Below, piece by piece: positions 1 to 64,000 of a stretch of 64,000 nucleotides of DNA. Position numbers and translations under genes: made by a program. The notes under the pieces were generated by a model. The model was not told the DNA's origin. It saw nothing but the letters and a program-made list of their open reading frames with translations, and searched no databases. Position 1 is the first letter of the stretch. Each line of letters opens with the position of its first letter. This DNA comes from Candidatus Latescibacterota bacterium (lineage in GTDB: Bacteria; Latescibacterota; UBA2968). Where the stretch lies: positions 3,968,001 to 4,032,000 of the forward strand of contig OZ240241.1 in assembly GCA_965198115.1 (NCBI GenBank), written 5' to 3'.

Positions 1-626
1 GTATTGCTCGCGCGTGCGCCAAGCTTGCCTTCGATCGTACCGGTCGTCAGGCCCGGCCATCCACGCTCCAGGATGAACGCCGTCATACCCCGTACGCCGG
101 CCTCTGGATCGGTCTTGACCACCACCAGAAACCGGTCCGCGATATCCGCCAGCGTAATCCACATCTTTTCGCCGTTCAGCAGGTATTCATCACCCTCCCG
201 TACGGCGCGGCTCGTCATCGCACCCACGTCTGAACCTGCGCCAGGCTCAGTCAGCCCGAAGCACGCGATCTTTTCACCCGTCGCCACCGGCGGGATGAAC
301 CGCTCCTTCTGCGCGTCCGTGCCCCACTGGAAGACCGGCATCGCGTGTAAGGCCAGCGTGACCGCCAGCGTTTCCCGCACAGATGTGTCGGCCCACTCGA
401 GTGCCTCAGACACGATCCCCAGGGACGTGTAGTCCATACCCGCCCCGCCGAATCGCGCGGGCAGGCACACACCCAGAAAGCCCTGACCGGCCAGTTTGGG
501 CAGCAACTCATCAGGAAAGGTGTGGTTTCGATCGTGGTCTCGGATGATCGGCATGATCTCCTTACGAGCGAAGTCGTAGACCATGTCTTGAATCATCTTG
601 TGTTCTTCGGTCAGTTCGAAGTCCAT
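1..626 (-). CDS. Acyl-CoA dehydrogenase, N-terminal part (runs off window start)
   Basis: Manual minus-strand translation from ATG at 626: [26 protein letters not shown]...GGAGMDY...[12 protein letters not shown]...[11 protein letters not shown]. These are classic ACAD motifs. Not in the ORF track because it lacks a stop inside the window. Confidence 0.92.
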
Positions 627-926
627 CCTTGTTCTCCCCTACCGCTCCGAGAAAAGCCGTCTTTCCCTTTTACCTTTTTGCTTTCCACTTCTTACTTCCG
701 GCCGCTAGGCCGAATGATCGTGCTTGCCAGAATGCCGATCCGTACGCTTTCTGCAGGCAGAAGGGCGGCCAAAAGGATAACACGAAAGAATGCCACGCAC
801 CTTTGCTTTTTCCAATCCGTGCAGGGAGCTTGCGCATCCCGCGAGTAGACAGCCAGAAAGCAACGCCGGCGGACCCCCTCAGCAGGCAGCTGTGTCTGCG
901 TTCTCATTAACAATGGGAGTTAACCG

Positions 927-1463
927 ATGAGAAATCGATTGCTCAATCTGACGCTGGTCCTCTGCCTGGGTCCTCTGGCAATCGGATGCGGCGGATACAA
1001 CCTGGTTATCGATGAGGCCAAGGTACTTGAACTGGACGCCAATCGTATCGCGTATACCATCACTGTGAAGAACGAAGAACACAGTGGGGCCTACTGCGGA
1101 AACGAGCGGTTTTACGGATCAGCAGCGGTGAGCGTCCTCTTGGCCAACGAACCTACCCGTGACGCGTCCGTAGTCAAGGCGGCGGGTGGTGCGGGAACCT
1201 TCGGAACCGCGCTGCCAGGCGATCCCAATGCCGCATACGGTTTCCGAGTTCTCGAAGTGGGCGAGGCGAGCAGCATCTACTTTAGCAATGTGAACCCCGA
1301 GGGTGGTATCGACTTGAATTTGACTCCTTACCTGGTGATCACACTCAGATCGAGCACTGAACCCTCCTATTTTGCCACGCACAACACAGGTACATCGAAC
1401 TTCGGCTGCATCCGCTATGGAGAGATCCAGATCATCGATCTGCGTACTCTTTCCTTACCCTAA
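927..1463 (+). CDS. Hypothetical lipoprotein
   Basis: 178 aa ORF. Basic N-terminus, hydrophobic stretch and lipobox-like LAIGC. GGGAG RBS upstream. Confidence 0.65.
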   Translation: MRNRLLNLTLVLCLGPLAIGCGGYNLVIDEAKVLELDANRIAYTITVKNEEHSGAYCGNERFYGSAAVSVLLANEPTRDASVVKAAGGAGTFGTALPGDPNAAYGFRVLEVGEASSIYFSNVNPEGGIDLNLTPYLVITLRSSTEPSYFATHNTGTSNFGCIRYGEIQIIDLRTLSLP

Positions 1464-1612
1464 CGCCGAAGCTCGCGTGGGCCACCACCTAAACCGAAAT
1501 GGGCAAAGCCGGAATCTCCATCAGTCATCCGCGACTTCCGTTCAGTCCGAATCCTCCAGACTCACGCGGGAAGACACAAGCATGCAGGTGAACACACCAG
1601 AGGAGTTGTCTG

Positions 1613-2803
1613 ATGTCGGGGGCCCTTGAAGGTATCCGGGTTCTCGATATGTCCAGGCAGCTTGCCGGGCCCGGGTGTGCGATGATGTTGGGCGATCTGG
1701 GGGCAGACGTCATCAAGGTCGAACGTCCCGGTGTCGGAGACGAAACGCGATCTTGGGGTCCCCCCTTCGTCGAAGGCGAATCGGCCTACTACCTGTGCAC
1801 GAATCGAAACAAGCGCAGCCTCACGCTGAACCTGAAGGACGAACGAGGCGTGGCCATCGCGCGGCGTTTGGTGAAAGAGAGCGACGTGCTGATCGAGAAC
1901 TTTCGGATCGGCCGCCTGGGCGAGATGGGGCTGGGATACGAAGATCTGAAGGCAGGGAGCCCGCGACTGATCTACTGTTCCATCAGCGGCTTTGGCCACA
2001 CCGGTCCCGACCGGGATCTCCCCGGCTACGACTTTATGATCCAAGCCCGCGGTGGGTTTATGTCCATCACCGGCGAAGAAGACGGCCAACCCACAAAGGT
2101 GGGTGTGGCCATCGCCGACATTGCCGCCGGACTCTTTGCCAACTCCGCTGTCCTCGCCGCCCTCTACGCCCGGGAAAAGACGGGCAGAGGACAGCATCTC
2201 GACATGGCGCTGATGGACGCGCAGGTCGCCTTGCTGGCGAACGTCGGTAGCGGCGCGCTCTGCACGGGTGAACTGCCCAAGCGCTACGGGAACGCCCATC
2301 CCATGGTTGTTCCTTACCAGACGTTCGAGGCCTCGGACGGCCATCTCGCTCTGGCCATCGGCAACGACCGACAGTTCGCCAGCTTCTGCAAGGCCGCAGG
2401 CAGCCCGGACTGGCCCAGCGACGAACGTTTCGCCACAAACCCGAAACGGGTCGCGAATCGTGACGCGCTGATCGCTGAGATGTCCAGTCTGTTCATGGAA
2501 AGGACCGTCGCCGAATGGTTGTCTCTATGCGCCGAAAATGACGTACCGGCTGGACCCGTCAACACCGTCGACAAAGTGTTCGAAGATCCACAGGTCCAGG
2601 CTCGTGGAATGCTCGTCGAGGTGCCCCACCCGACCGTCGGAACGGCGCGACTCGCCGGATCGCCGATGAACCTTTCAGATACGCCGGTCGAGATACGACG
2701 GCCGCCGCCCCTGCTGGGTGAACATACGGACGAGATTTTGGTGGAGGAGCTGGGGTACTCTGATGGAGAAGTGGACGCACTTAGACGGGATGGAGTTGTG
2801 TAG
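1613..2803 (+). CDS. CoA-transferase family III (CaiB/BaiF)
   Basis: ALEGIRVLDMSRQLAGP, LGADVIKVERP, NRNKRSLTLNLK and PPLLGEHTDEIL motifs. AGGAG RBS. Confidence 0.95.
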   Translation: MSGALEGIRVLDMSRQLAGPGCAMMLGDLGADVIKVERPGVGDETRSWGPPFVEGESAYYLCTNRNKRSLTLNLKDERGVAIARRLVKESDVLIENFRIGRLGEMGLGYEDLKAGSPRLIYCSISGFGHTGPDRDLPGYDFMIQARGGFMSITGEEDGQPTKVGVAIADIAAGLFANSAVLAALYAREKTGRGQHLDMALMDAQVALLANVGSGALCTGELPKRYGNAHPMVVPYQTFEASDGHLALAIGNDRQFASFCKAAGSPDWPSDERFATNPKRVANRDALIAEMSSLFMERTVAEWLSLCAENDVPAGPVNTVDKVFEDPQVQARGMLVEVPHPTVGTARLAGSPMNLSDTPVEIRRPPPLLGEHTDEILVEELGYSDGEVDALRRDGVV

Positions 2804-2814
2804 GTGACGATCAA

Positions 2815-2926
2815 TGCGTCCCTGTGCTGTGCACAGGGACGAGCACAACGCGTTGTTTTTTAATTCATATAAGCGTCACGCTCGCCCTCGTCCCTTCGAC
2901 TCCGCTCAGGACTGCACGAGGGCGCT
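2815..2926. repeat. Dispersed intergenic hairpin repeat, family A (copy 1, with a nested 23-bp element)
   Basis: Shares TGCGTCCCTGT...GCACAA.CGC.TTGTTTTT...ATATAA.GCGTCACGCTCGCCCTCGT...GCACGAGGGCGCT with 38362-38446. The loop holds GTCCCTTCGACTCCGCTCAGGAC (2890-2912), whose exact reverse complement is at 18240-18262. Confidence 0.8.
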
Positions 2927-2957
2927 ATGACAGTCGCATACGGAAAGTGAACACCAG

Positions 2958-5297
2958 ATGAAACACACGATCAACCGGGTAACCATCATCGGTGCTGGGA
3001 CGATGGGGTCCCAGATCGCTGCACACTTTGCGAACGTCGGCATCGACTGTGACCTCCTGGACGTCGTGCCAGACAACGCCCAGGGAGATTCACGCAATGC
3101 CATTGCCCAAGGCGCCGTCGACCGGATGTGCGGGATGAGGGCGCGATCTCCGTTCTACGTGGCGGAGTCGGCCGACCGGATCCGTGTCGGGAATCTCGAG
3201 GATCACGCGGATCGGCTGGACGAGGCGGATTGGGTGATCGAGGCCATCACCGAAAAGCTGGACGCCAAACAGGCGCTCCATCTCCTGGTTGACGAGCATC
3301 GCAAGCCGGGTTCGATCGTCAGCACAAACACGTCCGGGATTCCCATCCACGCGATCGCTGATGGGCGATCCGACGAATTCAGAGCCTGCTTCCTCGGTAC
3401 GCACTTTTTCAACCCGCCTCGCTTCATGCATCTTCTCGAAGTCATTCCGACGTCCGATACCGACCCGGATACGCTGACATCCGTGAGCGAATTCTGCGAG
3501 CGCGTGCTCGGCAAGGGCGTTGTTCGATGCAAGGACACCGCCAACTTCATCGGAAACCGCATCGGCATCTTCGTCATCGCCGACGCCATCCGCGAAATGG
3601 TCGAAATGGGACTGACCATCGACGACGTCGACGCCATCACCGGACCCTCCCTCGGCCGGCCCAGGAGTGGAACCTTCCGGCTGGCCGACCTCGTCGGCAT
3701 CGACATTCTCGTCGATGTGGCGAACAACCTCCCGTCACAAGACGGTGCCCTGCCCGCATTCGTGTCCGAGTTGCTCGATCGAGGCCAGATGGGTGACAAG
3801 ACCGGGAGTGGTTTCTACGAAAAACGTAGAGGCGAAAACGGAAGCGAGATTTGGACGCTCGACTGGCACTCACTCGACTACGTTGCACGGACAAACGTCG
3901 AATTCGAATCGCTTGCGTCGGTCCGTCGAACGCGCGATGTCGCCGAACGCGTTCGAACCCTCGTGAATCACTCGGACGAAGGCGGCGTGTTCGCGTGGCG
4001 TCATCTCAGAAACGTGTTGTGCTACGCCGCATCCTGCATCCCCGAGATCTCCGACGATCTGCAAAGCGTCGACCGCGCGATGAAATGGGGCTTCAACTGG
4101 GAACTTGGGCCGTTCGAGCTGTGGGACGCCGTCGGCGTGCGTGACGCTGCTGAGAGAATGGAGTCGGATGGGTGTAAACCGCCCCCGCTCGTATCGGACC
4201 TCCTTGCATCGGGATCTGATTCGTTCTACTCCAGGGACGGGCACCGGGTCACGATCTTCGACCCATCATCCAAGCAGCCGACGGAGGATGTCCCCCCGTC
4301 CGATCGTGTGAACCTGAATCAACTGCGCGACGGTAGCACGATTCTGTCGAACGAAGGCGCCAGCCTGATCGACCTTGGCGACGGCGTGGCCTGCCTCGAA
4401 TTCCAAACGAAAATGAACATCATCGACGAAGCCGTCGAATCACTGCTCGCAGAATCGATCGACGAAGTCGAACGAAACTTCACCGGCCTCGTCATCGGCA
4501 ATCACGCGGAACACTTTTCCCTCGGCGCCAACCTCGTCTGGATGCTCGAAACGGCACAAGCCAAAGACTGGAAGACACTCGATGCCTTCCTGATCGACCT
4601 TCAGGACCCGTGTATGCGGGCACGCACCATCGCCAAGCCCGTGGTCGCCGCCCCGACAGGCATGGCCCTCGGCGGGGGTGCCGAAATCGTCCTCGGCGCG
4701 GGGGCGGCCTGCGCTGGTGCCGAGACCTACATCGGCCTGGTGGAAGTCAACGTCGGACTGATCCCGGCGGGTGGGGGAAGCAGAGAAATGGCATATCGCT
4801 GTCAGGAAGGGTCGGCGGGGAATCCTGACGCAGTGCTCGCCCGTCTCGAGCAATCATTCCGGGCCATCGTGACGTCTCGGGTATCCGACAATGCCCGCCA
4901 CGCGCAGGCGTTGGGCTATCTGCTCCCGACCGATCGCATCGCCGCCAATCCGAATCGCCATCTCCACGAAGCCAAGCAGATGGTCATCGACCTATCCGAT
5001 GGGTATCGAGCACCGGAACCTCGAGAAGTCTTCGTCCTCGGATCATCCGGTATCGACCGACTGAAGGAAGTGGCGAGAGAAATGCGTGAGGATGAGACGT
5101 TGACAGACTACGATGTCTTCATCGCGGACGAACTCGCCAACGTGGTCTGCGGGGGACGCCTATCCGGACCGGACACGGTCGATGAAGAGCACCTGCTCTC
5201 ACTGGAACGCGAATCCTTCCTGAAACTCTTCGCGAAAGAGAAAACGCACGAACGGATTTCCCACACACTGAAGACGGGCAAGCCGCTGAAGAACTGA
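2958..5297 (+). CDS. 3-hydroxyacyl-CoA dehydrogenase / enoyl-CoA hydratase fusion (FadN-like)
   Basis: IIGAGTMG NAD-binding motif, STNTSG, GTHFFNPP, FIGNRIG. C-terminal crotonase domain (GMALGGGAE, GLIPAGGG). Ends TGKPLKN. Confidence 0.95.
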   Translation: MKHTINRVTIIGAGTMGSQIAAHFANVGIDCDLLDVVPDNAQGDSRNAIAQGAVDRMCGMRARSPFYVAESADRIRVGNLEDHADRLDEADWVIEAITEKLDAKQALHLLVDEHRKPGSIVSTNTSGIPIHAIADGRSDEFRACFLGTHFFNPPRFMHLLEVIPTSDTDPDTLTSVSEFCERVLGKGVVRCKDTANFIGNRIGIFVIADAIREMVEMGLTIDDVDAITGPSLGRPRSGTFRLADLVGIDILVDVANNLPSQDGALPAFVSELLDRGQMGDKTGSGFYEKRRGENGSEIWTLDWHSLDYVARTNVEFESLASVRRTRDVAERVRTLVNHSDEGGVFAWRHLRNVLCYAASCIPEISDDLQSVDRAMKWGFNWELGPFELWDAVGVRDAAERMESDGCKPPPLVSDLLASGSDSFYSRDGHRVTIFDPSSKQPTEDVPPSDRVNLNQLRDGSTILSNEGASLIDLGDGVACLEFQTKMNIIDEAVESLLAESIDEVERNFTGLVIGNHAEHFSLGANLVWMLETAQAKDWKTLDAFLIDLQDPCMRARTIAKPVVAAPTGMALGGGAEIVLGAGAACAGAETYIGLVEVNVGLIPAGGGSREMAYRCQEGSAGNPDAVLARLEQSFRAIVTSRVSDNARHAQALGYLLPTDRIAANPNRHLHEAKQMVIDLSDGYRAPEPREVFVLGSSGIDRLKEVAREMREDETLTDYDVFIADELANVVCGGRLSGPDTVDEEHLLSLERESFLKLFAKEKTHERISHTLKTGKPLKN

Positions 5298-5326
5298 GGA
5301 TCGAAGAGAGATCAGGAATTCGGAGG

Positions 5327-5400
5327 TTGTCTCTCTTGGAGATGTCATCTATACTCTATATGTTCTCAAAATAAGAGCAACTGTTCTCAATGATAGATCA
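5327..5400 (+). promoter_or_regulatory. Sigma70-type promoter plus two tandem palindromic operators of the toxin-antitoxin operon
   Basis: TTGTCT (5327-5332), 17 bp, TATACT (5350-5355). Then TGTTCT-N7-AGAGCA (5361-5379) and TGTTCT-N7-AGATCA (5382-5400). Confidence 0.65.
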
Positions 5401-5401
5401 A

Positions 5402-5989
5402 ATGGACATCCTCACGGTCCTCACATCGTCGAAATCGAGGTCCACGATCCTCGGCCTCTTCTTTGATTCTCTGCCGGTCACCCTACACCTGCGAGAGGTG
5501 GAACGCCGCACGGGGATCTCCACTGGGACCCTGCACCGCGAATTGGACCGGCTTGTTTCACACGGGCTCTTGAAATCCGAACGGGACGGCAATCGCGTTC
5601 AGTACACTGCGAACAGGGATCACCCCCTCTTCGACACACTTCGCGAACTCGTTCTGAAGACCGTGGGGCTACCCGCCCATATCGCCCAAGCACTGGCTGG
5701 CCTCCCAATCGATGCTGCATTCATCTTCGGTTCTCTACCACGAAACGAAATGAGAGAGGACAGTGACATCGACCTCTTGGTGATCGGTGATACATCGCTG
5801 AAGGACATTGTCTCGCGCCTCCCTCCCGTCGTGAGCAGATCTGGGCGGGAAGTGAACCCCTATGTCCAGAATGAAGAAGAGTTCAAGCGGCGGGTCAGTG
5901 CGGGTGAACACTTCGTCCGATCTGTCCTGGAGAACGAAAAGCTGTTCGTGATTGGGGATGAACGTGTCCTTGAACGACTGGGTGCGTGA
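5402..5989 (+). CDS. wHTH + minimal nucleotidyltransferase (MNT-type antitoxin)
   Basis: N-terminal HTH (HLREVERRTGISTGTLHRELDRL). C-terminal FIFGS...DSDIDLLVIG nucleotidyltransferase motif. ORF track starts at 5390; ATG 5402 lies just past the operators. Confidence 0.88.
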   Translation: MDILTVLTSSKSRSTILGLFFDSLPVTLHLREVERRTGISTGTLHRELDRLVSHGLLKSERDGNRVQYTANRDHPLFDTLRELVLKTVGLPAHIAQALAGLPIDAAFIFGSLPRNEMREDSDIDLLVIGDTSLKDIVSRLPPVVSRSGREVNPYVQNEEEFKRRVSAGEHFVRSVLENEKLFVIGDERVLERLGA

Positions 5990-7783
5990 AGGCTACCTAA
6001 AGCCACACCGAACAAGTCCTCAGGAAGTCAGCAATCTCCTGGCGATCGTTGAACGGGACTTGCAGGATGCGACAGCTACAATCTCCACAGACTGGCAGTT
6101 TGGAATTGCTTACAACGCCGCACTCACGCTCAGCTCGATCGTGCTTCACGCTTCGGGTTACAGAGCTGTCGGACGAGGTCATCACTTCCGAACCATCCAG
6201 TCGCTCTCCCTCATATTGGGTACCGAGACCCGTGACCTTGTCACGAGTTCAGGTCAATAGGTGTGTAAAAGAAATCAGGCGGCCATCTTCCCGGCTTCGA
6301 CCTGCGGTCCGGTTGAGTGTTTCTGATCGTAGACTTGTTGTAGCAAGTGTGGCGCGGTGAGTTTCCTGAATCGGCTCTCTGCGACCTTGAGCGTACGCCA
6401 GATGAGAGTCGTGGCGTTCCTGACTTTCTTGAATCGCCTGGCGGCGTTTGTGCGAAGCCGAACGGAAGCAAAGGGGCTCTCGACGACGTTCGTGGTTCTC
6501 AGGTGTTTCCAGTGTTCCTTCGGGAAGTCGTAGAACGTGACCATCCGATCCCAGTCTCTTTCGAGCGTCTCCACGGCGGCAGGGAACTGTGAGCGATACC
6601 GTGCGGCAAAGCGTTTCCGGAGCTTCTCGGCCTCCTTTTTCGTGCCGGCATAGGGGATCTGGACGAGCAGTGCGCGGGCTTCAGCCTGTGCACGCTTGGC
6701 GACCTTGTCGAGCACGTTGAGGATCTTGTGGTTCCAGCACCGTTGTTGCCGGCTCTCTGGCCAGACCTGATCAACGGCCGCCCAGATGCCCATATTCCCG
6801 TCCGCGGCGATCAGGACAGGATGTTCGAGCCCGCGATCCCGGAGATCCCGGAGCACCGTGAGCCAGGATTCTGTAGACTCTCGATAACCGGGTTCTATCG
6901 CCAGGATCTCCTTGCTGCCGTCGCTCATCGCGCCGATCACGACCAGCAGACACGCCTTCTCGCGCTCGAGCCCGGCTTTGACGTAGATGCCATCAGCCCA
7001 GGCGTAGACCAGTTCGCGATTATCCAGACGCCTTTCTTTCCAGTCCTGGAAGTCGACCTCCCACTTCCCTCGAAGACGAGCGATCGAGGTCGGCGAAAGC
7101 GGCGCGCCATCACCGAGCAGCGCACGCAAAGACAACTCGAAGTCGCCCTGGGAGAGACCGTGGAGATAAAGGTCGGGAAGCAGATCTCCAATGGCCCTGG
7201 TTCTCCGGGCGAACAGGGGGAGGATGCGGCTTTCAAACCGCTCTTCCAGACCACGAACCCGGGGACGCCGGACCTTGATCGTTCCGCAGCTCGTCGAGAG
7301 ACGCCGGGGCTTGCCGTAGCCGTTCCTGTAGCCCGTGGAGCTATCGACCTCGGCTCGGCGCTCATACCACGACCGGCCCAAGAACGCGGTCGCCTCCTCC
7401 TCCAGATGGACTGGAACCGGCTCTGGATCTCTTCACGGATCCAATCGTCAACCGTCTCCCACGTCGGCATGGACTTCAATGGGGTTCTATGCGTATGTTC
7501 CTTCACGGCGATCCTCCTTCCCAACCGGGCCTCTCACCCGGTTTTGTGTGAATCAACTATCTCACGGGAAGGGTAGGGTCGCCCTTTCTCTTTTTCCACA
7601 CCTTTTGATTATAGCTCCCTTGTCACCTACCTGGACACTTGCCGTCGAAAGCGGAACACGGTGGAGTACGACACCATCGGTTCAACGACCGAGCAGGATG
7701 CTGTAGAGTTGAGAGAGACGGTCAATCAACTCTCGGAAACCGTCGTGGCCTGGTTGAGAAACCACCACCCGGAGCTATTGTAG
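5958..7783 (+). pseudogene. HEPN-domain toxin gene interrupted by IS256 copy 1
   Basis: 5' part 5958-6244 (..AYNAAL..GYR...HH..). Removing the IS and one target copy restores the frame: ..RDLVTYLDTCRRKRNTVEYDTIGSTTEQDAVELRE..NHHPELL, stop at 7781-7783. RNxxxY is a HEPN-like motif. Confidence 0.85.
6245..7617 (-). mobile_element. IS256-family element, copy 1 (transposase has a 1-bp deletion near 7405)
   Basis: Imperfect terminal IRs GAGTTCAGGTCAATAGGTGTG / GAGCTATAATCAAAAGGTGTG. 9-bp target duplication CCTTGTCAC (6236-6244, 7618-7626). Mutator-type transposase motifs (YRNGY, WADGIY, QRCWNH, LRTTNVVES). Confidence 0.97.
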
Positions 7784-7966
7784 CTGATTTCCACCTATTC
7801 GCCCATTCAACTTTCAGATCACGCCGCGTTTGCTATTTCCTGCTTTCAATTTCACCTTTCTGCCAGATGCCACCGACGGAAGAGTCTGCACTCTCATGTA
7901 TTTTGTGTGAGCCTGCCTCGAACGAACGTGAGAGGCGGTTCGTTTTTGCGTTATGAGGATTGAAAA

Positions 7967-8962
7967 ATGGCAAAAATCAAATGGGCACAGGTCGGCACCA
8001 AACACGGTCACGCGGGTGGCAAGATCACGGCCCTCGAGGGCAACCCCAACGTCGAAGTCGCGGGTGTGTTCGAACCAGATTCAGCCCAACGCCACGCCGT
8101 ATCGGGGGGGGATGGTGCATTCTCCAGCGCGAACTGGTTCGACAGTCTGGACGACATCCTGAACGACGATTCGATCGTCGCCGTCGCATCCGAGGGCGAC
8201 AACACGGAGAGTCTCGACCAGACTGAGGCCCTCGTCGACGCCGGGAAACACGTGTGGTACGACAAACCGGCCGGCAACGATTGGGAGCAGTGGCAGCGCG
8301 TCATCGCCGAAGCGGAGAAGAAACAGCTCCTAGTCCAGATGGGCTACATGCTCAGGTATCACGCAGGCTTCAGACAGATCGACGACTGGATCAGGTCCGG
8401 ATTCATGGGCGACGTCACATCCATCCGCGGCCACATGTCAACGAGCGTCGACCGCGAGCGGCGGGAAGAACAGGGCCAAAACTTCAAAGCCGGCATCTTT
8501 TACGATCTCGGCCCGCACATGATCGATCAGGTCGTCTGGATGATCGGACGTCCCGACAAGATCACCTCTTTCCTCCGGAACGACAGCGACGCAAAAAACG
8601 TCGTCGACAACACGCTTACCGTCTACGAAACGGACAGCGCGATCGCTTTCCTCGACATCTCCTCGTTCGAGGCCCGTCCCGCGGCACGGCGGTTCGAGGT
8701 CTATGGGACGAAAGCGAGCGCCATCATCCTCGAACCCTTCGAGCCCGGACCCAAGATCCGTCTGTGCATCGACGAGGCACGCGATGGTTACGTCGCCGGT
8801 GACCAGATCGTCGAAGTCGAAGGCCGATCCCGCCAGGCCCTCTACGAAATCGCGCTACAGGCCTTCCTCGCCACGATCTCCGGCGCACAGAAGCGCGATC
8901 GTCCACACACCCACGAACTACTCGTGCAGGAAACGCTGCTTCGCGCCACAGAGAACATCTAA
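7967..8962 (+). CDS. Gfo/Idh/MocA-family oxidoreductase
   Basis: AGKHVWYDKPA, QMGYMLRY and DLGPHMID motifs. Confidence 0.9.
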   Translation: MAKIKWAQVGTKHGHAGGKITALEGNPNVEVAGVFEPDSAQRHAVSGGDGAFSSANWFDSLDDILNDDSIVAVASEGDNTESLDQTEALVDAGKHVWYDKPAGNDWEQWQRVIAEAEKKQLLVQMGYMLRYHAGFRQIDDWIRSGFMGDVTSIRGHMSTSVDRERREEQGQNFKAGIFYDLGPHMIDQVVWMIGRPDKITSFLRNDSDAKNVVDNTLTVYETDSAIAFLDISSFEARPAARRFEVYGTKASAIILEPFEPGPKIRLCIDEARDGYVAGDQIVEVEGRSRQALYEIALQAFLATISGAQKRDRPHTHELLVQETLLRATENI

Positions 8963-9228
8963 ACCACGAAGACACGGAGACACCAAGAAGGACGGGGAAC
9001 ACGAAGGCGCAAAGTTTGAGCGGGAGACGGGGAGGCTGTGGAGCAGGCGTGGCGTCTGCTTTCTCAGTGTCTTTTCCTCGAGTGATTTCTCAGAGATCTC
9101 AGTGGCGCGTCCCGACGTTTTTCGTGTGTTTCGTGTATGGAGCCTGCCTCGAGCGGAGGCGAGAGGTGGTTCGTTTTGGTTTCCTTCCGTTTGGTCCGTG
9201 GTCCCCGTCTTGAAATTAAGGACATCAC

Positions 9229-10526
9229 ATGCTCAAACTCGCCATCATTGGTGCGGGGTCGAAGTTCAGTTTCGGAATCGCCGCTGACCTCACTCGCGAA
9301 CCGACGTTTTGCGGACAGTACGCTCGCGCTGGTCGATCCCGACGACAGGGCGCTCGACACTTCCACGCGTATCGTCAAGCGCATGATCGAGGCCTCCGGC
9401 GCCTCACTCACCGTCGAATCGTCATCCAACCGGCGCGACATGCTCGCCGATTGCGACTACGTCCTCAACTCCATCGCCGTGGGCGAACCCTTCGCCAGGG
9501 AGCGCGACGTCGAGATCGGCGAGCGCTATGGCATCTTCCAGCCCACATCCCAAACCGTCGGACCCGCAGGCTACTGCCGTGGGCTTCGCGTTCTGCCCCA
9601 CGCCGTCGACATCGCTCGCGGCACGGCCGAACTCGCACCCAACGCCACCATCATCGACCTCGCAAATCCACTGGCCGCCGTCTGTCGCGGGATGATTCGC
9701 GAAAGCGGTCTTCCCGTCGTCGGCCTCTGCGAACAATGGGCGTTCACCAAGCGATTCTTCTCTCGCGTCCTCGACACCGATCCCGATACCCTCGACATGT
9801 TCTCGGTCGGCACGAATCATCTCACATGGGCCCTCGGTCTCGAGCACGAGGGGCGCGATGTCTTGCCGGAATTGATCGATGCTTTGTATCAGCCCCGGAA
9901 CAAAGCGATCCTCGATGAGGTCCCCGTTTCCGACAGGGTCTATCGCGCCTTCGGCGTCTGGCCGACTGGCACGGAAGATCACATCGCCGAATTCTTCAAC
10001 GACTTCCTCACGCCTGAGACCAACGGCGGCGCCGACTTCGGAATGAAGATTCGACACACCTCCGAAGCGCAATGGGAGGACCGTTGGAAAGAACGCGAAG
10101 CCCTCGCGTCGGGCGAATCACCGATCGAGGAATTGCTCGGCCCGTCGGGTGAGAACGCCGTCGACATCATCGCCATGCTCGAAGGCTGTCATCCCCCCGG
10201 GTTCGAGATGGTCAACATCCCGAACAACGGCCTCATCGACAACCTGCCCGACCACGCCATCGTCGAGCTCCCCGCGCATCGGCCCACTCGGCGTCCGCGG
10301 CCTGAAAGTCGGCCCATTGCCCGACGCCGTTCGCGAGATTCTCTCGACTCGCATTACCCAACAGGAACTCCACATCGACGCCGCGATCTCCGGTCATCGA
10401 GACATCGCCGTCCGTGGGCTCTATTTCGACGCCCAGATTCCCACCGTCGAGATCGGCGCAAAGATCCTGGATGAGTCCCTCGCCGCCAACCCTGAGTTCT
10501 ACCCGAAATTCACCGAGAAATCTTGA
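9229..10526 (+). CDS. Glycoside hydrolase family 4 (NAD-dependent, alpha-galactosidase-like), two frameshifts (about 9310 and 10277)
   Basis: MLKLAIIGAGS start (9229 ORF). QTVGPAG, ANP, GLCE, GTNHLTW and NIPNNGLIDNLP in the 9137 ORF. GPLP..TQQEL C-terminus in the 10149 ORF. Confidence 0.85.
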
Positions 10527-10678
10527 TGGGGCCGCGCCCTCATTGCAGTTCCGTAACGCACACAAACAACCCCGACCGTGGCGTCCGGTTCCCGGCCTCG
10601 GACTACGGCCAACGATCCTCCAATCTTATTGACCAGCTCCGAGCTGCTGACCCACACCCATCGCCATAGAGACCTACC

Positions 10679-11975
10679 ATGTCTAGGCCAAACATCATCT
10701 TCATCCTTTGCGACGACCTCGGATACACCGACCTCGGCTGCTATGGCGGCACGGTCATTCCAACACCCAACCTCGATCGTCTCGCCCAGCAAGGCGTGCG
10801 ATTCACGCAATGCTACACCGCTTCCTCGATCTGCGCCCCGTCTCGGTGCGTCCTCAACACCGGTCTGCACAGCGGTCACTGTCGTGTGCGCGACAACTTC
10901 GGCATCGTCGGTGGCGTCGGGGATCAGAAGCGAGTCCCGCTCGAGCCCGAAGATTTCACCGTCGCGGAGCTCCTTAAAGGGGCCGGATACACCACCGGCA
11001 TGACGGGCAAATGGGGTCTCGGTGAACCCGACACGACCGGTGTTCCAAATCGCAAGGGCTTCGACGAGTGGTTCGGGTATCTCAACCAACGTCGCGCGCA
11101 CACCTATTACCCGGACTACCTGTGGCGAAACGAGGAACGCGTCGACTATCCCGAGAACGAAGCCGAGAACCAGGTCACGTATGTCCACGACCTCATCTTC
11201 GAATTCGCGATGGATTTCATCCGCGAACACCGAGACGGACCCTTTTACCTTCACGTTCCGTGGACGTTACCCCACGGTGCATTCGAGATTCCTTCCGTCG
11301 GCGTCTTCGAAAGCGAGAACTGGTCGGACGGCGAAAAGGTCCACGCCGCCATGGTCACGAAGATCGACAACGCAAGTCGGCCAGATCGTAGACCTTATCA
11401 AAGAGCTGGGAATCGACGACAACACGCTCATCTTCTTCGGATCGGACCACGGGTCGGGCCACTCCTGGCAGGACACATTCAACAGCTGCGGTCCTCTCAG
11501 AGGCAAGAAAGGCGATATGTACGAAGGGGGCCTCCGCACGCCTTTGATCGTCAGCTGGCCGGGCAAGCTACCCCTGGGCAAGACCAACGATACAACGGTC
11601 TGGTACTATGCCGACTTCATGTCCACCGTCGCCGACATCATCGAAGCGAAAGCACCCGAGACCGACGGCGTCAGCATTCTTCCCACTCTCCTCGGTGAGG
11701 ATCAGGATCTGTCCTATCGCTTCCTCTACTGGGAGCGCCACGGTGGCGGGTTCAAGCAGGCGGTAAGGTGGCAGAACTGGAAGGCCGTCCGACCCCCGAC
11801 AGACCGCCTCCTCAACGAACCCCTCGAACTCTACAACCTCGACACCGACCTCGGCGAAACCAGGGATGTCGCCGGCCAACAACCCGAGGTCATCCGTCGC
11901 ATCAGCGACTACCTCGCCGACGCGAGGACCGCGTCGAAGAACTGGCCCATCGGCGTGAAGGGGTCACACGCTTGA
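10679..11975 (+). CDS. Arylsulfatase (formylglycine-dependent), frameshift near 11370
   Basis: RPNIIFILCDDLG, CAPSR, GKWGLG. Continues in the 11022 frame with FFGSDHG, LRGKKGDMYEGG and ELYNLDTDLGE. Confidence 0.9.
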
Positions 11976-12075
11976 TTGCGGCCTGCGGCCTCGATCGAGT
12001 GTTCGGTGTTCGGGGATCAAGAAACTACCCACGCGCAGGTTTCAATGGACCTCCGAATCCACTCCCGACTAGGGA

Positions 12076-12220
12076 CTCGAATCCTTTCAAACGACCCTCA
12101 GCGTTCTCAGCCTGCCCTGAGCTTTGTCCTGAGTAAGCGACCGAAGGTCGCTATACCAAAGGGTAGTCTGCAAACAGGAGCGTATCGAAGGGTTTCCTCA
12201 GTGGCTGCTCTTTCTACGGA
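12076..12220. repeat. Dispersed repeat, family B (copy 1)
   Basis: CTCGAATCC.TTCA.ACGACCCTC.GCGTTCTCAGCCTGCCCTGAG...GCGTATCGAAGGGT.TCCTCAGTG.CTGCTCTTTCTA.GGA, shared with 15968-16069. This copy has an extra internal hairpin. Confidence 0.85.
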
Positions 12221-12246
12221 GTGTCATCAGCTATCCTCCCGCCCCC

Positions 12247-14118
12247 TCATCCATCTGCCGCTGATGTTCGCCGCGCCACCCCACCGGTGCCCCAATCGAG
12301 TTCAGGCCGCATATCCACAACCGCCTCGGCCAACTGCCCTCGGTGAACGCCGTCGAGGGTTGCATCCAGGGCAATTGGCTGGCGCCTGTAAGCGGTAGCC
12401 TGATCTGGCGGCACTCTCAATAGAAAATCGACAATCTCTTTTTTCCCGGGATCTGCCGTCACCGTTCCGCAACTCGGTCGCGCTTCCCAGCCGTCTGGCA
12501 GGACCAATTCGTACTCCAGTGTAGAGGGCACCGACTTGATATTTTCGAACCACACCTGCATGCGCACCTCCTCTCCGGGTGCTGCTGGCGGTTGATACGG
12601 ATACAGAAAAACGTGGTCCGGGTAGAGGGCTTCCTCCAGATTTTCGGGTGCAGCAAGTGCGCGCCAGTGGATCTGCTCTGTGATGCACCAATCGTGATAG
12701 ACCTTCCACTCTTCCGGGCCAATCTCCCACGGCCCGCCGTGCCCGGGACACGTCAACTCCGGCTGATGCTCCAGGTAGAGCTTACCCGTAATCTGGTGGG
12801 AATTGGCGTGCACGTGATTGCGCCAGATGTTGTTCGACTGGTATCCCTTCCCCTCCCGCACACCCACCTCGTCTCCGGAAAACACGACCCGCTTGCCGTC
12901 GATCTCACCGAACATTGCCATGTGATAGTCGGCGTGACCCGGCGTGTGGAAGACCTGAAACTCGAACTCCTCCCACTGGAAGGTTTCCCCCTGCCCGAGC
13001 GCCCGCTCCACCTTCAACGGAGTGGGGAAAGTACACCCCAGCTTGTAGCCGTGCGGGTGCTGCAGAATGTCGACCATATTCTCGAAGCACCAGATTTTCG
13101 TACCGTGATGCTGCTGCAGATAGGGCAGCCCGTTGACGTGATCGTCGTGATAGTGGCTCGGCATGGCCAGATCGATCTGCTTCATGCCAAAACTATCCCG
13201 CAGGATATCCAGATTGTGCTCGAGTGGACGCAGGCGATTGCCGGCTTCAAAAAAGACTTCGAACGAATACATGAACGTCCGGCTCGGGGAGCCGTAATCA
13301 ACGAAAAGGGCTTTGCCGCTGTCGCTGATAACAATCCACGTGTTCGAACAGCCGGGGATCTGCACCAGATGAGGAAGCACCGAGCGGGGAGCCACATCCA
13401 GGGAAGGCGTTTCGATGCTGTACCGGTGTTCGAGATAGGCACGGAACTTTGTCTCGAGACTCTGAAGCGCGCTGGCTGTGTCGCCAAAGGGACGGCCGTG
13501 GGAAGGACAGAGCATGTCGGTATTGTGGTTCCGCATCTTGCAGAGCGAGTAAACCATGTAGTCGCAGCCATCGCCCTGGGCATAGGCGTACTGGAGATCG
13601 TAGAGAGCCTGAACCTTACCCGGCGCAGCAATCAAATCTCCGCTGAATCCCACCTTCTGCCCGTCGATCTCTGCAATCAACGCGATGTGACCGAGCGAGT
13701 GACCGGGCGTCGGCTGAACGAAGAATCGATATCTCCCCCACTCGAACGTCTCGTAATCCTCGAGCACGCGTGACGTACGCACGCTCTGGGCCAGCGTGAA
13801 AAAGGTCTGCCGCACATCATAAATGTCATAGATTTGCCGCGACCCCCAGAACACCTCCACCTCATCGAAATAGGGGCGCTCCTGGGCAGGCACCGCAATC
13901 GGGATATTGCGCTGATTGGCTATCGCGTCCCCCTGGCACTGGTCGCGATGGTGGTGGGTGTGCAGGATCCAATCGACCTGGGTGATGCCCAGATCACCTA
14001 GACCGTCGAGTACCTTGCCGCTGCCGAAGTCAATCAGCACAACCCTTGTGCCTTCCTTGACCACATACACATTGCAGGTGTCTTCGAACAGGTACAGATT
14101 CTCGGATATCTTTTCCAA
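12247..14118 (-). CDS. Tandem MBL-fold metallo-hydrolase
   Basis: Two HxHxD motifs (THHHRDQ, SHYHDDH), two TPGH and two CPxHG motifs. Confidence 0.88.
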   Translation of the reverse strand: MEKISENLYLFEDTCNVYVVKEGTRVVLIDFGSGKVLDGLGDLGITQVDWILHTHHHRDQCQGDAIANQRNIPIAVPAQERPYFDEVEVFWGSRQIYDIYDVRQTFFTLAQSVRTSRVLEDYETFEWGRYRFFVQPTPGHSLGHIALIAEIDGQKVGFSGDLIAAPGKVQALYDLQYAYAQGDGCDYMVYSLCKMRNHNTDMLCPSHGRPFGDTASALQSLETKFRAYLEHRYSIETPSLDVAPRSVLPHLVQIPGCSNTWIVISDSGKALFVDYGSPSRTFMYSFEVFFEAGNRLRPLEHNLDILRDSFGMKQIDLAMPSHYHDDHVNGLPYLQQHHGTKIWCFENMVDILQHPHGYKLGCTFPTPLKVERALGQGETFQWEEFEFQVFHTPGHADYHMAMFGEIDGKRVVFSGDEVGVREGKGYQSNNIWRNHVHANSHQITGKLYLEHQPELTCPGHGGPWEIGPEEWKVYHDWCITEQIHWRALAAPENLEEALYPDHVFLYPYQPPAAPGEEVRMQVWFENIKSVPSTLEYELVLPDGWEARPSCGTVTADPGKKEIVDFLLRVPPDQATAYRRQPIALDATLDGVHRGQLAEAVVDMRPELDWGTGGVARRTSAADG

Positions 14119-14190
14119 GTTCCCTCCTGACTACACGACAAACTGAAAAGAACACAGCTTAACGGCGTGTCCGATAAAAACGCAGCCGAA

Positions 14191-15564
14191 GAGCTATAAT
14201 CAAAAGGTGTGGAAAAAGAGAAAGGGCGACCCTACCCTTCCCGTGAGATAGTTGATTCACACAAAACCGGGTGAGAGGCCCGGTTGGGAAGGAGGATCGC
14301 CGTGAAGGAACATACGCATAGAGCCCCATTGAAGTCCATGCCGACGTGGGAGACGGTTGACGATTGGATCCGTGAAGAGATCCAGGGCCGGTTCCAGTCC
14401 ATTCTGGAGGAGGAGGCGACCGCGTTCTTGGGCCGGTCGTGGTATGAGCGCCGAGCCGAGGTCGATAGCTCCAGGGGCTACAGGAACGGCTACGGCAAGC
14501 CCCGGCGTCTCTCGACGAGCTGCGGAACGATCAAGGTCCGGCGTCCCCGGGTTCGTGGTCTGGAAGAGCGGTTTGAAAGCCGCATCCTCCCCCTGTTCGC
14601 CCGGAGAACCAGGGCCATTGGAGATCTGCTTCCCGACCTTTATCTCCACGGTCTCTCCCAGGGCGACTTCGAGTTGTCTTTGCGTGCGCTGCTCGGTGAT
14701 GGCGCGCCGCTTTCGCCGACCTCGATCGCTCGTCTTCGAGGGAAGTGGGAGGTCGACTTCCAGGACTGGAAAGAAAGGCGTCTGGATAATCGCGAACTGG
14801 TCTACGCCTGGGCTGATGGCATCTACGTCAAAGCCGGGCTCGAGCGCGAGAAGGCGTGTCTGCTGGTCGTGATCGGCGCGATGAGCGACGGCAGCAAGGA
14901 GATCCTGGCGATAGAACCCGGTTATCGAGAGTCTACAGAATCCTGGCTCACGGTGCTCCGGGATCTCCGGGATCGCGGGCTCGAACATCCTGTCCTGATC
15001 GCCGCGGACGGGAATATGGGCATCTGGGCGGCCGTTGATCAGGTCTGGCCAGAGAGCCGGCAACAACGGTGCTGGAACCACAAGATCCTCAACGTGCTCG
15101 ACAAGGTCGCCAAGCGTGCACAGGCTGAAGCCCGCGCACTGCTCGTCCAGATCCCCTATGCCGGCACGAAAAAGGAGGCCGAGAAGCTCCGGAAACGCTT
15201 TGCCGCACGGTATCGCTCACAGTTCCCTGCCGCCGTGGAGACGCTCGAAAGAGACTGGGATCGGATGGTCACGTTCTACGACTTCCCGAAGGAACACTGG
15301 AAACACCTGAGAACCACGAACGTCGTCGAGAGCCCCTTTGCTTCCGTTCGGCTTCGCACAAACGCCGCCAGGCGATTCAAGAAAGTCAGGAACGCCACGA
15401 CTCTCATCTGGCGTACGCTCAAGGTCGCAGAGAGCCGATTCAGGAAACTCACCGCGCCACACTTGCTACAACAAGTCTACGATCAGAAACACTCAACCGG
15501 ACCGCAGGTCGAAGCCGGGAAGATGGCCGCCTGATTTCTTTTACACACCTATTGACCTGAACTC
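14191..15564 (+). mobile_element. IS256-family element, copy 2 (intact)
   Basis: Same terminal IRs, 1374 bp. 8-bp target duplication CAGCCGAA (14183-14190, 15565-15572). Confidence 0.97.
14302..15534 (+). CDS. IS256-family transposase (intact)
   Basis: Uninterrupted ORF. Probable GTG start at 14302 after a GGAGG RBS. Confidence 0.95.
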   Translation: MKEHTHRAPLKSMPTWETVDDWIREEIQGRFQSILEEEATAFLGRSWYERRAEVDSSRGYRNGYGKPRRLSTSCGTIKVRRPRVRGLEERFESRILPLFARRTRAIGDLLPDLYLHGLSQGDFELSLRALLGDGAPLSPTSIARLRGKWEVDFQDWKERRLDNRELVYAWADGIYVKAGLEREKACLLVVIGAMSDGSKEILAIEPGYRESTESWLTVLRDLRDRGLEHPVLIAADGNMGIWAAVDQVWPESRQQRCWNHKILNVLDKVAKRAQAEARALLVQIPYAGTKKEAEKLRKRFAARYRSQFPAAVETLERDWDRMVTFYDFPKEHWKHLRTTNVVESPFASVRLRTNAARRFKKVRNATTLIWRTLKVAESRFRKLTAPHLLQQVYDQKHSTGPQVEAGKMAA

Positions 15565-15870
15565 CAGCCGAACGGGACGTCCCCGAAGCGATGAAAGATC
15601 GGGACGGCCTTTCCACGTCACAGTCTGTTCAGATCGTTGAACACCAGCCAGTCGGCCTCCGCCCTGGCGGGCCCAATAACCGTGGCCCGTCTCGTCGAGG
15701 ATTTCCACTCTGAGCCAGCCCCGTGAACTGGCATCAATATTCACCTGGAGACGGTTGCCGTCGAGGGTAAAAGGAACCATCGTCAGCCGACCCTCGTCCG
15801 TACCCACGTCCTGAGACACAAAGCCGTCGCGCCTCAAACGCAAACGGCCGATGACCGCACTGTTCATCCT
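15565..15870 (-). pseudogene. 3' remnant of a hypothetical (glycosidase-like) gene, split by IS256 copy 2
   Basis: LRRDGFVS...LQVN...LRVEILD...VTWKGRPDLSSLRGRPVRL continues as RF.. on the far side of the IS (below 14190). No N-terminal part present. Confidence 0.6.
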
Positions 15871-15904
15871 GAAAATAGCGAAACCGGGCCCCCCGCAGTT
15901 CACG

Positions 15905-16069
15905 CTGGTCACCAAAATCGATACTCAGGTAGGCCAGATCGTCGACCTCCTGGATGAGCTGGGGCCCCTCGAATCCCTTCATACGACCCTCCGCGTTCTC
16001 AGCCTGCCCTGAGTAGCCTGCGAAGCAGGCGTATCGAAGGGTGTCCTCAGTGACTGCTCTTTCTATGGA
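15905..16069 (+). repeat. Sulfatase gene fragment plus family B repeat (copy 2)
   Basis: 15905-15964 reads LVTKIDTQVGQIVDLLDELG, against MVTKIDTQVGQIVDLIKELG at about 11351-11410. It is followed by the repeat also seen at 12076-12220. Confidence 0.75.
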
Positions 16070-16940
16070 AATAACCCTCGCTACGCCCGATGATTTCGAT
16101 GCGATCGCTCGTCTCATCCAAGCGACGTCTCGCTCGCCGGCGACGCACTGCCTCCACGCGGAAACGGCCGAGTCCGTCGACGATATGGTCGCCGAGATAC
16201 GACAGCTGACGAATAGCGGTGAGCTTATCGTTGCCATCGCACGGGACCACCATCTCAGGGCAATGATTGGATGCGAATATGCAAGGGAGCTCAAGCGAGG
16301 TTGGCTCAGAGGGCCGGTTCAACAGGATGGCGTGACCGAAGCACAGGCCCTCTACGAGGCACTCGTGTCGTCTCTGCCGGAGGAGATTACTCGACTGGAC
16401 ACGTTTCTCAACGCAGAAAACGCTGACGGGGACGCGTTCTATCGATCGAAAGGCTACCGGCCAGAGGGCCTCACGCACGTCTACGAAACGAGTCGCGAGA
16501 CCGCCATCTTCTCAGACTCCATGTGCCGGGTCCTGGAAGAACACCAGTTCGAAGAGTTCAAACGGGTTCACAACCACGTGTTCCCGTCGACGTATGCGGA
16601 TGGTCGTGAGATCATCGAGCAACTCGACCCGCACAAGCAGGTCCTCGTCTACGTCAATCACGGCGAAGTGCTCGGCTATGTTCGTGCGCTCGTCGAGTCC
16701 GAAAAAGAGGGCTACATCGAATATCTCGGTGTTCGATCGGACGCCCGACGTCAAGGCATTGGGCGAAAGCTCCTTCACGCTGCCCTGGGATACCTTATCG
16801 CAGAACGTGGCAACGACATCGTGTCACTCTGCGTCAGCGACGGCAACACGAATGCCCGCCAGCTTTACGAAAACGTCGGGTTCGCGTTGAAACACACGGG
16901 CGTGAATCTTCGCCTGATTCGAACCGCAGAACCCACGTGA
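16065..16940 (+). CDS. Tandem GNAT-family acetyltransferase
   Basis: YLGVRSDARRQGIGRKLL acetyl-CoA motif, NTNARQLYENVGF, and a degenerate first GNAT (FYRSKGY). Confidence 0.88.
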   Translation: MEITLATPDDFDAIARLIQATSRSPATHCLHAETAESVDDMVAEIRQLTNSGELIVAIARDHHLRAMIGCEYARELKRGWLRGPVQQDGVTEAQALYEALVSSLPEEITRLDTFLNAENADGDAFYRSKGYRPEGLTHVYETSRETAIFSDSMCRVLEEHQFEEFKRVHNHVFPSTYADGREIIEQLDPHKQVLVYVNHGEVLGYVRALVESEKEGYIEYLGVRSDARRQGIGRKLLHAALGYLIAERGNDIVSLCVSDGNTNARQLYENVGFALKHTGVNLRLIRTAEPT

Positions 16941-16959
16941 CGCAACGGCCCGACCGCCG

Positions 16960-18227
16960 ATGACCGCGAACCCCACCCCATCCTCCCAATCCCTCTTCCA
17001 AATTTACCGTCAACTCAATCGCGACGTCCGTCTATACCTCCTGGCCTCGGCCATCGTCGGCTTCACGATCTTCGGCGGCGTCGAAACCGTCATTCTGAAC
17101 CTGTACCTGCTGAGACTCGGCTACGGGTCGAAGTTCATCGGGTGGGTCAACGCGACCGGCGCCCTGACTAACACCCTCGTCGCCATGCCCGCTGGTGTCC
17201 TCGGACTGCGCATCAGCAGACGCCACATGATGATGGCCGGTATGCTTCTGATGGCGACAGGACTCGGCGCATTACCTTTCGCCGAATATCTCCCCGAGCA
17301 TATGATGCGCTCGTGGCTGCTCGCGACTCGAGGTGTGAGCTATCTCGGGATGGGGATCTTCCAAATCGGTGGGACGCCCTTCCTGATCGGGGCTACACGT
17401 CCAGAAGAGCGCAATCACGCCTACGCGTTTCACACGGCAATCGGTCCCCTCGCAGGTCTGGCCGGGGGTCTCATCGGCGGTCTTCTCCCTTCGATCTTCG
17501 CGGGGCTTTCGGGGGTTGCTCTCACGGACACGAGCCCGTATCGACAGACACTATGGGTGGCTGCACTCGTGATCATCCCGGGCTTCTTTCTCGTCCGAGC
17601 CACGACCGCGACGTATTCCGGCGACCTCCGGAGAGCCGACCGTGGAAAGAGCTCGGCCCCGACCCTCCTGTTTGTCCTGCTGTTTCTGTCGGGTTTTCTC
17701 CAACTGGCGGGCGAACGTGTCGCAAGAACGTACTTCAACGTGTATATGGACGTCGATTTCGCCGGTTCACCCTCTTTCATAGGCGCGTGCTGGTCCGCAG
17801 GTCACTGTCTCTCCGTGGTCACCGCTCTACTCACACCGTTTCTCTGCAAACAGTGGGCATCATCAACGTCTCCACCGTCGGTGCGTTCGGTATGGTCATC
17901 AGCCTCCTGGTCATGACCTACGTCCCGAGTTCCCACATCGTAGGTCTCGCCTTCATCAGCCTCATCATGTTCGCCGCCGTCCGGAGACCCGCCTACACAG
18001 TCCATCATCAGGAACTCGTCACCCCAGCCTGGCGCCCCACGATGGCCGGATGCACCTCTTTCGGGTCGGGCGCCAGCGAATTCACGATGGCTCTCCTCGG
18101 AGGCTACACCATCGCCACGGCCGGCTTTGTTCCCGTGTTTGAAACAGGCGCCCTGATGACAACCGTCGGGGCGGGTCTCTTCTGGCTTTACTTCCGTCAT
18201 CCTCGTGGCGAACGTGGGAAGGCTTGA
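16960..18227 (+). CDS. MFS transporter, frameshift near 17855
   Basis: Hydrophobic helices in the 16960 ORF continue in the C-terminal part of the 17313 ORF. Confidence 0.8.
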
Positions 18228-18452
18228 ACCACCAAGCATGTCCTGAGCGGAGTCGAAGGGACTCCAAGACACCAAGAACCTTGAACAGGAAGACGCGAAG
18301 TCGCGAAGAAAGACCGGGGTCGGCGGAAACTTCAGTCATTGCTCTGTGACTCCTGCCCTTTTCGTGTATTTCGTGGTTTTCGTGGTTCGGTTTTTGGTTT
18401 TCCTTCCGTGTATTCCGTGGTCTCGATGTCTTTCGTAGTCGCGTGAGGAAGT

Positions 18453-19403
18453 ATGCAGACGCGCAAGCTCGGCAGAACGGGAATAGACGTCCCCATCATC
18501 GGACTCGGGGCGATGTTCATCGGGGGACCGGAGGCGGATGCTCCAAGTGAGCTCGACGAGGACCTCGCAGCCGAAACCGTCGTCGCCGCCATCGAATCCG
18601 GGTCCACCTTCATCGACACGGCCCCCGGCTACGGCAGCTGTGGCAGCGAGCGCGTGATCGGCCGCGCGATGAGGGAACGCCCCGATCTCGCGGAAATCGC
18701 CACGGTCGTCACCAAAACCGGCGCCCCCCCGGGCGGTAAGGACTACAGCTACGACGGCGTTCTACGTCAGATCGAGGACAGTCTCGGCCGCCTCGGGCTC
18801 GAAAGCATCGACCTCGTTTCGATCCACGACGCGATGGGTCAGCCGATGGAAGATGTCCTCGGCGGCGCGCTTCGAGCTTTGCGCAGCCTCCAGGATCAAG
18901 GCGTCGTGGGCAACGTCGGCACGGCCATGAACGACCCCTCGACGAACGAGCCCTACATCGAAACCGGCGAATTCGACGTCGCCGTCGTACCCAATGCCTG
19001 GACCCTCATCAACCGGATCGCCGGAAACCGAATCTTCCCCGCCGCGAAGAAACACAACACCGGTGTCCTTCTCGCGACGCCATTCGAGCGCGGTCTCCTT
19101 GCCAAAGGATCCAAATCGGACGCCTACTTTCACCGCCGCAACTTCAGCGAGGAATGTCTCGCGCACGTCGCCGAAATCGAAGCACTCTGCGAACGCTACG
19201 ACGTATCGCTTCCAACCGTCGCCCTCCACTACGTCCTTCGCCACCCGCAAGTATCCACCGTGATCCCCGGCGCCCGAACGCCTGACGAGGCAAGCACAAA
19301 CGCAAAGGCCTCGGAAATTGACATTCCCGAGGCCTTCTGGAACGAGTTGGAACCGACGCTCCGTGACTGGAGCGCGGCCGAACATCGTCAGGTCAAGATT
19401 TAG
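18453..19403 (+). CDS. Aldo/keto reductase
   Basis: RKLGRTG, FIDTAPGYG, SLGRLGLESIDL, VIPGART. Confidence 0.92.
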   Translation: MQTRKLGRTGIDVPIIGLGAMFIGGPEADAPSELDEDLAAETVVAAIESGSTFIDTAPGYGSCGSERVIGRAMRERPDLAEIATVVTKTGAPPGGKDYSYDGVLRQIEDSLGRLGLESIDLVSIHDAMGQPMEDVLGGALRALRSLQDQGVVGNVGTAMNDPSTNEPYIETGEFDVAVVPNAWTLINRIAGNRIFPAAKKHNTGVLLATPFERGLLAKGSKSDAYFHRRNFSEECLAHVAEIEALCERYDVSLPTVALHYVLRHPQVSTVIPGARTPDEASTNAKASEIDIPEAFWNELEPTLRDWSAAEHRQVKI

Positions 19404-19420
19404 GTGCTGTTCGCCGCCGT

Positions 19421-20446
19421 TCAGGCTGCAGACACGGATCGATCCTCCGAAGCCACGTAGGACATCACCTTCTCGACTTCCCCGCGACTGCCGATCACCA
19501 GCGGCGTACGCTCGTGGAGGTCCGTAGGCACCCTTTCCATCACCCTGTCCCGTCCGTCCGTCGCGAGACCTCCTGCCTGTTCGGCCAAGAAGGCCATCGG
19601 ATTGACCTCATACAGGAGACGCAGCTTGCCTTTCGGGTCTTTTGCAGTCTCCGGATACAGGAATACGCCGCCTCGAAGCAGGGTCCGATGGAAATCCGCG
19701 ACAAGGGATCCGATGTAGCGAAGCGAATAGCCTTCGTCCTTCACCGCGTTCAGGTAGCGCTGATATCCGATCGGAAAACTGGCGGCGTAGGCTTCGTTCA
19801 CACTGTACGTCTTTCCGACCTCGGGCATATGCACGCGTTCACTACTCCGCACATAGGCTCCGATTTCGGGCACGAGCGTGAACATGTGCAGCCCGTCTCC
19901 CGCAGTGTAAGCCATGACCGTGCTGCTCCCATAGACGACGTAGCCGGCAGCGACTTGCCGAACACCCGGCTGCAGAATGTGACCCGTCGGTCCATTTTCG
20001 CAGTTCTCGTCCTTCAACAGGATCGAGAAAATCGTACCGACCGACACGTTGACGTCGATGTTGCTCGACCCATCGAGCGGATCGAACAGCACTACGTATT
20101 TGCCGGTACCGTCATCATCCGCTTTCAGAACACGCGGACCTTCCTCCTCCTCGGACACCAGAATACCCACTTCCTCCCGATAGCCGAGGCATCGCGTCAG
20201 CGTCTCGTGCGCGATCACGTCCAGCTTTTCGACACGTTCCCCCTGGACGTTCTCCTCACCCGTTTCCCCGAGTACGTCCAGCACACCTGCCCGTCGCACC
20301 TGCGATTCGATGATCTTCGTCGCCAACGTGATACCACTCATGAGCCAGCTGAACTCTCCGGTTGCCCTCGGATGATGGGCCCGCTGCTGGTCCAGAATGT
20401 GTTGTTGGATCGTGACGAGAGATTGCGACAGCCCGACTGAATTCAT
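19421..20446 (-). CDS. fbp: Fructose-1,6-bisphosphatase class I
   Basis: FDPLDGSSNIDVNVSVGTIFS, RYIGSLVADFHR, GKLRLLYE. Confidence 0.97.
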   Translation of the reverse strand: MNSVGLSQSLVTIQQHILDQQRAHHPRATGEFSWLMSGITLATKIIESQVRRAGVLDVLGETGEENVQGERVEKLDVIAHETLTRCLGYREEVGILVSEEEEGPRVLKADDDGTGKYVVLFDPLDGSSNIDVNVSVGTIFSILLKDENCENGPTGHILQPGVRQVAAGYVVYGSSTVMAYTAGDGLHMFTLVPEIGAYVRSSERVHMPEVGKTYSVNEAYAASFPIGYQRYLNAVKDEGYSLRYIGSLVADFHRTLLRGGVFLYPETAKDPKGKLRLLYEVNPMAFLAEQAGGLATDGRDRVMERVPTDLHERTPLVIGSRGEVEKVMSYVASEDRSVSAA

Positions 20447-20634
20447 GATCTCCTCCCTGCGTGCCAGTGATGACTCTTTGTTTCATCGATGGGGATTTCG
20501 GCCGGGGACCGTCGATTCGTCCTAGGTGTAAGTACACTTTCCTTCAAGATCAAGCTCTGATTGGGTTTCCGACGGTTTTCATTTCGGGGAATCCGGTCTA
20601 TCTTGTTCCCCCAGACTCGAACACGGGCATTCGA

Positions 20635-21703
20635 ATGAAAATCCAAAAACTCCAGTCCGGTTTCTACCGCATCCCGCTCCCTGTCGTCCTCTCCGACTCG
20701 ACGCACGGGGGATATCACCCATTTCGATTTCATCACCGCGCGAATTGTCACCAACGATGGTCTCGAGGGCGTAGGTTACACCTTCACGCCAGGAACAGGT
20801 GGGGCAGCCATCGCGGCGCTGCTCGAACACGATCTGGCGTTCTGTGTGGTCGGCGAGGACCCCCGCCGCATCGAACACCTGTGGAATCGGATGTGGTGGC
20901 ACGCCCACTTTGTCGGTCGGGGGGGCGCGGTCAACATCGCCCTGTGGGACCTCGTCGCCAAAGCGGCGAACGAGCCCTGGTGGCGCTACCTCGGCGGCAA
21001 CGACCATCGCGTCAGCGCCTATGCAGGTGGCGTCGATCTCTACTTCACCCTGGACGACCTCGTTAAACAGACCGAAGGCTTTCTCGACCAGGGATTCCGC
21101 GCCATAAAAATGAAGGTGGGGCGCCCACAGCTTTCCGAGGACGTCGAGCGTGTCGCACACATCCGGAATCTCCTGGGCCCCGACCTGCCGCTCCTCGTCG
21201 ACGCCAATATGGGCTGGCGCGTGGATGAAGCGATCCGCGGAGCCCGCGCCTTCTCCGAACACAACGTCTACTGGCTCGAAGAACCCACCATCCCCGACGA
21301 CTACGCCGGCCACGCCCGGATCGCGCGCGAGGGCGGCGTCCCCATCGCCACGGGTGAAAATCTTCGCACGCTCCACGAGTTCGAGCATATGATCCGCTAC
21401 GGCGAAATCGCCTTTCCCGAGCCCGACGTCGCCATCTGCGGCGGCGTCACCACCTGGCTCAAAGTCGCTCGGCTCGCCGAAGCGAACAATCTGCCCGTCA
21501 CGTCACACGGCGTCCACGACCTCCACGTCCACCTCCTCTCCGCCGTCCCCAATGCCTCCTTCCTCGAAGTACACGCATTCGACATCAGCCGCTTCATCGA
21601 ACATCCAATCGTCATCGAGGATGGCTACGCCGTCGCCCCGGATCGACCCGGCCACGGCGTCGTGCTGGATTGGGACGCGCTTGCCGCACACATAATCTCG
21701 TAG
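20635..21703 (+). CDS. Mandelate racemase / enolase-superfamily dehydratase, frameshift in a G-run near 20710
   Basis: MKIQKLQSGFYRIPLPVVLSDSTHG start, then DITHFDFIT..GVGYT. KMKVG, VDAN, WLEEP, ATGEN and SHG motifs. Confidence 0.88.
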
Positions 21704-21793
21704 ATCGATCTCACCCTTCTTTCTAAACTCGGTGATCATCACTCGGAACTCGTATATCGTTTCCTAATCACCCGTCAGTTCATAGGTCACAAG

Positions 21794-22648
21794 ATGCGCT
21801 TTCATATTCTAGGTTCCTCCGCCGGCAAAACCGTTCCACGTCCGTTCTGTCGTTGCCGCGTCTGCGAAACGGCCCGTCGTGACGGCGGGCGCGATGTCCG
21901 GACACGATGTGCCGTCCACCTCTATCTCGACGGTGATGATGTGGGCGAGCCGCGCTACGCCATCGACCTCTCGCCCGACGTCTCCTATCACTTCATCCGC
22001 GACAGCTTCGCCCTCGACAGGCTCGAGCACCTCATCTTCAGCCACGCAGACCCGGATCATATCGACACAGGGCTGCTCTCGATCCGTCCATCGATTCTCA
22101 GCGACCGAAGCGCGCTCCCTCATCTTCACACTTACGGCAGCGTGACAGTCGGTGAGAAAATGGAAAGACTCGACCTCGAAAAGCTGAACGTCTCATTTCA
22201 GCAGGTCGACCCATTTACACCATTCACGGCCGGAGACCTCAGCATCACCCCTCTCCTCGGAAATCACGGGCCAGGCGTTGTCCTCAACCACATCCTTCAG
22301 CACGGCGATACGACGGTACTCTGCGCGTGGGACACCGGCTACTGGACCGACGAGAGTTGGGAGCACGTCGAGGCCTTCTCCTTCGATGCGGTCATCTCGG
22401 AATGCACCATCTTCGGACCCGGTGAAGCCGACCTCGAAGCCCGGCACATGAACTTCGCCACACTCGTGGCCAAGAAAGAGCGACTGCTCGAAATGGAGTG
22501 CATCGCCGAGTCGACCCCCTGGGCGACGCTTCACATCGGCGACAACGGTGGCATCACCTACGACGAACAGGTTGCGCTCGGCGCGTCCCACGGCGTCACA
22601 CCCGGATATGACGGAATGTGGTTTTCGCCTTCGGGGATCGGAAAATAG
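21794..22648 (+). CDS. MBL-fold hydrolase, PhnP-like
   Basis: ILGSSAG..VPRPFCRCRVC zinc motif, SHADPDH, WDTG. Confidence 0.85.
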   Translation: MRFHILGSSAGKTVPRPFCRCRVCETARRDGGRDVRTRCAVHLYLDGDDVGEPRYAIDLSPDVSYHFIRDSFALDRLEHLIFSHADPDHIDTGLLSIRPSILSDRSALPHLHTYGSVTVGEKMERLDLEKLNVSFQQVDPFTPFTAGDLSITPLLGNHGPGVVLNHILQHGDTTVLCAWDTGYWTDESWEHVEAFSFDAVISECTIFGPGEADLEARHMNFATLVAKKERLLEMECIAESTPWATLHIGDNGGITYDEQVALGASHGVTPGYDGMWFSPSGIGK

Positions 22649-22897
22649 AGATCGGAGATTCGGAAGCTGGAATCAGCGCCCTCTTTCGGATATTCACTAC
22701 TCGGCACTCGGATATCGCTATGTCAGTCTTCTGCCGCGGGACCGGCCACTAAGGAACTTCCAGAGAGGCCATAAAATGGGCCTTGGCCAAGAAGCGTACC
22801 GGGGTGACAGACGCTTAGCCATATGGCCACCTCAAATGGAGATTTCGGAGCTGCCCTCTCGGAACTCGGACATCGCTAATCGGCACTCGGATATCGC
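22624..22897. repeat. Repeat family C (TCGGA/CTCGGCA-based), overlapping a gene end
   Basis: CTCGGCACTCGGATATCGC at 22700-22718, with variants at 22858-22876, 22880-22897, 23717-23735 and 21742-21759. Confidence 0.75.
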
Positions 22898-22901
22898 CTG
22901 T

Positions 22902-23663
22902 ATGTTCACTAACATCTCCACGAGCATCGAACGTTTCGCAGCTCAGGGCTACCTCGTCATTCCCAACGCGCTGGATCAGGCCGAAGTCGAAGCCTTCAAC
23001 GAAGCCGTCGATCGGGACCGCGAGCACTTCCCGCGTCTCTGGCAGAACCGCGGCGGCGGTCGACATCAGGCCGTCAGCATTCTCCTCGACGAGCCGGTCT
23101 TTGATGCCTCCATCCTCCACCCTTCGACATTGCCGATCGCCCGCGAACTGATGGGCGAGGATCTTTGCTTCGAGGAGCATTCTGTGATGATTCGTGAACC
23201 GATCGAGGGCTCCCCACCCGATCCTCACTGGCATCGGGATATCCAACACGGCACCGATCCCCCGCTTTATCTGAGAAACCTATCGCTCGTCTACTACCTC
23301 ACCGACGTCGATGCGTCGACACACTGCTTCAGCATCGTTCCCGAATCCGTCGAAGCCAAGGCATCGGCGCCAGACCATCGTGACGGGAGCACGGCCGAGG
23401 ACCTTCACGGCCAGGCGGGCACCGCCATTCTCTTCAACGCCGCCAACATACACGACGCGCGCCAGCGCACGACCGATCGGGAGCGTCGCACCATACACAT
23501 CTACTACGGGCACCGGTCCTTGCCCCCGCTCAGCATCCACACGATTTTCCCCGATCGTCTGATCAACCATCCCGACCCAGACATCCGTGCCCTGTTCGAT
23601 CGCCCCAACGAGATCACCGAGCGGGTCCGCCGAGCGAGATCTCCCTCTGGGATCGGAGATTAG
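22902..23663 (+). CDS. Phytanoyl-CoA dioxygenase (PhyH) family protein
   Basis: QGYLVIPNAL, HWHRD and GTAILFNAANIH (HxD...H facial triad). Confidence 0.88.
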   Translation: MFTNISTSIERFAAQGYLVIPNALDQAEVEAFNEAVDRDREHFPRLWQNRGGGRHQAVSILLDEPVFDASILHPSTLPIARELMGEDLCFEEHSVMIREPIEGSPPDPHWHRDIQHGTDPPLYLRNLSLVYYLTDVDASTHCFSIVPESVEAKASAPDHRDGSTAEDLHGQAGTAILFNAANIHDARQRTTDRERRTIHIYYGHRSLPPLSIHTIFPDRLINHPDPDIRALFDRPNEITERVRRARSPSGIGD

Positions 23664-23799
23664 AGAACGGTGATTGGGGAACTGAGGTTGTTCCTCTCGG
23701 AGATCGGATACCTGCACTCGGCACTCGGATATCGCTTTTTGGTCTCCGCTCCCTCCTCCCTATCTTGCACTGAATCCTCACTCTCTCTGGAGTCCGGCT

Positions 23800-24687
23800 A
23801 TGGAAACCCGCACACTCGGTAACACCGATCTCGAGGTCACCCGGCTCGCCTTCGGCGGCGCGCGCATCGGCTACGAAGACGTCACCGACGACCAGGTCGA
23901 CACCCTGTTGAACGGTCTGCTCGACAGCGGCATCAACTTCCTCGACACCGCCGCGTGCTATGACGACAGTGAAGAGCTCATCGGAAAGTATGTCAGCCAT
24001 CGACGCGATGAATATGTCCTCGCCTCGAAATGCGGCCACGTAGCCGGTGACGCCACGGGTGAGCCGTGGACGGCCGACACGATCCGTCACAGCATCGACC
24101 GATCGCTTCAGCGTCTCAAAACGGATCGCATCGACCTGATGCAGCTTCACAGCTGTTCCAAAGAGGTCCTGGAAACGGGAGAGGCCACCGAGGCTGTTCA
24201 GCGCGCTCAGGAAGCCGGCAAGGTGCGCTACACCTGCTTCAGCGGAGACGGTGAAAACGCTCTATACGCGATCGAATCGGGCGTCTTCGCTACATTGCAA
24301 ACCTCATTCAACGTCGTCGACCAGAAAGGGCGCGATTCCGTCCTCCCCGCGGCGGTCGAGGCCGGTATGGGCATCATCGCCAAACGACCGATCGCCAACG
24401 GCGCGTTCGGCTGGTCGGAGTCCCCCTACAACTACGCCGACGCCTATTGGGATCGCGCAAAGGCGATGACCGTTCCCGAGGGTGCGCCCGAGGATGGCAT
24501 CGAACTCGCGCTCCGCTTCACGCTCAGCCACGACGCCATTGACACGGCCATCGTCGGCACCACCAAACTGGCCAACGCGCAGGCCAACATCGCTTCCCTC
24601 GGCAACGGGCCGCTCGACGCAAACGTCATCACGTCGCTCCACAATCAGTTCGACAACCTGGGCGACGACTGGGACCAGCGAACTTAG
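23800..24687 (+). CDS. Aldo/keto reductase
   Basis: GINFLDTAACY, SLQRLKTDRIDLMQLH. Confidence 0.92.
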   Translation: METRTLGNTDLEVTRLAFGGARIGYEDVTDDQVDTLLNGLLDSGINFLDTAACYDDSEELIGKYVSHRRDEYVLASKCGHVAGDATGEPWTADTIRHSIDRSLQRLKTDRIDLMQLHSCSKEVLETGEATEAVQRAQEAGKVRYTCFSGDGENALYAIESGVFATLQTSFNVVDQKGRDSVLPAAVEAGMGIIAKRPIANGAFGWSESPYNYADAYWDRAKAMTVPEGAPEDGIELALRFTLSHDAIDTAIVGTTKLANAQANIASLGNGPLDANVITSLHNQFDNLGDDWDQRT

Positions 24688-25383
24688 ATGCAGATCCTGC
24701 CCGACATCTATCTCCTCGACGGTTTTGCCTATGCTGCGCACGCCAATTTCTACCTCATCCACACCGATGCGGGCAACATCATCATCGACGCCGGGACACG
24801 CCCCGATGATCTGAGGGTCGCGGACGAACGCTCGGCGCTATGGGACATCTCGCTCCAGCACGTCGACTCCCTTCTCCTCACCCACAGTCACTACGATCAC
24901 ATCGGAAACGCGGCGGAAATCCGACAACGTGGCGCGACCGTCTACGCCGGGCCGAGCGACGCCGAAGGCATCGAACGCTCCGACAACCGGACCGTTCCCT
25001 ACGCCGCCGGCTTCAAACTTCCTCCTTGCAAAATCGACCACGTCGTCACCGACGGAGACGTCATCGAAACCTGCGGTCTCCGTATCGAAACCATCCACGC
25101 GCCCGGTCACACGGACGGTTGTGTCATTTACCAACTCAACCACGTCGGCAAAACCATCTGGTTCGCCGGTGACGTCCTGATGGCGAAAGGGACCGATTTC
25201 GTCCCCGAGCTCGGTTGGCAGGGTGGAGAGGACTTCGACAAACCGACGTATATCCAGACGCTCAGGCGGCTGTCGGATTTGCCCGTCGACTGCTTACTTG
25301 CCGGTCACTATCTTCCCTATCTGCGTGACGGCCACCACCTCGTCGGCCGGGCCTACGTCAAGGCGCTTTGCGATTGGCGTTGA
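24688..25383 (+). CDS. MBL-fold metallo-hydrolase
   Basis: THSHYDH, APGHT, FAGD, LAGH. Confidence 0.9.
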   Translation: MQILPDIYLLDGFAYAAHANFYLIHTDAGNIIIDAGTRPDDLRVADERSALWDISLQHVDSLLLTHSHYDHIGNAAEIRQRGATVYAGPSDAEGIERSDNRTVPYAAGFKLPPCKIDHVVTDGDVIETCGLRIETIHAPGHTDGCVIYQLNHVGKTIWFAGDVLMAKGTDFVPELGWQGGEDFDKPTYIQTLRRLSDLPVDCLLAGHYLPYLRDGHHLVGRAYVKALCDWR

Positions 25384-25471
25384 CGATTGGCCAGACGGCA
25401 ACCATAGACACCGTCCACCGTCTCCCGTCTACCTTTTGGCGAACAACCGATTTCCCTGCCGCTTAAGGAGA

Positions 25472-26976
25472 ATGATGTTCGGACTCCACATACTCGACCT
25501 GACTATGCTCCTTCTTTACCTCGTGGGCATTATGTTCGTTGGCCTATGGGCCGCTCGCAGAGTAAAGGGTGTCGGGGACTTCTTTATGGGCGGAAGGCAG
25601 TTCGGCAAAGCCTTCATGGTCATGCACTCCTTCGGAACCGGAACACACACGGATCAGGCAGTCTCCGTCGCGGGAGCTTCCTACAAGCTGGGCTTCGCGG
25701 GCATCTGGTATCAATACCTCAACCTCTTCCTCACACCGTTCTACTGGATTGTCGCGCCGCTTCTACGGAGAATGCGGTATCTCACAACCGCAGACTTCTT
25801 CGATCAGCGATATCACCAGTCCCTGGGCATCTTCTACGCGGTGTTCGGTGTCCTGAACTTTGCGTTCAGTGTCGGTCTGATGCTCCTGGGCACTGGAAAG
25901 ACGGCGAGTGCCATCACGGGGGGTGCCATCAGCGCCGAGCTTGCGGTCGGTGTGATGACGGTCCTCTTCCTCACCTACGGCTTGGCCGGCGGACTGCCCG
26001 CGGCCATTGTCACCGACTTCATCCAGGGTATTTTCATCATTGTCCTTTCCTTTCTCCTCGTACCCTTCGTACTCGCCGAGGTCGGTGGATTCGAAGGATT
26101 GCATCGACAGATTCCGGAGGAAATGTTTAGCCTCCTCGCACCCGGCGACCCTCCGCCGGGATACGATCGAATCACGATCTTCTACATCTTTATCATCGTC
26201 GTCAACGGACTGGTTGGCACAATCGCGGCTCCCCACCATATGGCCATCGGCGGTGCGGGAAAGACCGAATGGGAAGTGCGATTCGGATTCACCTACGGCA
26301 ATATGATCAAACGGTTCTGCACGGTAGCCTGGTCGCTCGTCGGCATCGCGTGTGTGGCCATCTATCCAGGCATCGACGATCCTGAGCACGCCTTCGGATT
26401 GGCCACTCGCGACCTGCTACCCATCGGCCTCGTCGGTGTGATGCTCGCCTCGATGATTGCCGATGTGATGTCCTCGTGCGATTCCTTTATGGTCGACGGC
26501 TCTGCCCTCATCATCGAAAACGTCTACAAGCCCTACATCCGGCCCGAAGCCACGGAGAGACACCTGCTTATGGTCGGCCGAGTCGTGGGCGTCTTCATCG
26601 TCGCGGCAGGCATCTTCGTCACGCAGCTATCTACCTCTGTCGTCGAACTCCTTGTCCTCGCGTGGTCGCTCTCGGCCTTTTTCGGCATCGCCGTTTGGGG
26701 GGAGTCATCTGGAGGCGCGCCAACACGTGGGGCGCCTGGGGAGGCATCACCGCATCGATCGCTCTATGGGCGGTTTCCCGATTCCTCTGGGAATGGGAAC
26801 TGCAATATCAGTTCTCACTCTATCTTTCGGGCGGCTTCCTGACCCTCATCATCGTCAGCCTCCTGACACCCAAACAGGATCAGGACCAGCTGGACCGCTT
26901 TTACACGACCCTCCACACGCCGGTGGGCGATGAGCACAAGCTCCGTGAAGCAGGAATCAAAGTCGTGCTCGAATGA
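25472..26976 (+). CDS. Sodium:solute symporter, frameshift in a G-run near 26700
   Basis: DFFMGGR, TTADFFDQRY, TDFIQG, MSSCDS. C-terminus WRRANTWGA lies in the 26476 ORF. AAGGAG RBS. Confidence 0.9.
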
Positions 26977-27428
26977 GAATCCTTCTCACCCTCTTCGTCC
27001 TGGCACTCACCGCACACGCACAACAGCGACTGCAACGGCTCGAAGCGCACACCCCTGCCACGGACACGAGCCGCGTGATCGTGTCACCCCGCATTTTCAC
27101 CGCCCCCGAGCTCGATAGCCTCATCAAAGCGGGAAACCACGTCGATTCACTCGTCGTCTACCCGGCACGAATCTACGTCACCGAGGGTGGGTCTTATAAG
27201 CTGAATCAACTTTTCGTCCTTGCGATCGACTCGGCGGGTCAACGTGTCTACCGTGCGCCCCTCGCGATCGAATTGGCTTCCTTCAACGCGTCCCTCGGCA
27301 CGGAGGGACTGTTCGGGTTTCGGGAAGGAACGGCCAACCTGAGGATTACCAGCCTCTTGCCTCGCAAGGGGGGCAAAACGAGTGTCGGCGTCGAACTCGA
27401 CGTCATCGTGACACCCTGGCCCAACTGA
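26973..27428 (+). CDS. Hypothetical secreted protein
   Basis: Signal peptide ending AHA. ATGA overlap with the upstream stop. Confidence 0.65.
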   Translation: MRILLTLFVLALTAHAQQRLQRLEAHTPATDTSRVIVSPRIFTAPELDSLIKAGNHVDSLVVYPARIYVTEGGSYKLNQLFVLAIDSAGQRVYRAPLAIELASFNASLGTEGLFGFREGTANLRITSLLPRKGGKTSVGVELDVIVTPWPN

Positions 27429-27523
27429 ATGCGCCCTCCGGTGGCGGACTCTCGTTTCCCCGGCAGGGGAGACGACCGCTGCAACAGATCTTCAATCGCG
27501 ACCCAAACCGGAAGTCTTCCCGG

Positions 27524-28993
27524 ATGAAACCGAACATCCTCTGGATCTGTACCGATCAGCAGCGTTTCGACACGATCGGGGCTCTCGGTAACGCAGTCAT
27601 AGAGACACCTCACCTCGACCGCCTCGCCGAATCCGGTGTCGCCTTCACACACGCCTACTGTCAGAACCCGATCTGCCAGCCCAGTCGCGCCAGTTTCATG
27701 ACCGGGCTGTATCCCAGCACCCTCCACGTCAACGGCAACGGCGTGGAAACTTTCCCCCAGAACGTGCCCGTCGTATCCAGGATGTTCGCCGATGCGGGTT
27801 ACACGTGCGGTTTGATCGGCAAACTGCACCTCAACGCCGCCTATCACGGCGTCGAAAAGCGCGTCGACGATGGCTACACTTACTGGCACTACAGTCACGG
27901 TCCCTACAGTCGTCTGTCACCTGACGCAAAAGGCAACGACTATGCGGACTGGATTCGGGCCCAGGGCGAGGATCCGGAGACCGTGCTTTTCGACCCGGGT
28001 GGCGTGCCCGATCGACTCCATCACACGACCTGGTGCGTGGAGAAAACCTCCGCCTTCATCCGAGAAAGCGTCGGTAGACCCTGGTTCGCCTCGGTCAACA
28101 TCTTCTTTCCGCACAAGCCGTTCAATCCGCCCAGAGAGTACTTGAATCGATACGATCCCGACGCGATGCCGCCCCCTCTCTACCGGGATTCCGACCAGGA
28201 GACACAGAGCCAGCTCGACCTGATTCCGACACAGGGCGGTCTCGGCACACCCGACAGGCTCGAACTGGGTCACACGAGCGGACAAACAGAAACCTTCCTG
28301 GGCGGTCGATCGGATGCGGGGGCAGCCAAGGCCCACTACTACGCCCTGATCACCCACATCGACGAACAAATCGGCCATCTCCTCGACCTCCTCGACGAGA
28401 TGGGCCAGCGAGATAACACACTCACCATCTTCACCTCCGACCACGGCGAACTGCTCGGCGACCACGGCCGAGTCTACAAGGGATGTCGATTCTACGAAGG
28501 GCTCGTCCGGGTTCCACTCATCTGGCACTGGCCGGGGCAGTTTGCCGAGGGCACGCGCGCATCCGGCCTCGTCGAGCTCATCGACATCGTCCCCACCCTC
28601 CTCGACCTGTGCGATCTGGACATCCCCGATCACATCCAGGGCCGGTCGCTCCGACCGATCCTCCAGGGATCTCAGTCACCCGAAATATTCAGAGACCACG
28701 TTCGCTGTGAGTTCTACGATGCCCAGCACACATTGAACAGCGAGGGCCGGACCGGTTACGGCACGATGTATCGCGACAGCCGCTATAAACTCGTCGTCTA
28801 CCACGAATATGATCTCGGGGAACTCTACGACCTGGAGGAAGACCCGGGCGAATTCGACAATCGGTGGAACGATCCGGACTACAGCCCCATCAAGATGGAC
28901 TTGATGAAGAAAAGCTTCGACGCATCAATGCTGATCACCGACTGGGGTGGTGTTCCCTGCGTTCGTCGGAGAAATTCCACACCGATCTACTGA
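27524..28993 (+). CDS. Sulfatase
   Basis: KPNILWICTDQQR, CQPSR, GKLH, FTSDHGE, ELYDLEEDPGE. Confidence 0.95.
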   Translation: MKPNILWICTDQQRFDTIGALGNAVIETPHLDRLAESGVAFTHAYCQNPICQPSRASFMTGLYPSTLHVNGNGVETFPQNVPVVSRMFADAGYTCGLIGKLHLNAAYHGVEKRVDDGYTYWHYSHGPYSRLSPDAKGNDYADWIRAQGEDPETVLFDPGGVPDRLHHTTWCVEKTSAFIRESVGRPWFASVNIFFPHKPFNPPREYLNRYDPDAMPPPLYRDSDQETQSQLDLIPTQGGLGTPDRLELGHTSGQTETFLGGRSDAGAAKAHYYALITHIDEQIGHLLDLLDEMGQRDNTLTIFTSDHGELLGDHGRVYKGCRFYEGLVRVPLIWHWPGQFAEGTRASGLVELIDIVPTLLDLCDLDIPDHIQGRSLRPILQGSQSPEIFRDHVRCEFYDAQHTLNSEGRTGYGTMYRDSRYKLVVYHEYDLGELYDLEEDPGEFDNRWNDPDYSPIKMDLMKKSFDASMLITDWGGVPCVRRRNSTPIY

Positions 28994-29005
28994 AGACGTT
29001 CGCTT

Positions 29006-29968
29006 ATGCTGCCCTCACGCGATGAAATCCAAGCCGCAGCAGAGATCGTTTACGCGGCAATGCCACCGACACCTCAGTATCGGTGGCCGATGCTGTGTGA
29101 GCGGCTCGGAACCGACGTCTGGGTCAAGCACGAGAATCACACGCCCGTCGGCGCATTCAAAGTGCGTGGAGGCCTGGTCTACTTCGCCGTACTCTCCGTA
29201 GATGCGCGAACGAAGGGCGTCATCTGCGCCACACGCGGAAACCACGGACAGTCCGTTGCGTGGGCGGCCAGACGCTACGACATTCCCGCAACGATCGTCG
29301 TGCCGCACGGCAACAGCCGCGAGAAGAACGCCGCCGTCCAGGCGTTGGGCGCCGTCCTCATCGAAAGTGGAGACGACTTCCAGTCGTCACTCGAACACGC
29401 GCAACGGCTTGCTGACGACGGCGGCCTGCATTTGGTCCCCTCCTTCGATACACCTCTCGTCGCCGGCGTCGCGACCTACGCCCTAGAACTCCTGTCCGAA
29501 ACCGACGACCTCGACGTCATCTATGTGCCCATCGGGCTCGGGTCGGGCATCTGTGGCGTGCTCGCCGCCAAACAGGCGTTGGGTCTGTCGATCGAGGTCG
29601 TGGGCGTCGTGTCGGCACACGCCCGGGCCTACGCCGAATCTTTCGCGAGCGGCCGACCCATCGATGCCCCGGTAACCACACGTCTGGCAGACGGGATGGC
29701 GTGTCGAACGCCTCATCCCGACGCCCTCGGCTTCATCCGGGAGGGTGTCGATCGCATCGTCGAGGTCACGGACGTAGAAATCGCCGAAGCGATGCGCGCG
29801 CTCTTCGAATGCACACACAACGTCGCTGAAGGCGCGGGCGCCGCTCCCGTAGCTGCCGCGATTCAGGAAAAGTCCAGAAACAGCGGAAGGAGAGTCGCCG
29901 TTGTCCTGTCGGGAGGCAACGTCGATCGCGACGTCTTCGCCAGCGTCCTCGATGGGTCCTTCACGTGA
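29006..29968 (+). CDS. PLP-dependent threonine/serine dehydratase family
   Basis: KHENHTPVGAFKVRG, ATRGNHG, PIGLGSG, VLSGGN. Confidence 0.92.
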   Translation: MLPSRDEIQAAAEIVYAAMPPTPQYRWPMLCERLGTDVWVKHENHTPVGAFKVRGGLVYFAVLSVDARTKGVICATRGNHGQSVAWAARRYDIPATIVVPHGNSREKNAAVQALGAVLIESGDDFQSSLEHAQRLADDGGLHLVPSFDTPLVAGVATYALELLSETDDLDVIYVPIGLGSGICGVLAAKQALGLSIEVVGVVSAHARAYAESFASGRPIDAPVTTRLADGMACRTPHPDALGFIREGVDRIVEVTDVEIAEAMRALFECTHNVAEGAGAAPVAAAIQEKSRNSGRRVAVVLSGGNVDRDVFASVLDGSFT

Positions 29969-30059
29969 AACCGTCTGGTCTGCAAGGTCATCCCGGCCCC
30001 GATCTCGAACCGAGTTTTTTCATTCCTCCTACCTCGCCCACGCCATCGAGACCGATCCG

Positions 30060-30500
30060 ATGACAAACCAGGCCTTCTTCCTATCGAACCAGATCGCCCT
30101 GATCGGATGGATCCTGCTGATTCTCCGTCCGAGATGGCGACTCGCTACGCACCTCATCTGTCCCGTCCTGATCCCCGTCATCCTGGGACTGCTATACTTT
30201 GGCCTGGTCATCGGATATTTTCCTCAAAGCGACGGTGAATACGGCTCACTCGATGCCGTGGCACGACTGTTCGAAAGCCGGCAGCTGTTGCTCGCGGGAT
30301 GGGTTCACTACCTCGCTTTCGATCTCTTCATCGGAGCCTGGCAGGTTAGAGACGCGTAGCGACTCGGCCTTCGCCACCTGACGGTCGTACCCTGTCTCTT
30401 GCTGACGTTCCTTTTCGGCCCAGTGGGCTGGCTCGCATACTATGGACTCCGATCGGTCCACAAAAGGAGCATCACACTCGATGATGACCCTGATCCGTGA
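30060..30500 (+). pseudogene. ABA4/DUF4281-like membrane protein with an in-frame TAG at 30357-30359
   Basis: AGWVHYLAFDLFIGAW motif. The frame continues past TAG as RLGLRHLTVVPCLLLTFLFGPVGWLAY, a typical family C-terminus. Confidence 0.8.
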
Positions 30501-31260
30501 AATCCACGACCGCAATCCGATCCTCTCCTGGACGGGTCGTTTTCACTTCGCGTTGATTGGCCTGTTCCTGATCGCCGATGACCGCACGATTCTGGGCATC
30601 GATCCCTGGATCAAACCGACCAAGTTCGCGATTTCCAACGGGATTTTCCTGTGGACGATGGCGTATCTCCTCGAGGACCTCAAAGCCGATACGCGATCCG
30701 TCTCCATCGTTTCCCGAGTCATTGCCGTTGCTATGCTCGCAGAGATTGTCTGCATAGGTGGACAATCTCTGCGTGGCGTTCCATCCCACTTCAACTTCAC
30801 CACAACATTGAACGCCCTCATTTTCTCGATAATGGGCATCATGATTCTTCTAAACACCGTAGCCGTCCTCTACGTCGGCGTCCTATTCTTCATCAGGCAC
30901 CTCGAATTATCCGAAACCTACCTCTGGGGTATCCGGTGGGGGATCGCCCTGTTTCTGATCGGCAGTGCGTGGGGGAATTCGATGGTCAACCTCAGCGCCC
31001 ATACCATCGGGGCACCCGATGGGGGACCCGGCCTCCCGATTCTCAACTGGAGTACCGTGGGGGGAGACTTGAGAATCGCTCACGCGATGGGACTCCACGC
31101 TCTGCAGTTCTGCCCGCTCATCGGGCACCTCGTTGGTCGCAGGATCGCATCCGGCGCCAGGTGGCCCATTCTCGCCCTTGCTATCGGTTTCTACGGGGCC
31201 GGTATGTTCTTCCTCTACCATCAGGCAGTGAGCGGCGAACCCCTGATTGGCAATCGATGA
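30481..31260 (+). CDS. Conserved membrane protein
   Basis: Multiple TM helices. WIKPTKFAIS, RGVPSHFN, GGDLRIAHAMGLHALQ. Confidence 0.8.
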   Translation: MMTLIREIHDRNPILSWTGRFHFALIGLFLIADDRTILGIDPWIKPTKFAISNGIFLWTMAYLLEDLKADTRSVSIVSRVIAVAMLAEIVCIGGQSLRGVPSHFNFTTTLNALIFSIMGIMILLNTVAVLYVGVLFFIRHLELSETYLWGIRWGIALFLIGSAWGNSMVNLSAHTIGAPDGGPGLPILNWSTVGGDLRIAHAMGLHALQFCPLIGHLVGRRIASGARWPILALAIGFYGAGMFFLYHQAVSGEPLIGNR

Positions 31261-31989
31261 TCACGCACTACGCAAAACTGCAGCTACCCACGCTTTCTCC
31301 TCAAGGCGTCCGCCAGGTCTTTGCGAAGGTCTCGGGTTCGATGTCTTGACCGAGAACGAGGATTCGATCTCGCTCACGATTACCCCGTTCACGCAGTTTC
31401 ACTTTGCCCGTACAGAGTCGCCCCTGGCACCCGCACACCTCGCGTTCGAAGTTCGTCATTCGTCGTTTCAGGCATCGGCCCACCTGATCGCGTCGGCAGG
31501 CTGCTGTTGTGTGGCGACATCGACGGATCACACTCACAGACGCTACTTCAAGGACGGTGACGGCAATCTGCTCGAGATCTATTCCCACGACTACATCGAC
31601 GATTCGGCATTGCCCGCCGACAATCCGCTCGGCGTACTCTACCTGCGCGAAGTCGGGTTCGTCATCGACGCCTTCGATGCGTGCTGGGATGCTTGCTCGG
31701 TCCTGGGGATGATCAACACGAGAGGTGGGAGGACCGGCCGGTTCAGCATTCTGGCATCGGGAACGGGCACGTCGTGCTGAATCACCGTCGTCGTCGGTGG
31801 ATTCCGATCGCGATGACCGCGTGGAAACCCGACCTGCACGTCACCTTCGGCGCGACGGATGCCGTCGACGAACAGCTCTCGCTACCATCGATTGAAGAAG
31901 AAGGTTACGACGTTCTGATCAGACACACACCCGAGTTTGACCCCCAGCTACCCGAACGGTTAGGCGTTCCACACGTGGATGATGAATAG
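31257..31989 (+). CDS. VOC/glyoxalase-like protein, frameshifted
   Basis: HLAFEV and YFKDGDGNLLEI motifs. The reading frame is split across three ORFs. Confidence 0.65.
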
Positions 31990-32116
31990 TTGATTCGCCG
32001 AAGACCGACACTTCCCCTCACATTCGTTCGGGGCAGGCTCGTGCTCAGTGTGACGGTGCTTTCCGAAACGTAAACCAACGCCACGCCTGCTCTCCTGCTC
32101 GACAAGAGCGTACAGT

Positions 32117-32149
32117 AAAAAGCCGCCGTAAACTGCTACGGCGGCTTTT
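32117..32149. terminator. Bidirectional intrinsic terminator
   Basis: AAAAA GCCGCCGTA aactgc TACGGCGGC TTTT between convergent genes. Confidence 0.85.
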
Positions 32150-32169
32150 CGCGACACCCTGAGTCTTCC

Positions 32170-32781
32170 CTACATCTCGTTAGGAAAGTTTGGCCACGGC
32201 GGGAACTTCTCCGCTATGGGCACGTTGACTGGCGAGCCCTGGGAGTCGTGGACGGTCGCTGGGTTCATATGTACGTGTTCTACCCGCCACTGTTCCGGGT
32301 CATAGAGAATGCTTCGAGGACTTGGGCCCGAGGCCATCGTGGACGTGTCCGGTTGGAGTTGTGGAGCGGCCCCGGGCGCCATTCGCTGCCTGAGCAGCTC
32401 CACCCTGTACTTCAGCCCGGTTGGCGACGACGGATCGGGCACGAGAGCCCCCGGGGGACAGACAAGCATCGTCGTCGTTGTGGGTCCTCCTGTCGTCATC
32501 TGAGCGACTGAATACTGTAACGGGGTCGATAGACGGTGTGTCTGCCCCGATGCGGACCGAAAGGTGATGTCCAACGTTCCCAGGGTGGCAATGCCCGACC
32601 CCGTAGTTGGTAACGTGACGGGCTGACCGGTTGACCCCGATAGCAAAGAAACGAACCCATAGATGGCTGGTGGCGCGGGCAGTTGCTCGAAGGGTGTTCC
32701 CGGATTCGGGTTCGCACTTTGAACCCCTGCGGACAGCGACTGCGACAGGAAAAGTGTCAAGATCATAAAAAACGTTTTCAT
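32170..32781 (-). CDS. Hypothetical secreted Pro/Thr-rich protein
   Basis: Signal peptide. GAGGA RBS adjoining the upstream gene's stop. Confidence 0.65.
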   Translation of the reverse strand: MKTFFMILTLFLSQSLSAGVQSANPNPGTPFEQLPAPPAIYGFVSLLSGSTGQPVTLPTTGSGIATLGTLDITFRSASGQTHRLSTPLQYSVAQMTTGGPTTTTMLVCPPGALVPDPSSPTGLKYRVELLRQRMAPGAAPQLQPDTSTMASGPSPRSILYDPEQWRVEHVHMNPATVHDSQGSPVNVPIAEKFPPWPNFPNEM

Positions 32782-32794
32782 CGCGGAATCCTCC

Positions 32795-33386
32795 TCACCT
32801 GCAGATCATAATTGGCCTGGCGTATTGATAGACCATCTGTCTGTCCTTGTAGAAACCCACCGTGGTCCAGGTACCCGGGCCGAGGTTTGGATGTGAAGGC
32901 ACAGTCGCATCGATGAGCGCGTTCGTCCAAACCCTGTGCTGCATCGTCATCTTGAAGTCAGTACGCCGGTTGACCATCACGAGCTTGCCGTGCACCCCGG
33001 CCGTTTCCGAGGTTCGAACCTCTAATGACCAGCGAACTGCCACGCTGGGCACAAGGACCCGTTCGAGGTCTTACGCTGGTCATGACAGGGGATCGTTGTG
33101 GGGGCGCCGGTGCCGCCGGTGTCGTGGGACTTCCACCAGGCTGTTGCGTCTGAGGTGGGGGCGGTGGTGGAGGTGGTGCATACCGGCGGGAGCTGCTTTG
33201 CGAACGCTGGCGAGGTGGAGAACCTGGATCCCCCCCCTGCGCTGTCGGTCCTCCCCCGGGCGTCTGAGCAATCTCAGGATAGGTCCCAACGAAGTCGACT
33301 CGCATCGGAGACGGATTCCCCTGAGCATACAGAACGGCCGCCAAAACTCCGGCCAACAAGAAAATGAACAGTGTAACTCGGTGCAT
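32795..33386 (-). CDS. Hypothetical secreted protein with Pro-rich linker and IPT/TIG-like C-terminus, frameshift near 33000
   Basis: Signal peptide, poly-Pro tract, PVMTSVRP...LVIRGSNLG, then WTNALIDATVP in the next frame. Confidence 0.55.
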
Positions 33387-33519
33387 GAAACGATCCCTCC
33401 CAGCAAAGATTTCACTGCTGCGCGATCCTCTATGATATGGACGTTGGGACAATGACGCATTAAATGCTGTAAGGCCTGTCACAGCGATGACGTGGCCCTG
33501 GTCACAAATTTCGCTTTTT

Positions 33520-33690
33520 CTATCGCAAAAGTTCGATCAGGTCTATCGTCGTTTCCGTCACCACATCGCCTGCGGTCTTGCCCAGACTCATCGTCTCTTC
33601 GTACTCATCCTCCCGCCAATCTTCGGACGGAATCAGGTAGCCCAGCTCATCGTTCGCCAGACCCAATACCATACGGTAGTCAGACGACCG
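33520..33690 (-). pseudogene. Orphan C-terminal gene fragment (neutral-ceramidase-like motif)
   Basis: Manual translation: YRMVLGLANDELGYLIPSEDWREDEYEETMSLGKTAG..LLR, stop. No N-terminal part. Confidence 0.55.
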
Positions 33691-33818
33691 CAATCATCCA
33701 TCGTGGCATACACCGACCCTTTCCTTACCCACAGAATCGACTATCATGAACACCCATTGCGGCGGCGATCGTCGTCGCCCGCTCCCCCGCTCGCAGGAGG
33801 GCTCACCCGCTCGGCCTC

Positions 33819-34214
33819 ATGCTCGACGTCACCTGCGCCATCATCCAACGCCGCGACGGGAAGATACTCGCCGCCCAACGCTCGAGGAACTCACATCTCC
33901 CTCTCAAATGGGAATTCCCCGGGGGCAAAATCGACGAAGGCGAGGATCCTGAGGCGTGTATCGTTCGCGAGCTCGAGGAAGAACTCGGAATCACCGTTCG
34001 CGTCGTCGACCGTCTTGCGCCCAACATCCACCACTACGACGAGAAAAGCGTGCGCTTGATCCCTTTCTGGTGTGACATCCTACGAGGGCGCCCGACCTCA
34101 CTCGAGCACGAACAGATCGCGTGGGTCACCGTCGACGGCCTCGACGCCCTCGATTGGTGCGAGGCGGATCTGCCCATCGTAACGAGCGTCGTCCGTAGAG
34201 CCAGCGGATGCTGA
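33819..34214 (+). CDS. NUDIX hydrolase (MutT/NudG-like)
   Basis: WEFPGGKIDEGEDPEACIVRELEEELG Nudix box. Confidence 0.95.
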   Translation: MLDVTCAIIQRRDGKILAAQRSRNSHLPLKWEFPGGKIDEGEDPEACIVRELEEELGITVRVVDRLAPNIHHYDEKSVRLIPFWCDILRGRPTSLEHEQIAWVTVDGLDALDWCEADLPIVTSVVRRASGC

Positions 34215-35380
34215 CCGTCACGAAAGACCGCGTGCTACCCACCACCATCGTCGGATCGTATCCGCGACCGTTGTGGTACCGCGAAAGCCTGCGCGGACGT
34301 CCGTTCAAGGTCGCCCTCGCCGACGCCGTCTTCCGCGAGCAATACCTCGACGCGGTCGCCTGCATCCTCAACGATCAGGAACGCGCCGGGCTCGACATCC
34401 TGACCGACGGCGACGCTCGCTTCGACCAGGACGTCGGCGGACGTTCCTGGTTCTTCTATCCTCTCGAACGGATAAACGGTGTCAACGGCCATCGGGATCG
34501 GGCCCCCGGTTGGTCCAGCCGAATGGATCTTCGCCCTGGACAGATCCTCTGGGAGGTCCAGGAAGCCTACCAGGCACCCGTCGCGACAGAAAGATTGACG
34601 GCAGGCCCCATCGAATACGCCAGCGTCTGGCAGACCGCCCAGCGGATGTCGTCCCGCCCGGTCAAATTCGGGTCGATCAGCGCGCAGACCCTCCCCAGTA
34701 TGCTCTGGAACGAAGCCTACGGGGACGACCGCGAAATGATCCTCGACCTCGCCGACATTATGAACGCGGAACTGCGAGCCGTCGCCGAAGCCGGCTGCAA
34801 GGTCATTCAGATCGAAGAACCCCTGCACCACTTCCTGTCGCTCAACCCTGCGACGACCGACGAACAGCTGCAATTCATGAGCGACGCATTCAACCGCGAA
34901 ATCGACGGTGTCGAAGCCGAAATCTGGGTCCACACGTGCTGGGGAAACCCGAATCAGCAGGCCCTCTTTTGGGACCGACCGTCCTACGAACGCGCCATCC
35001 CCTACCTTCTTCAGTTGAACGCCGACGTCATCACCTTCGAATGCGCCAGCACCTTCGGAAAGGACCTTCACCTCTTCCCTCAACACGAGACGACCAAGAA
35101 GATCGCCATCGGCGTCGTCAACCACACCAACACCACCGTTGAACCCACGGATCGCGTTAGCAACCTGATTCGCAAGGCCCTCGACCACATTCCCCCCGAA
35201 CGACTCGTCATCACCACCGATTGCGGATTCGGACGCGAAGGCCTGTCACGCCGCATCGCGTTCTACAAATGCGTCGCCCTCGTCGAGGGGACCAACGTCA
35301 TCCGCCGCGAGCTCGGCCTCCCCGAGGCCGAAGTCAGGGCTTCCGACCCATCGCTCTCTTTCACTCGGCCATCGAAATGA
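34208..35380 (+). CDS. Cobalamin-independent methionine synthase II (core MetE-like) family
   Basis: PTTIVGSYPRP, LTDGD, IQIEEP, HTCWGN and TDCGF zinc ligands. Confidence 0.92.
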   Translation: MLTVTKDRVLPTTIVGSYPRPLWYRESLRGRPFKVALADAVFREQYLDAVACILNDQERAGLDILTDGDARFDQDVGGRSWFFYPLERINGVNGHRDRAPGWSSRMDLRPGQILWEVQEAYQAPVATERLTAGPIEYASVWQTAQRMSSRPVKFGSISAQTLPSMLWNEAYGDDREMILDLADIMNAELRAVAEAGCKVIQIEEPLHHFLSLNPATTDEQLQFMSDAFNREIDGVEAEIWVHTCWGNPNQQALFWDRPSYERAIPYLLQLNADVITFECASTFGKDLHLFPQHETTKKIAIGVVNHTNTTVEPTDRVSNLIRKALDHIPPERLVITTDCGFGREGLSRRIAFYKCVALVEGTNVIRRELGLPEAEVRASDPSLSFTRPSK

Positions 35381-36225
35381 TCCTCGGACTCTCATCACCC
35401 ACCTACAGCGGCGTATCGCCCGCCGACAAACCCCTGATGTGGCTTCTCGATCGGTGCGTCGACTATGGCTTCAAAGCACTCGAAGCCTCGCTCCCACTGT
35501 CAGGAACCGATGATCCAACCGAGGTTAAAGAGAAAGCGGCCGACCTGGCCATCACCTTCGTCGGCTACTGGAGCGAAGACTTCGTCACCCCGGAGGGGGG
35601 CGGCGCCGGTCTCCTCGATCTGGCACGCCGTACCCTCGACGTCGCCGCACAGTGTGGCGTCGGCACCGTCGTCGCGTTCGGCAGCGGCAGCAAGCACAAC
35701 CGCTTCACCAACGATCCCCCGCTCGATCAACAGCTGACGATCGTCGCCGACCATCTTGGCCCCGTTGCCGAAGAGGCGGCCAGCCGCAATCTCCGGATTG
35801 CCCTCCTGCCGCATCTCGATTACCGCGGCCACGAGATGCTCACCGTCGCCCAGCGCATCGATCACGCCACGTTCAAAATGGCGTTCGACACGACCAATCC
35901 GTTTCCCGTGTGCGAGGAGCCCGTCGATGCCGCCCGCGCCGTGCTGCCCCACGCGATCGCCGTCGCCATCAAAGACGTGCAGATCTTCCCTCATCGCTCG
36001 AACGACGTCACCATCTGGGGCACGCCCATCGGACAGGGCTCCGTCGACTTCGACACGATCTTCGACCTGATGCGCACCGAGTTGCCTGAATCGGACACGA
36101 CAACCGTCTGCGTCAAGCTCCGGCTCCCTCCGGATAGCTCTGACCACGACAGCTGGATGAAGAGCAGCCTGGATTACCTCTCGTCACATACAGGGTTCCA
36201 GGCATTGATGAATAAGATCGGATAA
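35377..36225 (+). CDS. Sugar-phosphate isomerase/epimerase (xylose-isomerase-like TIM barrel)
   Basis: FDTTN, IKD, PIGQGSVDF. ATGA overlap with the upstream gene. Confidence 0.75.
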   Translation: MILGLSSPTYSGVSPADKPLMWLLDRCVDYGFKALEASLPLSGTDDPTEVKEKAADLAITFVGYWSEDFVTPEGGGAGLLDLARRTLDVAAQCGVGTVVAFGSGSKHNRFTNDPPLDQQLTIVADHLGPVAEEAASRNLRIALLPHLDYRGHEMLTVAQRIDHATFKMAFDTTNPFPVCEEPVDAARAVLPHAIAVAIKDVQIFPHRSNDVTIWGTPIGQGSVDFDTIFDLMRTELPESDTTTVCVKLRLPPDSSDHDSWMKSSLDYLSSHTGFQALMNKIG

Positions 36226-36374
36226 TGCGCTACGCATTTCCTAGTTTATGTAGAATGAAGCGAGGGACTCTAAGGTCCATCGCTAACTGTGAATAGAGAA
36301 TCTCGTAGGCTTCGCCGTCATCTCCTGGGCCGCCGCCTTCGGTCTCTCGCTCCCCCACATCGAGTAGCCACGCT

Positions 36375-37145
36375 ATGTTCAATCTTCAATCTTCATTGTT
36401 CAATACCTACGAATGGACCCCCGCCCATCGCGAGAAGATGGACCGAGACGGTCACCTCGTCTTCCCCGGTCTGCTGACGAAAGAAGCGCAGGGTCAACTG
36501 ACGGAATCGTTGAATCGTATTCTGGCGATGTCCCGGTCGGAGGGTCAGGGACCCAAACCGACGAGTATGTATGCCGCCGAATACGACCCCTATCTGGAGA
36601 GCCTCATCGCGCATCCCCAGATGGTCGAGCTGGCCAAGCACGTTCTCGGTGACGACCTGCGCTACGATCACTGCGTCTCTCTCATCAGGCCGGGCGGCAA
36701 CGGGGGATCGGGCTGGCACACCCACGGTTATGGAGACGAGCGACCCGAGCTCGGATTCGTCCGCATCTTTTTTTACGTGAATGGATTCGAACCGGGCGAC
36801 GGAGGGCTAAAGGCGGTTCCCGGCAGCCACCTCTATCGGCGAGTCGGTATCCGCTCGAGCTTCGACGATAACGAGATGTGGGCCGCGTGGGGACAGGACC
36901 GAACTCACCCTGCGACTGGAGAGCCAATGGAAGTGGAAAATCTGACGGCGCCACCCGGCACCGTCGCGTTGATGTGGACCCACGCCCTCCACGCCGTCAC
37001 CCCGCGCAAAGCCAACAGCGACACGCGATGGTGCGTCGTCTACGCGTATCGCAATCCAGGCGAAGGATCTGCCGCCCGCCGGATCAGCTTTCCATTCGAG
37101 GAGAAGTGCCGGAAGACGATGGGCACCTTCGCCAATCTCTATTGA
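36375..37145 (+). CDS. PhyH-family dioxygenase-like protein
   Basis: DGHLVFPGLL, GWHTH, VPGSH, THALH. Confidence 0.85.
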   Translation: MFNLQSSLFNTYEWTPAHREKMDRDGHLVFPGLLTKEAQGQLTESLNRILAMSRSEGQGPKPTSMYAAEYDPYLESLIAHPQMVELAKHVLGDDLRYDHCVSLIRPGGNGGSGWHTHGYGDERPELGFVRIFFYVNGFEPGDGGLKAVPGSHLYRRVGIRSSFDDNEMWAAWGQDRTHPATGEPMEVENLTAPPGTVALMWTHALHAVTPRKANSDTRWCVVYAYRNPGEGSAARRISFPFEEKCRKTMGTFANLY

Positions 37146-37173
37146 AACGGCGATTTCTGTGCAAGACCTTAAC

Positions 37174-37196
37174 AGTGGCCTCGGGGCCACTTTTTT
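37174..37196 (+). terminator. Intrinsic terminator
   Basis: AGTGGCC-TCGG-GGCCACT followed by a T-run. Confidence 0.8.
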
Positions 37197-37316
37197 AAGT
37201 TATTGATTCTAAATGTTTTATAGATTAGACCCGTCACAAACAGTTATCGACCCAGCTGGTCAGTGGTCATCTGTCATTGGTCACTGGTCAATGCCAGGGC
37301 TTTTCTGGAGTCTTCA

Positions 37317-37661
37317 ATGCCCTTTCTCTACCACATTACCTCCTCCGGCGCCTGGCTCGATCAGAAGGCTACCGGCCACTTCACCGACCCTTCTCTCGAA
37401 CGTGAGGGTTTCATTCACAGCTCACACAAGAACCAGATCGTTGGCGTCGCCGACAGAATCTTCGAGGGGCGGGTGGATCTCGTCATCCTCTGCATCGATC
37501 TGGACCGGCTTGAGTCACAGGTGAAGGAGGAAGACAGCCACGGTCACGGTATCTACCCACACATCTTCGGTCCGATCAACACCGACGCCGTCACCGATGC
37601 CGTGGCTTTCCCGCCCGATGACGCCCGGCGCTTTTCACTACCTGACGGACTCCCTGAATGA
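37317..37661 (+). CDS. DUF952 family protein
   Basis: LYHIT, SLEREGFIHSS, YPHIFGPIN. Confidence 0.9.
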   Translation: MPFLYHITSSGAWLDQKATGHFTDPSLEREGFIHSSHKNQIVGVADRIFEGRVDLVILCIDLDRLESQVKEEDSHGHGIYPHIFGPINTDAVTDAVAFPPDDARRFSLPDGLPE

Positions 37662-38351
37662 AGCCCGTCCTCATCGTCATATCCGCCGACCAGGAGTGGT
37701 CGGTGGTCCGCGAGCGATTCAAAGCCGCATCGGTTGACACATCGCCTTACGGAGAGTGGTTCGAGCTTCGCCTGCCAGATGTTGAAACACCCCTCACCTT
37801 CTTCCACGGCGGGTGGGGCAAGATCGCGGCGGCTGCGAGCGCACAGTGGGCGATCGACACGTTCCGACCCGATGTACTCCTCAATCTGGGCACGTGCGGA
37901 GGGTTTGAAGGCGACGTCGAGCGGGGCCAGCTCATTCCTCGTGGAACGGACGATCGTCTACGATATCGTCGAACAGATGCTCGACGAGGAGGATGCTGAC
38001 GATTACTACGGGTCCGAAATAGACGTCGACTGGCTGAAGACGCCTTTTCCGCAGGAGGTCACAAGAGCCGTAATGGTCTCTGGCAATCGTGATATCGTGC
38101 CGTCGGACATTCCCGGATTGAAGCGCGACTTCGGCGCCGTCTGCGGCGACTGGGAATCCGCATCGATCGCGTGGGTCGCGAGGCACAACGACGTGAGGTG
38201 TCTGATTCTGCGGGGCGTGTCGGACGTGGTCGGAGAGGAGGGAAGCGAGGCCTACGGGAACGTGGCGCACTTCGAGGAAGGTGCGGCGATCGTCCTCAAC
38301 GGGTTGCTCGATCACCTTGCAGAATGGCTCAAGTGCGCGGGGGTTGAGTAA
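37658..38351 (+). CDS. 5'-methylthioadenosine/SAH nucleosidase family, frameshift near 37935
   Basis: GWGKIAAA, NLGTCGG, then DWESASIA and LRGVSD in the second frame. Confidence 0.85.
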
Positions 38352-38361
38352 AAACGTCTGT

Positions 38362-38446
38362 TGCGTCCCTGTACTAAGCACAAACGCATTGTTTTTCAAA
38401 ATATATAATGCGTCACGCTCGCCCTCGTGCTCCGCACGAGGGCGCT
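38362..38446. repeat. Dispersed hairpin repeat, family A (copy 2)
   Basis: Homologous to 2815-2926. Stem GCCCTCGTGC-tcc-GCACGAGGGC between convergent genes. Confidence 0.8.
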
Positions 38447-38492
38447 TTTCCGCTTACGAAGGTTGTCGTGTTCTGCACGGCGACTCATTGCA

Positions 38493-39440
38493 TCAGACCA
38501 ACTCCCCCAGAAGATCGCGCCAGCTCGTTCGCTCCAACTCCGGGTCGACAATCCAGGCCTGGTTCTCGCACGCGGCAACGAGCGAGTCGTAGTAGCCTCG
38601 ATCCTCCTCGACCCGTCGCAGGAGATTCGTCAACGCGCTTGTGTCTCCAACAGGGAAGAACCCGGGGTAGGAGGGTCCTATCATCCCGATCGACCCGGAG
38701 ATACGCGAAGACAGGACGGGCACACCACACGCAAGGGCCTCCGACACGACGTTCGCACCGCCCTCCATCTTCGACGTCAGGACCAATAGCCGGCTTCGGG
38801 ACAGTACCTGCAACGCCCTCCACCTTGGATATTCCCCCCGCCAATCGTAGCGGTCATTCCGTCGCGTCAGCGTTTGCGCCCGATGCTTCATCCCCTCGGT
38901 GAGCGCGCTGCCGATGTGGGTCACCACGATTTTCGATGTCTTCGGGAGTTGCCGAACGGCTGCTTCCGTTCGAAACGGATCCTTCACGGGACGAAGGTGC
39001 CCCATCACACAGACTTCGAAGACCCTCCGCCTGGGGGTCGCGGGTTTGGGTCAGGTGCAGGATTGATAAATGACACGAGCCCGGGATCGCAAACGTCTGG
39101 GCAACTCCTTGATCCCGTCGGGCTGCAGCAGGACGAAACGATCCGCCAGGTCGAGGGACGCCTTCGCCCGGTCGCTCTTGTGGATATCTCCGTAAAGATC
39201 CGTGCCCGTCAGTGCGAGAATCAACGGGCGATCCGGATGACGCTCTCGAAAAGCGCGTATCGAGCGGTGGCTACGCCGAGCGTGAAGGGCCAAACAGACA
39301 TCGTAGTCCCCGGTATCATACCGAGTCGCGACGTTCACGCGATGTCCCAGGTTCCACAGGATGCGGGCCCAGCGGCTCGCCGTAATGCGGTTCCCTTTTC
39401 GCGATCCACGGGGAGCCGGTGTAATCAGGTTGATCTTCAC
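38493..39440 (-). CDS. senB: Selenosugar synthase SenB-type glycosyltransferase with an in-frame TGA at 39051-39053
   Basis: GTG start overlaps the senA stop. ITPAP..SRKGNRITASRWARIL, ALHARRS, LTGTDLYGD, GHLRPVKDP, SKMEGGANVVSEA. The two ORF-track pieces are in the same frame, separated only by one TGA. Confidence 0.88.
39021..39039 (-). promoter_or_regulatory. Candidate SECIS-like hairpin in senB
   Basis: Starts 11 nt after the TGA: GACCC-CC-AGGC-GG-A-GGGTC, with a G at loop position 2. Confidence 0.4.
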
Positions 39441-40744
39441 GTTTCCTGCGCGCAGGTGCGAAAGCCGACCCAGATATCCTGCCGGTCGGGGGTCTGGAAG
39501 TTTCGATAGTTCGTCCGGATCAGCCGCGAACGCGTCGCCCAGCACCCGCCGCGCATCGACTTCTGCGTCTCGAACCACGGTTCGGAGTATTCCTTGTAGG
39601 GGTCGGGCACGAACGCCGGAAACGGCAGGAACGCGTCACTCGTCCACTCCCACAGGTTCCCGATCATCTGACGACAACCCACCCCGCTGTCGCCCGACGA
39701 AAGTGCACCCACGGCGACGCACCCCATCGCGCCCCAATCCAGGTTGGCCTTGTCGGCGGACGGCCCCTCGTCACCCCAGGGAAAGCGCGGCTTCGATTCG
39801 GAATGCGTCTGGCCAGCGGTCGACGAAGCAGCAGCCTCCCATTCAGCCTCCGTCGGCAATCGACGACCCGCCCACCGACAATACGCGTTTGCCTCGAACC
39901 AATTCACGTGAATCACGGGCAGGTGGGGCTCCAGATCGACCCAGCGATCGAAATCCTTCCGAAGCCAGCCACCCTCCTTCTTCCAATACACAGGATGTTC
40001 TGAAGCGGCTGATTCACGCCACGCCCAACCTTCGTCGCACCACCATTCCCTTCGCTCATAGCCACCCTCTTCCACGAACGCGAGATAGGCCGACTGTGTG
40101 ACCGGCGTTTTCGAGATCGTGAAAGACTCGAGCTCAACGGGGTGCGCCCACTTCTCATTGTCGAACACGAACGGCTCGTCCCGCGTGGAGCCGAGCCAGA
40201 ATGTTCCGCCCTCCACGTCTACGTCACCGGGAACATCACCGCCATCGCTTTCTCCGACCTCACCGATGGCATCCGTAAACGTCGGTGCCGGATAGCCGTG
40301 TGTCTGGCGCGTGTAGGTGTGCGCCTCCGTGTGCATATCTTCGTGAAGTGTCGTATACAGCGCGTGATAGATAACCTCATCGGGCACGTTGGGCACACTC
40401 AGCGCTTCGATGGTGCGGTCACGCACCTCACGCATATAGGCCAACGTCTCGGCACGAGATGGCAGGAGAAGATCCCATCGCGTGTCGTGGGCAATCGCGA
40501 TCGAATCGTAGAGCGCATCCTCGTCCTCGCGCAGTGGCTCCTGACCACACGCCTCTCGCAGAACCCAACGCGACTGGAACCAGGCGTGATGGCCGATCTC
40601 CCAGAGTGGCGGATTGACGATCGACAGCTCGGGTCCCATCATCTGCTCGTCGGTCAGGTCCACGACCAGATCGAGCGTTCTCTGACGGGCGTCGACCACC
40701 CACTCGGCGAGCAGCTCTGGAGGGAAGTGTTCTGATAAAGACAT
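39437..40744 (-). CDS. senA: Selenoneine synthase SenA (EgtB-like non-heme Fe; DinB + FGE-sulfatase domains)
   Basis: VNPPLWEIGH, HEDMHTE iron ligands, FDNEKWAH, RLPTEAEWE, PDPYKEYSEPWF. Coupled to senB and adjacent to selD. Confidence 0.88.
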   Translation of the reverse strand: MSLSEHFPPELLAEWVVDARQRTLDLVVDLTDEQMMGPELSIVNPPLWEIGHHAWFQSRWVLREACGQEPLREDEDALYDSIAIAHDTRWDLLLPSRAETLAYMREVRDRTIEALSVPNVPDEVIYHALYTTLHEDMHTEAHTYTRQTHGYPAPTFTDAIGEVGESDGGDVPGDVDVEGGTFWLGSTRDEPFVFDNEKWAHPVELESFTISKTPVTQSAYLAFVEEGGYERREWWCDEGWAWRESAASEHPVYWKKEGGWLRKDFDRWVDLEPHLPVIHVNWFEANAYCRWAGRRLPTEAEWEAAASSTAGQTHSESKPRFPWGDEGPSADKANLDWGAMGCVAVGALSSGDSGVGCRQMIGNLWEWTSDAFLPFPAFVPDPYKEYSEPWFETQKSMRGGCWATRSRLIRTNYRNFQTPDRQDIWVGFRTCAQET

Positions 40745-40878
40745 TGGCAAACTCCCAGGATGCCCCAATATCCAGCCCACTCAGACCTCCCGCAAGGTGG
40801 TATCTTCGGTTGCCACACCGGGTGTTTGCCCGTAGTCTTAGGCCGTCACGTCGAACCTGCCAGCCGTTTGGAGACACA

Positions 40879-41931
40879 GTGGCACTGCTATCTCGAAAGA
40901 AGACCCTCACGAGCCTCGCCAAAACCTGCGGCTGAGCGGCCAAAGTCAGTCCGGTCGGACTGGGGAAACTGCTCGAAGCCTTGCCGAAGGTCCACGATCC
41001 CAACCTGCTCGTCGGGTTCGAAACCTCCGATGACGCCGGGATCTACAAGCTCAACGACGAACAGGCCGTCGTCGTCACCGCGGATTTCATCACGCCTCCA
41101 GTAGACGACCCGTTCGTGTTCGGCCAGATCGGCGCGGCTAATTCCCTGAGCGATGTCTACGCGATGGGGGGGCGACCCGTCACCTGCCTGAACCTGGTCG
41201 GATTCCCGTCCAAGGCGCTGGACGAGGAGATCCTTCACGGCATCGTCGAGGGAGCGCTCAGAAAAATCACGGAATCTGGGGCCGTCCTCGCCGGCGGTCA
41301 TACGACGGACGACGAGGAGCCGAAATTTGGTCTCTCTGTGACGGGTATCGTTCATCCCGAGCGCTACTGGAAAAACGCCGGCGCCCAACCAGGCGACGCG
41401 CTGGTCCTGACCAAACCGATCGGCAGCGGCGTCCTGTTCAACGCCAACCTCAAGGGCTGGGTCTCCGATGGCGCGCTCGCGGCGTGCCTCGACACCATCA
41501 TCACGCTGAACAAAACAGCCTGCGAGATCGCGCAGGAATTCGACATCCACGCCGCCACGGACATCACCGGATTCGGCCTCGCCGGTCACGGCCTCGAAAT
41601 GGCTGAAGGATCGGGCGTCACACTCAACATAAGGGTGTCAGACGTCCCCTTGATGGCCGAAGCCCTCGCGATGTATGAAAAAGGGATGACCACCGGCGTC
41701 AACGGCGAGAACCGGCGCCTCGTCCAGGATCACATCGCCTTCGAGTCCGGAATCCCGGCCTGGCACGAGGAAATCTTCATCGATCCCCAAACCAGCGGCG
41801 GCCTCCTCCTCTCCGTCGACGGCAACCAGGTCGACGCCCTCCTCGCACGGCTTCAGGGCGCCGGTGTCGAATCCGCAACCCTCATCGGCAAGGTGACTGC
41901 AAAGGAGGACGTCTACCTCCGGTTCGTTTGA
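40879..41931 (+). CDS. selD: Selenophosphate synthetase SelD/SenC, selenocysteine-containing (UGA at 40933-40935)
   Basis: GTG start after GGAG. In-frame LTSLAKTCG-U-AAKVSP at the canonical catalytic Cys/Sec site. DDAG, DFITP, ANSLSDVYAMGG, TDITGFGLAGH, DPQTSGGLL. Confidence 0.95.
40947..40962 (+). promoter_or_regulatory. Bacterial SECIS element of selD
   Basis: Perfect stem CAGTCC-GGTC-GGACTG starting 11 nt after the UGA, with a G-led apical loop. Confidence 0.85.
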
Positions 41932-42005
41932 TCGGATGCGGTCAGTGCGTTATCGATCTACCACGCCGCACTGGGCGAACAGCCGTCGGCCCCTACGGGT
42001 AATCG

Positions 42006-42650
42006 CTACGCGTTATCGATTGTCTCACCCGCTCTCCCCGTCTCCCGCTCTGCCTCACAGGCTTCTCTCACGTAACACCCTTCCAAATGGTCATTCACGA
42101 GCCCCATCGCCTGCATAAAGGCGTAGGCCGTCGTCGCGCCCACGAACGTCCATCCGCGTTTCTTCAGGTCCTTGCTCAACGCTCTTTAATCGGCGGATTC
42201 CGTCATTTTCGTCAACGCACGATGGGTCATTCGGCGTGGACGTGACAATTTCTTCGGCTCGTATTGCCAGAAGTAGTCCGAAATCGACCCGAATTCCTCC
42301 GCGAGGTCGAGCGCCCGCTTGGCGTTGTTGATCGTCGACCGGATCTTGCCCCGATGCCGCACGATGCCCGCGTCTTTCATTAAACGGTGGAAATCGCGCT
42401 CCTCGAATCGAGCGACTTTCACAAAATCGAATCCACGGAACGCCTTTCGGAAGTTCTCGCGCTTTCGCAGAATCGTCAGCCAGCTCAGACCGGCCTGAAA
42501 CCCCTCCAGACAGATCTTCTCGAACAGCCGGATATCATCCGTGACCGGCCGCCCCCACTCCTCATCGTGATAGGCCGAGTACAGCGCGTCGTCCGCCCCC
42601 CACCAGCAGCGAACACGTCCATCCTCGCTCTCTGTCAAACCTTTTGTCAA
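42006..42650 (-). CDS. tag: DNA-3-methyladenine glycosylase I with an in-frame TAA at 42186-42188
   Basis: YHDEEWG, LEGFQAGLSWLTILRKRENFR. After the TAA the same frame gives RALSKDLKKRGWTFVG..AFMQAMGLVNDH..C. Confidence 0.9.
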
Positions 42651-42756
42651 AGATGCCTCCGTTTATTTCCCCAACCTGTACGGGTGGCCAAGTACACACT
42701 CCTGATTATATTTCCCAAAGTCATTCTAAACCCTACACCCATCTGCGGATCACTCG

Positions 42757-43410
42757 ATGCGAACCATTTTTGTGGGCGACATTCACGGTTGTGCAGAGGA
42801 GTTTCAGGAGATTCTGAAGTCCAGTGGATTCAGAAAGGGCACCGACCGGTTGCTGCTGACCGGAGATGCGTTCTCGAAGGGCCCCGACCCATTCGGTGTC
42901 TGGAAACTGATGCTCGAAAACGGCGCGGAAATGGTCATCGGCAACCACGACTCGGAGCTGGTAGACCTGATCGAGGGAGGCGCCGAGCCCGATGAAGACC
43001 AGGCCGTCACACTGTCCCAACTCGATGCCGTCAAAGACGAACTCGCTCTCTGGATCGGGGTCCAGTCTCACTACATTCGTGAAATGGATTTCATTCTCGT
43101 CCACGCCGGCATCAACCCGGAGAAGGGACTGGACCGCACGACACGGAACGAATTTCTCGCCATTCGGACCTGGCCGCCGACCGATGGGGTCGAGGGCCCT
43201 CGGTGGCACGACCACTTCGAACCCATTGAAGGCAAGGTCGTGATTTTCGGCCACGATGCAGTCGGTGGGTTGGTCCACAAAAAGCGCCCCGAGAACGACA
43301 CCACCTACCTCGTCGGTCTCGACACGGGCTGCGTCTACGGGGGCTCCTTGAGCGCATACGTACTCGAACAGGACGACTTCGTCCAGGTCGAAAGTCAGCA
43401 GCCACAGTAG
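42757..43410 (+). CDS. Calcineurin-like metallophosphoesterase (ApaH/PPP-like)
   Basis: GDIHG, GD..SKGP, GNHD, VHAG, FGH, LDTGCVYGG. Confidence 0.92.
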   Translation: MRTIFVGDIHGCAEEFQEILKSSGFRKGTDRLLLTGDAFSKGPDPFGVWKLMLENGAEMVIGNHDSELVDLIEGGAEPDEDQAVTLSQLDAVKDELALWIGVQSHYIREMDFILVHAGINPEKGLDRTTRNEFLAIRTWPPTDGVEGPRWHDHFEPIEGKVVIFGHDAVGGLVHKKRPENDTTYLVGLDTGCVYGGSLSAYVLEQDDFVQVESQQPQ

Positions 43411-43573
43411 GACGTATTGTTCGAGCGGGCATTGGGGCGTGCAGGCGTGGCAACAAATGCGCCGCATCCTCTGACACAGTAGTACAGCAACAAGGGCGAG
43501 ATCCTCGACGAAGGTTCTCGCCCCCATAATTTCCATTCAGAATTTTGCCTTCTGCCTTCTGCTCTACTTGCGC

Positions 43574-45226
43574 TCAGCTTTGGCGCAGGCTGAGATCCCC
43601 CCGCTCTACATTCAGCCGAACCTTGGCGGACCCTTCCCCCATCCGTCCGGAAATGCGATGGCTTTTCTTGTTCGGCTTCGTCACTTCGATGCCCGCCACG
43701 TCGCACCTAACCGTCCCGTGTTTGACATTGCCCTCGACCTCAACGTCCGACCCTTGCGGCAGCGCCAGATCGACCGGCCCGCCGTTATTGTTAATCGTAT
43801 AGTCATCGGTCACTGGCCCGTCGGGGTGGACGGTGACAGGGCCTTGCTTCGAGCTGATCGTCACCCCACCAGAAACGGCCTTCAGCTCGATCGGATCGAA
43901 CGACCCATTGACGATCACATCGCCCTTCGCCTCTGTGATGCACACCGGGCTGTGCTTCCCCTCGATCGCGGCGACACCTCCGACGAAGTCCAGCTCCACA
44001 CGTGCGTGACCGGATTTAATAGATGCGTCCTTTCCCACGCGCCCAATCTCGACGGGGGTGTGACTGCTATCGATAGCCACGGCACCTTCGACTTGATCGG
44101 CCTTCACTGAACCGTGGCGAACCGTGACCGTCAGATCGCCCCCAATCCGACGACCGCGGAATGCACCGTGGCTGGCATCCAGAACGAGGTTGTCCTGGAT
44201 GTCCTTTTCGAAATGTAGCTCAGTGTGTCGAATCCGGCTTCCGATGCTACCTCCGACCGACGCGATCGTCGTATTCGCGTGAGCGGAAAAGAGATCTAAA
44301 TCCTTCCCGATGGGGCCAATTGTTGCGTTGCCGTGTTGGTTCCTCAGCGACAGTCTGCCACTCGTCTCCTTTAGCGTCAGATTACCGTGCCGAACCTCTA
44401 CGGTGGCTTCAGAATCAACCGAAGCCACCGTCACGTTCCCGTGGCTCTGCCGGAGTCTGAGCGCGCCTTTTACGTCCCCCACACTCGTATGACCGTGCGA
44501 GTTACGGACGGCGACCTCTCCATCTATTTCTGGGGTCCGTGTATCACCGTGCCGTGACTCGATATCCAGATCGGCTTTTTTCGGTACCTGGATTTCGAAG
44601 TTCGCTACCCAGGATCCACGAAGCTCGCCTTCTTCGTTCGGTAAACTGGACTCGATACGAATTCCGTCTTCGGCATTCAACACGTCGATCTCGACCGAAT
44701 CGGCGAGAAGCGCAGCCTCTTCTTCCGTGCGAGCTCGCGCCACGATTTCAACGTCGAAGGAAATCTCGTCGCGTTCCCACGTCTCGATCTTAACATCTCC
44801 TTTTCCGTTCCGGACGGATAGTGTCGCTCCAGACTCGAACGGTCGGTTGTCACTGAATCGCCGAATGGCCTCCTCCCGCGCACCTCGACCTCTTGATCGC
44901 CGTCGCCGATTACGCGTCGTTGTCCGTATGACAGACCGAACGATTCGCTCGGCGCCCTTCACGGCCCCCACTGCTTCCGGTACGATCTGACGGACGGCGG
45001 CTTCCGCTTCAGCCATCCCGGCGCGAATCTCGTCACCCAACCCATCCAGCGGATCGAATGGATCTTCTTCCTCCTCTTCTTCCTCCCGTTTCCCCGCATC
45101 TTCGGGTTCTCTCGGTGCTTCCGGCTCCCCATCGTCCTCGAGCGCTGCGAGCAGACGCTCTGCTTCATCGACGTTCAGCTTGCCTTCCGCCAGCATCTCC
45201 AGCACGCGTTTCCGTTCCTCACTCAT
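43574..45226 (-). CDS. DUF4097-type beta-repeat protein with N-terminal SHOCT-like helix
   Basis: MSEERKRVLEMLAEGKLNVDEAERLLAAL start, followed by repeated beta-strand units (..HG..). Confidence 0.8.
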   Translation of the reverse strand: MSEERKRVLEMLAEGKLNVDEAERLLAALEDDGEPEAPREPEDAGKREEEEEEEDPFDPLDGLGDEIRAGMAEAEAAVRQIVPEAVGAVKGAERIVRSVIRTTTRNRRRRSRGRGAREEAIRRFSDNRPFESGATLSVRNGKGDVKIETWERDEISFDVEIVARARTEEEAALLADSVEIDVLNAEDGIRIESSLPNEEGELRGSWVANFEIQVPKKADLDIESRHGDTRTPEIDGEVAVRNSHGHTSVGDVKGALRLRQSHGNVTVASVDSEATVEVRHGNLTLKETSGRLSLRNQHGNATIGPIGKDLDLFSAHANTTIASVGGSIGSRIRHTELHFEKDIQDNLVLDASHGAFRGRRIGGDLTVTVRHGSVKADQVEGAVAIDSSHTPVEIGRVGKDASIKSGHARVELDFVGGVAAIEGKHSPVCITEAKGDVIVNGSFDPIELKAVSGGVTISSKQGPVTVHPDGPVTDDYTINNNGGPVDLALPQGSDVEVEGNVKHGTVRCDVAGIEVTKPNKKSHRISGRMGEGSAKVRLNVERGDLSLRQS

Positions 45227-45650
45227 CTTCTGCCTCCTCATCGATTGGGGACCCACCTCGAAGCAACTCCGCCGCCTGGTCGGCCGTGATGTCTCCTCGG
45301 TCCAGTTGATCCAGCACAGTGGTTCGGTCGGGCGTCGAAGACGAACTCGAGCGGCGACGCGACCGGGTCTCACGATCCGAACCGTCCGATTCGAATCCCA
45401 ATCGCCCGATCACCTCGTCCAGCCGATTCCGAACGGCGTTGTAGGCCACCCCGAGTTCACGCTCCATCTCCCGGACGTTACCCCGAAGCCGGATAAACAT
45501 CTCGGCGAACGCCAAATCCTCGGGTGACAGCTTGCAAAACACGGACGTTTGAAAGGCCCCGTGCACTTCGGTCTCGCAACGCCCGCAACGCAGCCGTGTC
45601 ACCGTCAGGTCGTCACCACAGGCAGGGCATCTTTCGATCACTTTTCGCAT
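45219..45650 (-). CDS. DUF2089 family protein (Zn ribbon + HTH)
   Basis: CPACG..L.CGRC, RGNVREMERELGVAYNAVRNRLDE. Confidence 0.9.
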   Translation of the reverse strand: MRKVIERCPACGDDLTVTRLRCGRCETEVHGAFQTSVFCKLSPEDLAFAEMFIRLRGNVREMERELGVAYNAVRNRLDEVIGRLGFESDGSDRETRSRRRSSSSSTPDRTTVLDQLDRGDITADQAAELLRGGSPIDEEAEDE

Positions 45651-45740
45651 AGTTTAACCTCTACACGACATTTTACACGATTCAGATCTCAATTTAAGTA
45701 TTTATTTTCATAAATAGACAATAAATTTTCATGTATGGGC

Positions 45741-45778
45741 AAAAAAGTGGCTCCGAACCGCGAATTCGGAGCCACTTT
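45741..45778 (-). terminator. Intrinsic terminator
   Basis: AAAAAAGTGGCTCCGAA...TTCGGAGCCACTTT. The U-tract is on the minus strand, downstream of 45918-46982. Confidence 0.85.
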
Positions 45779-45917
45779 CCATTGTAAAGTTGGAGCGTCA
45801 CGTCTGTTCGGCAGTTATTGACGGTCTATACGCCCTCCACGCGCTATCGGGTGGAATCGCAGGGTGCTTTCGGTTTTCCTGAACACCGAACACTGTCTGC
45901 AGCCGCAGGCTGCGGCC

Positions 45918-46982
45918 TTAGCCCTCCGCCATCACCGTCTTCAGCAGGGCCCGCATATAGCCCAGCTCCCAGGCGAACCCGAGACTTCCGCCCGCGAATC
46001 CATCATCCCCTTCGATCCCCAAAGCGTGATCGGGGTCGAACGCCCCCTCGTAACCGTGCTTCTTGAAGAGCCCCATCACCTCCAGCATATCGAGGTCGCC
46101 CTCGTCCAGAAAGTCCTCCTGGTAGTCCCCGGCCGGTACCGTCCCTTTCGGGTTTCGGAAATGCGCGTAAAAGATCTTCCCGCGACTCAAGAGGGTGTCC
46201 ATCGCCGCCATCGTATCCTCGCCCATCTCGTGCAACGTCCCGATGCAGAGCAGGAGACCGCTTCGCGGACTGTCGACTAGGTCCACGAGTCGGGTCAGCC
46301 CCTCGACCGTGTTGTTCACTTGTTCAACACCACGATACACACGCTCCGGTGGATCGTTCGGGTGCGCCCCGACGTTCACCCCCGCTTCCTCCGCGGCCGG
46401 AATCACCGCCTCGTACATTCGGCCGATCCGATCCCACATCTGATCCGCCGAAATCATCCCATACGGCGCCACCGAGTCATCCGGGGTATTCGCCTGGTCC
46501 CTTTCGGCCAGATGTCCCCGATGGGTCAACAGGATGGCCCCACCACGGCCGTTCGGACGATAGTATCGACCCGGACCGGATCCCACGCGCACCGAATCCG
46601 GCTCGGGCGGTGGTGCCCCGGGCATATCGCCCCACGCCGTGGGCAGGCTTCGCCACGGTGTCAGGTTGTAGTAGAGAAATGGAACATCCGCCTCCCCTGC
46701 GGCGCGCACACAGGCCACGACATCATCGATCTCCTGTTGAGCGTTCGGTCCATCGGTCAGGATATCGTGAGTCGCCTGCGGTCGAAGTCTGAGCGTGAAC
46801 ACGTCCAATCCGTGGGCAGCGATCGCAGCCTTCGCCCTCTTCAGATCCTCCACATCGATGCGGCCCGTCTGGTTGTAGCTGTCCAACCCATAGGCTCCCA
46901 AACCCACGCCGTGCGCCCCCATCTGCTTCGCATAGCGCATCCGCCCTTCCGACAACTCGCCGAGACTGACTGAGATTTTCAT
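45918..46982 (-). CDS. Mannonate dehydratase (UxuA)-like protein
   Basis: VIPAAEEAGV..AHPNDPP, LCIGT, HFRN, EGDLDM, DPDH. Confidence 0.85.
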   Translation of the reverse strand: MKISVSLGELSEGRMRYAKQMGAHGVGLGAYGLDSYNQTGRIDVEDLKRAKAAIAAHGLDVFTLRLRPQATHDILTDGPNAQQEIDDVVACVRAAGEADVPFLYYNLTPWRSLPTAWGDMPGAPPPEPDSVRVGSGPGRYYRPNGRGGAILLTHRGHLAERDQANTPDDSVAPYGMISADQMWDRIGRMYEAVIPAAEEAGVNVGAHPNDPPERVYRGVEQVNNTVEGLTRLVDLVDSPRSGLLLCIGTLHEMGEDTMAAMDTLLSRGKIFYAHFRNPKGTVPAGDYQEDFLDEGDLDMLEVMGLFKKHGYEGAFDPDHALGIEGDDGFAGGSLGFAWELGYMRALLKTVMAEG

Positions 46983-47206
46983 TGCACCTCCTCGCCTGTC
47001 CTTGAACAGATCAATTGCTCATCCGGCCGGCCGGCAATATACTCACGGCGTTGGTCACCGGCATCCGCCGGATTTCCGTGATTCAGCGGGCACATACAGT
47101 GGGCGAAGAGCAAGTGATGTTTCTGTCCTCTGTCTACTGTCATCTGCCAATGGGGCGAAGCCGTCTTCCGCCCACAGCCTACTGCCGACCGCCACGGTCT
47201 TACAAG

Positions 47207-47458
47207 ATGCCAAAACAACCTCTATCGCGATTCCTATTCGCCCTCTTCCTCCTGGCTATGATCATGGGCCCCGGCCCGGGCCTCCGCCTCGTCAACCCCG
47301 ACCCAGCCGACCCGAACGCAGTCTATACGATGCTGGGACTGCCCGTCATCTACGTCTGGGGCCTCTTCTGGTACGCCGTCCAACTCGTCGCCATCATCAT
47401 CGCCTACAGGAAATTATGGACCACCGAAAACAGCGACGCGCCGCAGCATCAGGACTAA
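47207..47458 (+). CDS. Small two-helix membrane protein (symporter-associated)
   Basis: LGLPVIYVWGLFW. Directly upstream of an SSS gene. Confidence 0.7.
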   Translation: MPKQPLSRFLFALFLLAMIMGPGPGLRLVNPDPADPNAVYTMLGLPVIYVWGLFWYAVQLVAIIIAYRKLWTTENSDAPQHQD

Positions 47459-47502
47459 CGCGACCTCCCAGTTTCCCCATTTCCTAATTCCCTGATTTCC
47501 CA

Positions 47503-49104
47503 ATGAGCCTCATCCCCACAACCGTCCTCCTCCTCTACCTCCTGATGCTGCTCGTCTTCGGCATCGTTGGATACCTCCGCAGCAAGAACGATGAAACAGA
47601 CTATTATCTCGCCGGTCGGTCCCAGGGCTGGGTCGTCTCCTCCCTCACAATTATGGCCACCTTCTTCAGCTCGTTCGCGTTGCTCGGCGCCCCGGGGATG
47701 GTCTACCGCGACGGCGCTGTCTTCGCGCTCTTCAGCCTCAACGTGCCCGTCGCGGGCGCCGCCGTCTACCTCGTCGGGTCCCGCATACGCCGGATCGGTC
47801 GAGCTCGCGGTTACGTCACACCCGCCGACATGATCGCCGATCATTACCAGAGCCCCGTCGGCATTCGGCTTCTCGTCGCCCTCATCGGCGTCCTCTACGC
47901 GGTGCCCTACGTCGTCATCCAGATCCAGGCGGGCGGCATCCTTTCGCAACAACTCTTCGGTGTCGAAACCGCGTTCGAGACAGGCGCCATCCTGCTCGCC
48001 GTCATCACGATGCTCTACATTATGGGTGGTGGGATGCGCAGCGTCGCCTGGACCGACGTCGTGCAGGGCGTCCTGCTCGTCGCAGGTATGCTCACCGCCG
48101 GCATCGCCGTCGTTGCCGTCCTGGGCGGGCCGAGTGCCTTCTTTGCTCGCGTCGCCGAGCTCCCACCGAAATCCCTGTCTGTCCCTGGCACGGCCGGCCA
48201 CTGGAAACCCGAAATCCTGCTCACGGCATCCCTCTTCGCCTCCCTCGGCTCGATGATCCAGCCGGCCCAATGGATGCGGTTCTACGCCGCGCGCGACGAC
48301 GAAGTCCTCCGACGGAGCGCCCTCATCTTCGCGGCCGTGCTCACATCCTGCTTCTTCTTCGGTGTGATGCTCGTCGGACTCGGCGGCCAGGTGCTCTACC
48401 CCATCGTCGACGAGGCGGGAAACTATCTCACGAATGCCGCAGGCCGCCTCGTGCCAAATCCCGCCGTCGGCTCCGCCCCCAACGAATTCGACCGGATCCT
48501 CGTCGTCGTCCTCGACAACCACCTGCCGGAGCTCCTCGGAACAGTCGGCGCCGTCATCGCCTCCGTCATCGTCGTCGCCATTATGGCCGCCGCAATGAGC
48601 ACGGCCGACAGCAACCTCCACGCGATGAGCGCCCTCCTCACTCACGACATCTACGATCAGTTCATCCGCCCCCAAGCCAGTCAACGGGAACGGACCTGGG
48701 TCGGCCGTCTGCTCATCGCCGTCGCCACGATCGTGGCTCTGACGCTCGTCATCATCGGCCGCCGCAGCGAGAGCAACCCCCTCGGAATGATCGTCATCCT
48801 CGGCCTCCTCGCGATTGCCTTCTCCACCCAGCTCCTGCCCGTCGCGGTCGATATGTTGTTCATCAAGAGGGGATCCCGCGAGGGTGCCATCGCCGGCATC
48901 GTCGCCGGCCTGCTCACCGTCTTCGCCCTCAGCCCCTTCTGGCCGATGCTTGCCGGGCAGGCACTCGGGGGTCTCATCGCCACAATGAAAGCCACCTTCG
49001 ACGTCGGTGCCTGGGGACTCATCGTCAACGTCCTCATCTTCGCCGTAGTCACCCGGTATGGGTCGCCGCAATCGGATCGTGTGGTTGCTTCATCCGGCGA
49101 TTGA
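47503..49104 (+). CDS. Sodium:solute symporter
   Basis: DYYLAGR, ATFFSSFALLGAPG, GGMRSVAWTDVVQG, AAAMSTADS. Confidence 0.95.
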   Translation: MSLIPTTVLLLYLLMLLVFGIVGYLRSKNDETDYYLAGRSQGWVVSSLTIMATFFSSFALLGAPGMVYRDGAVFALFSLNVPVAGAAVYLVGSRIRRIGRARGYVTPADMIADHYQSPVGIRLLVALIGVLYAVPYVVIQIQAGGILSQQLFGVETAFETGAILLAVITMLYIMGGGMRSVAWTDVVQGVLLVAGMLTAGIAVVAVLGGPSAFFARVAELPPKSLSVPGTAGHWKPEILLTASLFASLGSMIQPAQWMRFYAARDDEVLRRSALIFAAVLTSCFFFGVMLVGLGGQVLYPIVDEAGNYLTNAAGRLVPNPAVGSAPNEFDRILVVVLDNHLPELLGTVGAVIASVIVVAIMAAAMSTADSNLHAMSALLTHDIYDQFIRPQASQRERTWVGRLLIAVATIVALTLVIIGRRSESNPLGMIVILGLLAIAFSTQLLPVAVDMLFIKRGSREGAIAGIVAGLLTVFALSPFWPMLAGQALGGLIATMKATFDVGAWGLIVNVLIFAVVTRYGSPQSDRVVASSGD

Positions 49105-49213
49105 TTATTTCTTTGTCCTACGGCTTCGCGCCGGCAGCAGCCTCCGCGTAAAGAGCCGTTCCTCCGCACCTGGGTGGCCGAGATCCCACGCCCATCGCTT
49201 AAGCGAGGGAAGC

Positions 49214-50397
49214 GTGACCCACAACCCGCTTCGGGCCATTGCCGAGTCAGCAAGAGAGCTCATTTTCTCCTGCACGCTCGATGGACGCGTCCTCTACGCC
49301 AACAGCGCGATGCAAACAGCCAGTGGCCTGACCGCCGACGACAATATCCTCGAACGAATCCATCCAGATTACCTCGACGACTTCCGAAGGGCCCTCACCA
49401 CATCCGAATCATTGGGACCAGCCGAAACGGCCCTCAAGGTAGCAGGGGCCGATTTCTGTTTCTGAACGGATCCATCGGTCGCCTTCCCGGCGAAGAACCG
49501 TCCGTCTACGGGATTTTCGTCGATGTCACGGACCGGAAACGGGCGGAGGATGTGCTCGCCAGGCAGGCCACCGAGCTTGTCCGCGCAACCGAGGGGCTGG
49601 AACAACGCGACAAGGAGTTCGGCGAAGCGCTTGAGCAGGCGGAAAAGTATCGGGAGACGCTCAAGCGAGCCGAGGAGCTCGGCAGAATCAACGAGGAACT
49701 CAAAGCAGAAGTCGAGCGACGGACGAAGGCGGAGGAGGAAATCCGCGCGTCATTGCAGGAAAAGGAGGTGCTCCTCAAGGAGGTCCACCACCGGGTCAAG
49801 AACAACCTGCAGATCATATCAAGCCTGCTCAACCTGCAGGCGAGTCGGCAAAACGACGAGAACCTGAACTCTATGTTCGACGAAAGCCAGGCCCGGATTC
49901 GATCGATGGCTCTGATCCACGAACAACTCTACCAGTCCGACGACCTGGCAACCGTTGACTTCAAGGACTACCTCACCACCCTCGTCGCGTCCCTGTTCCG
50001 GACGTTCGGCCGCCACGCGGGTCGTGTCCGATCCGAACTCGCGATCGAACCCATCTCCCTCGGTCTGGACACCGCCATCCCACTCGGTCTGATCGTGAAC
50101 GAGTTGATCAGCAATGCCCTAAAATACGCCTTCCCAGAAGGTGCGGCTGGCACCATCTCCCTCAAGGTCAAACACGACTCATCAGGACAGATCCGGCTAT
50201 CCATCAGCGACGATGGTGTGGGCCTCCCGGACAGCGTCGATGAATCCTCCTCCCTGGGTCTCAGGTTGGTTGGAACCCTATGCCAACAACTCGGCACACA
50301 ACTCGAGATCTCGCGCCATCACACGACCTGCTTCACCGTTGTTGCCGGGAGGAGTGAAAATAGGATAGCATCCTATGAGATTGTGGAAGGGGGCTGA
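49214..50397 (+). CDS. PAS-domain sensor histidine kinase (HisKA_2 type), frameshift near 49455
   Basis: PAS motifs (YANSA, IHPD), [28 protein letters not shown]. The stop codon overlaps the IS256 copy 3 end. Confidence 0.88.
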
Positions 50398-50820
50398 GCT
50401 ATAATCAAAAGGTGTGGAAAAAGAGAAAGGGCGACCCTACCCTTCCCGTGAGATAGTTGATTCACACAAAACCGGGTGAGAGGCCCGGTTGGGAAGGAGG
50501 ATCGCCGTGAAGGAACATACGCATAGAGCCCCATTGAAGTCCATGCCGACGTGGGAGACGGTTGACGATTGGATCCGTGAAGAGATCCAGGGCCGGTTCC
50601 AGTCCATTCTGGAGGAGGAGGCGACCGCGTTCTTGGGCCGGTCGTGGTATGAGCGCCGAGCCGAGGTCGATAGCTCCAGGGGCTACAGGAACGGCTACGG
50701 CAAGCCCCGGCGTCTCTCGACGAGCTGCGGAACGATCAAGGTCCGGCGTCCCCGGGTTCGTGGTCTGGAAGAGCGGTTTGAAAGCCGCATCCTCCCCCTG
50801 TTCGCCCAGAGAACCAGGGC
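50396..50820 (+). mobile_element. IS256-family element, copy 3 (left 425 bp only)
   Basis: Starts with the left IR GAGCTATAATC. Identity to the other copies ends abruptly at 50820. Confidence 0.95.
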
Positions 50821-50879
50821 GTAAAGCCTTAGCCGAAAAACGGTCGATCCCGGCAGCCTGTCCGTAGGTCGCCGAATCC

Positions 50880-51341
50880 GACGCGGATTGTATGCCGCAG
50901 CGTAAACCTTCCGTCAGATGCAGTACGTCCGCCACGCGTAAACCTTCCGTCAGATCGTAACCCCGCACACAAGGCCTGCCTGTCCAGGCTCCAACGCACC
51001 GGTCGCTGTGTCTGACGCGGATTCTATGCGTTGCGACATCCAGTTCTGTCCGTTTCCGTCATGCATAAACCTTCCGTCAGATCACGATGGCTGCGCGACT
51101 GCCTACACCCGGTCGCCTGTCCGCCAGGCGGCACTGCCTGACGCGGATTCTATGCGTCGCGGATGGGACGGTCTGACGCGGATTCTATTGCGTAGCGGCG
51201 GCAGTCTGACGCGGATTATACGCGTGCGCATAGATCACGCGTCTCTCTGAATGCGATTGGGGGGATGACATGGGAGTACAAAAAATATCCGTCAGATTTT
51301 CTCAATTTGGCAGTGCCTGCAAAAAATATCCGTCAGATTTT
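50880..51341. repeat. Cluster of ten short repeats, nine sharing a CTGACG/CGTCAG core
   Basis: GACGCGGATT x5 (50880, 51014, 51140, 51175, 51208). TAAACCTTCCGTCAGAT x3 (50903, 50939, 51066). CAAAAAATATCCGTCAGATTTT x2 (51279, 51320). Confidence 0.9.
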
Positions 51342-51386
51342 TCTCTCCCGCATAGACGAGGTTGGAGGAAAGCTGTATATTAAAGG

Positions 51387-53025
51387 ATGACGACGCGAAT
51401 TCCCACCTCTCACAGAACAACAACAATGCGAGTTCAGGTCAATAGGTGTGTAAAAGAAATCAGGCGGCCATCTTCCCGGCTTCGACCTGCGGTCCGGTTG
51501 AGTGTTTCTGATCGTAGACTTGTTGTAGCAAGTGTGGCGCGGTGAGTTTCCTGAATCGGCTCTCTGCGACCTTGAGCGTACGCCAGATGAGAGTCGTGGC
51601 GTTCCTGACTTTCTTGAATCGCCTGGCGGCGTTTGTGCGAAGCCGAACGGAAGCAAAGGGGCTCTCGACGACGTTCGTGGTTCTCAGGTGTTTCCAGTGT
51701 TCCTTCGGGAAGTCGTAGAACGTGACCATCCGATCCCAGTCTCTTTCGAGCGTCTCCACGGCGGCAGGGAACTGTGAGCGATACCGTGCGGCAAAGCGTT
51801 TCCGGAGCTTCTCGGCCTCCTTTTTCGTGCCGGCATAGGGGATCTGGACGAGCAGTGCGCGGGCTTCAGCCTGTGCACGCTTGGCGACCTTGTCGAGCAC
51901 GTTGAGGATCTTGTGGTTCCAGCACCGTTGTTGCCGGCTCTCTGGCCAGACCTGATCAACGGCCGCCCAGATGCCCATATTCCCGTCCGCGGCGATCAGG
52001 ACAGGATGTTCGAGCCCGCGATCCCGGAGATCCCGGAGCACCGTGAGCCAGGATTCTGTAGACTCTCGATAACCGGGTTCTATCGCCAGGATCTCCTTGC
52101 TGCCGTCGCTCATCGCGCCGATCACGACCAGCAGACACGCCTTCTCGCGCTCGAGCCCGGCTTTGACGTAGATGCCATCAGCCCAGGCGTAGACCAGTTC
52201 GCGATTATCCAGACGCCTTTCTTTCCAGTCCTGGAAGTCGACCTCCCACTTCCCTCGAAGACGAGCGATCGAGGTCGGCGAAAGCGGCGCGCCATCACCG
52301 AGCAGCGCACGCAAAGACAACTCGAAGTCGCCTGGGAGAGACCGTGGAGATAAAGGTCGGGAAGCAGATCTCCAATGGCCCTGGTTCTCCGGGCGAACAG
52401 GGGGAGGATGCGGCTTTCAAACCGCTCTTCCAGACCACGAACCCGGGGACGCCGGACCTTGATCGTTCCGCAGCTCGTCGAGAGACGCCGGGGCTTGCCG
52501 TAGCCGTTCCTGTAGCCCCTGGAGCTATCGACCTCGGCTCGGCGCTCATACCACGACCGGCCCAAGAACGCGGTCGCCTCCTCCTCCAGAATGGACTGGA
52601 ACCGGCCCTGGATCTCTTCACGGATCCAATCGTCAACCGTCTCCCACGTCGGCATGGACTTCAATGGGGCTCTATGCGTATGTTCCTTCACGGCGATCCT
52701 CCTTCCCAACCGGGCCTCTCACCCGGTTTTGTGTGAATCAACTATCTCACGGGAAGGGTAGGGTCGCCCTTTCTCTTTTTCCACACCTTTTGATTATAGC
52801 TCAACAATGCCCGGAACCTACACTATCAGGATGGGGAATGCTCAGATCAATGTGAGATTTCCCGATGGGGTTTTACTGTCAGATGCGGATTCCGAAATCC
52901 TCAAGTCCAGGTTCGGAAAACTGATAGACAGTCTTCGGGTTATTTGGACTTTGGCCGCTGGAGAACCAAAAGACACCCACGATGATGCAGAAAGCCCCGG
53001 TAGCGACCCTGAAACAGACAGTTGA
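51387..53025 (+). pseudogene. Small hypothetical ORF split by IS256 copy 4
   Basis: MTTRIPTSHRTTTM joins in frame across the target duplication to PGTYTIRMGNAQINVRF... Confidence 0.4.
51430..52802 (-). mobile_element. IS256-family element, copy 4 (1-bp deletion near 52330)
   Basis: Both IRs present. 8-bp target duplication AACAATGC (51422-51429, 52803-52810). Confidence 0.97.
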
Positions 53026-53375
53026 GAGCCTTTACATCCCTTCCGTTGCCACAAGACGCCGTAAGCACATCAATCCACATAAAAAATTCACATCTGAAAG
53101 CTGATCCAGGCCGAATAAAGCGTTCTGGTGCCTTCGATTCACGAAAACTTAATTTCCCTTGTTTGTACCGGATCGTGGCTTAAAAAGCCTGTATGGAGGT
53201 TTGGCGGGGGTGAACGGGTGTCGGGAAGGCAGGTAGGACAGTTTCTTTTGAGGAATTATGAATAGAAGCAATTGCGAGAGAACATGAAGACGAATTCATA
53301 GGGAATTATATACCTGAGTGCCCAGGGAGGGGGTCTAGCATTGCTTGACTTCGTGTACCATCAGGATGAAGTCCC

Positions 53376-54205
53376 TCATCCAACGACCAAGGCTTCCGTC
53401 ATTCCGTTCCGTAGGCTCTCGGTCGCGCCCAAGTGGTAGAAATGCGAGAAGGTCCTGATCTTGTATTCCGCAAAGGCTTCGTGCAGTCGCTCATTCTTCC
53501 GGTACTTGTTCTCCGACCACATGGAATACAGGAATGGACAGGGCAGTGCCTTCAATCCATCTTCCAGGCGCAAAGCATCTTCGTCGGTCCATGTGTTGAA
53601 ATAGTCAGTGAACCGGCCAGCATAGGGGGGGTCTGCGTAGACGAAATCATCCTGCCGGACTTCGTTCAGAATATCCGTCCAGTCGGCATGGACGAATTTC
53701 CAATCCTTGCCCCTCATCACTGTCCGCGACCTTCTCAACCTGATTGCATATCTTCGTGATGTAGGCGGGACGAAACCGCTCCGGTTTTCGGCAGAATGGG
53801 GTGTTGAAGCGTCCCTTTTTGTTGAACCGCATGAGACCGTTGAAGCATGAACGGTTGAGAAAAAGAAAATCGTGCGGATCGTGGTTGGCATTGAAGCGTT
53901 CCCACCCGATAGTAATGCTCTTGGCCGTCTCGCAAGAGTTCTGCCCCTTCCCGCTCCAAGAACTCGCGCACCGAGCTGGCGGTAAGCGTACTCCGCTGAA
54001 CGGCTTGGTAGAAGTGGATCAGGTGACAGTTCGTATCGCCCAGCAACGCACGATCTGGGTTGATGTTCATAGGCACGACGGTGGAGCCGACAAAAGGCTC
54101 TACCCATTTGCCCTCTCCGTCCCAAACGGCGCTCTCTCGGATAAGTGGGACGATCTTCGTCTTGATGCCCTGCATCTTGAGCGGCGGGACGAGAACGCCG
54201 GTCAC
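53376..54205 (-). CDS. Dam/M.EcoRV-like N6-adenine DNA methyltransferase, two frameshifts (about 53900 and 53720)
   Basis: [58 protein letters not shown]. Confidence 0.88.
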
Positions 54206-54362
54206 GCGACCAGTTCCCGATACCGGAGCTGCATCCCTTCAAGGCCCCGGACAATCGCCCGCATCTGTTGGATGGTATCGAGCGGACGGATGTTGTGACG
54301 GTCGCTGAACTCGTTGACGTAAACGCTGAAGGTGTTTTGGGGATATTCGATGGTAGATGCCT
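54202..54362 (-). pseudogene. IS1595-family transposase C-terminal remnant
   Basis: GIYHRISPKHLQR(+1 base)YVNEFSDRHNIRPLDTIQQM...LRYRELVA, stop. Confidence 0.8.
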
Positions 54363-54442
54363 CAACGCAATGGTAAGAAAATTCTGGGCATTCAGGTATG
54401 TAATTCCCCAAAGAAAGGCAAACAGGGCAACAGACAGTTTTT

Positions 54443-56071
54443 TCAGCGCACAGGCGGCATTGGAAGCGGTCTGCGGACCTTCGGTTTGCGCTTGGGTGTA
54501 CTCTCCGGTGTACTCGCATTCGTGAGCGGTAGGCCTACAGGGTCCTGCGACTGTTCTCCGTCGGGAGACAAGTTCATAAGTGAGGGTACTCTGTCCTGAA
54601 TCGTCACATTATCCACTGCCATGTAGGGACGGGCCCCCGTCGCATTGTTCGGGTCCGTGATGACCGTCACGTCGAATGTCTTTCGGCTCGCACAGACCTT
54701 TAATCGCGACATCGAATGCCGCATCAGGGTGCTACTGTCGTTGTCGAAGAAATCCACGATCCGCGCCGACTTGTGCTTACCCGTGCCGGATGCGCGGAGT
54801 ACGCGACCGATCCGTTGAACCATTAGCTTATCCGACTTCATCCCGCCTGCAACAATCAGGGTGTCCAGTGATGGAATGTCTACGCCCTCGCCGAGGATAG
54901 TACCCACGATACACAGGAGTTTTTTCTTCTCGAACGCAGCAATCGCAGCCGCCCGCTCCTGTGCCGTAGACTTCCCATGAAGGAACACACAACCGGGAAT
55001 CATATTGCTGAGCACGGACCCATGCTGCTCGATCCGCTCGACGGAGATCAGCACCGACCTGCCCGCCTTCATGTCCTCTGCCGCTATTTTGGCGATCATG
55101 GCGTTGCGCCGTGCGTTTCCGAGCAGGTCCTGTTCGTACTTCTCGTGCCACGGTCGTCGTTTCTTGGCTGAAGTGGTGTGTGTAAACACCTCGTGGAACT
55201 CTACTGCCGGACGCGACAGAATACCCCGCTCGACGAGCTCATCCGTACCGACACTGGAGATCACACGGCCCGTCGCCGCTTCGAGGAGCCTGCGCCCTGC
55301 CTCGTCGTCTTTCCCCGGTGTAGCGGTGAACCCTATCCGATACCAGGCGTCGGACATCTGTACCAGCCGGTACCACGTATTGCCGGTCGCGTTCGGGGAC
55401 TTCGCTACGTGATGGCACTCGTCTACGATGATGCAGCCCGCGTTGGAAAGCAGGTCACGCACGTCCTGCGAGTCCTTTCTCTTCCAGAGTATCTGGGCCG
55501 TGCATACGACGAGCGGCTTGTACGGCTCCCATTGTCCGTCTCCGCATCGACCGATGTGCTCGGCTGGTATGATCTCCGCCAGGTCCCCTGGCCGTCTGTG
55601 CAAGCAGCGTCCGGTTCGGCACGAAGTAGATCGTGCGCCTGCATATCTTCTGGATGGTTACGGCGGCGGTAACCGTCTTGCCTGAGCCTGTGGCATGATG
55701 GACGATACCCCTTCCCTTCGCCAATGCTGCGTCCGAGGCTTCGATCTGGTAGTCGCGTAAGTGCATGGTCGTCTTGCCGAACTGGAAAGACGGGTGTACG
55801 TCCTTACGCATGTCTATGCTCTGCGAACTGAACCCCGCCTTGTCCAGGGCGGCTACGATACCGGGCGTCCATCCGGACGGAAAGGCTCCGGTGCGCTGCG
55901 ACAGGGTAGCAGGCATGCTTGGGATTGGCGACGAACTTCCTTCTTCGCCGGTCGTAGTAGAAGTCCGTCCACTTGATCGTGCATACGCGCCTGATGACCC
56001 TCAGGGCCATCGCACTGTCCGTGGCAGCGATCGAATACGATGTTGTGAAGCGCGATCCTTACGTCATCCAT
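54443..56071 (-). CDS. Superfamily 2 DExH helicase (phage UvsW/SSL2-like), about three frameshifts
   Basis: LRDYQ, ATGSGKT, VDECHH, GFTATP, GEGVDIP, QRIGRVLR. AGGAG RBS before ATG 56071. Confidence 0.85.
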
Positions 56072-56091
56072 GTCAGAAATTCTCCTGTGTA

Positions 56092-57465
56092 GAGCTATAA
56101 TCAAAAGGTGTGGAAAAAGAGAAAGGGCGACCCTACCCTTCCCGTGAGATAGTTGATTCACACAAAACCGGGTGAGAGGCCCGGTTGGGAAGGAGGATCG
56201 CCGTGAAGGAACATACGCATAGAGCCCCATTGAAGTCCATGCCGACGTGGGAGACGGTTGACGATTGGATCCGTGAAGAGATCCAGGGCCGGTTCCAGTT
56301 CATTCTGGAGGAGGAGGCGACCGCGTTCTTGGGCCGGTCGTGGTATGAGCGCCGAGCCGAGGTCGATAGCTCCAGGGGCTACAGGAACGGCTACGGCAAG
56401 CCCCGGCGTCTCTCGACGAGCTGCGGAACGATCAAGGTCCGGCGTCCCCGGGTTCGTGGTCTGGAAGAGCGGTTTGAAAGCCGCATCCTCCCCCTGTTCG
56501 CCCGGAGAACCAGGGCCATTGGAGATCTGCTTCCCGACCTTTATCTCCACGGTCTCTCCCAGGGCGACTTCGAGTTGTCTTTGCGTGCGCTGCTCGGTGA
56601 TGGCGCGCCGCTTTCGCCGACCTCGATCGCTCGTCTTCGAGGGAAGTGGGAGGTCGACTTCCAGGACTGGAAAGAAAGGCGTCTGGATAATCGCGAACTG
56701 GTCTACGCCTGGGCTGATGGCATCTACGTCAAAGCCGGGCTCGAGCGCGAGAAGGCGTGTCTGCTGGTCGTGATCGGCGCGATGAGCGACGGCAGCAAGG
56801 AGATCCTGGCGATAGAACCCGGTTATCGAGAGTCTACAGAATCCTGGCTCACGGTGCTACGGGATCTCCGGGATCGCGGGCTCGAACATCCTGTCCTGAT
56901 CGCCGCGGACGGGAATATGGGCATCTGGGCGGCCGTTGATCAGGTCTGGCCAGAGAGCCGGCAACAACGGTGCTGGAACCACAAGATCCTCAACGTGCTC
57001 GACAAGGTCGCCAAGCGTGCACAGGCTGAAGCCCGCGCACTGCTCGTCCAGATCCCCTATGCCGGCACGAAAAAGGAGGCCGAGAAGCTCCGGAAACGCT
57101 TTGCCGCACGGTATCGCTCACAGTTCCCTGCCGCCGTGGAGACGCTCGAAAGAGACTGGGATCGGATGGTCACGTTCTACGACTTCCCGAAGGAACACTG
57201 GAAACACCTGAGAACCACGAACGTCGTCGAGAGCCCCTTTGCTTCCGTTCGGCTTCGCACAAACGCCGCCAGGCGATTCAAGAAAGTCAGGAACGCCACG
57301 ACTCTCATCTGGCGTACGCTCAAGGTCGCAGAGAGCCGATTCAGGAAACTCACCGCGCCACACTTGCTACAACAAGTCTACGATCAGAAACACTCAACCG
57401 GACCGCAGGTCGAAGCCGGGAAGATGGCCGCCTGATTTCTTTTACACACCTATTGACCTGAGCTC
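56092..57465 (+). mobile_element. IS256-family element, copy 5 (intact transposase about 56203-57435, no target duplication)
   Basis: 1374 bp. Right end reads GAGCTC rather than GAACTC. Flanks CCTGTGTA and CCCATACC do not match. Confidence 0.97.
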
Positions 57466-57592
57466 CCCATACCTCCTTCCCCATCAACACACCTCATGTT
57501 TAATCACAATCAAGAGAGTTTCATATCCACTACAGATTGCCCACCAATTGTAGCCTCGATGAAGCCTTAGAAGGGTGGATGCGGCTGGTTCT

Positions 57593-57618
57593 GATGGACA
57601 CTGGATGGACACTGGATG
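57593..57618. repeat. Tandem 11-bp direct repeat near the tRNA 3' end (integrase arm-site-like)
   Basis: GATGGACACTG GATGGACACTG GATG, about 50 bp from the tRNA CCA end. Confidence 0.6.
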
Positions 57619-57669
57619 AAAGGCTACGGGCGACTCATCATCGAGCCGCCCGTAAGTCGTTATTTATAT

Positions 57670-57756
57670 TGGTGCCGAAGGCGGGGGTCGAACCCGCACG
57701 GGCTTGCGCCCACTGGATTTTGAGTCCAGCGCGTCTACCAGTTCCACCACTTCGGC
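57670..57756 (-). tRNA. tRNA-Leu (CAA)
   Basis: GCCGAAGTGGTGGAACTGGTAGAC..CTGGA-CTCAAAA-TCCAG, long variable arm, GGTTCGAC, encoded CCA. 87 nt. Confidence 0.97.
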
Positions 57757-57807
57757 ACGCTATATCCGGTTGCCAGGGAGCAGCGATTCGCTCCTCCCGG
57801 CTACCCT

Positions 57808-57836
57808 ATTCTATACCATACCGTCCGTACGATCAA
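57808..57836 (-). promoter_or_regulatory. Probable sigma70 promoter of tRNA-Leu
   Basis: Minus strand TTGATC-17 bp-TAGAAT. Confidence 0.6.
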
Positions 57837-57970
57837 CGATCGAAGTCTGTATCCATCGCCGTCGGAGGTCAACTTCACCGACAACCCACGTAGGCGAAGC
57901 CGCCTGTCCGCCGAGACCGTGTAGTGGCGAAGGCGGGTAGCCGCCGTCTACCTTCATCGACACCGGCCTC

Positions 57971-58426
57971 TCAGTCCCAATCCTCTCCCGCGGGTCTGAT
58001 GGCACGAGGCGGGCCCAGGATCTCCGCGTAGAGAATGCCTCGCAAAACCGCACGGCGATCGAACCTCAAAGTGTGACGCCGTGATCGCCGTGATCGCTCA
58101 TACACCGACGCTCCGCGCACATCGACCAACTCCGCAATACGCTCCTCGGCCTCGTGCTGAACCAGAACGCGTTCGATACCAGGCACTTCAGCGGGCAGAT
58201 GTTCGGCAGGCTGAGGCGTGACACGTTTGGGCGGCTCCGGTTCTGGTTCCTCCAGACGGCCCCAGTCGAACGTGTCGAACACATCCTCTTCGTCCTCTTC
58301 CACCGGTCCAGGTGATCGTCGATCTACTCGCTTTTCTTCCGCGCGCCTCGATTGATAGCGATTCACGAGCGACGAAACGATGCTGAACAGAATGAAGAGG
58401 ATAACCAGAACATCAAAACTCATCAC
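57971..58426 (-). CDS. Small membrane-anchored protein (YqfB-like)
   Basis: N-terminal TM helix, C-terminal RGILYAEILGPPRA. Third gene of the nfeD-floA operon. Confidence 0.75.
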   Translation of the reverse strand: MMSFDVLVILFILFSIVSSLVNRYQSRRAEEKRVDRRSPGPVEEDEEDVFDTFDWGRLEEPEPEPPKRVTPQPAEHLPAEVPGIERVLVQHEAEERIAELVDVRGASVYERSRRSRRHTLRFDRRAVLRGILYAEILGPPRAIRPAGEDWD

Positions 58427-58542
58427 AATCTCCGATCATCCCAAAAGCAAGCAGGGCGAAGCCGTCTCTACTTTTGTAACTGGTCAGTGGTCACTGATCA
58501 CTCCCGTCCACCGCCCACGGCCGACTGCCCACCGCCCACAGT

Positions 58543-59529
58543 TTAGTTCTCCTCCGTATCCGACGACTCACCCGAATCTCCAGCAATACCTTCCCGCATA
58601 TCCGTATCCGCCTGGATATTCCGCATGCGGTAGTAGTCCATCACACCCAGATTACCTTCCCGGAAGGCCTCTGCCATCGCACGAGGTACTTCCGCCTCCG
58701 CCTCCACTACACGTGAACGCATTTCCTGCACACGCGCCGTCATCTCCTGTTCCTGGGCAACCGCCATGGCCCGACGCTCCTCCGCCCTCGCCTGCGCGAT
58801 CTTGCGATCGGCTTCTGCCTGGTCCGTTTGCAACGCGGCACCGATGTTTTCACCCACGTCTACATCGGCAACGTCGATGGACAGGATCTCAAACGCCGTT
58901 CCCGAATCCAATCCCTTGTCCAGAACCGTTCTCGAGATCATGTCCGGATTCTCAAGCACGTCCTTGTGCGAATCGGCCGAGCCGATCGTCGTGACGATGC
59001 CCTCACCTACTCTCGCGATGATCGTCTCCTCGCCGGCGCCTCCGACCAAACGCTCGATGTTCGCCCGGACGGTCACCCGCGACGTCGCCTTCACCTGAAT
59101 GCCGTCCTTGGCCACCGCCGTCACCATCGGGGTTGAAATTACCTTCGGGTTGACGCTCACCTGGACGGCTTCGAACACATCACGACCAGCAAGATCGATC
59201 GCGGCAGCGCGTTCTGGCGTCAAAGTGATTCCCGCCTTATCCGCAGCGATCAATGCGCCTACGACCTTGCTCACATCGCCACCGGCCAGGTAATGCGCCT
59301 CCAGGAAGGTGGTCGAGATTTCCACACCTGCCTTCGAGGCATTGATCTGCGAGTTCACAATCACGCTCGGCGGGACTCGGCGAAGACGCATGCCGATCAT
59401 CTCGCCAATGCCGATTCGCACGTGGGCGGCCAGAGCCGCGACCCAGAGCGCAACCGGAATAAAATAGAAGAACAGCAGCAGAAAGACTACGACTGCCACG
59501 ACCATCAGAAGAAACAGGATGGACTCCAT
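58543..59529 (-). CDS. floA: Flotillin-like protein FloA (YqfA)
   Basis: [49 protein letters not shown]. Confidence 0.95.
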
Positions 59530-59550
59530 CAAAACATCTCCTATCGGCCC

Positions 59551-60885
59551 TTACACGTCCGCCGACTGCCTCACTACGATCCGATTGCCTTCGACCTCGA
59601 CCACGGTGATCGAGGTCTCCTTGACCAGGTAGTCACCCTCGGTCGTGACGCTCACGCGCTTGCCATCGAAAAGCCCCGTGCCTCCCGGACGAAGATCCGT
59701 GTAGGCTGTTCCCGTAGTACCAACTAGGTCATCATACTCGGACGCAGCAGAGTAGCCCGCTTCCCCGGCCTCCAGGACCACCCGACTCCAGGTTCGAGAG
59801 TGTGGAAGCCTTCGAAGCAACAGATAGCCAAGGACCGTCGTCAGCATCATCGCGAACATCAAGGGACGTACGGCGATACCGACCGAATCCCAGGTCCAGA
59901 GTTCGGTCCTACCCATCAGACTCAGGAACATGCTCGCCAGAATGAACACCACACCCGGCACCGCCAGAAGTCCGAATCCCATCACGAAGAAGACATCAGC
60001 CAGTACAAGGGCGACACCTAACACGAACAGGAGAACCTCTGTCCAGTTGGCGAGCTGAGCGATCAGATGACTGCCAAAGAAAAGTCCCAGACAGATCAGC
60101 GCCAGGCTGCCACCGATTCCCCACCCGGGACTCTGGATCTCGAAGATCAGCCCCAGGAACCCGAGCGTCATCAACATCGAAGCCACCATCGGATGAGTCA
60201 GCCACCGAACCGCCTGTTCTGCCCAGTTGACGGTCTGCCTCACGACAGTTGCATCTTCGAGCTCGAAATGGTCAAGCAATTCCTTCATCTTCTCGGCTGC
60301 CGCCTCGGCGGTGATCTTGTACTCGGCGATTCCTTCCTTGAGCGCTTCCTCGGTCGTCAGCGTCAGCAGCTTGCCCTTCGGGGCCAAACCCTCGATCTCA
60401 ACATCCTCGTCGACCATGGCCTCGGCGAGCTCCGGACGACGACCGGTCTTCTCTGCAGTGGCCTTCATCTCGTTGCGAAAGTACGAGATGACCTTCTCGC
60501 TCGCCTTGTTCCCCTGCATGTCGACGGCCGTTGCCGCACCGATCGTGCCGCCTTCTGCCATCACGATATGGTCCGTTGAGAGGGAAATCAGCGCACCGGC
60601 AGAAATGGCACGCGGATTGATAAATGCGATCGTCCGGACCTCGCTGTAGAGCAAGGCATCCCGAATGGTTAGCGCCGCATCGAGGGCTCCCCCGGGAGTG
60701 TCGATTTCGAGCACCACGGCGGCGGCACCGCTCGCATCGGCTTCATCCATCACCCTTGCCACGAACGCCGCCAGCCCCTTCTCGATCGTCCCATTGATGG
60801 GAATCACAAGGACCTCTTCCGCACGGCCGGCCCCTGGCCAGAGAAGCAGCATCAGACAGCAGATATGGAAAAAAAGCTTCACCAT
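59551..60885 (-). CDS. NfeD-family membrane serine protease (YqeZ-like)
   Basis: IDTPGG, AISAGALI, GKLLTLT, TM region, C-terminal OB fold TDLRPGG. Confidence 0.93.
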   Translation of the reverse strand: MVKLFFHICCLMLLLWPGAGRAEEVLVIPINGTIEKGLAAFVARVMDEADASGAAAVVLEIDTPGGALDAALTIRDALLYSEVRTIAFINPRAISAGALISLSTDHIVMAEGGTIGAATAVDMQGNKASEKVISYFRNEMKATAEKTGRRPELAEAMVDEDVEIEGLAPKGKLLTLTTEEALKEGIAEYKITAEAAAEKMKELLDHFELEDATVVRQTVNWAEQAVRWLTHPMVASMLMTLGFLGLIFEIQSPGWGIGGSLALICLGLFFGSHLIAQLANWTEVLLFVLGVALVLADVFFVMGFGLLAVPGVVFILASMFLSLMGRTELWTWDSVGIAVRPLMFAMMLTTVLGYLLLRRLPHSRTWSRVVLEAGEAGYSAASEYDDLVGTTGTAYTDLRPGGTGLFDGKRVSVTTEGDYLVKETSITVVEVEGNRIVVRQSADV

Positions 60886-61079
60886 CGGACCTCTCCTTTA
60901 CGAACCTCGACGTTATGTACCATATTGCAATAGGGTTGTCAATGCGGCGCAGCCCATTCAGCCCAGGCATTGAAGTTGGGACAACCAATGGTGCCGGACG
61001 TCCCGCCGTTTCACGAGAATAAGTCATCAGGTGTCTGCTCGGTGGGGCGATGTGTTCAGTGGTCTCAGTGGCCGGTTTC

Positions 61080-61108
61080 TTGACACGATTCTGGCCAGCG
61101 GGTATCTT
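61080..61108 (+). promoter_or_regulatory. Sigma70 promoter of tRNA-Met
   Basis: TTGACA-17 bp-TATCTT. Confidence 0.75.
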
Positions 61109-61129
61109 TTTCCCTCCTGGAAACGACGT

Positions 61130-61206
61130 GGCGGTGTAGCTCAGCTGGTTAGAGCAGTGGAATCATAATCCACGTGTCGGGGGTTCGAATCCCTCCACCG
61201 CTACCA
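61130..61206 (+). tRNA. tRNA-Met (CAT), probably elongator
   Basis: GGCGGTGTAGCTCAGCTGG..GTGGA-ATCATAA-TCCAC..GGTTCGAATCC..CCA. Paired 1:72 position and no triple G-C anticodon stem, so not initiator. Confidence 0.93.
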
Positions 61207-61267
61207 CAAAAACAGAAAGCGCCCGCGTGATTGAACATCCTCGCGGGCGCATCTCGTTTCCCCACTA

Positions 61268-62823
61268 GGAGCCTGTCGGGTTACACCCGGAAGCTCGTTG
61301 AGATTAAGTCCAGCTGAGTCTGTCAGCGACCGGTTACCTTCGTTTTTTCCTTGAGCCGAGTTCCTCTTCGGGATCAGGTAGCCAATGAGAGTCGATAGAG
61401 TTTCAGAAGGTTGTGTGTGAGACAGATCAGGTTCCATTCTCTGATGACTTTGTGGATTCGGCGGAATGAGAATCGGGTGAAGTTCCGAACGGATTTGATC
61501 TGTCCAAACACGGGTTCGATGATCTGTTTTCTTTTTCAGTAGGTGCAGCGACCTTTCTGTGTGAGAAGCTTTCTCGCCATTTTGTCTTTCGTCGTTGCGC
61601 CCTTGGGGATCCGTCCCCTGGGGCAGGTCGCGATGGGCGTTCCATGTTTCTGTTTTGTCGTCGCCACATAGAGGTCGACGCCATCTGATTGAACCTGATC
61701 GACCTGACTTTGGTTGAAGTATCCGGTGTCGGCAGTGAGGTGCTTGGGTGTCGTGCCGCCCATATTCGCTCTGATCTGGTTGACCATAGGTGTCATCTGG
61801 TTCTTGTCATCAGCTTCTTGGGTGACGTCGGCAGCAACGACAATCTGGGCCTTGTCATCCACAGCAGCTTGGCAGTTGTAGGCTTGAAGGAATTGGCCCC
61901 CTGAGACCATGATCCGTGAGTCGGGATCGGTGAAGTTCAGTTGTTCCTTTCAGTCGGGCTCTTTCGATGGAGGCTTGGGCTTACGTCCACGACCGCCGCG
62001 GCGCTCCCGGGCCTTTACCTTCTCTTCATACGCTGCCTGCTTCTCAGGAAACTCAGCCTCCGCTTCGGCTTCGATCTCGGCTATTGCGTCGCGGATTACT
62101 TTGAGTCGAGTCTCCCGGTGCTGCAACTCCTCGGGCAACTCGTCGCCGCGGTTGTCCTTTCCGTAGAGTTCGTCTTCGGCCGCGTCAGTGGCTTCGGCCT
62201 CGGTCAAGAGTCTGCGCACTTCGGCCTCGATCTCGGCTTCTTTCTTCTTCATCCGGCCGTAGCTCATCGCTTTGTGTTTTGAGGCATTTGCTTTGACTTT
62301 CGTGCCATCCAACGCCACGTGTCCCAGCTTCACCAGACCTGCCTTCACGCAGAGACACAGCACTTGCCTGAACAGACCTGAGAGGGCATCCAGATGCCGT
62401 TGACGAAAGGTCGATATCGTGTCGTGATCAGGATGCTGATCCAGGCTGAGCACACGGAAAGCAACCGAGTCATAGGTCGCACGCTCGATCTTGCGGGAAC
62501 TCCTGATGCCTTCACAGTAACCATACAGCAGTAGGCTCACCATCATCCGGGGATCATACGGTGGCTGGCCACCTTGAGACCCATCGTAGGTCTCGTAGAT
62601 CGCGGACAAATCAAGTTGTCCGACGATATCCAGAATGAAGTAGGTCGGATGACCCTTGGGAAGCCAACTCCGGAGATCCGGAGGCAGCAACATCAACTGA
62701 GCCGGATTGTAGACACGAAACCGAGTAGAAGTGCTCAACGGAAACCTCCAATTCAGAGTCGGAACCTTGATCGCACTTCTACAATACGAAATCTTCCTCC
62801 GGCTGGGTACTCCGACAGGCTCC
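61268..62823 (-). mobile_element. IS1182-family element
   Basis: Perfect 12-bp IRs GGAGCCTGTCGG (61268-61279) and CCGACAGGCTCC (62812-62823). No clear target duplication. Confidence 0.88.
61374..62738 (-). pseudogene. IS1182 transposase with two in-frame TGA codons (61950-61952, 61536-61538)
   Basis: One continuous frame: GIRSSRKIE, PDHDTI, ALDGTKVKANASK, *, NFTDPDSRIM, AYNCQ, ADTGY, *, KRKQIIEPVFGQIK, HNLLKL. Confidence 0.88.
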
Positions 62824-62873
62824 GCCCGATTCAATGGGTCACTCCGCTTACCAGAAGGAACCCCTGTTCCCCG

Positions 62874-63785
62874 TTACCCCTCCGGGGTATCCGTCAGAAT
62901 GTCCTCGATGCGTGCCAGGGTCTCCTCTGACAGATCGAGCTCTCCCGCTACGAGATGATCATTCACCTGATCCGGTTTTTTCGCGCCAACCAGCACGCAA
63001 CTGACTGCCTTTTCGCGTAGACACCAGGCGATCGCGAGTTGAACCATCGTGATCCCCAGGTCAGCGGCAACCACCTTCAGGCGAGCCACAAGCGCGCAGT
63101 AGCGCTCGAACAGTTCGCCCTGAAAGCGAGGAGAATTCGATCGCTCGTCGTCGTCCGGAAAAACGTGACCGGGCGCGTACTTCCCTGTCAACAGCCCTTT
63201 ACCCAGAGGGCTGTGGGCAAGGTTTCCAATCCCCTTTTCTTCACAATAGGGCAGATCTTCCACCTCGATTTTGCGATCGACCAGGTTGTAGCGGGGCTGA
63301 CTCGAATGGAACGCCGCGATGCCGTACGCCTCTTCCATCTGAGAGGCGTTGAAATTGGAAACCCCGAGATATCGAGTCTTACCTTCTTCCTGCAGCCGTG
63401 CCATGGCCTCCATCGTCGCCTCGATCGGGTAACGATCGGCCCCCCAGCTGTGTACCTGATACAGATCCACGTGATCGACGTTCAACGCCTGCAGACTGTT
63501 GTCCATCGCCGTCTTCACATCTTTCGGTGAATAGTCACGGCTTACTTTCGTCGCGAGGAAGCAGCGATCGCGATATCCGTCCCGGAGCGCCTTTCCCAAC
63601 GTCGACTCACTCGTTCTGTAAGCTTGCGCCGTGTCCAGCAGAGTGATCCCGCCGTCGATCGCCGCACGTACGGTCGCAATCGATGCGGATTCGGCCATCG
63701 CTCCCATCCCGCCCCCAATCGGCCAGGCACCCAGCCCGATGACCGATACGTCTGAACCTCCTCGACCCAACTCACGCGTTCTCAT
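62874..63785 (-). CDS. Aldo/keto reductase
   Basis: IGLGAWPIGG, LDTAQAY, GVSNF, HSPLGKGLLTGKY. Confidence 0.93.
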   Translation of the reverse strand: MRTRELGRGGSDVSVIGLGAWPIGGGMGAMAESASIATVRAAIDGGITLLDTAQAYRTSESTLGKALRDGYRDRCFLATKVSRDYSPKDVKTAMDNSLQALNVDHVDLYQVHSWGADRYPIEATMEAMARLQEEGKTRYLGVSNFNASQMEEAYGIAAFHSSQPRYNLVDRKIEVEDLPYCEEKGIGNLAHSPLGKGLLTGKYAPGHVFPDDDERSNSPRFQGELFERYCALVARLKVVAADLGITMVQLAIAWCLREKAVSCVLVGAKKPDQVNDHLVAGELDLSEETLARIEDILTDTPEG

Positions 63786-63800
63786 AGTTCCTCCGTTCAG

Positions 63801-64000
63801 TCATGCGCCTGCGAGCGCGACCAGGACGACGCCCAGAACAAGCACTGCAGTCCCCAGAATCTTGGCACCCGCAGCCGGCTCACGCAACAAGACGATTCCC
63901 ATGAAGACACCGATCGGGATACTGATCTGCCGAAACGCGACGATATAGCTGACGTTCTCGGCGTAAGCCATTGCCAGAAGCACGAATGCGTATGTCAACG
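63801..64000 (-). CDS. EamA/DMT transporter, C-terminal part
   Basis: VSYIVAFRQISI..G..LLRE motif and hydrophobic helices. Truncated by the window end. Confidence 0.8.
   Translation of the reverse strand, partial: LTYAFVLLAMAYAENVSYIVAFRQISIPIGVFMGIVLLREPAAGAKILGTAVLVLGVVLVALAGA

Follow-up and report, generated by a model that had tools for sequence, protein, structure and literature searches.

The senB gene of the Latescibacterota bacterium studied here, which encodes a predicted selenosugar synthase, carries an in-frame TGA at codon 130 that is in all probability decoded as selenocysteine (Sec). SenB very likely represents a selenoprotein family in which Sec occupies variable and apparently non-catalytic sites, because the TGA is conserved, is followed by a hairpin and lies in a gene under purifying selection, because the Sec machinery is present, and because 21 in-frame TGAs occur in senB against none in senA. 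We lean, with less assurance, towards the further reading that UGA130 and its hairpin would act as a translational gate, yielding full-length SenB only when charged Sec-tRNA is present. The gene lies in a stretch of 64,000 nucleotides that was analyzed as a whole (the window), and the features that bear on this reading are as follows.

38493..39440, minus strand: senB, predicted selenosugar synthase of 315 codons (TIGR04348, 388.4 bits against a cut-off of 300)
39051..39053, minus strand: in-frame TGA of senB, predicted to encode selenocysteine 130 in the hinge between the two domains
39021..39039, minus strand: bacterial SECIS-type hairpin, loop AGGC 18 nt past the TGA (fold and covariation)
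39437..40744, minus strand: senA, selenoneine synthase (NF041186, 494 bits against a cut-off of 420)
40745..40878, no strand: short intergenic region between the divergent senA-senB and selD (from gene coordinates)
40879..41931, plus strand: selD/senC selenophosphate synthetase with a Sec codon in CG-U-AAK (TIGR00476, 369 bits)
40933..40935, plus strand: selD Sec codon, TGA (from translation)
40946..40963, plus strand: selD SECIS hairpin, loop GGUC at +17, stem at +10/+11

The two halves of senB share one frame and are parted by a single TGA at 39051-39053, as had been read from the sequence, and this codon, 130 of 315, is the sole internal stop of the gene. The GTG start of senB overlaps the stop codon of senA, which begins with ATG and has no internal stop, while selD begins with GTG and has a GGAGA ribosome site (both starts as read from the sequence). 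No sigma-70-like site was found in the intergenic region 40745..40878. A hercynine source, egtD, scores over its cut-off at G000:5935445-5936350 (G000 being the genome of the window), away from senA-senB, and with senA, senB and the adjacent selD it completes the senABC selenoneine pathway set. UGA is not reassigned genome-wide, because TGA is the terminal stop of senA, senB and selD. Assembled contigs, rather than raw reads, from two public runs of one sample that is possibly the source of the window showed 0 differences from it over 38400-42000.

Conservation of the codon was examined in 168 genomes of the phylum, of which 31 have senB, and all 31 were read. TGA stands exactly at column 130 in eight of them (G000, G001, G002, G035, G042, G047, G052, and G058), in genes 59-79% identical to the senB of the window; these comprise seven of the eight senB-bearing genomes of its order and the single one of family f4. 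All 22 senB-bearing genomes of family f3 have sense codons at this column, the eighth genome of the order (G012) has TGC, encoding Cys, and L155, a metagenomic close relative of the window's senB, has AGA, encoding Arg. The closest named senB locus is that of Latescibacteria UBA6620 (79%). Recurrence of TGA or Cys in related genes, proposed earlier as a check on the prediction, was thus observed, with TGA in eight of 31 genomes and Cys in one close relative, and the losses to Cys and Arg in G012 and L155 count against the main reading. Across eight gene pairs, dN was much lower than dS on either side of the TGA, which indicates purifying selection on both halves of senB, and UGA130 has been kept across three families at dS near or at saturation, though TGC is one change away. 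The eight genes are kin and may represent one event (a single clade was neither rejected nor shown, p-AU 0.465), and the trees are so poorly resolved at depth that gains at columns 4 and 130 are not countable from them.

The hairpin (GACCCCC-AGGC-GG-A-GGGTC) begins 11 nt after the TGA, at 39039-39021, where it had been predicted, and the selD hairpin indeed sits at a like offset, with its stem at +10/+11 after the TGA at 40933-40935 and its GGUC loop at +17. Of the 19 retrieved loci in which selD was matched, 13 have TGA at this selD column. Two further parallels drawn with selD, a CCAAA spacer and a C-x-U context, are not conserved among the aligned genes and should be dropped: CCAAA occurs in only one of the eight TGA genes and in selD forms part of the A-A-K codons of UxxK, and Cys at position -2 is found in only two of the eight (Phe in five, Ala in one). 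By itself the senB hairpin is no stronger than shuffled sequences (z -0.68, 31 nt), an 84-nt segment around it folds differently, and such hairpins are equally common genome-wide after candidate TGA (27/314) and TAG (19/213) stops; it stands above chance because it is conserved, not by its single-sequence fold. The eight TGA genes share a seven-pair stem with an invariant GG in the loop, in which 91% of 56 cells are paired and four of the seven pairs show compensatory changes on both sides, and RNAalifold returned the same helix. This pairing was reached by 0 of 500 shuffles, with slid controls also far below, whereas ten relatives without the TGA, chosen from 23, showed 31% of 70 cells paired, a value reached by 281 of 500 shuffles; these counts are not probabilities, because the genes are kin. 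The hairpin conservation sought by the original prediction is therefore found as a covarying stem specific to the TGA genes.

Bacterial SECIS elements are described in section 5 of PMC13188914, within the accessible text, as having a loop of 3-9 nt with G in the first two loop positions, placed 16-37 nt after the UGA, and a free energy of -7.5 kcal/mol or below. Looser published rules are passed by 7/8 TGA genes vs 32/82 others, which counts against the main reading, while a tighter rule requiring a G[G/U] loop and ≤ -7.5 kcal/mol, the window of which was set after the column-130 hairpin had been seen, is passed by 8/8 column-130 TGAs against 5% of 212 other loci. In comparison with synonymous recodings of the same codons, the column-130 hairpin reached P ≤ 0.05 in five of eight TGA genes (six of eight in a second run) vs one of 22 genes without the TGA. 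The senB loop, at +18, falls within the +17 to +22 range of the ten conventional selenoprotein-family TGAs of the genome (seven AhpC/TSA, FdhA, Rdx, and SelD).

The decoding machinery presupposed by the original prediction is present, as selA, selB and tRNA-Sec are clustered at G000:3585303-3589736; selB was looked for in G000 only. Both selA and tRNA-Sec occur in all 17 genomes with a TGA in senB, and selA barely discriminates, being present also in 69 of 78 senB genomes without one (a tally that leaves out 16 Latescibacterota, G636 and ten weak Planctomycetota matches). Co-occurrence of senB and selA varied by phylum, from 49/49 in Planctomycetota and 17/18 in Acidobacteriota to only 3/11 in Pseudomonadota. 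The cluster at G000:C1:3585303-3589736 also holds, with selA-selB and tRNA-Sec, a TGA-containing AhpC/TSA gene, and a TGA is present in seven of the genome's 15 AhpC/TSA matches, which suggests a selenoprotein-rich genome. Two genome-wide scans for new Sec codons, one based on coding score and one on motifs, were drowned in antisense and chance frames and given up in favour of family searches; a TAG in an EF-Tu-like match proved to be the normal stop of that gene.

Codon 130 aligns to Ala135 of Variovorax paradoxus SenB (PDB 8JJN), within a hinge that the accessible portions of two structural reports delimit as residues 131-146 (PMC11237966) or 130-145 (PMC10702425). This agrees with the earlier placement of the site in the linker between the GT-B domains and with the suggestion that Sec130 is probably non-catalytic, a reading that is well supported because the site maps to this hinge Ala135. 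An AlphaFold model with Cys in place of Sec (pLDDT 95) shows coil at 124-140 and superposes on the solved enzyme 8JJN with a TM score of 0.93. The selenophosphate- and UDP-sugar-binding residues, those matching N20, H58, T83, T85, Q131, R155, K158, E231, and E239, are kept in 8/8 TGA genes. The column is variable over 220 distinct loci (Pro 69, Ala 40, Arg 24, Lys 18, Cys 2, and Trp 0). Sec130 thus lies in a hinge, with C-x-U in 2/8 genes, rather than in a redox motif or active site, and abundant Cys homologues are lacking at this column (2/220).

In-frame stops elsewhere in senB were sought in 220 distinct loci (68,717 codons), from which duplicates and short matches had been removed and which are biased towards sequences like the query. 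These contain 21 in-frame TGAs and one TAA, leaving 199 loci without a TGA; the 21 derive from 17 genomes and four metagenomic contigs. The TGAs fall at columns 4 (six loci), 5 (three loci, one lineage), 27, 130 (eight loci), 131, 164, and 170, and separate origins are indicated for different columns, because seven columns cannot share one origin. The 48,707 senA codons from 126 loci of the same set were free of internal stops. By phylum, named for the centre genome of each survey, senB was found in 63/401 genomes of Planctomycetota, four of them with one TGA, in 22/301 of Acidobacteriota, with two TGAs and one TAA (a tally that includes the unpublished, stop-free G636), and in 11/401 of Pseudomonadota, with no TGA; surveys centred on G061, G062, and G181 reached one, 12, and three genomes.

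The codon-4 TGAs, each followed by a hairpin with a GG-U loop (L016:4010, L056:1776, L270:3159, L272:454(-), L281:4254(-), and L282:1984), occur in Tectomicrobia, Planctomycetota, Acidobacteriota, and one further phylum, and if not read through would leave these genes to produce a tripeptide only. Among 236 loci, a degenerate codon-4 TGA pattern matched none but L016 and its duplicate. The remaining TGAs are at codon 5 (L191, L193, and L204), 27 (L271), 131 (L269, in a planctomycete, one codon from column 130), 164 (L151), and 170 (L165). Hairpins pass in six of six loci at column 4 against a background of 14%, and those at columns 5, 27, and 131 pass too; at column 4, however, only one of six beats synonymous recoding at P ≤ 0.05, vs six of eight at column 130. 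The singletons at columns 164 and 170 have hairpins that miss the threshold (-7.0 and -6.0), and the hairpin after the TAA, which serves as a control, nearly passes (-7.4, synonymous P 0.015).

From this pattern we infer a gate. SelB-GTP-Sec-tRNA would bind the GG loop and insert Sec130; when Sec-tRNA is lacking, the ribosome would stop and release a 129-residue N-terminal domain without the UDP-sugar-binding domain. SenB uses selenophosphate, as SelA does (bioRxiv 2022.04.13.486033, available text), and since both would consume the selenophosphate made by SelD, selenoproteins would get first call on selenium. The gate would sit on the committed enzyme of the route to the selenium antioxidant selenoneine, at its first step that consumes selenophosphate. 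Selenoneine synthesis would then be on only under selenium surplus, and SenB activity, by lowering Sec-tRNA, would damp its own synthesis through negative feedback. The gate is favored because the TGAs share a gene and neither a residue type nor a structural element, with none in senA; SenB takes selenophosphate and the senA product does not. The presence of Ala at the Sec column of the solved, active V. paradoxus enzyme also counts for it. A broader version is evenly balanced in our judgment: a UGA-SECIS almost anywhere in senB may be a pure regulatory sensor that arose at least five times, and as many as seven, in several phyla and that, by tying SenB translation to Sec-tRNA, apportions selenophosphate between selenoproteins and selenoneine.

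Two alternatives remain in which UGA is also read as Sec. One, which we regard as doubtful, holds that selection acts on chemistry, with a hinge selenol that would adjust domain closure, act as a redox sensor, or protect or hold selenium. The hinge, in which Gln131 contacts the sugar, was proposed to become ordered once UDP-GlcNAc binds (PMC10702425, accessible text), and the Sec site lies four residues past this Gln, a proximity counted against the main reading. Replacement of Sec by Cys in G012, conserved Cys residues at columns 144, 238, and 291 in the column-130 TGA clade, and the independent TGA one codon away in a planctomycete are likewise what a chemical role might leave, and the occurrence of Cys at column 4 in 38 of 210 loci, a Sec/Cys pattern typical of such a role, counts against the gate. 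Yet Cys occupies column 130 in only two of 220 loci, no redox motif is conserved, and the seven TGA columns, judged from the topology of the model, are scattered across its strand 1, helix 1, hinge, and second domain.

The other alternative, which we hold to be slightly more doubtful still, is that Sec is near-neutral here, the UGA being tolerated in selenoprotein-rich genomes wherever the coding sequence happens to offer a hairpin and thereafter kept for read-through only. Cys is common at column 4, where codons for Pro-Ala-Pro-x-Gly/Arg-Ser give the GG-U hairpin, largely reproduced by synonymous recoding, and losses to Cys and Arg do occur. Such tolerance, however, predicts similar UGAs in senA, which has none, and sits poorly with the persistence of UGA130 over three families at or near dS saturation.

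Programmed, selenium-independent read-through with another residue, such as Trp or Cys, is unlikely, and very much so. It has a precedent in the conserved UGA and hairpin, decoded without Sec, proposed for insect SPS1-UGA (PMC4561486, in the part available), but Trp is absent from all seven columns, the hairpin has the bacterial SECIS geometry of the genome's other selenoprotein-family genes, and tRNA-Sec accompanies every TGA genome. The remaining readings, a senB split into two proteins, a pseudogene or an assembly error, are invited by a GTG-ATG 15-16 codons past the TGA in G000 and G001 and by some broken genes in the genome, but are unlikely to the same marked degree and are excluded with good confidence, because eight genomes share the codon, both halves are under purifying selection, the assembled contigs are identical, and there is no shared restart, the first in-frame start varying from +9 to +72 codons among the eight genes, and a restart there would truncate domain 2 within its first strand.

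Our own scan of the window raised two TAG candidates: that at 24685 is an ordinary gene end, with the next ATG abutting it, and that at 30357 is a private nonsense change, the single homologue found (in one of five genomes) being stop-free; neither is followed by a hairpin. The latter interrupts a membrane protein gene at 29901-30494 (plus strand), the stop-free homologue of which is in G002. At 37658-38351 (plus strand) a gene resembling MTA/SAH or futalosine nucleosidase lies in two frames, with an apparent frameshift near 37940. L286 (G052:C1:2456947-2457483), a homologue of the metallo-hydrolase-like gene at window position 24688 onward, has two TGAs within the match, at least one of which may be the end of an upstream gene.

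Neither SenB nor a glycosyltransferase appears in Table 1 of PMC13188914, which lists 119 families, including those of Haft and Tolstoy 2025 (mSystems), as far as the accessible version shows. SenB is likewise absent from the main text and one supplementary file of BSepDB and from the main text of deep-Sep, and literature searches, subscription papers and bioRxiv supplements excepted, returned no Sec-containing SenB; the papers found that name SenB do not contain the term UGA. Sec is viewed as a redox residue with a catalytic role, and programs that detect selenoproteins depend on Sec/Cys pairs (PMC12013277, available text), so that proteins of the SenB type, in which Sec replaces Pro, Ala, Ile, or Leu, would be largely invisible to them, and annotation may treat their genes as broken. 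Should the gate prove real, selenoproteins and selenoneine would be linked by a simple priority rule, senB would offer a natural and compact selenium-responsive translation switch, and the retention of Sec for sensing rather than chemistry becomes a testable idea.

The protein itself resembles V. paradoxus SenB (TIGR04348; PDB 8JJN, 8JJQ, 8JJT, 8FBX, and 8RZ3), with 39% identity, a TM score of 0.93 and matching residues for substrate binding and catalysis, and its gene likewise has senA and selD as neighbours and an egtD elsewhere in the genome. The solved enzyme, however, has Ala135 and no recoding where the gene of the window has a hinge UGA and a SECIS-type stem, and selD is divergent in the window rather than in line. 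With catalogued bacterial selenoproteins such as FdhA, SelD, and Prx/Trx-like proteins, senB shares an in-frame UGA, a small G-led loop 16-37 nt downstream, and selA/selB/selC; in the catalogue entries available, Sec of those families mostly belongs to redox or metal-binding motifs and has many Cys counterparts, whereas the senB column is variable, Cys is rare there, and the position moves. Sec-containing SelD is likewise a selenium-pathway enzyme whose translation needs Sec, and it adjoins senA-senB, but its Sec is catalytic (UxxK) and it supplies the selenophosphate that SenB consumes, while Sec in SenB appears dispensable for catalysis. An in-frame amber codon in pylB, considered as a regulatory analogue, was not supported by the accessible text of PMC3941956. 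By analogy, the nearest regulatory precedent for the proposed gate is the E. coli selAB leader, where a SECIS-like element in the 5' UTR lets SelB-GTP-Sec-tRNA read selenium status to control translation (PMC13449736, available portion). That element is untranslated and repressing, whereas the one in senB is part of the coding frame and would allow an enzyme outside the Sec machinery to be made.
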